DNA of 60,118 nt from Octopus sinensis (lineage: Eukaryota), in the NCBI RefSeq assembly GCF_006345805.1, contig NW_021833112.1, positions 1 to 60,118 of the forward strand. The letters run 5' to 3'. How positions within the stretch are numbered: position 1 is the stretch's first letter; each line of letters starts with the position of its first letter. Below, piece after piece: positions 1-60,118 of this stretch. A program made the position numbers and the translations under genes. A model generated the notes under the pieces. That model saw only the letters and a list, made by a program, of their open reading frames with translations. It did no database searches and had not been told where the DNA came from.

Positions 1-582
1 TATTATTCATACAGCACCAGGAGAGAAGACAGAGACAAAATAAACTAGCAAGAGAATTACATTTTTGCTCTTTGTCCTGTCTCTTGGTGGTGTATGAACA
101 TTTAATGTGTTTGCAGAGTCAAACTTTGGCTGCTATTTCTACCGTGGGTGGTATCTCTTAGATACCCTTAATTATAATTTTAATATATATATATATTTCG
201 TTTTGGGATTTGGTTTGCAAGATTCAACAACTATTGCAAGTGTCAACAACTGTTGAAAAGATGGCAAAACGCAACGAAAATTTTAGAAAAATAAAAGAAA
301 TAAGTGGAAATTTTACCGGTGAATGTGTTAAATTATAAGGCACCAAAAGAGAATGACTCTGCCCAGACACAACAGTATGTATATGAATATATATATATAT
401 ATATAATATAATATATATATATATACACTTGTGGTAAGGCGATTTGACGTCTATTTCTAGCGTAGAGGAAACCACTTTTTTGTTGTCATTCCTCTTATTA
501 ACTGTATATATTATATATATATATATAGATATATATATATTATATATCTATATAATATATATATATATATATAGATATATAT

Positions 583-634
<52 letters not shown>

Positions 635-925
635 ATATATATATTATATGGAGAGTTAAGTTTCACAAATTAGGATTGTTTTATAATTAACTACACTTCG
701 TAAATAACCATTCAATGTACGTAAGGAGAACTATTAGTTAAAACAGAGATTGAAATATTAACCAGGTAAATTCCTTCTTGTACACGCATATTCATTTCTT
801 AGATAGGAATATAGTGCATATGAGAGGTGCGTGGCTTAATGGTTAAAGGTGTTGCACCAGACATTTGATTCTTCGATATATGCTCATATACAAATATATA
901 CATATATCTATATTAAATATACATT

Positions 926-964
<39 letters not shown>

Positions 965-975
<11 letters not shown>

Positions 976-3011
976 TACATTACAAATATAGATACATGCA
1001 TATGAACGACAGTGTGTAGTAAAATACATGATTGTAGAATTCGAGATATACAAAGTTCCAATATTAATCCGGATGGAGTGGCGAAAAAGTGGTTCAGGAG
1101 ATCTGGGGAAGATCCGAGAAGAAGGTGGGAAAATATATGAGGGTCCAACAGAGAAGAGAAAGATCAGGCAGGCAGGACTAAACTGGGGTCAATACGTGAG
1201 CGTACATTACTTGGTTTTCTCTCGTTATTCCTTTCTGTAGACGAGCGTAAGTTTGAAACGTCGAAGACCCTTCTTTTATTTATCCTGTGCATCAAATTGA
1301 TAAACCATGTGTCTTATTCCCTCACCCGTCTCTGTCATTTTTTGTACAGTTACAGTTTTGAAACATATAGATAAATACTTCCATGTGTATTCAAAAAATC
1401 AAAAACTCTGTTTCGTCCTTCAAGGACGAAAAAGACCATTTGATCTTTCTATTAATACATCTAGTGGCCTCAACTCATTTGAAGTCTGCAATCGTTTGAT
1501 TATTCCTTAAACGGTGGGCAGCAGAGATGTGACAGCTTGTCATTTCAGGTATGAACCTATATGCTTTTGCCCAGAAGAAGCAAAGGTAGGTTAATAGGGC
1601 TTACCTCTTCAAGGGATTTTCTATTAAGCATTAAGCTTTTCAAGGCGGTCTTACCAAAGACTTGTGAGTGAATCTAGCACACGAAAACTGTGTGGAAGCA
1701 CACTGTATAAACATACATACACATATACATAGGTACAGTCTTGTGATATCTGTTGTTGTTTTTATATCCTGTAACCTAGCAGTTCGGCATAATAGACAGA
1801 TAAAATTACTATTAGACTAATGACAATGGCTGTGCTTTCAACACAAAAGTTCGTCTATACCTTTCATGGCGGTGCCTCAACATAGCCGCTGTCCAATGTG
1901 TGAATCAAGTAAAAGATAAAAGATTATATAATATATATATCTTTTATAAGATGTTTATGTATGTTAGTATGTATATATATATATATATATATATAATATA
2001 ATATATATATATATATATATATAGAAATATACATAACAAATATAGATACATGCATATGAACGACAGTGTGTAGTAAAATACATGATTGTAGAATTCGAGA
2101 TATACAAAGTTCCAATATTAATCCGGATGGAGTGGCGATAAAGTGGTTCAGGAGATCTGGGGAAGATCCGAGAAGAAGGTGGGAAAATATATGAGGGTCC
2201 AACAGAAGAGAAAGATCAGGCAGGCAGGACTAAACTGGGGTCAATACGTGAGCGTACATTACTTGGTTTTCTCTCGTTATTCCTTTCTGTAGACGAGCGT
2301 AAGTTCGAAACGTCGAAGACCCTTCTTTTATTTATCCTGTGCATCAAATTGATAAACCATGTGTCTTATTCCCTCACCCGTCTCTGTCATTTTCTTTTGT
2401 ACAGTTTTGAAACATATACATAAATACTTCCATGTGTATTCAAAAAATCAAAACATCTGTTTCGTCCTTCAAGGACGAAAAAGACCATTTGATCTTTCTA
2501 TTAATACATCTAGTGGCCTCAACTCATTTGAAGTCTGCAATCGTTTGATTATTCCTTAAACGGTGGGCAGCAGAGATGTGACTGCTTGTCATTTCAGGTA
2601 TGAACCTATATGCTTTTGCCCAGAAGAAGCAAAGGTAGGTTAATAGGGCTTACCTCTTCAAGGGATTTTCTATTAAGCATTAAGCTTTTCAAGGCGGTCT
2701 CACCAAAGACTTGTGAGTGAATCTAGCACACGAAAACTGTGTGGAAGCACACTGTATAAACATACATACACATATACATAGGTACAGTCTTGTGATATAT
2801 GTTGTTTTTATATCCTGTAACCTAGCAGTTCGGCATAATAGACAGATAAAATTACTATTAGACTAATGACAATGGCTGTGCTTTCAACACAAAAGTCGTC
2901 TATACCTTTCATGGCGGTGCCTCAACAAGCCGCTGTCCAATGTGTGAATCAAGTAAAAGATAAAAGATTATATAATATATATATCTTTTATAAGATGTTT
3001 ATGTATGTTAG

Positions 3012-3030
<19 letters not shown>
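965..3030. repeat. Tandem direct duplication, period about 1054 bp, bounded by (TA)n tracts
   Basis: 965-1975 recurs at 2020-3015 (e.g. GAACGACAGTG at 1004 and 2058) with only a few substitutions and indels. Confidence 0.95.
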
Positions 3031-3085
<55 letters not shown>

Positions 3086-3129
3086 AGAGAGAGAGATAAG
3101 AAAGTTGGTTTGTGAAAGCACGTGGTTGA

Positions 3130-3444
3130 ATATATAGAAAATAGTAAAAAGTGAAAAAACTACAGAAGGCTTGTTTTAAAAGGTTAAAGAATATATATTT
3201 AAGTCAATATGTCTGAAGAATATTATAAATTTTTTTCTTACAATGACATAGTTTAGAAGAAAGACCGGTTTCGCGTTTAGCTTTTCAAATTTCTTACGGC
3301 GTAAGAAATTTGAAAAGCTAAACTATGTCATTGTAAGAAAAAAATTTATAATATTCTTCAGACATATTGACTTAAATATATATTCTTTAACCTTTTAAAA
3401 CAAGCCTTCTGTAGTTTTTTCACTTTTTACTATTTTCTATATAT
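3130..3444. repeat. Long palindrome (127-bp arms) with nested hairpin
   Basis: 3130-3256 is the reverse complement of 3318-3444; inner hairpin 3275-3298/3300-3323. Confidence 0.95.
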
Positions 3445-4670
3445 ATATATATACATTAGAGGGCACTTCGCATTTGCCATATTCTACAATATATGCCAAT
3501 CATAATTTATTAGCAAATATGCAATTTTTCAGTAGCTTAACTTCTCGACTTTCTGCAACAGAACATTGTTGTTATCGTGCTCCTTAACATAATTTGCATC
3601 CAATGAACGATGAAGGAAAGAATAATAAACTAACAGATTCTGATTTAGGTAAACGGCTAGCAATTTTAAGGAAAGGTAATAAACTGTTACTTTGTTTTAT
3701 TTGATCGCAAAAGGATGAAAGGGAAAGAACAAGAAATTGTTATATTTGGGAAGATTCATAATGAATAAAGACTATATATTCACTTTTAGCTCTTTAGTTA
3801 GTAAACGAGCTCACATACGTACTATAGAGATGTAGTAAGGGTAAAATTTGTTGAAAAGATGCAAGCAAAATAGAAACAAGAATTTGAAAGAAAAGATATA
3901 CACCCATGGTGTAGGCTGCAGACTGGTGTTGTGGAATATATATTGAGGGACATAAGCATACATCAATGGCTATAGAAAGTGAAAAAAAGAAGTGAAATAT
4001 AGCCAAACATCAACCGACCAGTGTGTTAAATATGGCTCTTCACAAATATATCAATATTGATTTAAACATAATCTTAGAGATCAATATGAATGAAAACAAA
4101 TGAGATTAAAAAAAAAAAAGAAAAATGAAAAATTTTAATGCTAAATTCATAAATTACAAAACAAGTAGGTCTGAAAATATAATTTTGTTTTTTATTAAGT
4201 TTCATATTCTTGTAGTTGCTGTTGATGTTTAACCCATTACGAACACTGATCGAGAAGAAATAAGATCAAAGACGTACCAATCATGAACAGTCTATCTCTT
4301 TATGTGTATCTAGAAGTATATTAGCTAATACGTTTGATCTCTTTTCGGTAGACTTTTCTCTGAATTCAATCAGATCAATTGTTCGCATATTTGCGACCAT
4401 TAATGACTCGTTTTGTTATTTACGTCGTTCCATTGATGGCTATTTCATATTTCATAAGTATCTAGGACTACTTTATAAAACGTGTAATGTCTTCGTTTTA
4501 GATAGTAAGTTGTTGTTTGTGAGAAATTTAACCGATATTTCTGGCAGGCGATTGAAAGAACCATATAGATATTTGACGTTTGGGTCTTTTTGGCTGGATT
4601 ATGTAGCAGGAAATGACGTACTACTTAGAATCTCTAGAATCATAAGAGTTCAAAAGCTAAGATGCGATGC

Positions 4671-4796
4671 ACAAACATCATGATTTTTATACAAACGTCA
4701 TATGATTCTTCGACATACGTCATATGATCCTCACACAAACGTCATATGAATCTTCGACATACGTCGTATGATTCTCATACAAACGTCGTATTATTC
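4671..4796. repeat. 22-bp minisatellite with alternating A/B units
   Basis: ACAAACGTCATATGATTCTTCG alternating with ACATACGTCATATGATCCTCAC-like units, about 5.5 copies. Confidence 0.9.
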
Positions 4797-5139
4797 AGAT
4801 TGTTCTTTATGTGACCGCCAGTTGTTTACTCTACGCTCAACCACATTTGAGCAAACGTATAACCTATATCGTTCCCTTCCAGGTCATCCAAAATCTTTTA
4901 GTTGCAGGCTGTAGTGCATTCACGATTACATTATCCAATGGTTAATCCCTTGAATTGGCTGGCGTTTCTAGTAAATACACTTCCCAAGTAAATCCTCTTT
5001 CTACGCTCTTAAGAAATCTGACGGACTGGTTACCACTAAATGCATAACTCTAATGTTGGATCCTTAGTACTATAACGAAATTAGGAATTGACCGAAAGTG
5101 TTCGACCGCGGATACAAATGGACCTCTGGATTAACGTTA

Positions 5140-5400
5140 CTCGACAGAGGGAACAGCTCAGAGAACATGGAGTAATATCTATGACAAGTCCCTACTTCTC
5201 AACATTGAGAAGTTAGAGCTTCGATACTCGGAACAAGAGGGTAGAATGCTGCCGGATAGACTAGCAAGTCAGATTCTTGAAGCCGAGTTAAACAGCAGGA
5301 AACTCAGGGACCGATCATGAATAAGATGTATAGCCTTAGCTGAGCTGATCACGCTTGCAAATTCAACAGGAAAGTCTAATAACGTTTGCTTCTGATAGAA
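5140..5400 (+). mobile_element. Degenerate RTE-clade LINE 3' fragment
   Basis: Hand translation SGLTLLDRGNSSE...LLLNIEKLELRYSEQEGRMLPDRLASQILEAELNSRKLRDRS*IRC resembles the RTE C-terminal pattern LRWxGHxxRM...RGRPxxRW. Confidence 0.6.
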
Positions 5401-6740
5401 ACCTACAGAAGAAGTACCTCAGACCCCTTTCCATGCTCCCTACCAAGAAGGCTGGGTGGCAAGGTTTGATGGATCGGTGAATATTATTGAAAATGAGAGA
5501 TGTAAGCAGTTGGTATTCTTTAATCCACGTATTACCTATGCAGCAGGGTAAACGTGATATTAAACAAAGAGAAGATCTGTTTTAATAACTTCTAAGGATG
5601 CGGTATTTCGTTATGCAGCCATAATATGCTATAAAGAATATTAAATGTCTTTATAAATCAACACAGTGTTCTACTGTGTTAGCAGTGCACATCACATCAC
5701 TATAAGATCTTTTTTGTTGCACGCACTAATCCTACACTAAACACGTCACCCAATATTTCATACCCAATATCATCACCTCGCTTCAGGATCCCCTTTTAGA
5801 CTAATCTGAAACAGTGTGAAGAATTTCAATGTTGAAAGTGATGTTAAACTAACAAAAACACGCAAGAATTTTAAGTTGCAGAGGACCTTGCCAAAAACTA
5901 ACAAAAACTCAGTTCTTTGTCACCCACTAAACTCGTCACCCAATATATCACTCCAAGTTTTATTACCTTTCATCAGGATCCCCTTTTAGACTACACTGAT
6001 ATAGTCTCAAGAAGTTTTGGTGGACCTCGCCAAGGATATACTGTACGTACGATAAGACTGCGCTTATTTACAGTTTATTGTTGATATTATGACTCGGCAC
6101 CGCATTCTGTCTATGTCAGTAATTCATTCGTATTTTCCTTTGGATGAAAAGTCAGTATCTTTACGAAGAATGTCAGACAAGTATCTGGCAGTATTTAGTT
6201 AATCTTTATTTAAAATTCTGTATTTATTCTTGGACTTGCATCGATCAACCGTATATCTTCGCATATGCGCTAAGAAAAATACCATTTTCTTAGGATCTTT
6301 ATATATCAGTGTCTGTAGCGTCACAGTAGTAAGTGTTAGGAAACTATGAAGCAGAACGGCTATCTTAAGACATTCTGTTATACGTTTGTAGCAATTTCGC
6401 TAATCCAATGTCCCGTGTCGCTACGTTTATTATCTCGCCCCCACCAGTAAAAACAAAAATTGCCAAATTATACATCGCTGGGATTTGAATCCTGTACAGA
6501 TGGAGTCGGAGCAAAATCTGCGTGGGATTTATCAAATGCTCTAACGAATCTTCAAACTCGCCGGGTTAGTGTTTTATGATACGCATTTTGTAAATAATTC
6601 CCATTGATAACGCGCGTTAGCGAGAGTTGACAAAGGTGTGTTAGTAATATTGTTGTTGGAGAAATACTTTAACCGGTTGATTCACAGATTTTCATTCATG
6701 TGCAGCGTTGCAAAATATGGAGGTACGTACACATACACTA

Positions 6741-6972
6741 AGGCGGCGAGCTGGCAGAAACTTTAGCACGCCGAGCGAAATGCTTAGCGATATTTCGTCT
6801 GTCTTTACGTTCTGAGTTCAGATTCCGCCGAGGTCGACTTTGCCTTTCATCCTATCGGGGTCGATTAAATAAGTACAAGTTGTGCACTTGGGTCTATATA
6901 ATTGACTTAATCCGTTTGTCTGTCCTTGTATGTTCCCTCTGTGTTTAGCCCCTTGTGGGTAGTAAAGAAATA
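6741..6972 (+). mobile_element. tRNA-derived SINE family A, full length
   Basis: AGGCGGCGAGCTGGCAGAA head, B-box-like GTTCAGATTCC, central CCTTTCATCC..TCGGGGTCGA domain, tail GTAAAGAAATA; imperfect TSD 6721-6738/6972-6989. Confidence 0.9.
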
Positions 6973-7482
6973 GGTATGAACACATACACACACATTCGGA
7001 AAGAGCTTGAGAAGAAGAGGAGAGAAACAATAGCAACATTCTTCTCACCATTCTGTTCTTCTTTGGTGGCATAAAAGACGCACCATCGTCGCGACCATCA
7101 AAACATCGTCCAAGGTCCTATATGCGAACCCGAGCCTATCCTAAGCCTATCATATTCATCTGATTATGCGCTACTGAAGTTGGGGTGCACCTTATGCGCC
7201 TGTCCAAATTCTATGCTATCAAATTGGTTAACTGTAACGGCTACCAAATTCAGTTTAGTATCAATAAGGATGCTTTTTAATTTTGATTCAATGACAGCAA
7301 TTTTGAAGAAAAGCAACAAGGTGATTAGATCGAGTCCAGGAAAGAATGAAAAAAAAATAGAAAGTATGAAAGGCAAAACTCGACCTCAGTTGAATTTTCA
7401 TTACAATCAATAATGATATCATTGTAATTCGTCGAGCTCGACTCTACCTTTGATCCTTCTGGGGATCAATGAAATAAATACC

Positions 7483-7715
7483 TATTTCTTTACTACCCAC
7501 AAGGGGCTAAACACAGAGAGGATAAATAAGGACAGATAAACGGATTAAGTCGATTATATCGACTCCTGTGCGTAACTGGTACCTATTTAATCGACCCCGA
7601 AAGGATGAAAGGGAAAGTTGACCTCGGCGGAATTTGAACTCATAACGTAACGGCAGACGAAATACCGCTAAGCATTTCGCCCGGTGTGTAAACGTTTCTG
7701 CCAGCTCGCCGCCTT
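7483..7715 (-). mobile_element. SINE family A inserted in an older related SINE
   Basis: Reverse complement of family A; 17-bp TSD TCAATGAAATRAATACC at 7466-7482 and 7716-7732. Confidence 0.9.
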
Positions 7716-8724
7716 TCAATGAAATGAATACCAGTTGAGCATTGGGATCAATCTGATCGACTCACTTCCTTTCCCAAAATTGCTGGCCTTGTGCTAAAAA
7801 TTGAAACCAATAATATTATTGTGTTCAAGTAGTGTAAACAGAAAGGCATAGTACTTAATACAATATGAAATTGTCCGCACCAGGCTTTAAGATTTTAAGA
7901 TCACCTAGGAAGATATTGTTCAGAATATACCCCGTGCAGATACCAGAATAGAATCAGTCGTCTTTCCAACTGTCAACAATATACAACAATGGTATCCAAC
8001 CGTTTTGAATTTATGGAGCATGGCAGGTCGAATTTTAAAACAATAATAAATACAAGTAAATATCAAATGGAAAATTATAGAATAAAACAGTTTTCAATTT
8101 TAAAAGTTAGTAAAAAATATACAAACCTTCTACAAACCCTATTTCAGAATCAAAATCGTGTATAACTAAATTATAAACATGTTTTTTCAAAGACGTTAAA
8201 AAGTTGTATAGATTTTCTAAAGACATAAATTATATATATTTTTAATTCCAAGAAATACCTAGCGATCCCTTACAGTGCAGCATTTTTCTGTAGTGAACGA
8301 CATGAGAAACTACTGCTGTAAGGCATTGTTGGAAATCGCGTGTAAATCATGGTAGGTAGATCTTATGTTAACAGCTAACAATGGAGGAACTATGATATTT
8401 ACGATAGCGGTCCTACTTTTATTTTACTGAATAGAGATTTACACACGTTATCGACTCCGTTGACTGAAGAGTGTGAGTGTGTGAGTATGTATGTATGTAT
8501 GAATGTATGTATGTATGTATGTATTATGTATGTATGTATGTATGTATGTATGTATGTATGTACTATGTATGTATGAGCATGTATGTGTGTATGGGTATGG
8601 GTGGGGGAGGAGGGGGAGTAGATGTGAGAGGTGGGGCAAAGTGAAACGTTACTGCTATTGATGAGTGAGAGATAGATAGATAGAGGGCGGGAAGATGTGA
8701 ACTGGAGATGGAAAGAAGGGAAGA

Positions 8725-8757
<33 letters not shown>

Positions 8758-8842
8758 GAACAAATAGATAGATAAATAGATAGATAGCCATATAACATAT
8801 ATACATATTACATAGATATATATATATATACATATATACAAT

Positions 8843-8889
<47 letters not shown>

Positions 8890-9472
8890 CAGAGAGAGAG
8901 AGAGAGATTAAGAGAGGGAGATTACAAGAGAGAAATTGGGAGAGAAAAATTAAGAGGAAGATTACGCACGAGAGATTGGGGGTGGTGACTAAGAAAGAGA
9001 GAGAGAGAGAGTGAAGGAGATTACAAGAAAGAGAGAGAGATTGAGACATTACGAGAGGGATTGAGAGAGATTAAGAAAGAAAGAGACAGAGAGAGAGAGA
9101 GGACAGAGTAAGATGAACTTGGTGAGAAATGCTGGGAAATAAAGACAAACGTGAAAGTGAATCCTTCGAAAGTAAAAGATCATGTTCTGTTATTGGATGA
9201 TAATGCAACATTCCAACCATACAGTATCTCTCATTCATCTTCGAACGCTACACGCACACAGACACACACAGACACAGACACACACACACACATAATCAAA
9301 AGTACATACACTTCCCACAGATGCTCACAGATAAACGAATATAGAAGATGTGAAAACGTATTTATTAATTAATTAAATACAGCGATTCGTGACACATAGC
9401 CATTCGTTTCGCTAAGAAGGGAAATTGTTTGAAGATTGCGTGTGTGAGAGTGAGTGAGTGCGTGTGTGTGTT

Positions 9473-9516
<44 letters not shown>

Positions 9517-9720
9517 TGCGTGTGTGTTCGTGTGTGAGTGAGTGAGTAGAATGTCTATTGGCTGGGATGTATATTTGGTGATATCAATGTTCGTATTCGT
9601 TCTTTTATCCTTCATGAAATTATGTAATGCTTATGTGCATATATATGTATATATATATATATATATGTGTGTGTGTATGTGTGTGTGTGTGTGTGTGTGT
9701 TTGTGTGTGTTTGTGTGTTC

Positions 9721-9758
<38 letters not shown>

Positions 9759-10153
9759 CTGTTTCCACACATGCACAAGTATGCAAATACATTGTTATTC
9801 AAGAAGAGTTTGTGTAGACGCACGGCTTAATGGTTACGGTGTTGCACTCAGGGTTATATGATTATGGGTACGAAACCTTGACCGGGCAAAGCGTCGGGTT
9901 TCTCGACAAAACACTTCTTTTGTCATCACTCTAGCCGCCTGAGCTTTTCAAAAATTAATAATCCCGTGATGGACCGTCGCTCTATCTGCGAGGTAGTATA
10001 TACGTCAGAGAATCCGGGAAACTCAATCGAGTCGGTATGGCACGGGAGCTTTCGATATACTTCGTAGCATATCATGGTTGCATAACGCTATATGAAAGAC
10101 AGAATGAAAAAAAAAACTGAAAGAATGAAATGCACCGGTTGCCAAGCGGTATT

Positions 10154-10383
10154 GGCAGCGAGCTGGCAGAAACGTTAGCACGCCGGGCGAGATGCTTAGC
10201 GGTATTTCGTCTGCGCTACGTTGTGAGTTCAAATTCCGCCGAGATCGACTTTGCCTTTCTTCCTTTCGGGGTCGATAAATTAAGTACCAGTTCCGCACTG
10301 GGGTCGATGTAATCGACTTAATACCTATGTCTTTCCTTGTTTGTCCCCTCTGTGTTTAGCCCCTTGTGGGTAATAAAGAAATA
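10154..10383 (+). mobile_element. SINE family A
   Basis: Same family; flanking repeat GGTATTGGC at 10148 and 10384. Confidence 0.9.
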
Positions 10384-10608
10384 GGTATTGGCGGAGAAAC
10401 ACAGACACAAAGACATACACACACACGCATGATAGTTTCAGTTTGCGTCTGTTAAATGCCTTGATAGGCATTGATCGACCCGAGGTTATAATAAGAGACA
10501 CTTGATCAGGTTGCCACAGAGTAAGACTGAACCTGGAACCATGTGGTTGGAAAGCAAAATTCTTATAACGCACGGCTTCACATAGCGAAATTTGTTTGCT
10601 TTTCATGT

Positions 10609-10900
10609 TTATTCCTTCTCGAGCTATGCCTGGCTCATTAGGGCCGGTTTTCCGGTTTTCTTGGCGTATAGGTTCCCCACCTGGATGGGACGCCGGTCTG
10701 GCGCAGGTGAGCTGCAAAATGCAGGAGGAAAAAGTGAGAGAAAGTTGTGGCGAAAGAGACAGCAGAAGTTCGCCATTACCTTCTGGAGGAGCCGCATGGA
10801 GCTTAGGTGTTTCGCTCATAAACACACAGATCGCCCGGTCTGAGATTCGAACCCGCGATCCCTCGACCGCGAGTCCGCTGCTCTAACCACGTGCCTCCAC
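10609..10900 (-). mobile_element. tRNA-derived SINE family B
   Basis: Reverse complement reads GTGGAGGCAC..TGGTTAGAGCAGCGGACTCGCGGTC..GGGTTCGAATC (A/B boxes); near-identical to 34146-34443. Confidence 0.88.
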
Positions 10901-11334
10901 GGTGCGCGAAATAGTCACCTAAATTACATACTTCATTCTGCTCGACAACACAAAGAACACAAGTGAAAGAAACACTGCCTCACATGTAAGTCCTTTTACA
11001 CGTTTCTTACACCCACCACCAACATAACATATAAGAGCAATTAACATTTCTTCGATAAACACCGAATCGAAAGAACTAGTGACTGAAACATTTCAACACG
11101 TCTTCCCATAAGTCATGCTGATGTGCCATACACACAACTCCCTTTCTAACTTTAAATGTAGTCTGACTAAACCTCCAAGATCGAATTACGCAATGCACAT
11201 AAGCATAATTCGATGCCGGCGCAAGAACGATGTTATAAGGGCGAAGGGGTGCACGCAACGGGATTGCATGGCTTGAGTCATGGACATGTTCCAGCAAGAA
11301 CAACTAGTTTGTCATCGTGGTTTACTATACTTTA

Positions 11335-11720
11335 ACACGCGAGATGCTTAGCGGTATTTCCTCTGCTGCTTCGTTCTAAGTTCAAATTCCGCCGAGGTCA
11401 ACTTTGCTTTTCATCCTTTCGGGGTCGATTAAATAAGTACCAGTTACGCACTGGAGTCGATATAATCGACTTAATCCGTTTCTCTGTCCTTGTTTGTCCC
11501 CTCTGTGTGTAGCTATTTGTGGGCAGTAAAGAAATAGGTATTTCGTCTGCCGTTACATTCTGATTTCAAATTCCGCCGAGGTCGACATTGCCTTTCATCC
11601 TTTCGGGGTCGATAAAATAAGTACCAGTTGCGCACTGGGGTCGATGTAATCGACTCAATTCCTTTGTCTGTCCTTGTTTCTCCCTCTATGTTCAGCCCCC
11701 TGTGGGAAATAAAGAATAAA
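11335..11720 (+). mobile_element. Nested or tandem SINE family A copies
   Basis: SINE body occurs twice; GGTATTTC at 11353 and 11537 brackets the inner copy. Confidence 0.85.
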
Positions 11721-11944
11721 AGAATAAAATATAGAAATCCCTCCGCTGGAACTCCCCAGACTTTAGTACGCTCTGTCTCCTTATGTATGCTGCTGGATAC
11801 AAATGTTAGGCAATTCGCTGTTTTTTGTATCTGTGGGTAGCTACGGCACAGCTGAGGTGGAAGGTCGCGTCAGTTTCTCAGAGAAACACGAAGGGCGCGC
11901 AGTTACCTTCCTACGTAGGACTTGTGTAGTACATCTTCAAGCCA

Positions 11945-12125
11945 TATGAAGAACAACGAATTGGAGAAATTCAGGAAGCGATTGATTAAGATCTTTAAAA
12001 ACAAGTTGTTTAAATTTACGAGCAATTTAAATAAGTTTTAGCTTTCTGGACATAACTCCAAAGATAAGAACGGGCAGTTAATTTACTTACAGAGAGACTA
12101 CTAAATATATCCATATACACACAAC
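11945..12125 (+). mobile_element. Very degenerate Penelope-like RT fragment
   Basis: KFRKRLIKIFKNKLFKFT...SFLDIT resembles the Penelope RT segment that ends in FLD. Confidence 0.4.
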
Positions 12126-12158
12126 ATGCGACGTGTACAGGTTCATTATAGTCACGAA

Positions 12159-12238
<80 letters not shown>

Positions 12239-12339
12239 GCCTGTCTGTCTTCCGATCTCTATGAACATATACAAGGATATGAATGTGTTACATAACAACT
12301 ACACAGACACACAGACACACGGACGCACTAACACGCACT

Positions 12340-12419
<80 letters not shown>

Positions 12420-12513
12420 CAATGTCGGTGTTTCAAAACACCTAGTAATATTTAGCGACAATTATAGATTTTCATTTTGGTAAATTATTGAACACTGTTA
12501 TCTATATTAAATT

Positions 12514-12605
<92 letters not shown>

Positions 12606-13124
12606 ATATATATGTAGATCAAGATATGGTTATATATTTAAATTGTATAATCAGTATTTTTGGAAGGCGGCACGAAAAGGTTATATAATACATATGTACT
12701 ATGTAGGGAATATAAGCGAATGTGTTTGATAAAGACCGAATAAAAATGAAAAAAATGAACACGAAAGAAGGAAAATAAATTTCAATTTAAAGTGCGAAAA
12801 AATTTTCCTGATTTCTTTCGTTTCTTTTAGATTATTTTTTCTTTTTTTCTGTTATTTTTTGAAAGTGGGTTTGTATAACAATGGGGAAAAAGGTTAAAGG
12901 AATAAGAGTATTACATAGAGTAAAAACGAGATTGTAACTAGAGATTACGGGGTAAAAATAGAAAATCTTCAAAACAACAAAGAGTTGATAAAAGAGAATT
13001 GCCAAAAAATTTTAAATATCAATCTTGAACGAAGCGAAGGTCTGGAAATATGGTGGATAACCTTTGGAGTCTTGGTGCAATGATTTGAATACATAACTAG
13101 ATATCTACGTGCATATGTGTGTGT

Positions 13125-13166
<42 letters not shown>

Positions 13167-13373
13167 TGTGTGTGTGTAGGTAAGAGTGCGTATATGTACG
13201 TGTGTGTGGTGTATGCAGATACGCAGTTTTGAAGGTATTTAAATAGATATGAACACGTATATATATATTTAAATATATATGCACTCATCCAAACACGAAA
13301 AGTTTTATACACACAGACTCATTTATATATGTATATTTACACACATACATACCTACATACACACACACACACA

Positions 13374-13436
<63 letters not shown>

Positions 13437-13466
13437 CATATATATATATATACATATATATATATA

Positions 13467-13625
13467 AAGGCGTAAGAGTGGTTGTGTGGTCAGAAGCTTT
13501 CTTCCGAACCTCATGGTTCCGGGTTTGATCTCATTGCGTGGAACCTGGGAAACTGTTTTCGACTAAAGGTAGCGCTCCAGCATGGCTGCAGTCAAGTGAC
13601 AGAAGCAAGTAAAAGAAGTAAAGAA
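13467..13625 (+). mobile_element. Internally deleted SINE family D
   Basis: Head AGGCG..GAGTGG.TGTGTGG joined directly to tail GACTAAAGG..GCTCCAGCATGGC..CAAGTAAAAGA. Confidence 0.75.
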
Positions 13626-13646
13626 TATATACATATACATACATAC

Positions 13647-13747
<101 letters not shown>

Positions 13748-13750
13748 CTA

Positions 13751-14433
13751 AGCAAAAGGGTTTAGCACGAATTGCCTTACCACATACCGAATTTAGAAAT
13801 AGCAGTCAAAGAGTTATAGCTATTTCTTCTACTAAAAAGGGAGATCTCAGTAAAAACAGCAATTGGAAGGCAGACACAAACAGGTAAGAGAGAATGAATT
13901 GACGGCAATCTATCATACAATTTTAAGTTGTCTACGAAATAATTCTATCTTACCAAAAACTTCTTTTCTCTTCAGCGTAGAATACTATAATCATAAATGA
14001 TTATATATTGAATTTTGAGATACTAGAAGGCACCAACTCAACTCAGTATCAGAGCGAGCTAGAATCCGCAACTAGTATCACCAAATTCAATGTGTGAATG
14101 GAAAGATTGTGTCACCAGCCCCTTCCCACCCGCGTGTAGCCAAAACAAGATGCTGCGGTCATCTACTGAGATAAAATATGGTTATCCGTAATAATGAAGG
14201 GTGAAATTAATTAATTTGGAATAATTATCAATTACACCAAGTAGTCTTCGGCATGTAAAAGCCTCATTCGAGGAAAATTTAAGTAATACTAAGCAATAAA
14301 GGGTTTAGCAACGAATTGCCTTACCACATACCGAATTTAGAAATAGCAGTCAAAGAGTTATAGCTATTTCTTCTACTAAAAAGGGAGATCTCAGTAAAAA
14401 CAGCAATTGGAAGGCAGACACAAACAGGTAAGA
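13751..14433. repeat. Two ~140-bp direct repeats flanking ~400 bp (LTR- or pseudo-LTR-like)
   Basis: 13751-13890 recurs almost exactly at 14293-14433. Confidence 0.9.
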
Positions 14434-14877
14434 GCCACTCCTACGCCTATTATATATATATACATAATACAAAAATGGGAAATGTTAAAATTATTGTCAA
14501 GAAAGTTCCTCCCCGGGGCACAAGCGCAGCAAGGTTGTTTATGGAAGACTTGCAGTCGCCCATGTATACCAGTCTCCCATCTCCACGCCAATGATGTTAT
14601 CCAAGGGAAAGGCAAAGGCCAATACAACTAGGCAACAACAGCTGAGTGAAGCGGATCAACGTGAAATAAAGTCTCTTGCTCAAGAACACAGCACACAGAC
14701 TATTCCGGGAATAGAATTTACTACTTCGTGATTGCGGGCTCAACGCTCTAACCAAAGAATCTGTTGCCTTCACTATACTACGTATATAATGCATGATACA
14801 CATAAGAAACGTTAAAAGGAATGCATTGATGGACATAGTTTAAAGCAGACGTACTTGGACAACTCAATTAAATAGAT

Positions 14878-15120
14878 TGTTTACATTATTTACATTAAAT
14901 TTCACGGATGTTTCTCTTTATCTTGTTTGTTGTTAACAGAAAGTTTCGACTGATATACCCTCCTGCCTTCATCAGGTGTCTTGGGGGAAATTTTGAACCT
15001 GGGTTCTCATTGCTAAGGTATGTTTCGATGTTATTATCATTATTATATGCCCCTGGGCATATTGGTCAGGGGCACGGGCTACTAACCCCAAGAATCCAAG
15101 CTTGATTTCGGGCAGTAGCA

Positions 15121-15178
<58 letters not shown>

Positions 15179-15188
15179 TAATAACAAT

Positions 15189-15221
<33 letters not shown>

Positions 15222-15458
15222 AATAATAATAATAATAATAATAATATAATAATAATACATATATAACATACAGACAAACACATATAACAAACACATATAA
15301 CATACAGAAAATTGCACTACTAGGCACTGCACACATCCTATGCAGAACACTTTCTATACAATAACCATCAGAGCATCACAACAAATCACAGCACATACCC
15401 AAGGCACACAGAGCTGCGTTCGGTAGTGAAGTGAAAGCACACTATAAAAATAAAACTA

Positions 15459-15505
<47 letters not shown>

Positions 15506-15680
15506 TACCATCGAAAAATACCTTAGGAATGAGAACCCAAGTTCGAAATTTTCCTGTGGCCTCTGATGAAGGTTGGAGGTTATATCAGACGAAACGTTGC
15601 GTTAATAACAAACAAGATGAAGAGAAACGTCAAATGTAAATATTGTACATAATTCCTCATCTCTTGAATAGAGAACTATG
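14878..15680. mobile_element. Inverted-pair element: tRNA-like head, (AAT)n, hammerhead-bearing tail
   Basis: 14878-15045 is the reverse complement of about 15500-15655; both carry CTGATGA...GAAAC; tRNA-like head at 15056-15122; same family as 22655-23222. Confidence 0.8.
15272..15461 (+). mobile_element. R4/Dong-like LINE 3' end inserted in (AAT)n
   Basis: Translates NTYNIQKIALLGTAHILCRTLSIQ*, typical of the R4/Dong C-terminus; followed by a 3' UTR and (AAT)n. Confidence 0.75.
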
Positions 15681-16299
15681 TTATCAAATAAATAGAAAGG
15701 AAATAATTTAAAAAAAAAACGAAAAGGGAAAGGCATGAGTGTGTAGAAAGACGTCTGTTTCCCAGGTATATCGTTCCAGGTTCAGTCCCACTCTACAGCA
15801 TCTTGGACGAATGTCATTTACTATTAGCTTGGATGAATTGAAGCCTTGGCAATAGAATTGGTAAATGGTAAAATTGAAACAAGGGCGTCGTGTTGGTGGG
15901 TGCCCACACGCGCGCATGTATGCGGGTGCGTCGTGTGTTTGTGTATGTGTATGTGGGTGTGTATGTCTGACCCGTACCTCAGCTTGACAACAGGTGTTGG
16001 ATTGTTTTAGGTTTAACATGCAAGTAGCCTAGCCGCTGGACGTAAGAGAACGATAGAATATTATCAGACTGGGGGCGAAAAAGAAAAAAAAAAAACCAGT
16101 AAGGGGACCGCTTTATTGAACTCATACATTTCAGCGGTCTGTCCCAACTTGGGCACAGTTCAATGACTAAAAGAGTTAATGAGAAAAAGAAGAATTATAT
16201 TACAGGAAGTTTATAAAGATCTTTCTTCTCCAATAAAAGCGGAATAATATTACACTATGCAATGAAAATTCTTAAACTCCTAAACTAAAACTTGCGAAA

Positions 16300-16317
16300 T
16301 ATATATATAAATATATT

Positions 16318-16397
<80 letters not shown>

Positions 16398-16425
16398 TAT
16401 ATATATATTATATATATAATATATT

Positions 16426-16462
<37 letters not shown>

Positions 16463-16546
16463 TATATATATTTATTTATATATTATATATATATATTTAT
16501 ATATATTTATTATATATATATATTTATATATATATATATATATATA

Positions 16547-16621
<75 letters not shown>

Positions 16622-16994
16622 GGATGTATGTATCCTTGTTTGTGTATGTGTGTATGTATGCATATATGCATTTATATATATATATACATATATAAATACA
16701 CGCACACACACACATGAATACATATATACATGCATGCATATACGCACACATATCATATTAAACATTCATAAGTTTGAATGAATTTCATGTAAGGAAGAAA
16801 TGGTGTATGAAAGAAGTAATATATCACAGATGGTATTGTAGTTCATCGAAATATATCGGATATTTCGTTGACAGGTAGAATGAGGTGTATTAATTAAGGT
16901 ATAGATTTCTTCACAGTGTATTTATGAAACCTGTTGGATGCTGGCACTGACAATTTGATGAATGTATGTCAGTGGGTGGAAAGGTTGGTATGGA

Positions 16995-17081
<87 letters not shown>

Positions 17082-17088
17082 ATATATA

Positions 17089-17119
<31 letters not shown>

Positions 17120-17373
17120 ACATATATATACATATATATATATATATGTTCATATATATATATATATACATACATGCATACATAATTACATGCATACAGG
17201 TATATATTTATATACGTATACATATATCCATATATATATATGTATAAATATTTATATGTGTATACATGTAAGTGTATATAAGTATATATACAGTCTATTC
17301 AAGTACATATATCTGTGTATATATATGTATACATACATATATACATATATAGTCAATTCAAATACATAATCTG

Positions 17374-17406
<33 letters not shown>

Positions 17407-17418
17407 TATATATATATA

Positions 17419-17451
<33 letters not shown>

Positions 17452-17529
17452 TAGATAGATAGATAATTAGATAGAGAGATATACATACACACACATATAT
17501 ATTTATATATTTATATATACATACATATA

Positions 17530-17566
<37 letters not shown>

Positions 17567-17570
17567 GTAC
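16300..17570. repeat. Compound microsatellite field ((TA)n, (TATC)n, (TG)n, (GA)n), representative of dozens in the window
   Basis: Directly visible. Confidence 0.97.
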
Positions 17571-18090
17571 ACACTCACGTGTATACATATGTACGTACAT
17601 ACACAGTCAATTCATATAAATGAATAATAAAAGCAACAGACAAGAGAACGCATTTAGAATTGGGTGTACTGATACATAAATGTTCACATTTCCCAACCCC
17701 TACCACAATGAAGATATCAATTTATACGATTGTGTGTGTGATCTGTAATCTGTTATACTTTGCATTATACCATACATATATATTTATATACTGAGTCGCC
17801 TTTATATAGGCGCAACACGTAGACAGAAACACGCATGCAGTCATATATAAATGCACGTATTAATGTAAGAGTGTGTGAGTGTACGTATATGTGTGCTGGA
17901 AATACATTAATGTCTATATCGTTAACACGAAGTTTGTTTGATTTAAATATTTTGAAGATTTTTATGTATTTAATATGGAATATTAAAAAAAAATATTTGA
18001 TATAGCAATAATTAAACTTAACACATTTGTTTCTTTAATAAAATATCTGTATGAGATATTGCTCCAATAGGTATGTGCTTGTGTGTATGC

Positions 18091-18150
<60 letters not shown>

Positions 18151-18867
18151 ATAATATATATATATACATATATTCATGCACATTAAATTTTATTACATGT
18201 TTCACAATAAAGTTTCTTTACGGCACAATATATAACAATCTGTTCATTAATAACAGCATAAAAATAATTGCATAGAAAACACACACAGACACGCACACAC
18301 ACACGCACACACAGACAAACACACACGCACAAACGCACGCGCACGGACACACGCTCATATGCATACACATGCGCACACATATCCGGGCACGCTTACTGAG
18401 TGCTCCGAGTTATATCCTTACAATGCGACTAGGAACGTATGAAAATAAAAACCAATATTTTAAAAATGAAATATTACAATACCTTTTTTTTTATTTCGTA
18501 GTCGATGCAGCACAAATTCCCTGACGAACCGATCCAACGCACAATGAAGGTATTGTATTGATTCAAATTTGATAAATGTCCCTGGGAGTGATAAATTCTG
18601 CGACGATTTCGATAGCGTATGCACGTTTTATTCAATGAAAAGAAATGCATGTTGTAATATATTCTTGTGGAATTGCAAAGCTATTCCGAGTAGGCTCTTG
18701 TATCTTTGTTTAATCTCGTAATAAACTCAGCCTCAGATTTTGTGGAATGAATGACTTATTACATAACAAGTAGAATCCAATCGAGGAGAATTTCTCGCAT
18801 TCTCCCTTTCTTTTGTTTTCTGTGGCAAAACCGTTTGCTTATCGGGAAAACGCTCAGCGGTATTTAA

Positions 18868-19099
18868 AGGCGGCGAGCTGGTAGAAACGTTAGCACGCCG
18901 GGCGAAATGCTTAGCGGTATTTCGTCTGTCGTTACGTTGTGAGTTCAAATTCCGTCGAGGTTGACTTCTCCTTTCATCCTTTCGGGGTCGATAAATTAAG
19001 TACCAGTTCCGCACTGGGGTCGATGTAATCGACTTAATACCTATGTCTGTCCTTGTCTGTCCCCTCTATGTTTAGCCCCTTGTGGGTAATAAAGAAATA
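18868..19099 (+). mobile_element. SINE family A inserted into an older family-A-like SINE
   Basis: Old SINE split at GGTATTT (18859-18865 and 19100-19106). Confidence 0.9.
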
Positions 19100-20544
19100 G
19101 GTATTTCATCTGTCTTTTCGATTTGGGTTCAAATTCCCTCGTGACTGACTTTACCTTTTTATCTTATCGGGGTCGATAAAATAAGTACCAGTTGAATACT
19201 GGGGACGAAGTAGTTGGCTTACCCAACCCCCCCGAATTTGCTGGCATTCTGCCAAAATCTCAAGCCAAATATTTGACCGACAAATGTAGTGACCTGTCAG
19301 AATTTTTAGCACACCGGGAACGATGCTTCCCGGCATTTTTCCGGTTTTTACGTTCTGATTTCAAATTTCGTAAAGTTCGAATTTGTCTTTCATTCTTTTA
19401 GGATCGATGAAATAAGTTCCGTTTGAGCACTGGGGTCGATGTAATCAACACACGTCTGCCCAAATCTGGACGCAATATTTGGACTTAATAGTTGACCCTA
19501 CACAAATAGTTGACCCTACACAAATTGGGCGCAAGAATGTTTAAGCAGTGGGTTTCCATTCAGGACCCTTAACTGCAAAGCGAAATTTTGATATTTGGCT
19601 ATATCCTCATTTTGTATGTACATTCTTGTGGTGGCATATTGACAATATATACACCTGTGTTAATTTAGAACCAAAAATATCATTCACCTGTCTGTCACAT
19701 TATATGAAAAAGTGAAAGGAATTGACAACTGAGATACAGGTTGCCACTTTTTCCCTATTTTAAGTGGTGTGGTGGAGCATTATTTTGATTTGTCATGATT
19801 AAAACGAGACGTTTTTGATATAATATGTTGTACATATCATATTTATTTGAATATTTCAGAATATATATAATTGTATGAGAACAAAATCTCTTAGAGGAAT
19901 GCTGCGAACCACAAATAGAAAATAAGCCACAACGAGAAAACTGGCGACTGAAGAAGAAACACATTTATATATATGTGACCTGCTGGAAGTAGCTAAATAT
20001 TTCCAAACTCAGAATATAGAATGACCTTTAAACTTCGGTTATTTAAGTGAAGACGAGGCATGCTTGGACACTTTGAAGCAATATACAGTACATATTACAA
20101 ACATACACATACTGTACATACAACGACTGTGAATACAAACATACAAGCAAAAATAAGTACAAGCAACCAAATATATACATTGCTTGATGAAGACAGACTT
20201 TGTGATAAAAGAAAAAATAACAGACCTGTGAGAATAGATCACAGCTTACAAGAAAAAGATCTACTAACATACTATTAATTTCAGATTAGTACACAGTCAA
20301 GACCAACAATTGATGGACATCAAAAAAGAAATTCAAAAAATCAAATCTCTGCTTGTTCTACACTGAACAACAAAAGTTCTTAGAGTAACAGTGAATTAAC
20401 TGTTACCTTGGAATAAGAGAACAGGATTTGCTTTGATTTATATTTTCTTCTCTTTAGCCTTGTGACTGGATTTGGTATATATACATACATACACACAAGC
20501 ACAGACACACACAGACACACACACAAACATACATATATGCATAT

Positions 20545-20780
20545 ATATGTGTGTGTGTGTGTTTCTGTGTGTGTGTGTATCTGAGTTTGTCACCCCCAAC
20601 ATAGATTGCCAAAAACGATGCTGGTGTGTTTACGTCACCGTAATTTAACGGTTCAGCAAGTGAGACCGATAGAATAAGTACGAGGCTTATAAAGGATAAG
20701 CTCCGGGGTCAATTTGCTCGACTAAAAGTGGTGCTCTAGTATGGCCGGAGTAAAGATGACTGAAACAATAAAAGAGTACA
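20545..20780 (+). mobile_element. SINE family D, 3' part
   Basis: Matches the 3' half of 39932-40340. Confidence 0.8.
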
Positions 20781-20927
20781 AGTATACATATATATATATA
20801 TATTATATATATATATATGTATATATATATATACATATGTATACATATATAGATTTATATATATATTTACATATATATATACATATATATATATATTTAC
20901 ATATATATATACATATATACACATATC

Positions 20928-20959
<32 letters not shown>

Positions 20960-20986
20960 CATACATACATACATATATATATATAT

Positions 20987-21017
<31 letters not shown>

Positions 21018-21239
21018 CATATATGTATATAAGATCCAAGGAGCGAGGTGTAGGAAGAAAGTTAGCTTCAAGTATCGTATATATACATATACGATGGTGA
21101 CGAAGTTAGCTCTCACTTTTGCTAACTTCGTTACGGCATGCTTAGAAGTCCAAATACACGAGCAGGCCAGATAACTACTACAAATCCGTGATTTCCTCTT
21201 GCGACAGCTACCGGGTCGATTGGTTCAGACGGTGGTCAT

Positions 21240-22470
21240 ATAATCTGGATGAACTTTTGGAATTTAAGAACTTAGTATAAAACCAAAGTATCCATTTCAC
21301 AATTTCACAATGGAATATAGTCAAGTACATCTGCACTTTTCGGACATGCTAATCAGGAAATGAGCCAATAACATTGAAGCAGAGATGTACTTTAAGCTAA
21401 CAGGTATAAAACATTATCTGCCATTTTCTTCCTGCCATCCAACTCGTAAAAAATCAATACATTTTAGCTCCAACTTGGAGACACAACTCCAAGAACTTAA
21501 AAACAAATTTCTCCAGGGAGCCAGTCAATTTAATCAATAACGGAGTGGAGGGTGCCAAAGTAGTAGACATCCAATCATTACGAAAAACAAGGAAACCCCT
21601 TGATACCATCAACACTTTATCTTATGTATCAACACACAATCCAAGAACTATGGAAGTATACACCGTCATCTATCGGAATATAACACTTTTGATGAACGAA
21701 CTACGAATGAAAAAAAAACACATAAACACTAAGATAAAATACTATAAGTGAAAGATAATTAAACTCTCTTCAATAGCTAATTAGTAGCGCCAAATTACTT
21801 ACCAAAAATATAATACCAACAGTAAAAATATGCAACTGACCAAAAAGCGGAAACTGTATTAACCACATGGAAAGTTCGATTTATGAATCCAAGGCAGGGT
21901 AAAATATTCACCATAAAAATTCATTTCATCTGTGCATCGAGGGATTTAATTTATGTTGTTAAACAGTGGATATGAAAGGATTATATGCGAGAAACGAGCT
22001 TGACTCTGGGTTATATAATGACGGCATACTGTCAACAGTATACCGTAGAATTGGCAGAACCGTTAGCGCAGTGGGGGAAATGTTTAGTGGTATTTCGTCT
22101 CCCGTTACATCCTGAGTTCAAATTCCGCCGAGGTCAACTTTGCCTTTCATCCTTTCGAGGTCGATAAATTAACTACCAGTTACGCAGCGGAGTCGATATA
22201 ATCGACTTAATCAGTTTGTCTGTCCTTGTTTGTCATCTCTGTGTTTAGCCCCTGGTGGGTAACAAAGAAATAGGTATACAGTCAACTGATTCGAGACTCC
22301 GCAAGTAGGAAAATTCCATTGAATAAACATCTGGATCTGTTGCCCCACATACAACGAACCGAAATACCAAATTTTCTCTATATATCAACACATCAGAGAC
22401 ACTTCAGCGTAATTCCGATTAAATAAGGAATATATTTATACTAAGAATTATAAACCACAGCTAAAGACTG
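21240..22470 (+). mobile_element. Degenerate Penelope-like element (RT C-terminus plus GIY-YIG), interrupted by a SINE
   Basis: From 21310: MEYSQVHLHFSDMLIRK*ANNIEAEMYFKLTGIKHYLPFSSCHP; then LSYVSTHNPR; then FICASRDLIYVV..YMRETSLTL, matching Penelope RT and GIY-YIG patterns; stops and frameshifts present. Confidence 0.8.
22047..22272 (+). mobile_element. SINE family A inside the Penelope-like relic
   Basis: Family A body and tail; flanks GTATACCGT / GGTATACAGT. Confidence 0.88.
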
Positions 22471-22654
22471 CATAACGATACACTACTATGTAAGAGCACT
22501 ACTTCTTGAAACCCAAAACGACTAGAAACGTCGGAAATAATACAAAATGGGAGGTTATAAGCTTACTCTGGGCTTCCAATCTCTAATTCAAATGACTATA
22601 CCATTACGCTTTGCACTTTCTCAACACTATTTTATAACGTCATCCAGGCCTTAA

Positions 22655-22715
22655 ACAATTATATTTCTTCATTATTTACATTATTTACATTTGACGCATA
22701 TTTGTCCGCATCTTG

Positions 22716-22782
<67 letters not shown>

Positions 22783-22790
22783 TATTATTA

Positions 22791-22821
<31 letters not shown>

Positions 22822-22965
22822 TATTCAGGTCACTTCCTGGAATCAACCTCGGAATCTTGGGGTTAGAAGCCTGCGTTCTTAACCGCTAGCCACTATGCCC
22901 ATGGGCATTTAGCGCGTGGCTACTATCCCGAAGATTCCGAGATCGATTCCAGGCAGTGGCCTGAA

Positions 22966-23047
<82 letters not shown>

Positions 23048-23222
23048 AACATCGAAAAATACCTTAGGAATGAGGACCCATTGTGAATTTTCCCAAGACA
23101 CCCGATGAAGGCTTGAAGTTATATCAGCCGAAACGTTGTGTTAACAACAAACAAGATGAAGACAAATATCCGTCGAATGTAAATTATGTTCATTATTCCC
23201 CATCTCTTAAATATAGAACTGG
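22655..23222. mobile_element. Second inverted-pair tRNA-head/hammerhead-tail element
   Basis: Oppositely oriented tRNA-like heads meet at the palindrome ATGCCCATGGGCAT (22895-22908); (TTA)n and (AAT)n spacers; hammerhead-like motif at 23097-23142. Confidence 0.8.
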
Positions 23223-23361
23223 ATTCTGTTTCTTGTTGGTCAAAGCATAACCCCCAGGAAAAAGAAATAATCCTTTGTTGACTGGGAAAGTTGACAACTT
23301 CAGGGAATACTTCAACTGGAACTCTGGCCGATCACCATAGAAAAGTTAGTTAACTGGATAT

Positions 23362-23787
23362 ACTCTCTTTTACTCTTTTGCTTGTTTCAGTCATTTGACT
23401 GCGGCCATGCTGGAGCACCGCCTTTAGTCGAGCAAATCGACACCCCCAGGACTTATTCTTTTTGTAAGCCCAGTACTTATTCTATCGGTCTATTTTGCCG
23501 AACCGCTAAGTAACGGGGACGTAAACACACCAGCATCGGTTGTCAAACGATATTGGGGGGACAAACTCAGACACACAAACACACACACACATACATATGT
23601 ATATATATATATACATATATACGTCAGGCTTCTTTCAGTTTCCGTCTACCAAATCCACACACAAGGCATTGGTCGGCCCGGGGCTATAGCAGAAGACACT
23701 TGCCCATGATGCCACGCAGTGGGACTGAACCCGGAACCATGTGGTTGGTTAGCAAGCTACTTACCACACAGCCACTCCTGCGCCTAT
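23362..23787 (-). mobile_element. SINE family D, full length, with internal microsatellite
   Basis: Reverse complement of 39932-40340; SINE head duplicated at 23771-23810. Confidence 0.9.
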
Positions 23788-23811
23788 ATACGCCACTCCT
23801 GCGCCTATATG

Positions 23812-25060
23812 TAGCAAACTCATGGAGAACAGCGATAATCTGCCCAATTTTCAAGAAAGGGAGCCGCGAAGACCCGCTTAACTACCGACCGGTTTCCCTT
23901 ACATCAATTATCAGCAAGATGTTCGAAACCATCCTTAAGAAAAGTATGATGCTCCACCTCCTAAACACAGCCTCTATCTCTGATTCCCAACACGGCTTCG
24001 TGCCGAAGAGATCATGCTTGACCAACCTACTAGTAATGGAAGAATTGGTGACGCGCATCCTCGATGGTTCGCGGTCCGACGTCTCCAGTGCGAGCAGTGG
24101 CGTGCCTCAAGGTTCAGTGCTTGGGCCCTTGTTGTTCTTAGTCTTCATAAATGACTTGCCCGACGACCTCACGCAACACACCCTTCTATTTGCCGACGAT
24201 ATCAAACTGGTCGCTCCTCGCGGTAATATAGAGGATCTTCGTCGATGCCTCCACCAAATTTGGAAGTGGTCTAACAATTGGGACCTGTGTCTGAACGTGT
24301 CAAAGTGCTGTCATCTGCCTGTCGGCTCTACTCCTGCAACTCAATTTGATTTCGAGCCGGGTCGTCTGCTGCTGGAGAGGACCGATCAGGTAAAGGACCT
24401 TGGTATCTTGGTGGATTCCTCCTTTTCGCCTTCGGCCCAGTGCGTCCATGCTGCCAACAAAGCACGCGGAATTCTGTTCTTGATTCGACGGTCATTCGGA
24501 ATGCTCACAGCAGCCATATTCCTACCACTCTATGTCACGCTGGTGAGACCCATATTGGAGTATGGGATTCAAGCCTCTTCTCCTTATCTCCTCAAAGACA
24601 TACAGCATCTCGAAAGAGTCCAGAAGCTGGCTACCCGCATGGTTCATGGTCTCAAAAATTTGTCCTACGAAGAAGGCTGAGGACGCTCGACCTTTATTCT
24701 CTTGAAAAACGCCGCCGCCGTGGTGATCTCATTCTCGCCCACAACATCATAAGCGGAAAGTGTAACCTCTCGAAAGAGCTGTTCTTCACTCCTGCTCCAG
24801 AACGTCGGCTGCGGGGTCATTCCGAAAAGCTCTACCTGCGACGATTTCATCTCAATCGAAGGAGAGGAGCTTTCTCCGTCCGGGTTGCGGATCCGTGGAA
24901 CAAGCTGCCAGACGAGATGGTGAGATGGCTTTGTTCAAAGCCTCCCTTGACCTCAAGTGGCCTGAACTCTTTACATGAACACCACCCTGTACTTAACTCC
25001 ATGTCCCCCTACATGGCCTTGCTATTTGCTTTTGAGCCAAATTAACTAACTAACTAACTT
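23812..25060 (+). mobile_element. 5'-truncated CR1-type LINE; RT with internal deletion and frameshift; (AACT)n tail
   Basis: WRTAIICPIFKKG, NYRPVSLTS, QHGF, SGVPQGSVLGPLLF, FADD, KDLG motifs; frameshift near 24676; C-terminus LRGH...FSVRV..WNKLP; tail TTAACTAACTAACTAACT. Confidence 0.93.
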
Positions 25061-26153
25061 ATAACTGGATCACTGCTAGTGAAAAAAAATTTGTGTAAAA
25101 CAGTTGATAAGCAAGTGACATTGTTATCACGAAGTCAATCGAACAGAACGCTGGACTAATGCCGAACCTAGTTATGTAGGGATAAATTCCGAAAAACAAG
25201 TGAAGCATCCAAGTAGTTGGCCAACCAAAGTACTGAACCACAAGTAATAAGTTATCGCCAATCAAAATTTGAAACTACATCCTAAATGCTGATATATACA
25301 AAGCAATTTCCGCTGAAAACAATTCAAGCCCTCGACAGTAAAACCAGCGAAGAAGAACTGTTTTCATGCACTACGACAAATATATATTTTTTCTTTTCTC
25401 TTTAAAAACCTCATCGTATCTATTTTTAGAATAATGAATTATATCAAGAATTTGTTTATATTATTCATTACTCTGAAAATTACTGAACTAAGAAAGATGC
25501 GTGATCGTTATGAAATTCGTTAATCATTTGAAATTTTATTTTCTAATTTGGGTGAAATTTTGTGAATATTGAAACTTGTCTGAACGTTTGATGTTTTCAA
25601 GTATGTTTTATTGAAATTCCTCATGTACATTCAGTCCTTCCTAATATCGTTTTTATTTATGATTGGAAAGCAATAGTTGAAACCGGTATGGTATCTTAGC
25701 ATATTTGTAAAAAAATATCTATAACTTCAGTTCCTTTTAAGGGTCAAGTTCATTTTGAATCCGTATATTAACGCTTCTATATTCTTTACTGCATAGCAGA
25801 AAATTCTTCTCAATATCTCTCTCTTTCTATCGGGATTGATATATCATTATGCAGATGCACAAACACAGACACATATACATGCACACACACATACATAAAC
25901 TGAAAGAGAGAGAAGGAAAAAGAAACAAAACAGACAGAGACAGAAAGAGTAAGAGAACGAGAAAGATAATGTATTCCTAGTTGTAATATATATACATAAA
26001 ATACAAGAGTATCCCTTTTGGAATTACTTGGTTATCAGTCTAATATAACGCCATTACGGGCATATTTGAGCAAGACTTATTTAACACACCATATTGCATA
26101 GGCAATACTGTATATAAAGTACTTAGTTTATATACATACACGGTCTATATATC

Positions 26154-26188
<35 letters not shown>

Positions 26189-26192
<4 letters not shown>

Positions 26193-27540
26193 AATCATTG
26201 CGATAGATAAAAAAATAATTATAATCTGGTATACTAACACAAGCATATATTTTTCATATATATTAAGGCAATATGCTAGGAATACAGAAGCTTGATAAAA
26301 GTGAAATGAGATAAACATTTACTAACCGGAAAATTCTCAGATGCAGTTCTTTCTAATTCAGCAAACGATATTTATTTGCCCAGGGAGAATTCATCATGAG
26401 ACTGTTTTTTGGATCCTAACTCACTAGAAGCATGTGCGTCTAATGAGTACTCTTCTACTAATCATATCTGACTAACGTCCAGGACAACACTAGGGAATTC
26501 TGGATATCGCCTGGCGCTCATAATTTATCGAGAAATATGTAACAATCAAATTGCGATAGAATATATTTAATCGCTGGTATTACTAACACAAGCCATATAT
26601 TTTTCATATATCAGTACATGCGAAATATGGCTAGGAATACAGAGCTTATATTAATAAGATCTTACTAAACCGGAAATTTCAACTGCAGTTTCTTTCATTC
26701 ACAAACAGATAATTATCAGGGAGAATTCATCATAGACCTGTTTTTCTGATCCTAACTCACGAGAAGATGTGTAATGAGTAACTAATCATATCACTGCGCA
26801 GAAACGTCCCGACACACTAGGGAATCTGGTTATCTGGCGCTCTAATTTATCGAGAAAATGTAAACAAATCATTGCGATAGATAAAAAAATAAATAACGAT
26901 GGACTAACACAAGTCATAATCAGTACATTAAGGCGAAATATGTGCTAGTACAGAAGCTGATAATTAAGTGAAATGAGATAAAAACATACTAACCGGAAAA
27001 TCTCAGACTGCGTTCTTTCTAATCAGCAACAAGATAATTATTTAGGGAGATTATCAGTGAGACCCTGTTTTTCTATGGGATCCTAACTCACAGAAGCATG
27101 TGCGTCTAATAGTTACTCTTCCTAATATCATAACTGCGCAGACTCCGAACGTCCCACATAGGGAATTTGGTATATCGCCTGGCGCTCATAATTTATCGAG
27201 AAATAGAACAAATCATTGCGATAGAATAAAAAATAATTATAATCGCTGGTATACTACACAAGCCATATATTTTTCATATATCAGTACATAAGGCGAAATA
27301 GCTAGGAATACAGAAGCTGATAAATTAAGTGAAATGAAGATAAAAACATTACTAAACCGAAACATTCTCAACTAGTTTCTTTCTAATTCAGCAAACAAGA
27401 TAATTTATTTGCCCGAGAATTCATCAGTGAGACCCTCTGGGATCTAATCATAGAAGCATGTGCGTCTAATGAGTTACTCTTCCTAACTAATCAATCACTG
27501 CGCAGACTACGAACGTCGACAACACTAGGGAATTCTGGTA
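26189..27540. repeat. Tandem array of 3.9 copies of a ~409-nt master unit, each copy carrying different short deletions
   Basis: Copies 26189-26540, 26541-26861, 26862-27206, 27207-27540 share collinear anchors (TTGCGATAG, CATATATTTTTCATATAT, GATCCTAACTCAC, TAGGGAAT, TAATTTATCGAGAAA). Confidence 0.95.
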
Positions 27541-27592
27541 TGTATGTCTGTATGTATATATATCTGTATGTATATATATATATATAATAATA

Positions 27593-27623
<31 letters not shown>

Positions 27624-27791
27624 ATACATACAGACACACACATAAATATATATATATACATACACACACACAAACATACACACACACACACACAGAGACA
27701 CACATATATATATATACATACATATAAAGGAACGTTTAATATTTCAGACGTCATTGATATTTATCGCAAACCACACCTTACTCACATCAGT

Positions 27792-27831
<40 letters not shown>

Positions 27832-28208
27832 TCACTTACACACATAATACTGTGTATGCATACATGTATGTTGGAAAGTATGCATATATTTAATTCTATA
27901 TGAATGTGTTTCTGTGTATGTTAGCTCATGTGCCTAAAAATGTGAGTGCAGGAGTGACCGTGAGCGCATCCCTCTTTATGTCTGTGCTACGTACATTTTA
28001 CACTATAATTAATGGAATATTTTATCGATAATATCACAAGACGTATACAGACGCTTCAAAATGTTACATAGACATACATATGAAAGCAGACACATAGATA
28101 CATACAGACACATACACACACACACACACAAGCACACACACACACACGTATACATTCACTGAAACACACTCCAGCAAATAGGCTCTCTCTCTACATTGTA
28201 GATACACA

Positions 28209-28273
<65 letters not shown>

Positions 28274-28380
28274 ATATATATGTATGTATATATATATCAC
28301 TATATATGTATCAATATAAATGTATAAATCAATATATATATATATACATATATATCAATATAAATGTATATGTATCAATA

Positions 28381-28448
<68 letters not shown>

Positions 28449-28470
28449 AGATATATATGTATGTATATAT

Positions 28471-28503
<33 letters not shown>

Positions 28504-29544
28504 CATATAGATATATACATGTATATACGTATATACATGTTGATATATATACTAATTCATACATAAGTTTATCCATAGGTATATATGTTTGTGTGCGTGC
28601 GAGTGAGTGCGTGTGCGTGAGTGTGTCCCTGTCTATTGATACACACACACACACGCACACATACAGGTGTACATACACACATTCAGTTTCTCTCTGAAAT
28701 ACAACAAATATCAAAAGTAAAAGATGAAAAACATTGAAAATATTATGAGTTCATTGAGTGCACTGACCTTCTGATATTTTTATTTTATCCAGTAAATAAA
28801 ACTTCTTTGAACTCCGTCAATATATTTATTGTCCTTCCCCATCTTGTCTCTCATTCGAATGTCCTCCTCCTTCTCCTCTCCTGTACCCTCCTTTTACTTG
28901 GCCCCCTTCCAATACATATACCTTAGTCGCTCTGTTTTTCCACATTATATTACGTCTTTGGTGATATACTTTAAGACATAGCAGCTAAATATTTCCCATA
29001 TCTCTACTTATGATCTGAGTAAATAAAGGACGTATTAAATAATGCAGTTCGTTATATAGCAAAATCTAAAAACAAATACAGAGGAGATGATCACGGTTGT
29101 AATGTCTTTGATCGTGTTTCATTTTGCTGCTGGGTGAGACGACAGGACTACCGCCATTGCACGCCCACTACATCCACCGTAGATATATATATATATCTTT
29201 GATCATACGGACGTTGGATTTGGCCTATCCTGAAGATAAATAAACACAATATACTGGACAAATAGCAAGTAGAAATATCCCTCCACTTAGTTTTTTTTTA
29301 GCTTGCTGAAATGACTGCCAAATATAGTTTAAAACTTTCTCCGTTGTTGCAAACATGAAAGACAATTTCCGACACGTTTTTCCAGGATACATTGATTGTT
29401 TCTATGTATGAAGGACTGAGTGATCAAAGCTGGGATATTTTTGATCTTAGAGTTGTTCAATCAGAACTTACCTGGGGCTAAGCAAGCAAACGACCAAACT
29501 TATAACAACAGTGACGACAACAACAACGTCAACAACAATAACAA

Positions 29545-30020
29545 GTGGAGGCGCAATGACCCAGTGGTTGGGCCTGCGGAGTCGCAGTCGTAAGAACGCA
29601 GTTTCGATTCCCAGACAGGACATTGTGAGTGTTTATTGAGCTAAGCTCCACGAGGTTCCGGTGGTGGGTGGTGGTGAACCCTGCCGTACTCTTTCACCAC
29701 AACTTTCTCTCTCTCTCTTTCTTCCTACTTCTGCCACAAAGCAGAGGAACCATGGTGTGGTAAACTTTCAGTCCCTAGTCTAGATTGCGAATTCTCTGTA
29801 CCCCGGGATGGTTCAGCTCTCCACCCGTTAAAAGTCACCGTTTACGGAATGAGGATAACAACGTAGCTTTCGTGCCCATGCAACCGCGAATCTATCGAGT
29901 GTGGTGGGTGGATCTTCAAGTTACCACACACATTCTTATCAGCTTAGAGTAGGCTCGAATTAGAGATTATTCTTTGTGGATAATGGCGTGTGTCCTGATT
30001 GGAAAAGAAGAAAAAGAAGA
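29545..30020 (+). mobile_element. Composite SINE (family-B-like head, distinct ~270-bp body, (AAG)n tail)
   Basis: Same structure as 41566-42115; preceded by (CAA)n. Confidence 0.85.
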
Positions 30021-30094
30021 CAACAACAACAACCACGAACGAAAGGAAAATAATTATTTTTTCCTACTCTAGACACAAGGCCAGAAACTTTGAA

Positions 30095-30256
30095 TTAGAT
30101 CAACCTCACTACGCAACTGGTACTTAATTTATCGATCCCGAAGGAATGAAAAGCAAAGTCGACTTCGGCGGAATTTGAAATCAGAACGTTAAGACAGACG
30201 AAATAGCGCTAAACATTTCGCCTGGCGTGCTAATACTTCTGCCAGCTCGCCACCTT
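30095..30256 (-). mobile_element. SINE family A-related copy
   Basis: Reverse complement has the AGGTGGCGAGCTGGCAGAAG head and the central CTTTTCATTCCTTCGGGATCGA domain. Confidence 0.8.
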
Positions 30257-30276
30257 ATTTGCAATAATTATTAATA

Positions 30277-30841
30277 TTTGGTTGTCCGGAAAGTTCGTGC
30301 CGATTTTTAAAAGAAATAAAATGGTCAATAAATACTTGCCATTGCATTTTTAATCAACCAAATATGAATCATTTTGTTGCACAATGGGACTCCATCTATC
30401 CATTAACTTGAAAATACCCTCTTCCAAAAAACGATGTGGTTTCATGGCAAAGAATACATCAAGGTATCTTTTTACATCATCCAAGGAATTGAAATGTTTA
30501 CCATTAAGACTATTCTGCAGAAACCTGAATAAATGGAAATCCGAAGGAGCAATATCTGGTGAATATGGAGGGTGGAGTAACACACCCAGTCGAACTGCAG
30601 CAATTGTTGTCTGGTTCCCAAAGCATCTAGTGCTGAAAATGAACTTTTTTATCTTCCATTTCAAAGGGTTACAGAATTAACACAGGTTATAGGAATAAAG
30701 ACCTTCTTCCATGAAAAGATAGCTTAAACTGTACTCTAAATGGAGGTGTAGTCAAATCATATTTTATGGACTCAACCATGTTGTAAAATAAGTCGAAATG
30801 TAAGCTAGTATAAATCGGCACGAACTTTCCGGACAACCCAA
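30277..30841 (-). mobile_element. Internally deleted mariner transposon with intact TIRs
   Basis: ~29-bp TIRs TTGGTTGTCCGGAAAGTTCGTGCCGATTT; transposase N-terminus MEDKKVHFQH*MLWE joined to C-terminus HPPYSPDIAPSDFHLF. Confidence 0.92.
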
Positions 30842-32495
30842 AACTTCGTCGTTGTCGTTTGGCCCCAAGTGAACCATGCTGGTGCAAGAATCTGATCATA
30901 GGTAAGCCATCTCTGACCGAACTGTCCAGTCTCCCTATTTACATTCAAGTGTGAACCACAACACCCGGCGTGTGCTTTCAGTTACAGATGGAGATTTAGC
31001 CGCTACTTTACCACGTTGCGACAACTATACTGACGCTCCCTCAGTGTCTCGTTAACTCTTTATTTACTATTGTCAAGATAGATTGTTTTCTTCCACAGCT
31101 GTGCCAAGTCAACCTTCATCTCCGTTACTCCCTCTCACTCTTTCTTCTTTCATTTTCTGTTTTTCTTTATATCTTTCCGCTTTCCTTACGCTAATTATGA
31201 ATTAGCATCAATACCTAATGACGCATTATCGTCTCCACTTCTGTGTTTTGTTTTCTATTTCTCCCCGTCTGTTTGTCTGCCACACTGTCTATCTGTCTGC
31301 CTGTCTGTCTCCTCACCTTATTTTTCTCCTTCCTATCGCTAAAAAATACTGCTCTCTATCTATCCATCAGTTGGCCGTTACTCAGCCGTTTCGATTGTCC
31401 TTTCTCGCTATTTACACCTTCTAATTCACTATCTTCTTCTCCACCACTCCTTTATTCTATCATCCTGCATAATTTTCTCTTTCCTCTTCCTGTCTCCTTT
31501 GTCCTCACCCTGTTGCTCGCATTTTCTCATTCATTTTACTATCACTACAATTCTCATGGTCTTTCACTATCACTACAATTCTCATGGTCTTTCTCACCCG
31601 ATCATTTTTAATATTCTTCTATTTCTTCAATAACCATTACCACATCTACAATACCCCTTACTTCCCTATGTTTTTTGTACTATCTTACATTTTATTCTAT
31701 TGATTATCCACTTTCTTAATACCCTCTATGTTTTAACTCCTCTCTACTTCTTCACATAACCCACATTTCCGTCAATGCTATTTATTGGTACTTGTTATTC
31801 ATTGCTGTCTATTATAGGGTTTTATTTTCATGCTCTGTTTGTATCATTTCCAATACAGCCTAGATCTTTGTGCTTAGACATAATTTTGTGTCACAAATGG
31901 TTCGCTGCTATGCCACAAACTGTTACGGTGTGTTGTAAATACAAAGACACTTAAAAAACAAATCTGGTATGTTTTTTCTTCTCATGTACCGCATCAGTGC
32001 ATTTCCATCGGATCAGAAAATTGCAAGGTCTGCTTCCATCCCAATTTTAAACCACTTTTATAAATTCCTTTTATAATTCCTTTTATCTTCATATAATAAA
32101 ACCCTTTCATAAAACTAATGGTATCCTGTATTCCTCTTCATATCTGATTCGTAATGCCATGCATTGAAATTTTAAAAAATCGCTGCAACACACAAATTAT
32201 TATTGTAACTTGTTTTCATATGCCACAATACTTCACATATGCATGCACATACACAATATTCACATTTATAACTGACGTCCTTGTAATTTGCTTTCAAATG
32301 TCGTTGATTATGAGTCTTTTTGATAAGATCGGTTTTTCATGAGACCTGTTCGTGTTGACATACATCCGGGAGACATTATTCTCAGAATTGATCGTGATGG
32401 CTATTAGACCGCTTAGCATTTCCATTCACACCTTGATTATGCTTTCTAATTTTATTTTAGTTGTCAAGTATCAATCAATTATTATTATTATTATT

Positions 32496-33005
32496 TTTTT
32501 TTTTTCTTCTTTCAAATTTTCTTCCATTTCTTGCCGAGTGTCTTCCCGACTCCTAGGGCAAAGAAACTCATAGTGTATATTGGTAGGCCATTAAACCAAA
32601 CTCAGTAGTTCGTTCATTTTTTTTTTTTTTTAAATTTTTTTTTAAAGTTAAATTAAAATACATGAGCAGCAACAGTTCTCACATCGACAATGCTCTTCTC
32701 AATACGTGTGATGTACCAGTTAAGACAATCTTTTGCACTTCTTGCAGGGATGGTAAGCCAGGGATCATTCTCATATAATTTTCGGTTCCCTTCTTGATCA
32801 TTCCTAGTGCTCCTACGATCACTGGTATTGTAACCGCCTTGAGATGCCACATTTTCTCAATTTCAATGAGTAGGTCTTTATATTTTCTGAGCTTGTCAAA
32901 CTCTTTCGCTGAGATATTATGATCACAGGGGATGCTCATGTCGATCAATAAGCAAACTTTATTGTTTTGGTCTTTCACAACAATATCTGGTTTATTGGCC
33001 TTGAT
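32496..33005 (-). mobile_element. R4/Dong-like LINE 3' fragment (restriction-like endonuclease domain)
   Basis: IKANKPDIVVKDQNNKVCLLIDMSIP...KLRKYKDL...PVIVGALG...QKIVLTGTSHVLRRAL; ends at (TAA)n. Confidence 0.88.
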
Positions 33006-33074
33006 GAGAAAGTGGGAATGAACTCGGTACCATGTGGTTGGTAAGCAAGCTACTTACCACACATTCACTCACAG

Positions 33075-33320
33075 TAGAGGCGCGTGGATTAGTGGTTAAG
33101 GTGTTGGACTTATGATCGTATGATTGTGATTTCGATTCCTGGACCGGGTGATGCATTGTGTACTTGAACAAAACATTTCATTTCACGTTGCTCCAGTTCA
33201 CTCAGCTGGCAAAAGTGAGGAATCCTGCTGTCGCCAAGCGTCCCATATAGGTGAGGAATGTATACACCTTTGAAACCAGGAAACCGGCCCTCATCAGCTT
33301 GGCATGGTTCAAGAAGGAAA
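33075..33320 (+). mobile_element. tRNA-derived SINE family C
   Basis: GAGGCGCGTGG.TTAGTGGTTA..TTTCGATTCC head shared with 37345-37462; tail GGCATGG.TC.AGAAGGAA as in family B. Confidence 0.8.
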
Positions 33321-33371
33321 TATTTATTATTATTATTATATATACATATATATATATATAATATATATATA

Positions 33372-33442
<71 letters not shown>

Positions 33443-33696
33443 TATTACTTTTATGTTGAACTGTCATATGTCCAACTGCATTTGACCAAATGCGTATATT
33501 TTTCAATATTTGTTTTTGCTTGCAATAGCCTATTCTTTTGGTCAAACTATCGTATCTCCAGCTGGTTCAGATGTGAAGTTTTCAATAATTGTCAAAGAGT
33601 AGTGCAATGGTTTTTCTCTGAAATGGTGGAGCTATTTTTTTCGTCTTCTGAAAAAGCAACATTTTGGACTAACATTATTGCATAATAGCAACGATA

Positions 33697-34912
33697 TATT
33701 TAAGGCGAGTGAAAAGTAAGCATGCATCAAAAATTCGTCATAAAATCCATATCCATTTTACAAATTTTTAGAAACAAAAGATACGTGTTCTTTATTACAT
33801 GGGAAAATGAATGTAAATCTTCATTTTCAACGTAAGCACTGGTGGTGTCAACTATTTTCCTCAAACGGCCAGGGATGGTCTGAATAGCCTTCTGAAGGAC
33901 GTCGTCTGGGATATCACTGAGAACCTCCTCAATCCGAATCTGCATGTCCTCCAGTGTGCGAGGTTTCGTCTTGTACACCTCTTTTTTGTGTAGCCCCACA
34001 GGTAAGCATCCCATGGAGTGAGATCTGGAGTTCTTAGAGTTTTAGGCTTCTTGATTGATGCTATTAGTCTTCAGGTTTTAGCTCTTGTGCGTCATGCAGT
34101 TTCCACGGATGAAAATTCAATTCGTTATGCAACACCCTACGTATTCTGGAGGCATATGGTCAAGTGGTTAGAGCAACAGATTCGGGGTCGAGGGACCGAG
34201 GATTCGAATCTCAGACCGGGCGATGTGTGTGTTTATGATCGAAACACCTAAGCTGCAGGCGGCTCCGGCAAAAGGTAATGGCGAACCTCTGCTGACCCTT
34301 TCGCCACAAATTTCTTTCACTCTTTCCTCCTGCATCTTGCAGCTCACCTGCGACGGACCGGCGTCCCGTCCAGATGGGGAGCCTATACACCAAGGAAACT
34401 GGGAAAACCGGCCCTTATGAGCCAGGCATGGCTCGAGAAGGAACCCTACGTATTGTGTGTTTAGTTAGTCCACTTTCACGAGCTGCTTGACGTGTTGATT
34501 TTTGCGGGCTGCGATTATATACTTCCTGCACTGTGGCCACGTTTTCTGCTAATCGAAATGTGGTTGGTCAGCCACTTTTTCTTGCATCGTTCACAGAGCC
34601 CGTGGTCATCAGCATTGCATAACAACTTTTTATTGCCTCCGGGCGTAGTGTCGCATTCGTACCTTTCTTATCAAACCAGCATCTCTGAAACAAAACAATG
34701 GAATTCCACACTTCATAGCAGGCTGCTATCTTAGCTCGCTCTTGAACAGTCAAGCGACCAGCCATCTGTAAAATAAGAAATAAGAAATAAGAAATAAGGC
34801 AATATGAATATAAAAAATCCCCGTTGATGTTGTCTGTGTGTTCGTCATGACTTCGGTAGTACTAAAAGTTCTATAAGCAATTTCTAATGCCTAGTTACTT
34901 TCCACCCACCCT

Positions 34913-34915
<3 letters not shown>
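33697..34915 (-). mobile_element. Defective Tc1/mariner-superfamily transposon (DUF4817-type N-terminus)
   Basis: N-terminus MAGRLTVQERAKIAA...TTGSVNDARKSG; C-terminus RTPDLTPWDAYLWG..KEVYKTKPRTLED; degenerate TIRs near 33700-33726 and 34886-34912. Confidence 0.82.
34146..34443 (+). mobile_element. SINE family B nested in the transposon
   Basis: 12-bp TSD ACCCTACGTATT on both sides. Confidence 0.92.
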
Positions 34916-34995
<80 letters not shown>

Positions 34996-36966
34996 GTATG
35001 TATGTATGTATGTATGTATGTATGTATGTATGTATGTATGTATGTATGTATGTATGTATGTATGTATATACATACATGTACCTATAATATATACATACAC
35101 ACATACAACGAGCTTCATTCAGTTTCTGTTTACTAAATCCCTTCACAAATCTCCTGAAACTTCTCCGGAAAATTTTGGATAGAACATTTGTCTCTTCGCA
35201 CCTACTACGTCAGAGACAGTCTCCATTGTTTTTTAAAAAAACTGTTATTCAGTCATTACATTACCTAGTGTGCTGAGCTAACTTAGTGACCTTGCTTCCG
35301 GAATCATAATCTAATTTTTCAAAATTCCGCAGAGGATGACTTTGCCTTTCATCGTTTCGGGTCCGATAAATAAAGACCAGCTGTGCAATGGGGTCGATGT
35401 AATCTACTTAACTACTTCCCTTAATATTACTCCATTTGTGCCAACAATAAGGATGAGTTAATAGATCGGGCTAAAAAGGCTGCCCGTTGGTAAAACTATT
35501 AGCGCGCTAGAGAAAGTGATTAGCGACATTAATCGTTCGAGCACTAGTAGCAATGCTGTCGATCATCTCATTCCCACCAAATTCTACGCGTTGTACACCA
35601 AAGTTAGGAAGGATTACCACCTCAGGTAATGCTGAATGCTTTGCGTTATTTTCCCTGACGTATTACGTTGTGAGTTCACATCCCGCTACAATCGATTTAT
35701 GAATTTTCTGACTTTCATAATTTGATATAGTAAATTCCAACCAAGAGTCGGGGGTGATGTAGTTGATTTGCTCGCCCCCTTGAGAATTTCTCTGCATGTA
35801 CCAAAATTAGAAAGACTGGCAGAATAGTTAGAGCTTTGGAAAAAGTTGCCTAGCGTTAGGTGAAATAACATAGCTTTTATCGTATCTTTATAGAACACAT
35901 TATTATCTTTTAATTTAGAAATAGATATTTCAAATATTTACTGAAGGATGCTTCAAATAAATATTATAGGAACATAAAAAATAAAAAATAAAAAAAAAGA
36001 TTTATTTCAGGAAAATAATTGGCTAAACTGGTTTATATATTTTAAAATTTACTGATTTTGTAATTTCCTCTCTAGAGAAGAATTTATATAAGCAGTTTAT
36101 AGCTTCTCCAGATATAAACAATGTCGACATTGGTTTTTGACTCTTGCACAAAATCGCATATTAGCGTAAATTGAATTATTTGTTTACTGTATTTGATAAG
36201 GTAATACATCATTGACCTCGAGAGATTGAACTGTTAAGTTTTTCTCAGTAGAATTCGAAATGTAAAAGTGTAAAATAAATACATCATTCCTTTCTTATCA
36301 TGAGCACGTAAATCAGCGACAAACAAAACACTAATGGAAATACACAGTCTTAACACTTCCCAACAGATTCGAAAGTGAATTTATTATCGAGTGTGCATAC
36401 ATAACCAAGCATCAGCAAATAATTGTTTGCTGAAATTATGAATAGAAATCACCCAAAATCTTCTTTAAATCAGTGATTCGGTTGGAACTTTGACCGAAGA
36501 GAAAGAATCATTTCGAAACCTCGGTGTTTCAGAAACTCCCTCAGGCGATCCTGAATCGACTCTGTTGTAACTCTATTCCGTTTGAAACGCGGATTTTGTT
36601 CTCCGAAGGCGAAATAATATGGCGACTAGCATATTCCTGTTGAAATCTGTCTAAGCATGTTTTGATTGATCGATCTTGCGGAATTTATTACGTGTCCACG
36701 TCACGTAACTGCACACCTAGCAGAGATAGTGTACAATCTTGTATACACACACACACAGGTACACAAACACACAGGTACACAAACACACATGTACACACGC
36801 ATGCATACACGCATGCATACACGCACATGCTCGTTGCAGCCAGAGCAAACACTCCTGCAATACGAACATACATATGCATACACACGTATTTATACCCATA
36901 TGTGTGTGTGTGTGTATTTGTGTGTATATGTTCGTACGCTTGAGTATATTTGTCTGTCTTCGTGTT

Positions 36967-36997
<31 letters not shown>

Positions 36998-37344
36998 GTG
37001 TATGTGTGTGTGTGTATGTGTGTGAGTGTGTGTGTGTGCAGTGTATTAAGGCTCAAAGTTTAAGTAGTTTGCTTCGCATTCTATGACAACTTGCGCATGC
37101 GTCATTTTCTCCTACTTCGTGTCGCTCCATCTTGTGAAACAAATTGATCAGACAAAACTGTACGGAAGTCCATAAGATCGATCATTCCTATAATTCACAA
37201 GATGCAACCTCTTCATAGAATATTATTCGAAATCAACTTGCGGAATTTATTACGTGTCCACGTCACGTAATTGCAGATTACGCCTATACTTAAACGTCAA
37301 TACAGTAAGAGGATATTCACGTCATCAAAGCAATACAAATCCAC

Positions 37345-37462
37345 GTGGAGGCGCGTGGCTTAGTGGTTAGGGTGTTGGACTCATGATCGTAAGATTGTGG
37401 TTTCGATTCCTGGACCGGGTGATGCGTTGTGTTCTTGAGCAAAACATTTAATTTCACGTTGC
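37345..37462 (+). mobile_element. SINE family C, 5' part
   Basis: Matches the 33075 head. Confidence 0.8.
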
Positions 37463-37999
37463 TTAAGAAAAATATCCCCTTGTGGGCAGTAAAGAAATAA
37501 GCAATACATTTCCACATTGCCGTACGGTGGAGATTCATCTCTGCGCATGTATGATCTATGTTTTTGTGTCAATATATGTATATATTTGTGTGTGCGTATA
37601 CTGTGCGTGTGTATATTATGTGTGACTCTATATTTATAACTATGTGTATAAAATTGTGGATTTAAAGGTATTAAGAATATCACTTGAATGAACTCAACTG
37701 TATACTTACATTAGCAATTGCAATTAATTGTGCCTATCTTAATAAACCCTTGGGCGGCAAATTGGCCGAATCGTTGGATCATTGGATAGAGTGCGTTGCT
37801 GTATTTCATCCAGCTTCCTATGTGATCTGCTTTCAAATCTAGTCGAAGTCAAATTTGAATCTCGTTATTACAGATTCGATAAATAAAAATTCTGTTTAGA
37901 GTGATAAACTGGTGAAATTGTTATAGCCGCGAATGCGATGTCCTATAGTTTGTATCCAGGCTAATTTCCGTCTGATTTTTCAAGATACATTCCACAAGT

Positions 38000-38720
38000 T
38001 TTCAGACTTTATCAGGCAATGCATTTAGTAATTTCATACAAAAATCTAACATGTTTCAAAGTAGGGTCCTCTGCATTTGTTTCAACGCTCTGGTTAATTT
38101 GTGAAGATTCTATAGGAGTTCTCTAAAGTAAATGCGTCCATGACCCTTGTCACAGCCACTTTCATCTTCAAATTGACTGCTCCAGAAGTTCTCCTTCTAT
38201 GTGATGAACAAACAAAATCTCAGTGATGGTAGGGCCAGCTTTGATTCCTATCCCTGTGAAGTAGTTGGTTACCAGGATGCTCATCACTGCACATTCTAGG
38301 AACAAATTTTGCACAAATTTTGCACAAGTTCAGATCTGCATTAACTCCGTGCACAGTTGCCACATCAATTTCAAATTGTAAGCTTCGTGTCTTTATAGAC
38401 ATACAACGGTCTTCACCCAGAAAATTACGAATTCTCTGAACCAATCTGATGTTTTGACGATGCTTTCCCTCACACACCACTCATCGATTCTCACATCCTA
38501 TCTACTACCCTTAAATGCCTTGTGCCTGCGATAAATATTAATCTATATGTGGTCTGGAGCATTTCGTGAACTTTTGTAGCATTTTGGCCAAGGTTATAAC
38601 ACAAAATGGTATTGCTTAGCGATCTTTCACACATCACAACTGCATTCTGCAAACTAGTCAACTGTCCCGATTAGTTTTTCGTAGGATGTATTCAAAGCGC
38701 TGCCACAACCGTCTCCTGCA
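38000..38720 (-). mobile_element. Degenerate mariner transposase relic
   Basis: EDRCMSIK...VATVH...LCKICAKFVPRM resembles the mariner second HTH plus WVPHEL-equivalent motif; boundaries approximate. Confidence 0.65.
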
Positions 38721-39175
38721 AACTGGAATAGCAAAAGTCCGCAGATCGGCATACAGACGTTTGGTAATGATGCAGTAAAATTACAATTATCTAGAACAAT
38801 TATAACTGTCTCGTTATGATAAATCACATATGTTCTAGAATGTACCTCATAAATCCGGTTTTGGCTTCTATGTATGATAGATTTAATACGTTGCTCGATT
38901 TAAGAACTCTTTTTCTTCGGATAACTTTAGCCGAGTTCAATTATTTAAAAGTAGTAAATCAGATCTATGTATGAAGATTCTTTTCCGACTAGCAGCAAAC
39001 TCACAGGCCGTGTAAAGTACCATGAGCACTCCCTTCACTATTGACGAAGTTATATTAATAGTTCAGAGTAGGGTAGCCTGGGAATTTAATGAGCATGGTT
39101 GGATCGTATGTAGGAGACTTTTTGGCGCAGCTGTAATGGAGCAGGCTATATATTTTTATGCGTCCTTTTCAAGCC

Positions 39176-39462
39176 TAATCAGGCTCATGGGTCCGCTTTC
39201 CCGGTTTCTGTGGCGTATGTGTTCCCCCCAGCTGGACGGGACGCCAGTCCATCGCAGCGTTACTCAAGAAACAGGAAGAGAGAGTGAGAGTAATTTGGGG
39301 CGAAAGAATACAACATGGGTCGCCACCAACCCCTGCCGGAGCCTCGTGGAGCTTTATGAGGTTTCGCTCAATAAACACACATAACGCCCGGTCTGGGAAT
39401 CGAAGCAACGATCCCTCGACTGCGAGTCCGCTGCCCTAACCACTGGACCATTGCGTCTCCAC
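39176..39462 (-). mobile_element. SINE family B variant
   Basis: Reverse complement head GTGGAGACGCAATGGTCCAGTGGTTAGGGCAGCGGACTCGCAGTC. Confidence 0.85.
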
Positions 39463-39931
39463 ACCAGCCAGTGTGGTGTTGCTGAATCGACGCTGATTAA
39501 ATTTACATCACACACTTTATTGTTACTTCATTTGAATGTGTCTCTCATTTCTCCTCTTCTCTATATCTCTTGCTCTCTGACAGTCTCTGCGTGAGCGTGC
39601 GTGAATATATTTTCCTTTATGCGTATGAGGAGAGAGAAATTGTACTATCCTTGCCTCACACTATCTCTCCCCCACACTGTAAATTGTAATATCTCTCCCT
39701 CCCACTCTCTTTCATCCACATTCTCTTCCCCTCTTTCTGTCACTATATCTACCTCATTGTGTATGTTTCTGCACGCGTAGGAATACGTGCTTCTAGTGCC
39801 AGGAGGTACCGTCACGAAAACAAGTTCAATATCGAGTTAAATATGTTAAATCACCAGCGTCGAAGCAGCTGCGCCCAATTGTCTCATTCCATTCTATCCT
39901 ACCTCAACTGTTTTAAAAAATTATTCTTTAC

Positions 39932-40340
39932 ATAGGCGCAGGAGTGGCTGTGTAGTAAGTAGCTTGCTAACCAACAACATGGTTCCGGGTTCAGTCCCAA
40001 TGCGTGGTGCCTTGGGTAAGTGTCTTCTACTACGGCCTCGGGCCGACCAAAGCCTTGTGAGTGGATTTGATAGACGGAAACTAAAAGAAGCCCGTCGTAT
40101 ATATGTATATATATATGTGTGTGTGTTTCTGTGTCTGTGTTTGTCCCCCGCCCTAACATCGCCTGACAACCGATGCTGGTGTGTTTACGTCCCTATAACA
40201 TAGCGGTTCGGCCAAAGAGACCGATGGAATAAGTACTAGGCTTACAAAGAATAAATCCTGTGGTCGATTTGCTCTACTAAAGGCGGTGCTATCGCATCGT
40301 CACAGTAAATTGACTGAAACAAGTAAAAGAGTAAAAAAGT
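39932..40340 (+). mobile_element. SINE family D, full length
   Basis: ATAGGCGCAGGAGTGGCTGTG head, GGGTTCAGTCCC B-box-like, internal (TA)/(TG)n, tail (GTAAAAGA)n. Confidence 0.9.
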
Positions 40341-40559
40341 ACATTACAATTTTATTATGATGAAATCGAAATTCCTGCCTGTGATCGATTATATATTCAT
40401 AACTGCGATGTTATTTTTGGCATTCAGCTCATATTTTTAATATTAAGCTGTCTCTTCGCTGGTGGTAATATTTTTCTTAATTCCGTATCATATATCTTAT
40501 CAGTTTTGTCTGCTCCAAAGACCTTGTCTTAGTTATTCTGCAAAACTTCTATTCATTAT

Positions 40560-41300
40560 CAAAATTTAAATTCATATTTTTAAAAAAGAAATTTGCATCG
40601 TTTTCGGTGTATCTTTGGCGCATCTCTCTATTCCCGTATTCAAGTTAATATTACAGATCCTTCTTTCAGTTTAATTGGTCTCTTTTTTTATTACCTTTTG
40701 ATATTGTTTGAAATAGTTGAGATACAAGGAACGGCAGATAATTTAATCATACTCATCCATAATAATTAGTTGTATGATTGCTAATGGCGTCGGATCTAAT
40801 CACAAACCTGAAGATGATAAGGAGTCTGTATAGCAAACTGTATAGCAAACTGTATAGCAAAAAAAGTTTGCGGTTGGATATAAAATTGGTTTTTATCACC
40901 TCTCTGCCTTGGAGTTTTACATTTTGATGTGGCATAGTATTTATATTTGTCAAATATGTGAAAGGATTGCTTTTGTGTGAATATTCCTTACAAGTTGTAG
41001 TATTACGTCTTCAAACGGTATTTTATGATAAAAAATATAGTTAAACTCTCGTGTGTTCTGCTGGTGATATTCCATTTCTGTTGCGTTTATGAATAGCTAT
41101 TCTTTATGTACATTAATCAATTTTCAACACACATTCTCTTACCCATATAATATCTTATTATTGTAAGCAACGAACATCTTGAATATTACAGATATCTAGT
41201 TTTTCTATAATTTTAGTAAACATGTCAGATTTTGTGGTCACTGTTGCTATTGTGGTTTTTTTTTCTTTTTAACAAAATAGTTCACCCACCAGAAACCGAA
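40560..41300 (-). mobile_element. Possible highly decayed R4/Dong-like RT
   Basis: Minus-strand fragments LIIMDE..IKLSA and ICNINLNTGIERCAK loosely echo HLLYMDDLKL and DIxMxFGxEKCA. Confidence 0.3.
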
Positions 41301-41565
41301 CGGATATTGATCCGTTCGTGTAATAATTCAATAAGCTTTCATTCCTAGTTTTACCAGAAATCTTGGCAATACTGGATAATATGCTCTCAAATACATATTA
41401 TTTCAGAAAAGCTAAAGTTCATATACGCATAGGTTGAACGTTTCTAGTCATACATAGTTTTGATGAGTAACGGACTCGGAAATAAAGAAACAAGAATGAA
41501 AAGAACACTAGCAACAAAGATGAAAATCACAGCAGTGGTCACATTGACAACAACAACAACAACGT

Positions 41566-42115
41566 GTGGAGGCGCAATGACCCAGTGGTTAGGGCAGCGG
41601 ACTCGCGGTCGTAAGATCGCGGTTTCGATTCCCACACCGGACATTATGAGTATTTATTGCGCAAAAACACCTAAGGTCTACGAGGCTCCTGCGCGGGGTG
41701 GTGGTGAATCCCGCTGTACACTTTCACCACTACTTTCTCTCACTCTTTCTTCCTACTTCTGCCACAAAGCAGAAGAACCATGGTGTAACCATCTATGGTG
41801 TGGTAAAACTTTCAGACCCTAGTCTAGATTGCGAATCCTCTGTACCCCAGGATGGGTCAGCTCTCCACCCGTTAAAAAGCCACCGTTTACAGAATGAGGA
41901 TAACAACGGAGCCTTCACGCCCGTGCAACCACCAGTCTATCGCGTGTGGTGGGAGGATCCTCAAGTTGCCACACACATTCTTATCAGCTTAGAGTAGGCT
42001 CGAATTAGAGATTATTCTTTGTGGCTAATGGCATGAGGCCTGAGAAGAAGAAGAAGAAGAAGAAGAAGAAGAAGAAGAGAAGAAGAAGAAGAAGAAGAAG
42101 AAGAAGAAGAAGAAG
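41566..42115 (+). mobile_element. Composite SINE, second copy
   Basis: Homologous to 29545-30020; long (AAG)n tail. Confidence 0.85.
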
Positions 42116-43351
42116 AAAACAAAAGCGTTTCAAAATTTATGAAGTATTCTTGTCCTTGCGCTACAGACTTCAAGAATTTCTTACAAATGAAAATAATATG
42201 CAAGCAATAGTGTTGCATTAATGTAATGCTAGATATAGCTTAAAGAAAGGCTGAATAGTCATGGATGGAATGACTTTGATGATAGGTTTTTACCCCGCGG
42301 AGTTTTGACTAGCAGCTAAGCCACAACAACGATAGCGCAACATCTCCGGTTGTATTGGCCAAGCTCAGCATAAACTTTGCCTCGAAAATTTGTTTCTTTG
42401 ATTAAACCAGCACGTGGCGGTTGTTAGGCAACTGTAACAATCCAGTTTACGATAAACCGATCACACAACAAGTTAATCCTCACCAAGTGGATATCTTATT
42501 TAATTATCAGCTATTCATCTAAGTCTCTATCATTACGTCTGCGTATTCTTTGATCAAAAGTCCATATACTGTATGAATACACGAATGTAGAAATCTTACG
42601 CTTGATGCTTTATTTTACTTTACATTTTTTATTTTCCAAGTTCGTCACATCTTCTTTCTCTTCAAAGAGAAAGTTAACACAGTCAATCGAACTTGTGCAA
42701 TGTTAGGCTGTAGCGAAAAGAAAGAAGAAGAAGAAAACAAAAGCGTTTCAAAATTTATGAAGTATTCTTGTCCTTGCGCTACAGACTTCAAGAATTTCTT
42801 ACAAATGAAAATAATATGCAAGCAATAGTGTTGCATTATGTAATGCTAGATATAGCTTAAAGAAAGGCTGAATAGTCATGGATGGAATGACTTTGATGAT
42901 AGGTTTTTACCCCGCGGAGTTTTGACTAGCAGCTAAGCCACAACAACGATAGCGCAACATCTCCGGTTGTATTGGCCAAGCTCAGCATAAACTTTGCCTC
43001 GAAAATTTGTTTCTTTGATTAAACCAGCACGTGGCGGTTGTTAGGCAACTGTAACAATCCAGTTTACGATAAACCGATCACACAAACAAGTTAATCCTCA
43101 CCAAGTGGATATCTTATTTAATTATCAGCTATTCATCTAAGTCTCTATCATTACGTCTGCGTATTCTTTGATCAAAAGTCCATATACTGTATGAATACAC
43201 GAATGTAGAAATCTTACGCTTGATGCTTTATTTTACTTTACATTTTTTATTTTCCAAGTTCGTCACATCTTCTTTCTCTTCAAAGAGAAAGTTAACACAG
43301 TCAATCGAACTTGTGCAATGTTAGGCTGTAGCGAAAAGAAAGAAGAAGAAG
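42110..43351. repeat. Tandem duplication, period 618 bp, nearly identical
   Basis: I see only two 1-bp indels between the copies; junctions lie in (AAG)n. Confidence 0.95.
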
Positions 43352-44066
43352 GAGAAAAATAGACAGAATAAGAAAATAACAGAAAGAAAATTGATGAAAG
43401 AAAAATGGCGACACAATGATTGAATTGAAATTTTCCGTAAGCGAAAGGTTAAGTTCGTCATATGTTTATCGTCTGCATATCACCTTTACCACCCAACAAA
43501 GGGTATATTTTTGATTAGCCAGCCAAAGTCATTACATTTCGAAGAAGACAAAATGTCAATACTTTGTAATTACCAGTAATTCAATCAGTGTGTTAGGCTG
43601 GTTCAATTAGTCACGTCCACCTTTACCAGTTGGTTTCATTATCATTTTCCATTAAATTGCCTCCTGTTCCGAAGAGAATTTGTTCAGCTTAGTGCCATTA
43701 TTAACCAGAGATCTCCACTATCTTTCTAGATAAACACTACCTTCAAATATAGACTGGAATGCCGATACCTATGGATATCAAATGTGTAAACAGCATCTGT
43801 AAGCTGGCTGATCTACTGTTGAAAATTAACTACAGATTATTGACTAAATAAGTTTAGAACAGCGGATACAAATATATACGTATAGAATGATTATACGTCT
43901 ATTTGACACACAGTGAGTAGCGTGGACGTGTAAGATATACCAGAGGATCAAGGCAAATGGTGAAGGTCAATTTATACAGGTCTTTTTGAGTACTATGTTT
44001 ACAAAAATGGGTGGTCAAAATCCACGCTACTTAACTGGACATACACAAGAATTTTCAGAAATTTTG

Positions 44067-44178
<112 letters not shown>

Positions 44179-44379
44179 CGTTCTTTCTTGCTTTTGCTCA
44201 GGAACAATTCGTGTTTAGTTAGAGCTTGAATGATTGCCCGATAATACTCAGTATACATACTATTCGAGCGGGAATAATACATTAATAGCCTAAATTTAAA
44301 TCTTGTGTCTATTAATTGATACTTGTCTCTAGCCAGATGGCGTACTCTTCTCTTGTTCTCATCAATAACGTAACTGTAC

Positions 44380-44492
<113 letters not shown>

Positions 44493-44513
44493 GTATGTAT
44501 GTATGTATGTATG

Positions 44514-44547
<34 letters not shown>

Positions 44548-44833
44548 TGTATGTATGTATGTATGTATGTATGTGTGTGTGCGCGCGGGCGCAAGAGCGC
44601 GCATGTGTGCGTGTGTTCGTGCATGAAAGTGTATGCGCATGTGTGCATATTTCAATACATGCTTTGTACGTTAGCATTTGGGAGACATATGAAGTTTCAC
44701 ACTTCCAGGCATGACGGTGTCCTTCAGACTTTAGGCTTCACCACATCAGATGCCACTGACAGAAATGTATTTGGATAGATAGATAAATCTACAGATAGAT
44801 AAACAGATAGCTAGATAGAGAGATGGGTATATA

Positions 44834-45338
44834 TCTATATATATAAAACTCTAGTTGTGTGAGTGTCTGTCCCCTTCGATTTAGATTCCTAACTCCTTCC
44901 ACATTTTGCGGTGCAGTTTAACCAAATTCGGGTATCTTATAGTCGTGATTCATATCGAGCCCGTCTGACTATTAGCGCGCGTCAACGATGAGTCTACGAT
45001 TTTAAAAATAATTTAACATCATTTTTTATTTCATTTTAATGCATAAAATGCATCGTGTGTCGATGGCGGCGGAGTTGGCGTCCACGCTCACAGCTGCACC
45101 TGTTTGCTTCTCACCCTTCCCTCCCTCGTGAAGCTGTGGGGAAGGGAGTGTAAAGAAATCAACGTCGTAATGCGTTGTGAAGGAAACCAGCGTTCTTTTA
45201 GAACAACGACTTCATGGCTTGAAGACACCAAAACAAAAATGGCTAAGAAAGCCCGAATTTATAAGGAAGTAACTCTCTAAAAATGCTTATTAGTTATTTC
45301 CCTTACACACCCCGAGCAACGCCGGGCGATACTGCTAG
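44834..45338 (+). mobile_element. Non-autonomous Helitron-like element
   Basis: 5' TC after A; 3' GC-rich hairpin CCCGAGCAACGCCGGG followed by CTAG. Confidence 0.85.
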
Positions 45339-45735
45339 TCTTTATATATAAAAGTAAGGTTGTGTGTCTGTCTCCTACGATTTAGATTCCTAACTACTCC
45401 CACATTTTGCGGTGCAGTTTAACCAAAACCGGGTGTCTTATAGTCGTGATTCATATCGAGCCCTTCTGGGTATTAGCACGCGTCTACGATGAGCCTACGA
45501 TTTAAAAAAAATACCATAATTTTTTTTCCATTTTAATGCGTTTTTTCGCTATTATATAAGGGAAGTAACTCTCTAAAAATGTCTGCGATGAGTCAACGAT
45601 TTAAAAAAAAAATTACCATCATTTTTTTTCCATTTTTAATGCATTTTTTGCTACTTTTTGGCTATAACTCTCTAAAAATGCTTATATAGTTATTTTCCTT
45701 ACAAAACCCGACCCGAGCACGCCGGGCGATACTGT

Positions 45736-45737
<2 letters not shown>
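45339..45737 (+). mobile_element. Second Helitron-like element, head-to-tail with the first
   Basis: Starts TC immediately after CTAG; shares 5' and 3' ends; internal ~100-bp duplication. Confidence 0.82.
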
Positions 45738-45786
<49 letters not shown>

Positions 45787-45793
45787 AGAGAGG

Positions 45794-45853
<60 letters not shown>

Positions 45854-45857
45854 AAGT

Positions 45858-45906
<49 letters not shown>

Positions 45907-46534
45907 ATAGAGAGAAAGAGAGAGAGAGAAGGACGGAAAAAGAGGGGATCAATCTCGACACTAGTGTGGTGCGATATTTATAGACGTGACAAGTTTCAAA
46001 CGCGAAATTTCATCAGTACTGTACATTTTGCATGAAATGAATGATCGTAGCCGATTGAGGCAACACCTTCAATGAAAAATTCTCTGTTGAATTGAAGGTT
46101 TTTTGTGTTCGTGGTTGGTAATCTGTTTCAGAATCCTTTTGCAAGAGGTGCCCAACGGCACTATATGTATGTAAAAGAGTGTAACTTGCAAGCAGCACTG
46201 GGAAGCCAAATAGGCACTAATCGAAGATCAAGCAAGTACATAGCTCGAAATTGACTTACGGCCATCTGTCTCACGCCGTCATCTCTCTTAGAGCTATCTC
46301 TCTCCCCTCTCTCTCTCTCACTCTCTGTATACATATATACATAAACATACACACACATACACACATATATATATATATATATATAAATATGTATATATGT
46401 ATATATGTATAAATATGTATATATATATGTATATATGTATATATGTATATATATTGTATATATGTATATATGTATAAATATGTATATATATATGTATATA
46501 TATATATATATATATATGCACAAAACATACACAC

Positions 46535-46585
<51 letters not shown>

Positions 46586-46587
<2 letters not shown>

Positions 46588-46985
46588 ATCCAAACAAGAA
46601 AGCACAAAAAAACACAACAATGCGAGGACGTGGAACAAATATAGTATTATTGGACGCTCAGGAAAGAAGGAGTGTTTAAGGTTTCGAGCGGAGGACCTCG
46701 TCGGAAACATAGGAGAAGGAAAAATCCTGAGAAGAGAAGACAGAGGGAAAAAAATCGCCAACGGTACACAAGCGGTCAGAATCCAAACAAGAAAGCACAA
46801 AATAAAAACAAAAACGCGAGGACGTGTAACAAATGTAGTACTATTGGACGCTCTGGAAAGAAGGAAAGAAGGAGGGTTTAACGTTTCGAGCGGAGCTTTT
46901 CGTCGGAAACATAGGTGAAGGAAAGATCCTGAGAAGGGAAGACAGAAGGAAAAAAATCACCAACGGTACACACGCGGTCATATTT
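46586..46985 (-). repeat. Tandem dimer of a ~195-bp hammerhead-bearing repeat
   Basis: Two diverged units, each with CCGACGA-stemII-GAAAC on the minus strand (46674-46708, 46876-46910). Confidence 0.8.
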
Positions 46986-47012
46986 TGAATATATATATAT
47001 ATATATATATAT

Positions 47013-47067
<55 letters not shown>

Positions 47068-48477
47068 CAGAAACAGACATTCAGGCTCAGACACAGAGAG
47101 AAAGAGAGAGCGTGAGATAGAGAGATAAAGTGATGGGTAAATAAATAGATAGACAGCTAGATAGAACGACAGATAGATACAAGATACACATGCATACAGT
47201 ATGGTATTATTTTCGAAAATTTGTAGCGCATCCAGTCAGTTAAAAGTGTAAAGTTGTTATATAAAAGAGGAAACTACACCCATAATAATCTTTGTGAAAT
47301 GTAGCTACCAAAGTGTTCTTAACCGAAGTGTTAGTTCATTTTGTCATTTATTAAGCTGATTAAAAGAACTAGAAAGTGCAGTAAGTTCCTCCGATGCAAT
47401 CGAAGTTTGAATGTGCTCTCGCGATTAGAGAATGACAGAGAAATACAGGGAACAAAATGAAATTCACAGTTAATAGAACCAGTCTTTTACGAATATCAAA
47501 ATTTTATGAACCAACACTGGAACAACTTATGATGTGTCTACCGGTTTGTCCTTCATTTCCACTAAGATGTATGTTGTAAAATGCGGCCATGAAGGAAAAA
47601 TATCGCTCTTGTTATTTACACAGTCACTGGAGGTTATTAAGCTCTTTTAAAAGTTACAATTTTTCAAGCAACATTTTAAAATTTTTTCAAGAAGTGCGGA
47701 ACATCGTTTTGACCGTTAAAATATGGTATGCTCTAAGATAAAATCTTCATTTTGTTGTAGAAACCGATGCTTCAGTTCTTATGATTCCTGATTAGTATCG
47801 AGAGGTCTCTTCTCCGAGTGTCTAGAGGTTGAAAAAATGTTTTTTTTTCCCACGAATATTTGGTGTCTGCCGGGCATAAATTTGCTGATATGTACACACA
47901 GTGAAGAAAACAAACAACTTGCAATGGTATTTGAGAGACGTTATGTAATACACAGGCATCTAGAAATCACAACATAAAATACAGCCGATAAAGGGCTATA
48001 GTGTCCTTGTTTGTTTCCTTTCTGTTTGCTTAATATTTGTCTCTATATAACTGGAGTTTGATATTTCCTTTGTACAAATGTAAATTTTCAACCGTGTGCG
48101 GCAACGTTGGAAAGTTGTGCTTGACAGTTCGGTAACCATTGCTTCGTGGTTAGGAAAAATCTCAATGCAAAACGAAGTTTCCGGTAAGAACAAGAAGAGC
48201 TTTTCCGAGTGTGGCAAAGCGAAACCTGTATTTACAACGTGATTTCATATATATCTATATTTATATATAATATATATATATTATATATATATATATATAT
48301 CTATATATATATATTATTCTCACCAATTATATACTATTATTATTTATTTTGTAATTTACTTAATTATTGGTATATGTTTATCGCATATTTAATGTTTTCC
48401 TATATGGAAATTTAATTATATCATTGTATATCATTGTTGAATTGCTACATGGTGGTTCTTCTTAATTGCTATAGATT

Positions 48478-48526
<49 letters not shown>

Positions 48527-48563
48527 TTATATATATATATGTATGTATGTATGTATTATACCA

Positions 48564-48772
48564 CGAGGGGTGCTAAAAAGTTCTTTAAGGTATTGCGAAA
48601 GGCCCGGTTGGAGGTCCAACCTTCCGAGATCTTTTACAGGTCTTAGAAAATCTGAAGGACGGCTATAATAAATGTGTGAATCTGAGAGGGCATTATGTTG
48701 AATAAAATCATGATTAACTGATGCTCCTGTAACTTCATTTACCTAAAACAAGAAACTTTTCAGCACCCCTAG
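48564..48772 (+). mobile_element. Mariner-derived MITE
   Basis: TIRs CGAGGGGTGCTAAAAAGTT / AACTTTTCAGCACCCCTAG; internal KCVNLRGHYVE* mariner C-terminus. Confidence 0.82.
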
Positions 48773-48791
48773 TATATTTACACGAAGAGAG

Positions 48792-48832
<41 letters not shown>

Positions 48833-50052
48833 TGAGAGAAATAGAGAGAGACGAGGGTACAGAGACAGAAGCAAAACCTATTTGTTACTAATGAACACGT
48901 TCTTTCAGGGTGGTATCAGGTATTATATTTATTTGTCGAATTCTTGAACGGAATTAAACGACGCTCGTTGTATTGTAAGTGGATGGCAATCAGTAGTGAA
49001 ATGGTGATTGAGATATTTTAAGCACCATTATGCTCGGCTCGTTTGTTGAATAAAGGAGAGTTTTGTTATTTATATGTGTAAATTGACATTTTCATTAATT
49101 GAAAGGCATCTAGTCGGCATATATCTTTTATCTAAATGGACTTAATGAAAATTGATCGTTACTCGACGAATCTAATTATTTTCATATTTGGGTATCAATA
49201 TAGTTTGTTTTAAAATCGGACTTCTTCAGAGGTTTTCTTACTGATGCTCTTCAAAAAGTCAAATTAGATTGAAAACACTTTGATAATGAAATTTACCCAA
49301 ACAGATATTACAGATAATGATAGATAAATGAGAATCGTTATTGTAACAAGTATTATAAGTGTAAAAGTAAAATTATACACAATAAACATATAATTAATAC
49401 TAGCTTGATTCAATAAAGCCATCTAGACGAGCCTAGAGAAAACCAGTTATAAAAAAAAAAAATTTCCATTGAATAATTAATCAAAATTAAAACAAAACAT
49501 CTCTAATAAAATATGTTATATAATAAATTCGCAGCCATGAAACACTAGCGAAATTCAATAAGTTCATGTAAACACACATTTCTAACATATTTTTCAATTA
49601 TTTGAAAATCAATTGTAACAGACAGAAAATGTAGCACCACATTAAATAAAAATCGAACACATAAAGAAAGGCAGAAGAAAACAGATGACTCGTATCTTTT
49701 TTTTATATTTATTATATTAAAACCACACCTACTAATCAACTACTGCATCAACAGCAACAATAGTTTGCGGTTTGTCAATAATTCGTAACCAATCACCATA
49801 TTACAAATTCATAAACACAACTACTTACAGATTAAATAGCCGACATTTATCCAACCTTGCAGTCGATTACATCACATCAATCTAATTAACCAATAAAATT
49901 AAATTTCGACAAAATCAATATATTTATAGGTGTTGTTCTTCTGTACAAATGACGGCCTACTTTCTCCGTGAGAATCTAACTTTAGTGAAACACTAAAGCA
50001 GCTGCTGTATTGTTGCTGACACACGTTGTCAGCAATCTTGCTTTATTTGTAA

Positions 50053-50446
50053 CTAGTAGTATCGCCCGGCGTTGCTCGGGTTTGTTTCGACCTTTTAGAA
50101 TTAGAATTTTTGAAAAGTAAAAATTTTGCATTATGTAGCTTGTTATTCTCTTTAAGTAAACCTTTTTCTGCTTGTAATACACCGAAAAATGACAGCACAG
50201 CAGTCAAAAAATCGTAAAAAATAGGGATTTTCATAGAAAAAAAAAGCACATTATTGATGTAAATAATATTTGGTGTGAACATGGTCTGATTTGAATTTTT
50301 TCTTCTATGGAAGGAAGAGCAATCTTTCTTTTATCATATTCTCAATTTTGGTCAACTTGCGCCGCAGGGTCTCGGAGGAGATAGTATTAGTTGAAGGCTA
50401 CCAAACCTGCCATACACAGACAACTTCAGCTTTATATAGAGAGAGA
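50053..50446 (-). mobile_element. Helitron-like element
   Basis: Minus strand TC...CCCGAGCAACGCCGGGCGATACTACTAG; same termini as 44834-45338 but a different interior. Confidence 0.82.
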
Positions 50447-50524
50447 TGTGACAAAATTCATTGTAGCTCCGTCTTAAAGAAATGTTTCGAAATATGTGCA
50501 TGCATGCGTGCATGTATGTATGTA

Positions 50525-51051
50525 TGGGAGGGCATAGCTATTGATCGTAGCAGGTGGAGAAGGATTCTGCACGAGGGGACAGCTACTTTTGAGATATCTC
50601 GGTTTGCGCATGAGAAAGTAAGGAGGGATTCAGAAATAGTATCGCTGTTACACTTCCTGATGGGAAGGGTCTCCCTATGATGCTGACATGCAATGTCTGT
50701 GCAAGACTCTGCCTCAATAAAGCTGGACTCAAGAGTCATCTTCGTAGTCATAAAGCGAGACAGATGAGTGACAACCTGGCCACTGGTGGTGGTGTTACAC
50801 ACCATACTAATCATATTTGTCAGGCATGTGGAATAGAGTGTAATTCGGCAGGAGGACATAAACGACATGTAAAGGTAGATGAAGCCCAATTACAACTACA
50901 GCCGGCTACTACCGGTAAAGGTTTTAGTTGCCAATTTTGTACAAGACATTGTAGATCTTTAGCTGGGCTAAAAAGTCACATTCGATCACAGCACCAATAA
51001 CAGTTAAGCTTCGTGCAATGGCCATACTCGATAACGAGGGGGCAGCCATCA
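50525..51051 (+). mobile_element. RTE-clade LINE 3' end with C-terminal C2H2 zinc fingers
   Basis: WEGIAIDRSRWRRILHEG (RTE motif), frameshift, then three C-x2-C fingers; short 3' UTR; flanked by GCATGTATGTATGTATG on both sides. Confidence 0.85.
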
Positions 51052-52107
51052 TGCATGTATGTATGTATGTATGTATGTATGTATGTATGTATGTATGTAT
51101 GTATGTATGTATGTATGTACATGCATGCATGTATGTTCTCTTCTATTTCTCTAAGATACTGAAGTATTTCTGTGAGATACTGGTTTCTAACTGTTATGTC
51201 GCAATACTATACAGTGGCTGTGTGTGCTACGAAATCCTCGTCGTCACTGTTATGGCGCACGTTCGGATGACCTCTACAACTCTGCTCGCCGACTGCTACT
51301 CTGTTCTAGTCTCGACGTCTAGGCTTCTCCCTCTATATCTACGTATTGGACTAGCCTACTTCATCGTCTGGGGGCGTCCACACAACACTAACAAAGATAC
51401 AAATACCCAGCATCAGAATGTAGATAACAAAAACAAATTCACATTTTAAACTATGGAAAAATCTTGCATATTTTTTACTGTTCCGTTTACAGACCCTGTG
51501 TGGATTAGATGCTTGATTATTTCCTGTAAAGCCTAGCTTATACAGCTTTTTACACAGGCATTTACACACAAAAACGAAGCGCACCAATTATTACTGGTAT
51601 AAATGTGAATTTATTATATGGATATAGAGTCTGGAGGTTTCGAAGTAATTCTTTCATAGTTATCCTCTTTCTCTTCGATTCTCGAAGATATATTCACAAC
51701 AGCATGGTAGTTTAGCTCTCTGATAGTACACACTTCTTGTCCGCCCGAGACCAAAATATCACACTTCTTATGATTTTCCTTGACGTGAGTTTCCATAGGA
51801 ATGTCCTAGCAATATTTCCTATGTTAAGTTTATTCATGATATCTTTCTTTTTTTTTGTCTAATGGCTTTGTATATTGTTTTAGCGACAATTTTATGTCGT
51901 ATAGGGAGGTATCATCTTGATGAGATTTCTGTGAAGCTGCTAAATATATGTTTGATGTTTCCCACAGAAATATGACATAATCTACTTTTTGGTTGCAACT
52001 ACCTCTTCTGGTTATCAGGTATGTCGTTGTAGTCTCCTGCTCCTAGGATGCAAACGTATTTCCTTCAAAATACATAAATGTGTGTGCGTGTATATATATA
52101 TATATAT

Positions 52108-52140
<33 letters not shown>

Positions 52141-52142
52141 GT

Positions 52143-52366
52143 CAATCCAAACATGAACAAGCAAGAAAAGACAACAACGCGAGAACGTGGAATAAGTACT
52201 GATGCTCAGGAAAGGAAATAAAAGAAAGAGGATTTCACGTTTCGAGCGGAGCTCTTCATCAGAAATATAAAGATCGAAAGAAGGGAAACCGGAGAAGGAA
52301 AATCGCCAACGATTACATACACATCTCTCTCTCTCACAAACACACACACATATATATATATAATAT

Positions 52367-52419
<53 letters not shown>

Positions 52420-52612
52420 TGCTAACACATGTGAATCGTTGACGATTTTTTCATCCGTCCCTTCTATTGGAGTTTCCTCTGTCTCCGAAGAAGAGAGTTT
52501 ACTCGAATCGTTAAACTATCATTCTTTTTTCTTTGCTGAGCGGTTGCTAATACATTACACGTACCACGTCCGTGCGTTGTTGTTTTTTTGGTTTGTTCTT
52601 TTGGGATTTACA
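52143..52612. repeat. Inverted pair of the ~195-bp hammerhead-bearing repeat across a (TA)n tract
   Basis: 52143-52320 (minus) and 52430-52612 (plus) are both homologous to 46586-46985. Confidence 0.75.
52232..52266 (-). ncRNA. Hammerhead ribozyme-like motif (minimal type I)
   Basis: ATTT CTGATGA A GAGC-TCC-GCTC GAAACGTG AAAT; cleavage triplet GUG is non-permissive. Confidence 0.65.
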
Positions 52613-52769
52613 TATATATGTATATATATATATATATATTAATAAAAGGAATTCCAACCTTGTCTGATTTTCACGTTTTATTTACAATCTTATAATGATA
52701 TATTATAAGATAATATATTATTGAAATAAAAATAAAATGAATAGTAGAATGTTAAATGTTCATTCTGAT

Positions 52770-52814
52770 TGAACTAGTACTTTCATGCATTGAATTCTGC
52801 AATCTTCGGGTTCA
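52770..52814 (-). ncRNA. Hammerhead ribozyme-like motif
   Basis: TGAAC CCGAAGA T TGCA-loop-TGCA T GAAAGTACTA GTTCA: perfect stem I, palindromic stem III, U4-to-C core variant. Confidence 0.6.
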
Positions 52815-52862
52815 TGTATAGTGGTGACAGTCATGCTTCACAATTTTGACTATATATATATA

Positions 52863-52909
<47 letters not shown>

Positions 52910-53112
52910 AATATTGAAATAAATACGTTCTCTAGTAGTAAGCACTAACCGCAGTGAATTATTACTGCAGCCCTTCGCTTCAGGAATTTCTTAGCGCGCC
53001 AGAACCAAGACATTTGAAATTTTATCCCTGATGTAATCGGTAAAACTAAGCACGTGTCTGTCTTGGCACAGAAAGCTGGGGTTAGTTTTTCAGTTTACAT
53101 TTACAATGAACG

Positions 53113-53188
53113 AATGCACTGATGAAGCACGGACATTTGAATTATGTAAGTAATTCTTTTGTTAAAGGCCGAAACCGAGGTATGCATT
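53113..53188 (+). ncRNA. Hammerhead ribozyme candidate with canonical core
   Basis: AATGCA CTGATGA [long stem II] GAAACC-GA-GGTA TGCATT: 6-bp stem I, stem III ACC/GGT, GUA cleavage triplet. Confidence 0.7.
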
Positions 53189-53353
53189 TAATTCTGTTTT
53201 TTTATATAAATTTTCATCTGTCCTGCTCGCCAAATTTGGTTCTGGTGTTCGCTGAATTTTTACTCTTGAGAATTCCCTTTGTAGTTTGATCTGTTTCTAG
53301 CATACGGCCGACTTCCTAGCAGTCAAGCCCTGCCAATATATACATATAATATA

Positions 53354-53406
<53 letters not shown>

Positions 53407-54503
53407 AAAAGATCGTGGGTAAGGCCAAAACAATGCAAAGTAAATATAAAGTAAATCACAAGAAAACAAATATGTGAATTAATGTAGACTTACCTCGTAT
53501 TCAGTATTTGTTTTCTTGTGATTTACCATGCTATTTACTAAATCTAAAATCTCAACACAAAATACTCTTTATAGCTTCTTCACCAAAAATTATCCAGATA
53601 TATTATTAGCTATCTCAATTACAATCGGGACACATTTGAGGAAAATATTTCTTGGAAATAATACCTGCTTCGAACTTTCAACTTCAACAACTGTGTAACG
53701 TATACTGACCAAATTCTACTCCCAAAGATAATGGGATGGTACAAAATAGGAGAAAATATCAAGCAATCAGAATTTATTGATTTTGACTAATTTACCAATT
53801 TTGCCCTACAATTCCACGTGTTTAACAGGATGACGAATTTGAAAAAAATAAGAAAGGAAAGAGGTTCAATTTTATGAAACATTTCAATATATGTGCAATT
53901 CTAACGCTGGAAAAGAATGTTTTTAGCTGTTGAGAGATTTAGTTTTATAATTAAAACTAAATTGAGAAGTTTTCTTTATTTACTTGCTTTCAAAGCTTCA
54001 CTGAAATAAGTTTAGAAGCGGAAATATGTGTGTGCGTGCGCGTTCCTTTCTTAGTGTGTGTATGTGTTCGTGTCTGCCTTTAACCGCTATTAGTCAAGCC
54101 AAGATCATGCTCAGTCATGCGTTGAAAGAAGGAATTTGACCTGGAGGCAATAACATTTCTCTATTAATCTCTTTATCATTTGTACTTACACACACACAAA
54201 CACATATTCACTCATAGATACATGCGTAGATTTTCAGGAGAGCAATGCCCTTGGGCATTGTAAATTTTTTAATTGAATTATTTGGTGTCTCTAAAGTAGC
54301 TATCATAAAAAAGAATCAACTCACTAGCCCAGTAAATATATATATATGCATGATATTTATATCCATATTTACATATACATTAATCCATACACGCAAGCAT
54401 ACATGCATACATATATACATACATGCAAATATACATACCCTAATATATATATTATATGTATATATATATATATAATATAATATATATATATATATATATA
54501 TAT

Positions 54504-54537
<34 letters not shown>

Positions 54538-54613
54538 CAGATACTAGATGTGTATATATGTATGACTATGTATAAAATTATGAATTTATATACATACATC
54601 TTAAATTTAATGT

Positions 54614-54937
54614 AGGCGAATGTTAAGAATACACCCGGTGTTTAGGGTTAGGTTTAGGGTTTTAGGATTAGGATTTGGGGTTTGGGTTAAAGTTTAGGGT
54701 TACAGTTTGAGTTTAGGGTTATGTCAGTGTTTAGGGTAAGGGTTAGGGTTAAGTGTTAGGTTAAGCTAGGAGATTTTGTTTCGTCGAAAACGGCTGGTGT
54801 ACGTATTCTTTACCTCCGCCGTTTATGCAATGTTAGGGTAAGGTTTAGGCATTAGGGTTAGAATTAGGTTTAAGGGTTTTGTTACGCCGAAACAGGTGGC
54901 GTACAATGTACACTGTACATAATCCTTAGCTTCGCCC
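54614..54937. repeat. Degenerate interstitial (TTAGGG)n tracts within a TIR-bounded element
   Basis: TTAGGG variants at 54640-54762 and 54832-54876; GGCGAATGTTAAGAATAC is inverted to GTATTCTTTACCTCCGCC. Confidence 0.75.
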
Positions 54938-55539
54938 TTAATGAATTCACATAAAACCGAGACAATAACTCTAAATTTATTGTTACTGCTACAAAACGGG
55001 TTCATCTTCACGCCCCTTTTGATTACTACCGAAGTACAGAGCTCTAAAATGGAACGTAACTTATTTTATTACAAATAATTAATAAAGATCTTTAAAGAAA
55101 ATTTCACACAAATATTGCTCATCAATAAAACTGACTACGGTTGTATTCTCCCAGTTTCACACTCTCTTCTTTCTTGGTGTCGCTTCGGGGTCCAGTTAAA
55201 TGACATAGAAAAGTCGCACAGTAAAATATACACACGCTATGAAGTAGCAACTTTTTTCATTATATAAACGGATATGATAGCCATCTTTGAAAATATCATG
55301 TCTCATTTAATATACAAGAAATAAAATATCTTCTAGAAAGATATAAAACAGACAATAAATTGTCGATAAAAGCAACAGTCTAGAAATAGTTATCAGATAA
55401 TTTGGTGGAGGATAGAAAATTTACATATATACTGTCAGCTTGTATTACTAAAAAGATGGTATACATACATATATACATACATACATACATACACACACAT
55501 ATACACACGCACACATACACATATATATGTATGTGAGTG

Positions 55540-55573
<34 letters not shown>

Positions 55574-55998
55574 CTTGTATATGTATGTATATATGTTTAA
55601 TATCTATCTATTTATCTACCTATCTGAATATGTGTATGCATGAATGTATATGTATGTGTGTGTATGTGTGTGTATGTGTATGTGTGTGTCTCTGTGCGTG
55701 CGTGTGTATGTGTAGCTTATATTTTGATAATGATTGACTGAAGGTATATATTCAGTTATTTATTATTTGGATATATATTATTTAGATATATTTAGATAAA
55801 TCTATGAAAACATCTTACAGATATTTCTGAATATCACTCATACATGGATATTTTCCCCCCAAAAAGCAAATGCCCCAATCCACTGTAATCCACTGCCCAA
55901 CCAAGAAGCATTGTGCCTAAGTAAGCTCTCAAAATTTACAGCAGGTTTTTTTTTATATTCAGCGTTTGAATATCTTCCAAATTCGGTAAATTATTTAG

Positions 55999-56129
55999 AA
56001 GATAAATGTGATGGAGGAGATAGAAAAATTGATAAAAACAGCAGTTTTGAATAGTTTCCTTGCTCCTAAAGATCCAGTTCTTATAGCAGTGTGGTGGCTC
56101 CTGCGCATCAAAGATATGTCTGAGGGTGT
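55999..56129 (+). CDS. Candidate host exon, unknown product
   Basis: TTTAG acceptor, open frame KINVMEEIEKLIKTAVLNSFLAPKDPVLIAVWWLLRIKDMSEG, GT donors at 56126-56130; no homology recognised. Confidence 0.25.
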
Positions 56130-56617
56130 GTATGTTTGTGTCTGTTTGAGCCGTTTACTTTTTAGCTCGAAAAATTTCGCTGTTGTTTAAAAGGATGTCG
56201 AACGAATATACACTAAAATTATACATACCTTCTCTCTCACCCTCTCCCTCTCTCTCTCACACCCACACAAATGCACACATATGCACACAAAAACACGCAA
56301 ATACATATATATAATTCCACCGACACACACACACACATACACGTATATATAAATATGTTTGCATATATACTATATGCAAACTATATACTATATTGCATAT
56401 ATACTATATTGCATATATACTATATTTCAGAACTATGAATGAATTCTCAATAATTCGCTGGTGTCGAAAACCATACATCCACAGATATTCTTTCTGAATA
56501 TGTACATCACAAGCAACAGTAAATCTGTGGCCATCAGTACATTAATGAGTAATCGATCATTCGATACTAACTTAACGTAACTGAATCGAAAAGGATAATC
56601 TTACACGTTTCTTTTAG

Positions 56618-56683
56618 AATTGTTTGGAGAAGTTAAAATTCACGAACTGCAAACATGACAAAGGAACACAAGAAAATTTAATG
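56618..56683 (+). CDS. Candidate 66-nt host exon
   Basis: TTTCTTTTAG acceptor and consensus G|GTAAGT donor; only phase 0 is open (NCLEKLKFTNCKHDKGTQENLM). Confidence 0.3.
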
Positions 56684-57100
56684 GTAAGTAAAATAAAGGA
56701 AGACATTTTAAGAAATGAAAAAGAATACGAAAGGCATAAAATAGAAGAACACGTACTTGACTGGAAAAAAATCGTTAACCTTGTTAGAAAATGTGAAGTA
56801 TGTAGATATTTGGTTATCTGTCCGTTCCTGTATTCATTCAAGGTCATATGAACTAAATCTGTCTGATTCTGTTTAACGGGCAAAGATTATTGGACCGCAT
56901 GTTTCGCCAGGATCATTTTACTAAGCAATCCATTTATTATTTCCTTCCCTTCATACATAAAATATGTATGTGCACACACAAACGTGCATACACGCGTATA
57001 AGGCAAAAAAAAACAAAACAAGCAAAAATACATGTGTATTCGCTTATGTATTTATATATAGCTTATATACATATTATATATATATATAAATACACACACG

Positions 57101-57138
<38 letters not shown>

Positions 57139-57225
57139 AATATAATAATAAATATTAGGGAATAAATCCAAACTTACAGGGAAAAATCAGATTTAGGATT
57201 GAATCCAATTTTATAGTAAAATATT

Positions 57226-57404
57226 ATATTATATTAAATTAGAGACAAAACCACTATTAGGCAAATCATACAATGAAAAACTTAAGCCAATACATAAGAT
57301 TATTTAATTTCAATAATATAAATTAAATAATCTTATGTATTGGCTTAAGTTTTTCATTGTATGATTTGCCTAATAGTGGTTTTGTCTCTAATTTAATATA
57401 ATAT
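57226..57404. repeat. Perfect palindrome, 85-bp arms, 9-nt loop
   Basis: 57226-57310 is the reverse complement of 57320-57404; abuts (TA)n. Confidence 0.95.
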
Positions 57405-57409
57405 ATATA

Positions 57410-57441
<32 letters not shown>

Positions 57442-57534
57442 ATATAATATAATATATATATATATATATATATACTATATGTGTAATATGTATGTGTGTG
57501 TGTATATATGTATTTATGTATATCATATATGTAT

Positions 57535-57692
57535 ATCTACGACGGACTTCTCTCAGTTTCCGTCTATTAAGGCTTTCGTCGGCCCGAGGCTAGTGTAAAA
57601 GACATTCGACCATGGTGCCACGCTGTAGGACTGTAACCGGAACCATGTGGTTGGGAAGCCAGCTTCTTACCACACAGCCATGCCTACTCCTA
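57535..57692 (-). mobile_element. SINE family D, 5' part
   Basis: Reverse complement of the family D head. Confidence 0.8.
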
Positions 57693-57856
57693 TATATACA
57701 TATACACACATATAAATATATATACACATATATGTGTGTATGTGTGTGTGTGTGTTTGTTTGTATGTGTGCGTGTGACTATGCATTTATAGTGTAAATAA
57801 ATCTATCTACGTATAGGGAGGAAAATAAAAGTTAATGCTTAACTCATATAACGAAA

Positions 57857-57895
57857 TCCGTAACGTTTCGGGCATATGTCTTTCTTCAGAACAAT
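57857..57895 (-). ncRNA. Hammerhead ribozyme-like motif (decayed)
   Basis: CTGAAGA AAGACATATGCCC GAAACGTT; stems imperfect. Confidence 0.5.
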
Positions 57896-58234
57896 GAGCG
57901 AAACATAGTGTATGTTAGAAAGAAATAATTAAGGAGATTGCTAAATTATATGTGAAGGTGTGGGAAGACGTGTGAAAATACTGTACTGTGTTGTGTATTA
58001 AGATGGAAAAGATATGCGTATATGCAGATGCGTATATGCAGATAAGCATATATTACCGATGTGAAGAGAAACTAATTTCGTTGGAATAGTGCTTTGCATT
58101 TTATTAGGTTCTTACCTGGCTGGTTACTTATTGTTTTCCCAAAACATAATGAGTTTACCTTGAGGTAAAGGTAACTTCAAAAATATCCTTGAATAATAGC
58201 TAACTTTAAAAAAGGCTGTTTGATACACTTTCAG

Positions 58235-58355
58235 AGTGAACTACTCTGATATGATGAGACAATTTAAAATGTACCAGAAGGTTTATAATAGAGAGATGTA
58301 CATGAACCTGGCCAAGACAATATTCATGCACCCAAATCGCCTAAAATTCCAACAG
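58235..58355 (+). CDS. Candidate host exon
   Basis: CTTTCAG acceptor, CAG|GTAGTT donor, open frame VNYSDMMRQFKMYQKVYNREMYMNLAKTIFMHPNRLKFQQ. Confidence 0.35.
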
Positions 58356-58918
58356 GTAGTTTTTACTATATCAATACAAATTGTACTTTGTGCTGCTCAT
58401 ATCGTAAATAGAGGCCAAAACTTTGTGTTCGGTGATTATTGAACATTTATGTAATCGTCGAAGTAAAGAGAGTTAAATACTATAGTTACGCTCTCTATAG
58501 CGTCTCGTGAAATTTGTACAAAAAATTAGCCCCAAGGAAGTGAAATGTGTGCATAGGAAGTGTAAGGAACTGATTGTGACTCAGTGTTTGCTATTTTATG
58601 AGAAAAACATACCTTTACTCCGCATTAATAAAACATGTATTTATGGACAACGCATTCATGCAGTTATGTATACGTATGTAAATATGTGTATGTGTGTGTG
58701 CGTGTCTGTGTCAGCACATATGTATGTGTGTGTCTGTATTATGTACATACGCATGCTTATATCAATGTGTATGCTAGAACAAGACGTTCTGTGGCTCACG
58801 TCTTCAAAGTATCGAACTATGATTGTTCAATAGGTTGTAGTTTTGTAAGGAATATCGATTATTCCCATGCTTACTTGCAAGAATACATCCATGTATCATA
58901 GAATATACTATATATATA

Positions 58919-58969
<51 letters not shown>

Positions 58970-58995
58970 CATATATATATATATATATACGTTAA

Positions 58996-59031
<36 letters not shown>

Positions 59032-59721
59032 TATATATGTATATATATAAGTATATATATATATATATACATAAACTACATATTTATATGAAAAAGTTTC
59101 TTGAGAGATAGAAAGTAAAACATAGCATGATCATTATATATATATTATAATAATATATATAATATTATATATATATATATATAACTATATACACATACGC
59201 ATATAGTATTCCTTATTCTTTTACTTGTTTCAGTTATTTGACTGAAACAAGTAAAATAAATGTATATATGTGAAGTATGTAGTAGATATTATATATATAT
59301 ATAAGATATATTATATATAATATATATATATACATTTATATATTTATACATATACGCATATACATACACATATATATATACATACATACATTCATATGTA
59401 TGTATATATATATATATATAAAATATATATATATATGTATGTATATATATATATATGTATATGTATGTATGTATATGTAGATATATATATATATATATAT
59501 TGATAATATATATATATTTATATATACTTAAATGTATATATATATATATATTTATATATATTAAACTATCTATCATATATATGCATATATGAGAGAGCAT
59601 GCACACTCACGTACGCTTTAATATATGCGAGTATGTATGCGTGTGTATGCCACTGTGTTTCTGCGATGAGTGTTTCAATGTTTGTGCCTGCTTGCTTCTT
59701 TCTATTCATAGTCGTATGCAG

Positions 59722-59862
59722 GTCTTGAAATATTTGCCAATAGAAAAAGAGGAGAACTTTAGCATTATCAATTCTTTAGTTGAAAATTTCCAAAGGAATG
59801 ACATGTTTTGCAGGTCCTGGCATCCTCCAGTCCTCGTTTATGTCCAGTGCAATGTGTATGCA
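59722..59862 (+). CDS. Candidate host exon
   Basis: Pyrimidine tract then TGCAG; phase compatible with 58235-58355; VLKYLPIEKEENFSIINSLVENFQRNDMFCRSWHPPVLVYVQCN; GTATG donors nearby. Confidence 0.3.
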
Positions 59863-59948
59863 GTATGTACGTACATACAGACGTATGTATGTGGGTATGT
59901 ACGCATGCATTATGTGTGTATATATATATCTATCTATGTTAATTATAA

Positions 59949-59997
<49 letters not shown>

Positions 59998-60118
59998 ATA
60001 TGTACGGACGCAAGCTAGAAGAATTTCGCTTGGCATATTTCGCTTTCCCGATTTCGTTTCCATCCATTGAATGATTGGGCAAGTTTGTCTTAGCCTTCCC
60101 TCATATTTTTAATAGGTG

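What the first reader, a model, noticed from the sequence alone, without database searches (positions are those of the whole stretch)
26189..27540. Tandem array whose copies differ almost only by complementary deletions
Seen: four head-to-tail copies of 352, 321, 345 and 334 (truncated) nt, sitting between two microsatellites. By my hand alignment each can be derived from one ~409-nt master purely by removing many short segments (mostly 1-5 nt, about 11-21% of bases), with essentially no substitutions needed. Each copy lacks different bases, so the master exists only as the union. Every other repeat pair in this window is either nearly identical or diverged mainly by substitution, so this spectrum is anomalous. 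Inference: either a deletion-biased copying process (rolling-circle or reverse-transcription concatemer) or distributed storage of a sequence no single copy holds. The mundane alternative is an unpolished long-read consensus across a collapsed satellite.
Basis: partly seen in the sequence, partly recalled or inferred. Interest (0 to 1): 0.88.

Follow-up and report, generated by a model that had tools for sequence, protein, structure and literature searches.

The report
Assembly-eroded ribozyme repeat array
The four ragged repeats are copies of a 400-base mobile repeat that sits intact at hundreds of other places in this genome and carries a predicted self-cutting RNA motif, and their scattered missing bases are most likely a genome-assembly error rather than biology.

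Summary
The pattern is in the sequence: against one natural 400-nt unit, the four copies lose 216 bases in 115 deletions, with 7 substitutions and 3 insertions. But the 'master' is not hidden: it lies intact in the same genome (346 exact hits of one 15-mer). Its arrays start at one fixed base beside (TA)n (57 of 59), end variably, and carry an atypical type I hammerhead-like motif (162 of 180 units, 0 of 5000 shuffles). This is likely a non-LTR-retrozyme-like, Penelope-mobilised repeat. The deletions are likely a long-read consensus artefact. They are independent between copies (no genealogy). Similar patches sit inside otherwise near-perfect arrays elsewhere in the assembly. Every indel shown by public-run contigs laid on the array puts bases back (15 of 15 rows). 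A toy graph consensus mixing reads with and without the array reproduces the spectrum (109 events/228 bases versus 115/216). No read evidence ties those runs to this allele, so a real private allele is not formally excluded. Low interest for the flagged feature; modest for the repeat family.

The parts
26146..26188 (.). (TA)n microsatellite at the fixed end of the array; likely insertion target
   Evidence: TRF row 26146-26189; 57 of 59 other arrays start at unit base 1-3 directly after a TA-rich run
26189..26540 (-). Copy 1 (352 of 400 nt; 28 deletions, 49 bases); 26189 is the family's fixed end, the inferred 3' end on the ribozyme strand
26541..26861 (-). Copy 2 (321 of 400 nt; 36 deletions, 79 bases)
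26862..27206 (-). Copy 3 (345 of 400 nt; 32 deletions, 57 bases)
27207..27540 (-). Copy 4, truncated at unit base 364 (inferred 5' truncation); 19 deletions, 31 bases
26335..26401 (-). Eroded remnant of the hammerhead-like motif in copy 1 (6 bases lost)
26678..26736 (-). Eroded remnant of the hammerhead-like motif in copy 2 (14 bases lost)
27001..27062 (-). Eroded remnant of the hammerhead-like motif in copy 3 (11 bases lost)
27366..27432 (-). Eroded remnant of the hammerhead-like motif in copy 4 (6 bases lost; CUGAUGA box intact at 27427-27421)
27541..27724 (.). TA/TATG/CA microsatellite at the variable end

Best explanation
The array is a 3.9-unit copy of a genome-wide 400-nt tandem repeat with a predicted hammerhead ribozyme, and its 216 missing bases were most likely removed by the long-read consensus step of the assembly, not by a cell. 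SHOWN: intact units are common; arrays have one fixed end at (TA)n and one variable end; the deletions are independent between copies and almost free of substitutions; similar patches occur in other arrays of this assembly. INFERRED (artefact): reads of unequal length were merged at this locus, most likely an allele with the array and one without it or with fewer units, at low depth. Reads lacking the array count as depth but support no base, so true bases score near or below zero; the consensus path then takes the deletion errors of individual reads while rejecting their insertions and substitutions. Short-read polishing could not repair it because reads map better to intact copies elsewhere. 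INFERRED (biology of the repeat): a multimeric transcript self-cleaves at the hammerhead, the monomer circularises, and a Penelope-type RT/GIY-YIG enzyme primes at a nicked (TA)n and copies round the circle, leaving head-to-tail arrays with a fixed 3' end and a truncated 5' end.
For: Intact master: 220 matches, 346 exact 15-mer hits with 0 for the reversed control, copies are subsequences of one natural unit. No genealogy: loss per base matches independence, and the 12 shared deletions of 102 distinct ones fall in mutually incompatible patterns such as 1+3, 1+2, 2+4, 2+3. Spectrum: 115 deletions against 4 non-family substitutions; deleted bases per 100 rise from 9-16 to 25 mid-array and fall to 3 at the end. 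Assembly-wide bias: private differences within other arrays are 312 deletions, 106 insertions, 93 substitutions. Recurrence: L126 unit 3 has 23 deletions/58 bases beside units missing 5-6 bases; in L129 one unit is reduced to ~220 nt of A/T-rich noise between units with 0-1 substitutions. Public-run contigs: all 10 indel rows and all 5 are 'put in', none 'left out'; at 27414 the bases are restored in 25049.8 of 25078.7 depth (X1) and 7710.5 of 7715.3 (X2). Unique flanks are matched with 0, 0 and 1 differences over 547 bases and 0 over 241 bases in X1, X2, X18, and the LINE fragment ~1.1 kb away is 98% identical to its family, so the damage is local. No second copy of either flank was found in the assembly, consistent with both alleles collapsed in one consensus. 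Simulation: 4 full + 2 empty reads with deletion-rich errors gave 109/228/74/11 (events/bases/1-nt/longest) with 1 insertion and 0 substitutions, against 115/216/75/11 observed; 3+2 with insertion-rich errors gave 92/219/60/19; 10 full reads alone gave 0-17 events. Precedent: spurious deletions at heterozygous loci that Pilon could not fix (PMC6211649, passages); errors in repeats escape short-read polishing (PMC8812927, passages). Ribozyme: motif in 162 of 180 units, 0 of 5000 shuffles; the common core variant lies at the free position 7 (A 98, U 77 of 180); units differ by 1.5 substitutions within and 6.2 between arrays.
Against: No raw long or short reads of the assembled individual were seen. 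The laid contigs come mostly from other copies of the family, so they show the family's sequence, not this allele's. The simulation is a toy: its scoring rule is recalled from pbdagcon, it uses the true template as backbone, and the close matches are 2 of 45 settings; many settings delete far more or far fewer bases, and one-unit-fewer alleles gave 13-58 events. The assembler and read type are unknown. The window's copies (19-36 events) lie mostly beyond the tail of 253 other units (max 23). One-base deletion sites do not correlate with those in other arrays once run length is fixed. The hammerhead lacks the G10.1-C11.1 pair (A opposite A in 154 of 180 units), Rfam gave no hit in the unit, no RNA was examined, and no autonomous partner shares its sequence among 44 GIY-YIG loci.
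Confidence: 0.88

Rival explanations
1. The deletions are real and were made in one event by a slip-prone reverse transcriptase that skipped short stretches while copying round the RNA circle, each turn independently.
For: Independent deletions per copy and near-zero substitutions would also follow from one error-prone copying event; the array has the ends of a retro-copied concatemer.
Against: The same family left 253 other units with a median of 4 deletion events. Eroded patches elsewhere cover single units or parts of units inside near-perfect arrays, including A/T noise no polymerase would write (L129). Laid contigs restore the bases. A simple consensus model reproduces the spectrum.
Confidence: 0.04
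2. The stretch is a single uncorrected long read (for example a gap fill) left unpolished inside the contig.
For: Small unplaced contig; error load of about 14%; errors in repeats resist short-read polishing (PMC8812927 passages).
Against: Simulated raw reads carry 33-108 insertion events and 29-67 substitutions over this length (error rates recalled), against 3 and 7 observed.
Confidence: 0.05
3. An old insertion that has decayed in the genome under a deletion-biased mutation spectrum.
For: Short deletions outnumber insertions in neutral decay of many animal repeats (recalled).
Against: Only 4 non-family substitutions in ~1350 aligned bases mean the copy is young; 115 deletions against 4 substitutions reverses the usual ratio (recalled); the neighbouring LINE fragment shows 5-7 substitutions and 3-4 gaps per kb.
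Confidence: 0.02
4. Distributed storage: four partial copies jointly encode a master that no single copy holds.
For: No base of the first 364 is lost from all four copies.
Against: Independence predicts 0.1 such bases, so nothing needs explaining; the master exists intact in hundreds of copies.
Confidence: 0.005

Closest known systems
Non-LTR retrozymes of animals (Cervera and de la Pena 2020, PMC7229834; Li, Clavereau and Pollet, bioRxiv 10.64898/2026.07.22.740005)
   Same: Head-to-tail units of a few hundred bases (400 nt, GC 35%), 1 to about 30 per array, dispersed over many chromosomes, no long ORF, a type I hammerhead-like motif in each unit, Penelope-like elements in the same genome.
   Different: Stem II starts with A opposite A instead of G10.1-C11.1 and is long (44 nt insert); strict insertion beside (TA)n with one fixed end that is ~175 nt from the predicted cleavage site; expression, cleavage and circular RNA untested; no cephalopod example found in my searches.
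Hammerheads and pseudo-LTRs of Penelope-like elements (PMC4209133; PMC8557442)
   Same: Short palindromic helix III (CUGCAG), 5-bp helix I, extra base after A9, 5' truncation, one 5' inversion (L143), (TA)n targeting.
   Different: No RT/GIY-YIG ORF; no sequence match to 44 GIY-YIG loci of this genome (best E 0.48); G10.1-C11.1 absent.
Spurious deletions in long-read consensus at heterozygous or repeated loci (PMC6211649; PMC8812927)
   Same: Deletion errors that survive short-read polishing, located in a repeat.
   Different: Much denser here (14% of bases over 1.5 kb); I found no paper describing this deletion-only erosion of a whole insertion (searches, listings only).

Membership tests
Non-LTR retrozyme | Short tandem units (dimers to multimers) of low GC, dispersed in the genome | tested here: met
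   400-nt unit, GC 0.35; 1-17 full units per array in 59 arrays plus one of about 30; on many contigs
Non-LTR retrozyme | Type I hammerhead core (CUGANGA, GAAA, UH) with helix I and short palindromic helix III in consecutive units | tested here: met
   162 of 180 natural units, 0 of 5000 shuffles; 0 of the 4 window copies keep it
Non-LTR retrozyme | No protein-coding capacity | tested here: met
   Stop-to-stop frames of 41-74 aa, one of 129 aa across a unit with single-base deletions, in the two-unit stretch examined
Non-LTR retrozyme | Transcribed, self-cleaved and circularised RNA | not tested
Non-LTR retrozyme | Sequence link to the pseudo-LTR of an autonomous Penelope-like element | tested here: inconclusive
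   No match in 44 GIY-YIG loci (30 plus 14 longer stretches; best E 0.48); 147 matches were listed from 150 of 5029 candidates scored; a TA-ending family with 780-aa ORFs exists
Canonical type I hammerhead ribozyme | G10.1-C11.1 pair closing helix II | tested here: not met
   A opposite A, then UUCU/AGAA, in 154 of 180 units; not filed as canonical
Canonical type I hammerhead ribozyme | Match to an Rfam hammerhead model | tested here: not met
   No hit inside the unit at E <= 5 in L005, L006, L008
Autonomous Penelope-like element | RT plus GIY-YIG ORF | tested here: not met
   Arrays are bounded directly by microsatellites with no coding part
Long-read consensus artefact | Reads of the assembled individual lack the assembled variants | tested here: inconclusive
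   Contigs laid on the array restore the bases, but none could be tied to this allele
Long-read consensus artefact | Same error type recurs in patches elsewhere in the assembly | tested here: met
   L126 unit 3, L129, L044 unit 7; 312:106:93 private deletions:insertions:substitutions

The most novel reading that the evidence does not exclude
The deletions are real: one retrotransposition event in which the reverse transcriptase, rolling round the ribozyme-made RNA circle, skipped 1-11 bases about every 14 bases without miscopying, a deletion-only copying mode never described, frozen in the genome as four independently eroded turns.
Probability: 0.04. Interest if true: 0.85.

Novelty: not a real feature. 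Interest (0 to 1): 0.15.

Why it matters
The flagged feature most likely tells about the assembly, not the animal: deletion-only, genealogy-free divergence from an intact repeat family is a usable signature of consensus erosion, and it probably marks polymorphic recent insertions. The repeat underneath is of modest interest. It is a young family (hundreds of near-identical units) that behaves like a non-LTR retrozyme with unusually clean ends: a fixed end at (TA)n away from the predicted cleavage site, variable truncation, clonal arrays. That makes it a good system to test the proposed but unproven circle-templated, Penelope-driven insertion model, and whether a hammerhead without G10.1-C11.1 cleaves as a dimer. 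If the deletions were real, they would reveal a new error mode of reverse transcription.

Tried and rejected
Holes in read cover (not used as evidence, as the tool warns that a filter drops records): 1160 of the array's 1322 31-mers are absent from 35 other loci and, if real, would give private contigs up to about 601 and 211 nt; the longest records listed on the array were 54-69 nt in X1, X2, X18 (24 of 566 pieces shown). No contig crossed the right array-flank junction in X1, X2, X18 or X3 (25 of 55 pieces shown), so neither the presence of the array in those samples nor hemizygosity could be shown. Raw-read run X21 laid 0 reads (3% of the run read): no test. Search for a second haplotype of the flanks in the assembly: none. 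Rfam: only microsatellite-driven miRNA hits below threshold. Free folding of the unit (z = -2.5) does not form the hammerhead, as expected for a 1-bp helix III but no support. Autonomous partner: none among 44 loci; an 18-nt match across the unit junction to the 781-aa ORF has E 0.48 and was taken as chance. Alignment of four hammerheads had a wrong coordinate for one row and was discarded. Site-by-site deletion hot-spot correlation with other arrays: weak overall (rho 0.13) and nil within run-length classes; homopolymer enrichment only mild (43 of 75, expected 46%, p 0.035). The idea that the loss equals half a unit because alleles differ by one unit was not borne out by simulation (13-58 events). 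tRNA scan: none. Earlier findings: none by place, sequence or words.

Full report
OBSERVATION. The window is a whole small contig (G000:C9583, 60118 bases) of a 2.7-Gb assembly in 13516 contigs; the animal group is not named by any search (I guess a cephalopod from composition and size). TRF does not report the array. Aligned to one natural unit taken from elsewhere in the genome (L006:1490-1889, 400 nt), the copies need only 3, 1, 4 and 3 bases beyond pure deletion, whereas shuffles reach a common subsequence of about 232-245 bases. In total 115 deletion events remove 216 of 1564 bases; 75 are single bases, the longest is 11; there are 7 substitutions (3 of them the base that 165 of 180 family units carry) and 3 insertions.

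THE MASTER IS NOT HIDDEN. Copy 1 matches at least 220 places (37 of 394 candidates scored) and one 15-mer has 346 exact hits, 0 for the reversed control. I fetched 35 arrays chosen from the best BLAST hits (biased towards similarity to copy 1) and 26 stretches covering 25 more arrays from the first 100 listed pattern hits. Of 59 arrays with that end in view, 58 start at unit base 1-3 and 57 do so directly after a TA-rich run; the other end falls at 42 different positions in 59 arrays. One array has an inverted piece at its variable end (L143). Units differ by 1.5 substitutions within and 6.2 between arrays, and 8 of 25 arrays with three or more units have an array-private substitution in at least 80% of units (first 35 loci). 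The window's array has the same anatomy: fixed end at 26189, truncation at unit base 364.

WHAT THE REPEAT IS. On the minus strand each intact unit reads UCUCA-CUGANGA-(44 nt stem II)-GAAA-CUGCAG-UC-UGAGA: a type I hammerhead core with a 5-bp helix I and a palindromic helix III. My scan finds it in 162 of 180 units and in 0 of 5000 dinucleotide shuffles; the only common variant in the core is at the free position 7. It lacks the G10.1-C11.1 pair (A opposite A in 154 of 180), which Cervera and de la Pena call highly conserved (PMC4209133, parts 1-2 of 4 read), and Rfam has no hit in the unit, so I do not file it as a canonical hammerhead and its activity is untested. Tandem low-GC units of a few hundred bases with type I hammerheads define non-LTR retrozymes, proposed to spread through circular RNA copied by Penelope-type RTs (PMC7229834, passages and Discussion; bioRxiv 10.64898/2026.07.22.740005, parts 1-3 of 5; its supplements are closed and may list families I could not see, though its species include no mollusc). 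5' truncation, 5' inversion and (TA)n targeting are Penelope traits (PMC8557442, passages). The genome holds many GIY-YIG loci (147 matches from 150 of 5029 candidates), including a young family with 780-aa ORFs that ends at (TA)n, but none of 44 loci examined shares sequence with the unit. Searches for retrozyme with octopus or cephalopod returned only general papers (listings); repeat libraries were not available, so the family may already be catalogued. Verdict: works like a non-LTR retrozyme (likely); membership incomplete.

WHY THE DELETIONS ARE PROBABLY NOT REAL. (1) No descent: bases lost in 0-4 copies are 194/135/31/4/0 against 194.9/132.9/32.7/3.4/0.1 under independence, and the 12 shared events of 102 conflict with any tree. 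(2) No age: 4 non-family substitutions against 115 deletions. (3) The loss peaks mid-array and fades at the ends; unique flanks agree with public-run contigs at 0-1 differences and the LINE fragment at 23823-25066 is 98% identical to its family. (4) The assembly shows the same bias elsewhere: 312 private deletions, 106 insertions and 93 substitutions in arrays of two or more units; of 253 full units the median is 4 deletion events, the 95th percentile 10, the maximum 23; L126 has one eroded unit among near-intact ones, and L129 has a unit turned into ~220 nt of A/T noise between near-perfect units (not counted among the 253). (5) All 15 indel rows from contigs of three studies laid on the array put bases back. 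These contigs mostly come from other copies, so this shows only that the eroded forms are not what the family reads like; holes in cover and the missing junction contig are not used as evidence (see Tried and rejected).

HOW THE ARTEFACT COULD ARISE (inferred). Simulated raw reads give 33-108 insertion events and 29-67 substitutions and do not fit. A toy graph consensus (edge count minus half the depth, rule recalled from pbdagcon; true template as backbone) is nearly clean when all reads carry the array, but becomes deletion-only when some reads lack it: 6 full + 4 empty gave 38-40 events with no insertion or substitution. Across 45 settings the output ranged from 0 to about 140 events; 4+2 with deletion-rich errors gave 109 events, 228 bases, 74 single-base, longest 11, and 3+2 with insertion-rich errors 92, 219, 60, 19, close to the observed 115, 216, 75, 11. 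This shows sufficiency, not proof; the real pipeline is unknown. No second haplotype of the flanks is in the assembly, so alleles are probably collapsed here. Spurious deletions at heterozygous loci that survive Pilon are reported (PMC6211649, passages), and reads prefer error-free repeat copies during polishing (PMC8812927, passages). I found no paper on this exact erosion pattern (one search concerned hammerhead variants; listings only).

VERDICT. Observation partly confirmed; interpretation as exotic copying or storage not supported; artefact 0.88, with the mixed-allele step about even odds among artefact routes. The flagged feature is scored as not real (interest 0.15). The underlying repeat is a likely new member of a known kind and is worth a line in a retrozyme survey. 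No earlier scan findings bore on it.

Noticed in passing
window 23823-25066 (+): Young LINE 3' fragment with RT-like frames (23514-24680, 24350-25045; CR1/L2-like by recalled motifs), 98% identical to dozens of copies, with a 162-bp internal deletion and a frameshift relative to them.
   Followed up: partly
L129:1642-2240 (minus-strand coordinates; G000:C1 near 118353000): In an array of about 30 near-perfect units, one unit is replaced by ~220 nt of A/T-rich noise, probably a consensus of out-of-register reads.
   Followed up: partly
L126:2884-3226 (G000:C3 near 155306000): A second eroded unit (23 deletions, 58 bases) among near-intact neighbours.
   Followed up: partly
L143:2398-3115: Array with an inverted piece at its variable end, like the 5' inversions of Penelope-type insertions.
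   Followed up: no
L082-L085, L088, L090: Young high-copy element with an intact ~781-aa ORF ending in a GIY-YIG domain, a preceding 479-aa frame in two copies, and a fixed 3' end abutting (TA)n; candidate mobiliser, no sequence link to the 400-nt unit.
   Followed up: partly
L055, L084, L089: Other type I hammerhead motifs with palindromic helix III near GIY-YIG loci, most with a G at 10.1.
   Followed up: no
L135 and L136 (G000:C2, about 126 kb apart); L128: The same one-unit insertion with the same flanks appears twice on C2, and L128 holds the same 1.2-unit array twice 600 bp apart: local duplication or haplotype duplication in the assembly.
   Followed up: no
L038:3021: The one array of 59 that starts mid-unit (base 167, next to the predicted cleavage site) with a non-TA flank.
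   Followed up: no
window 54640-54765: Degenerate GTTTAG/GGTTAG run resembling an interstitial telomere-like repeat.
   Followed up: no
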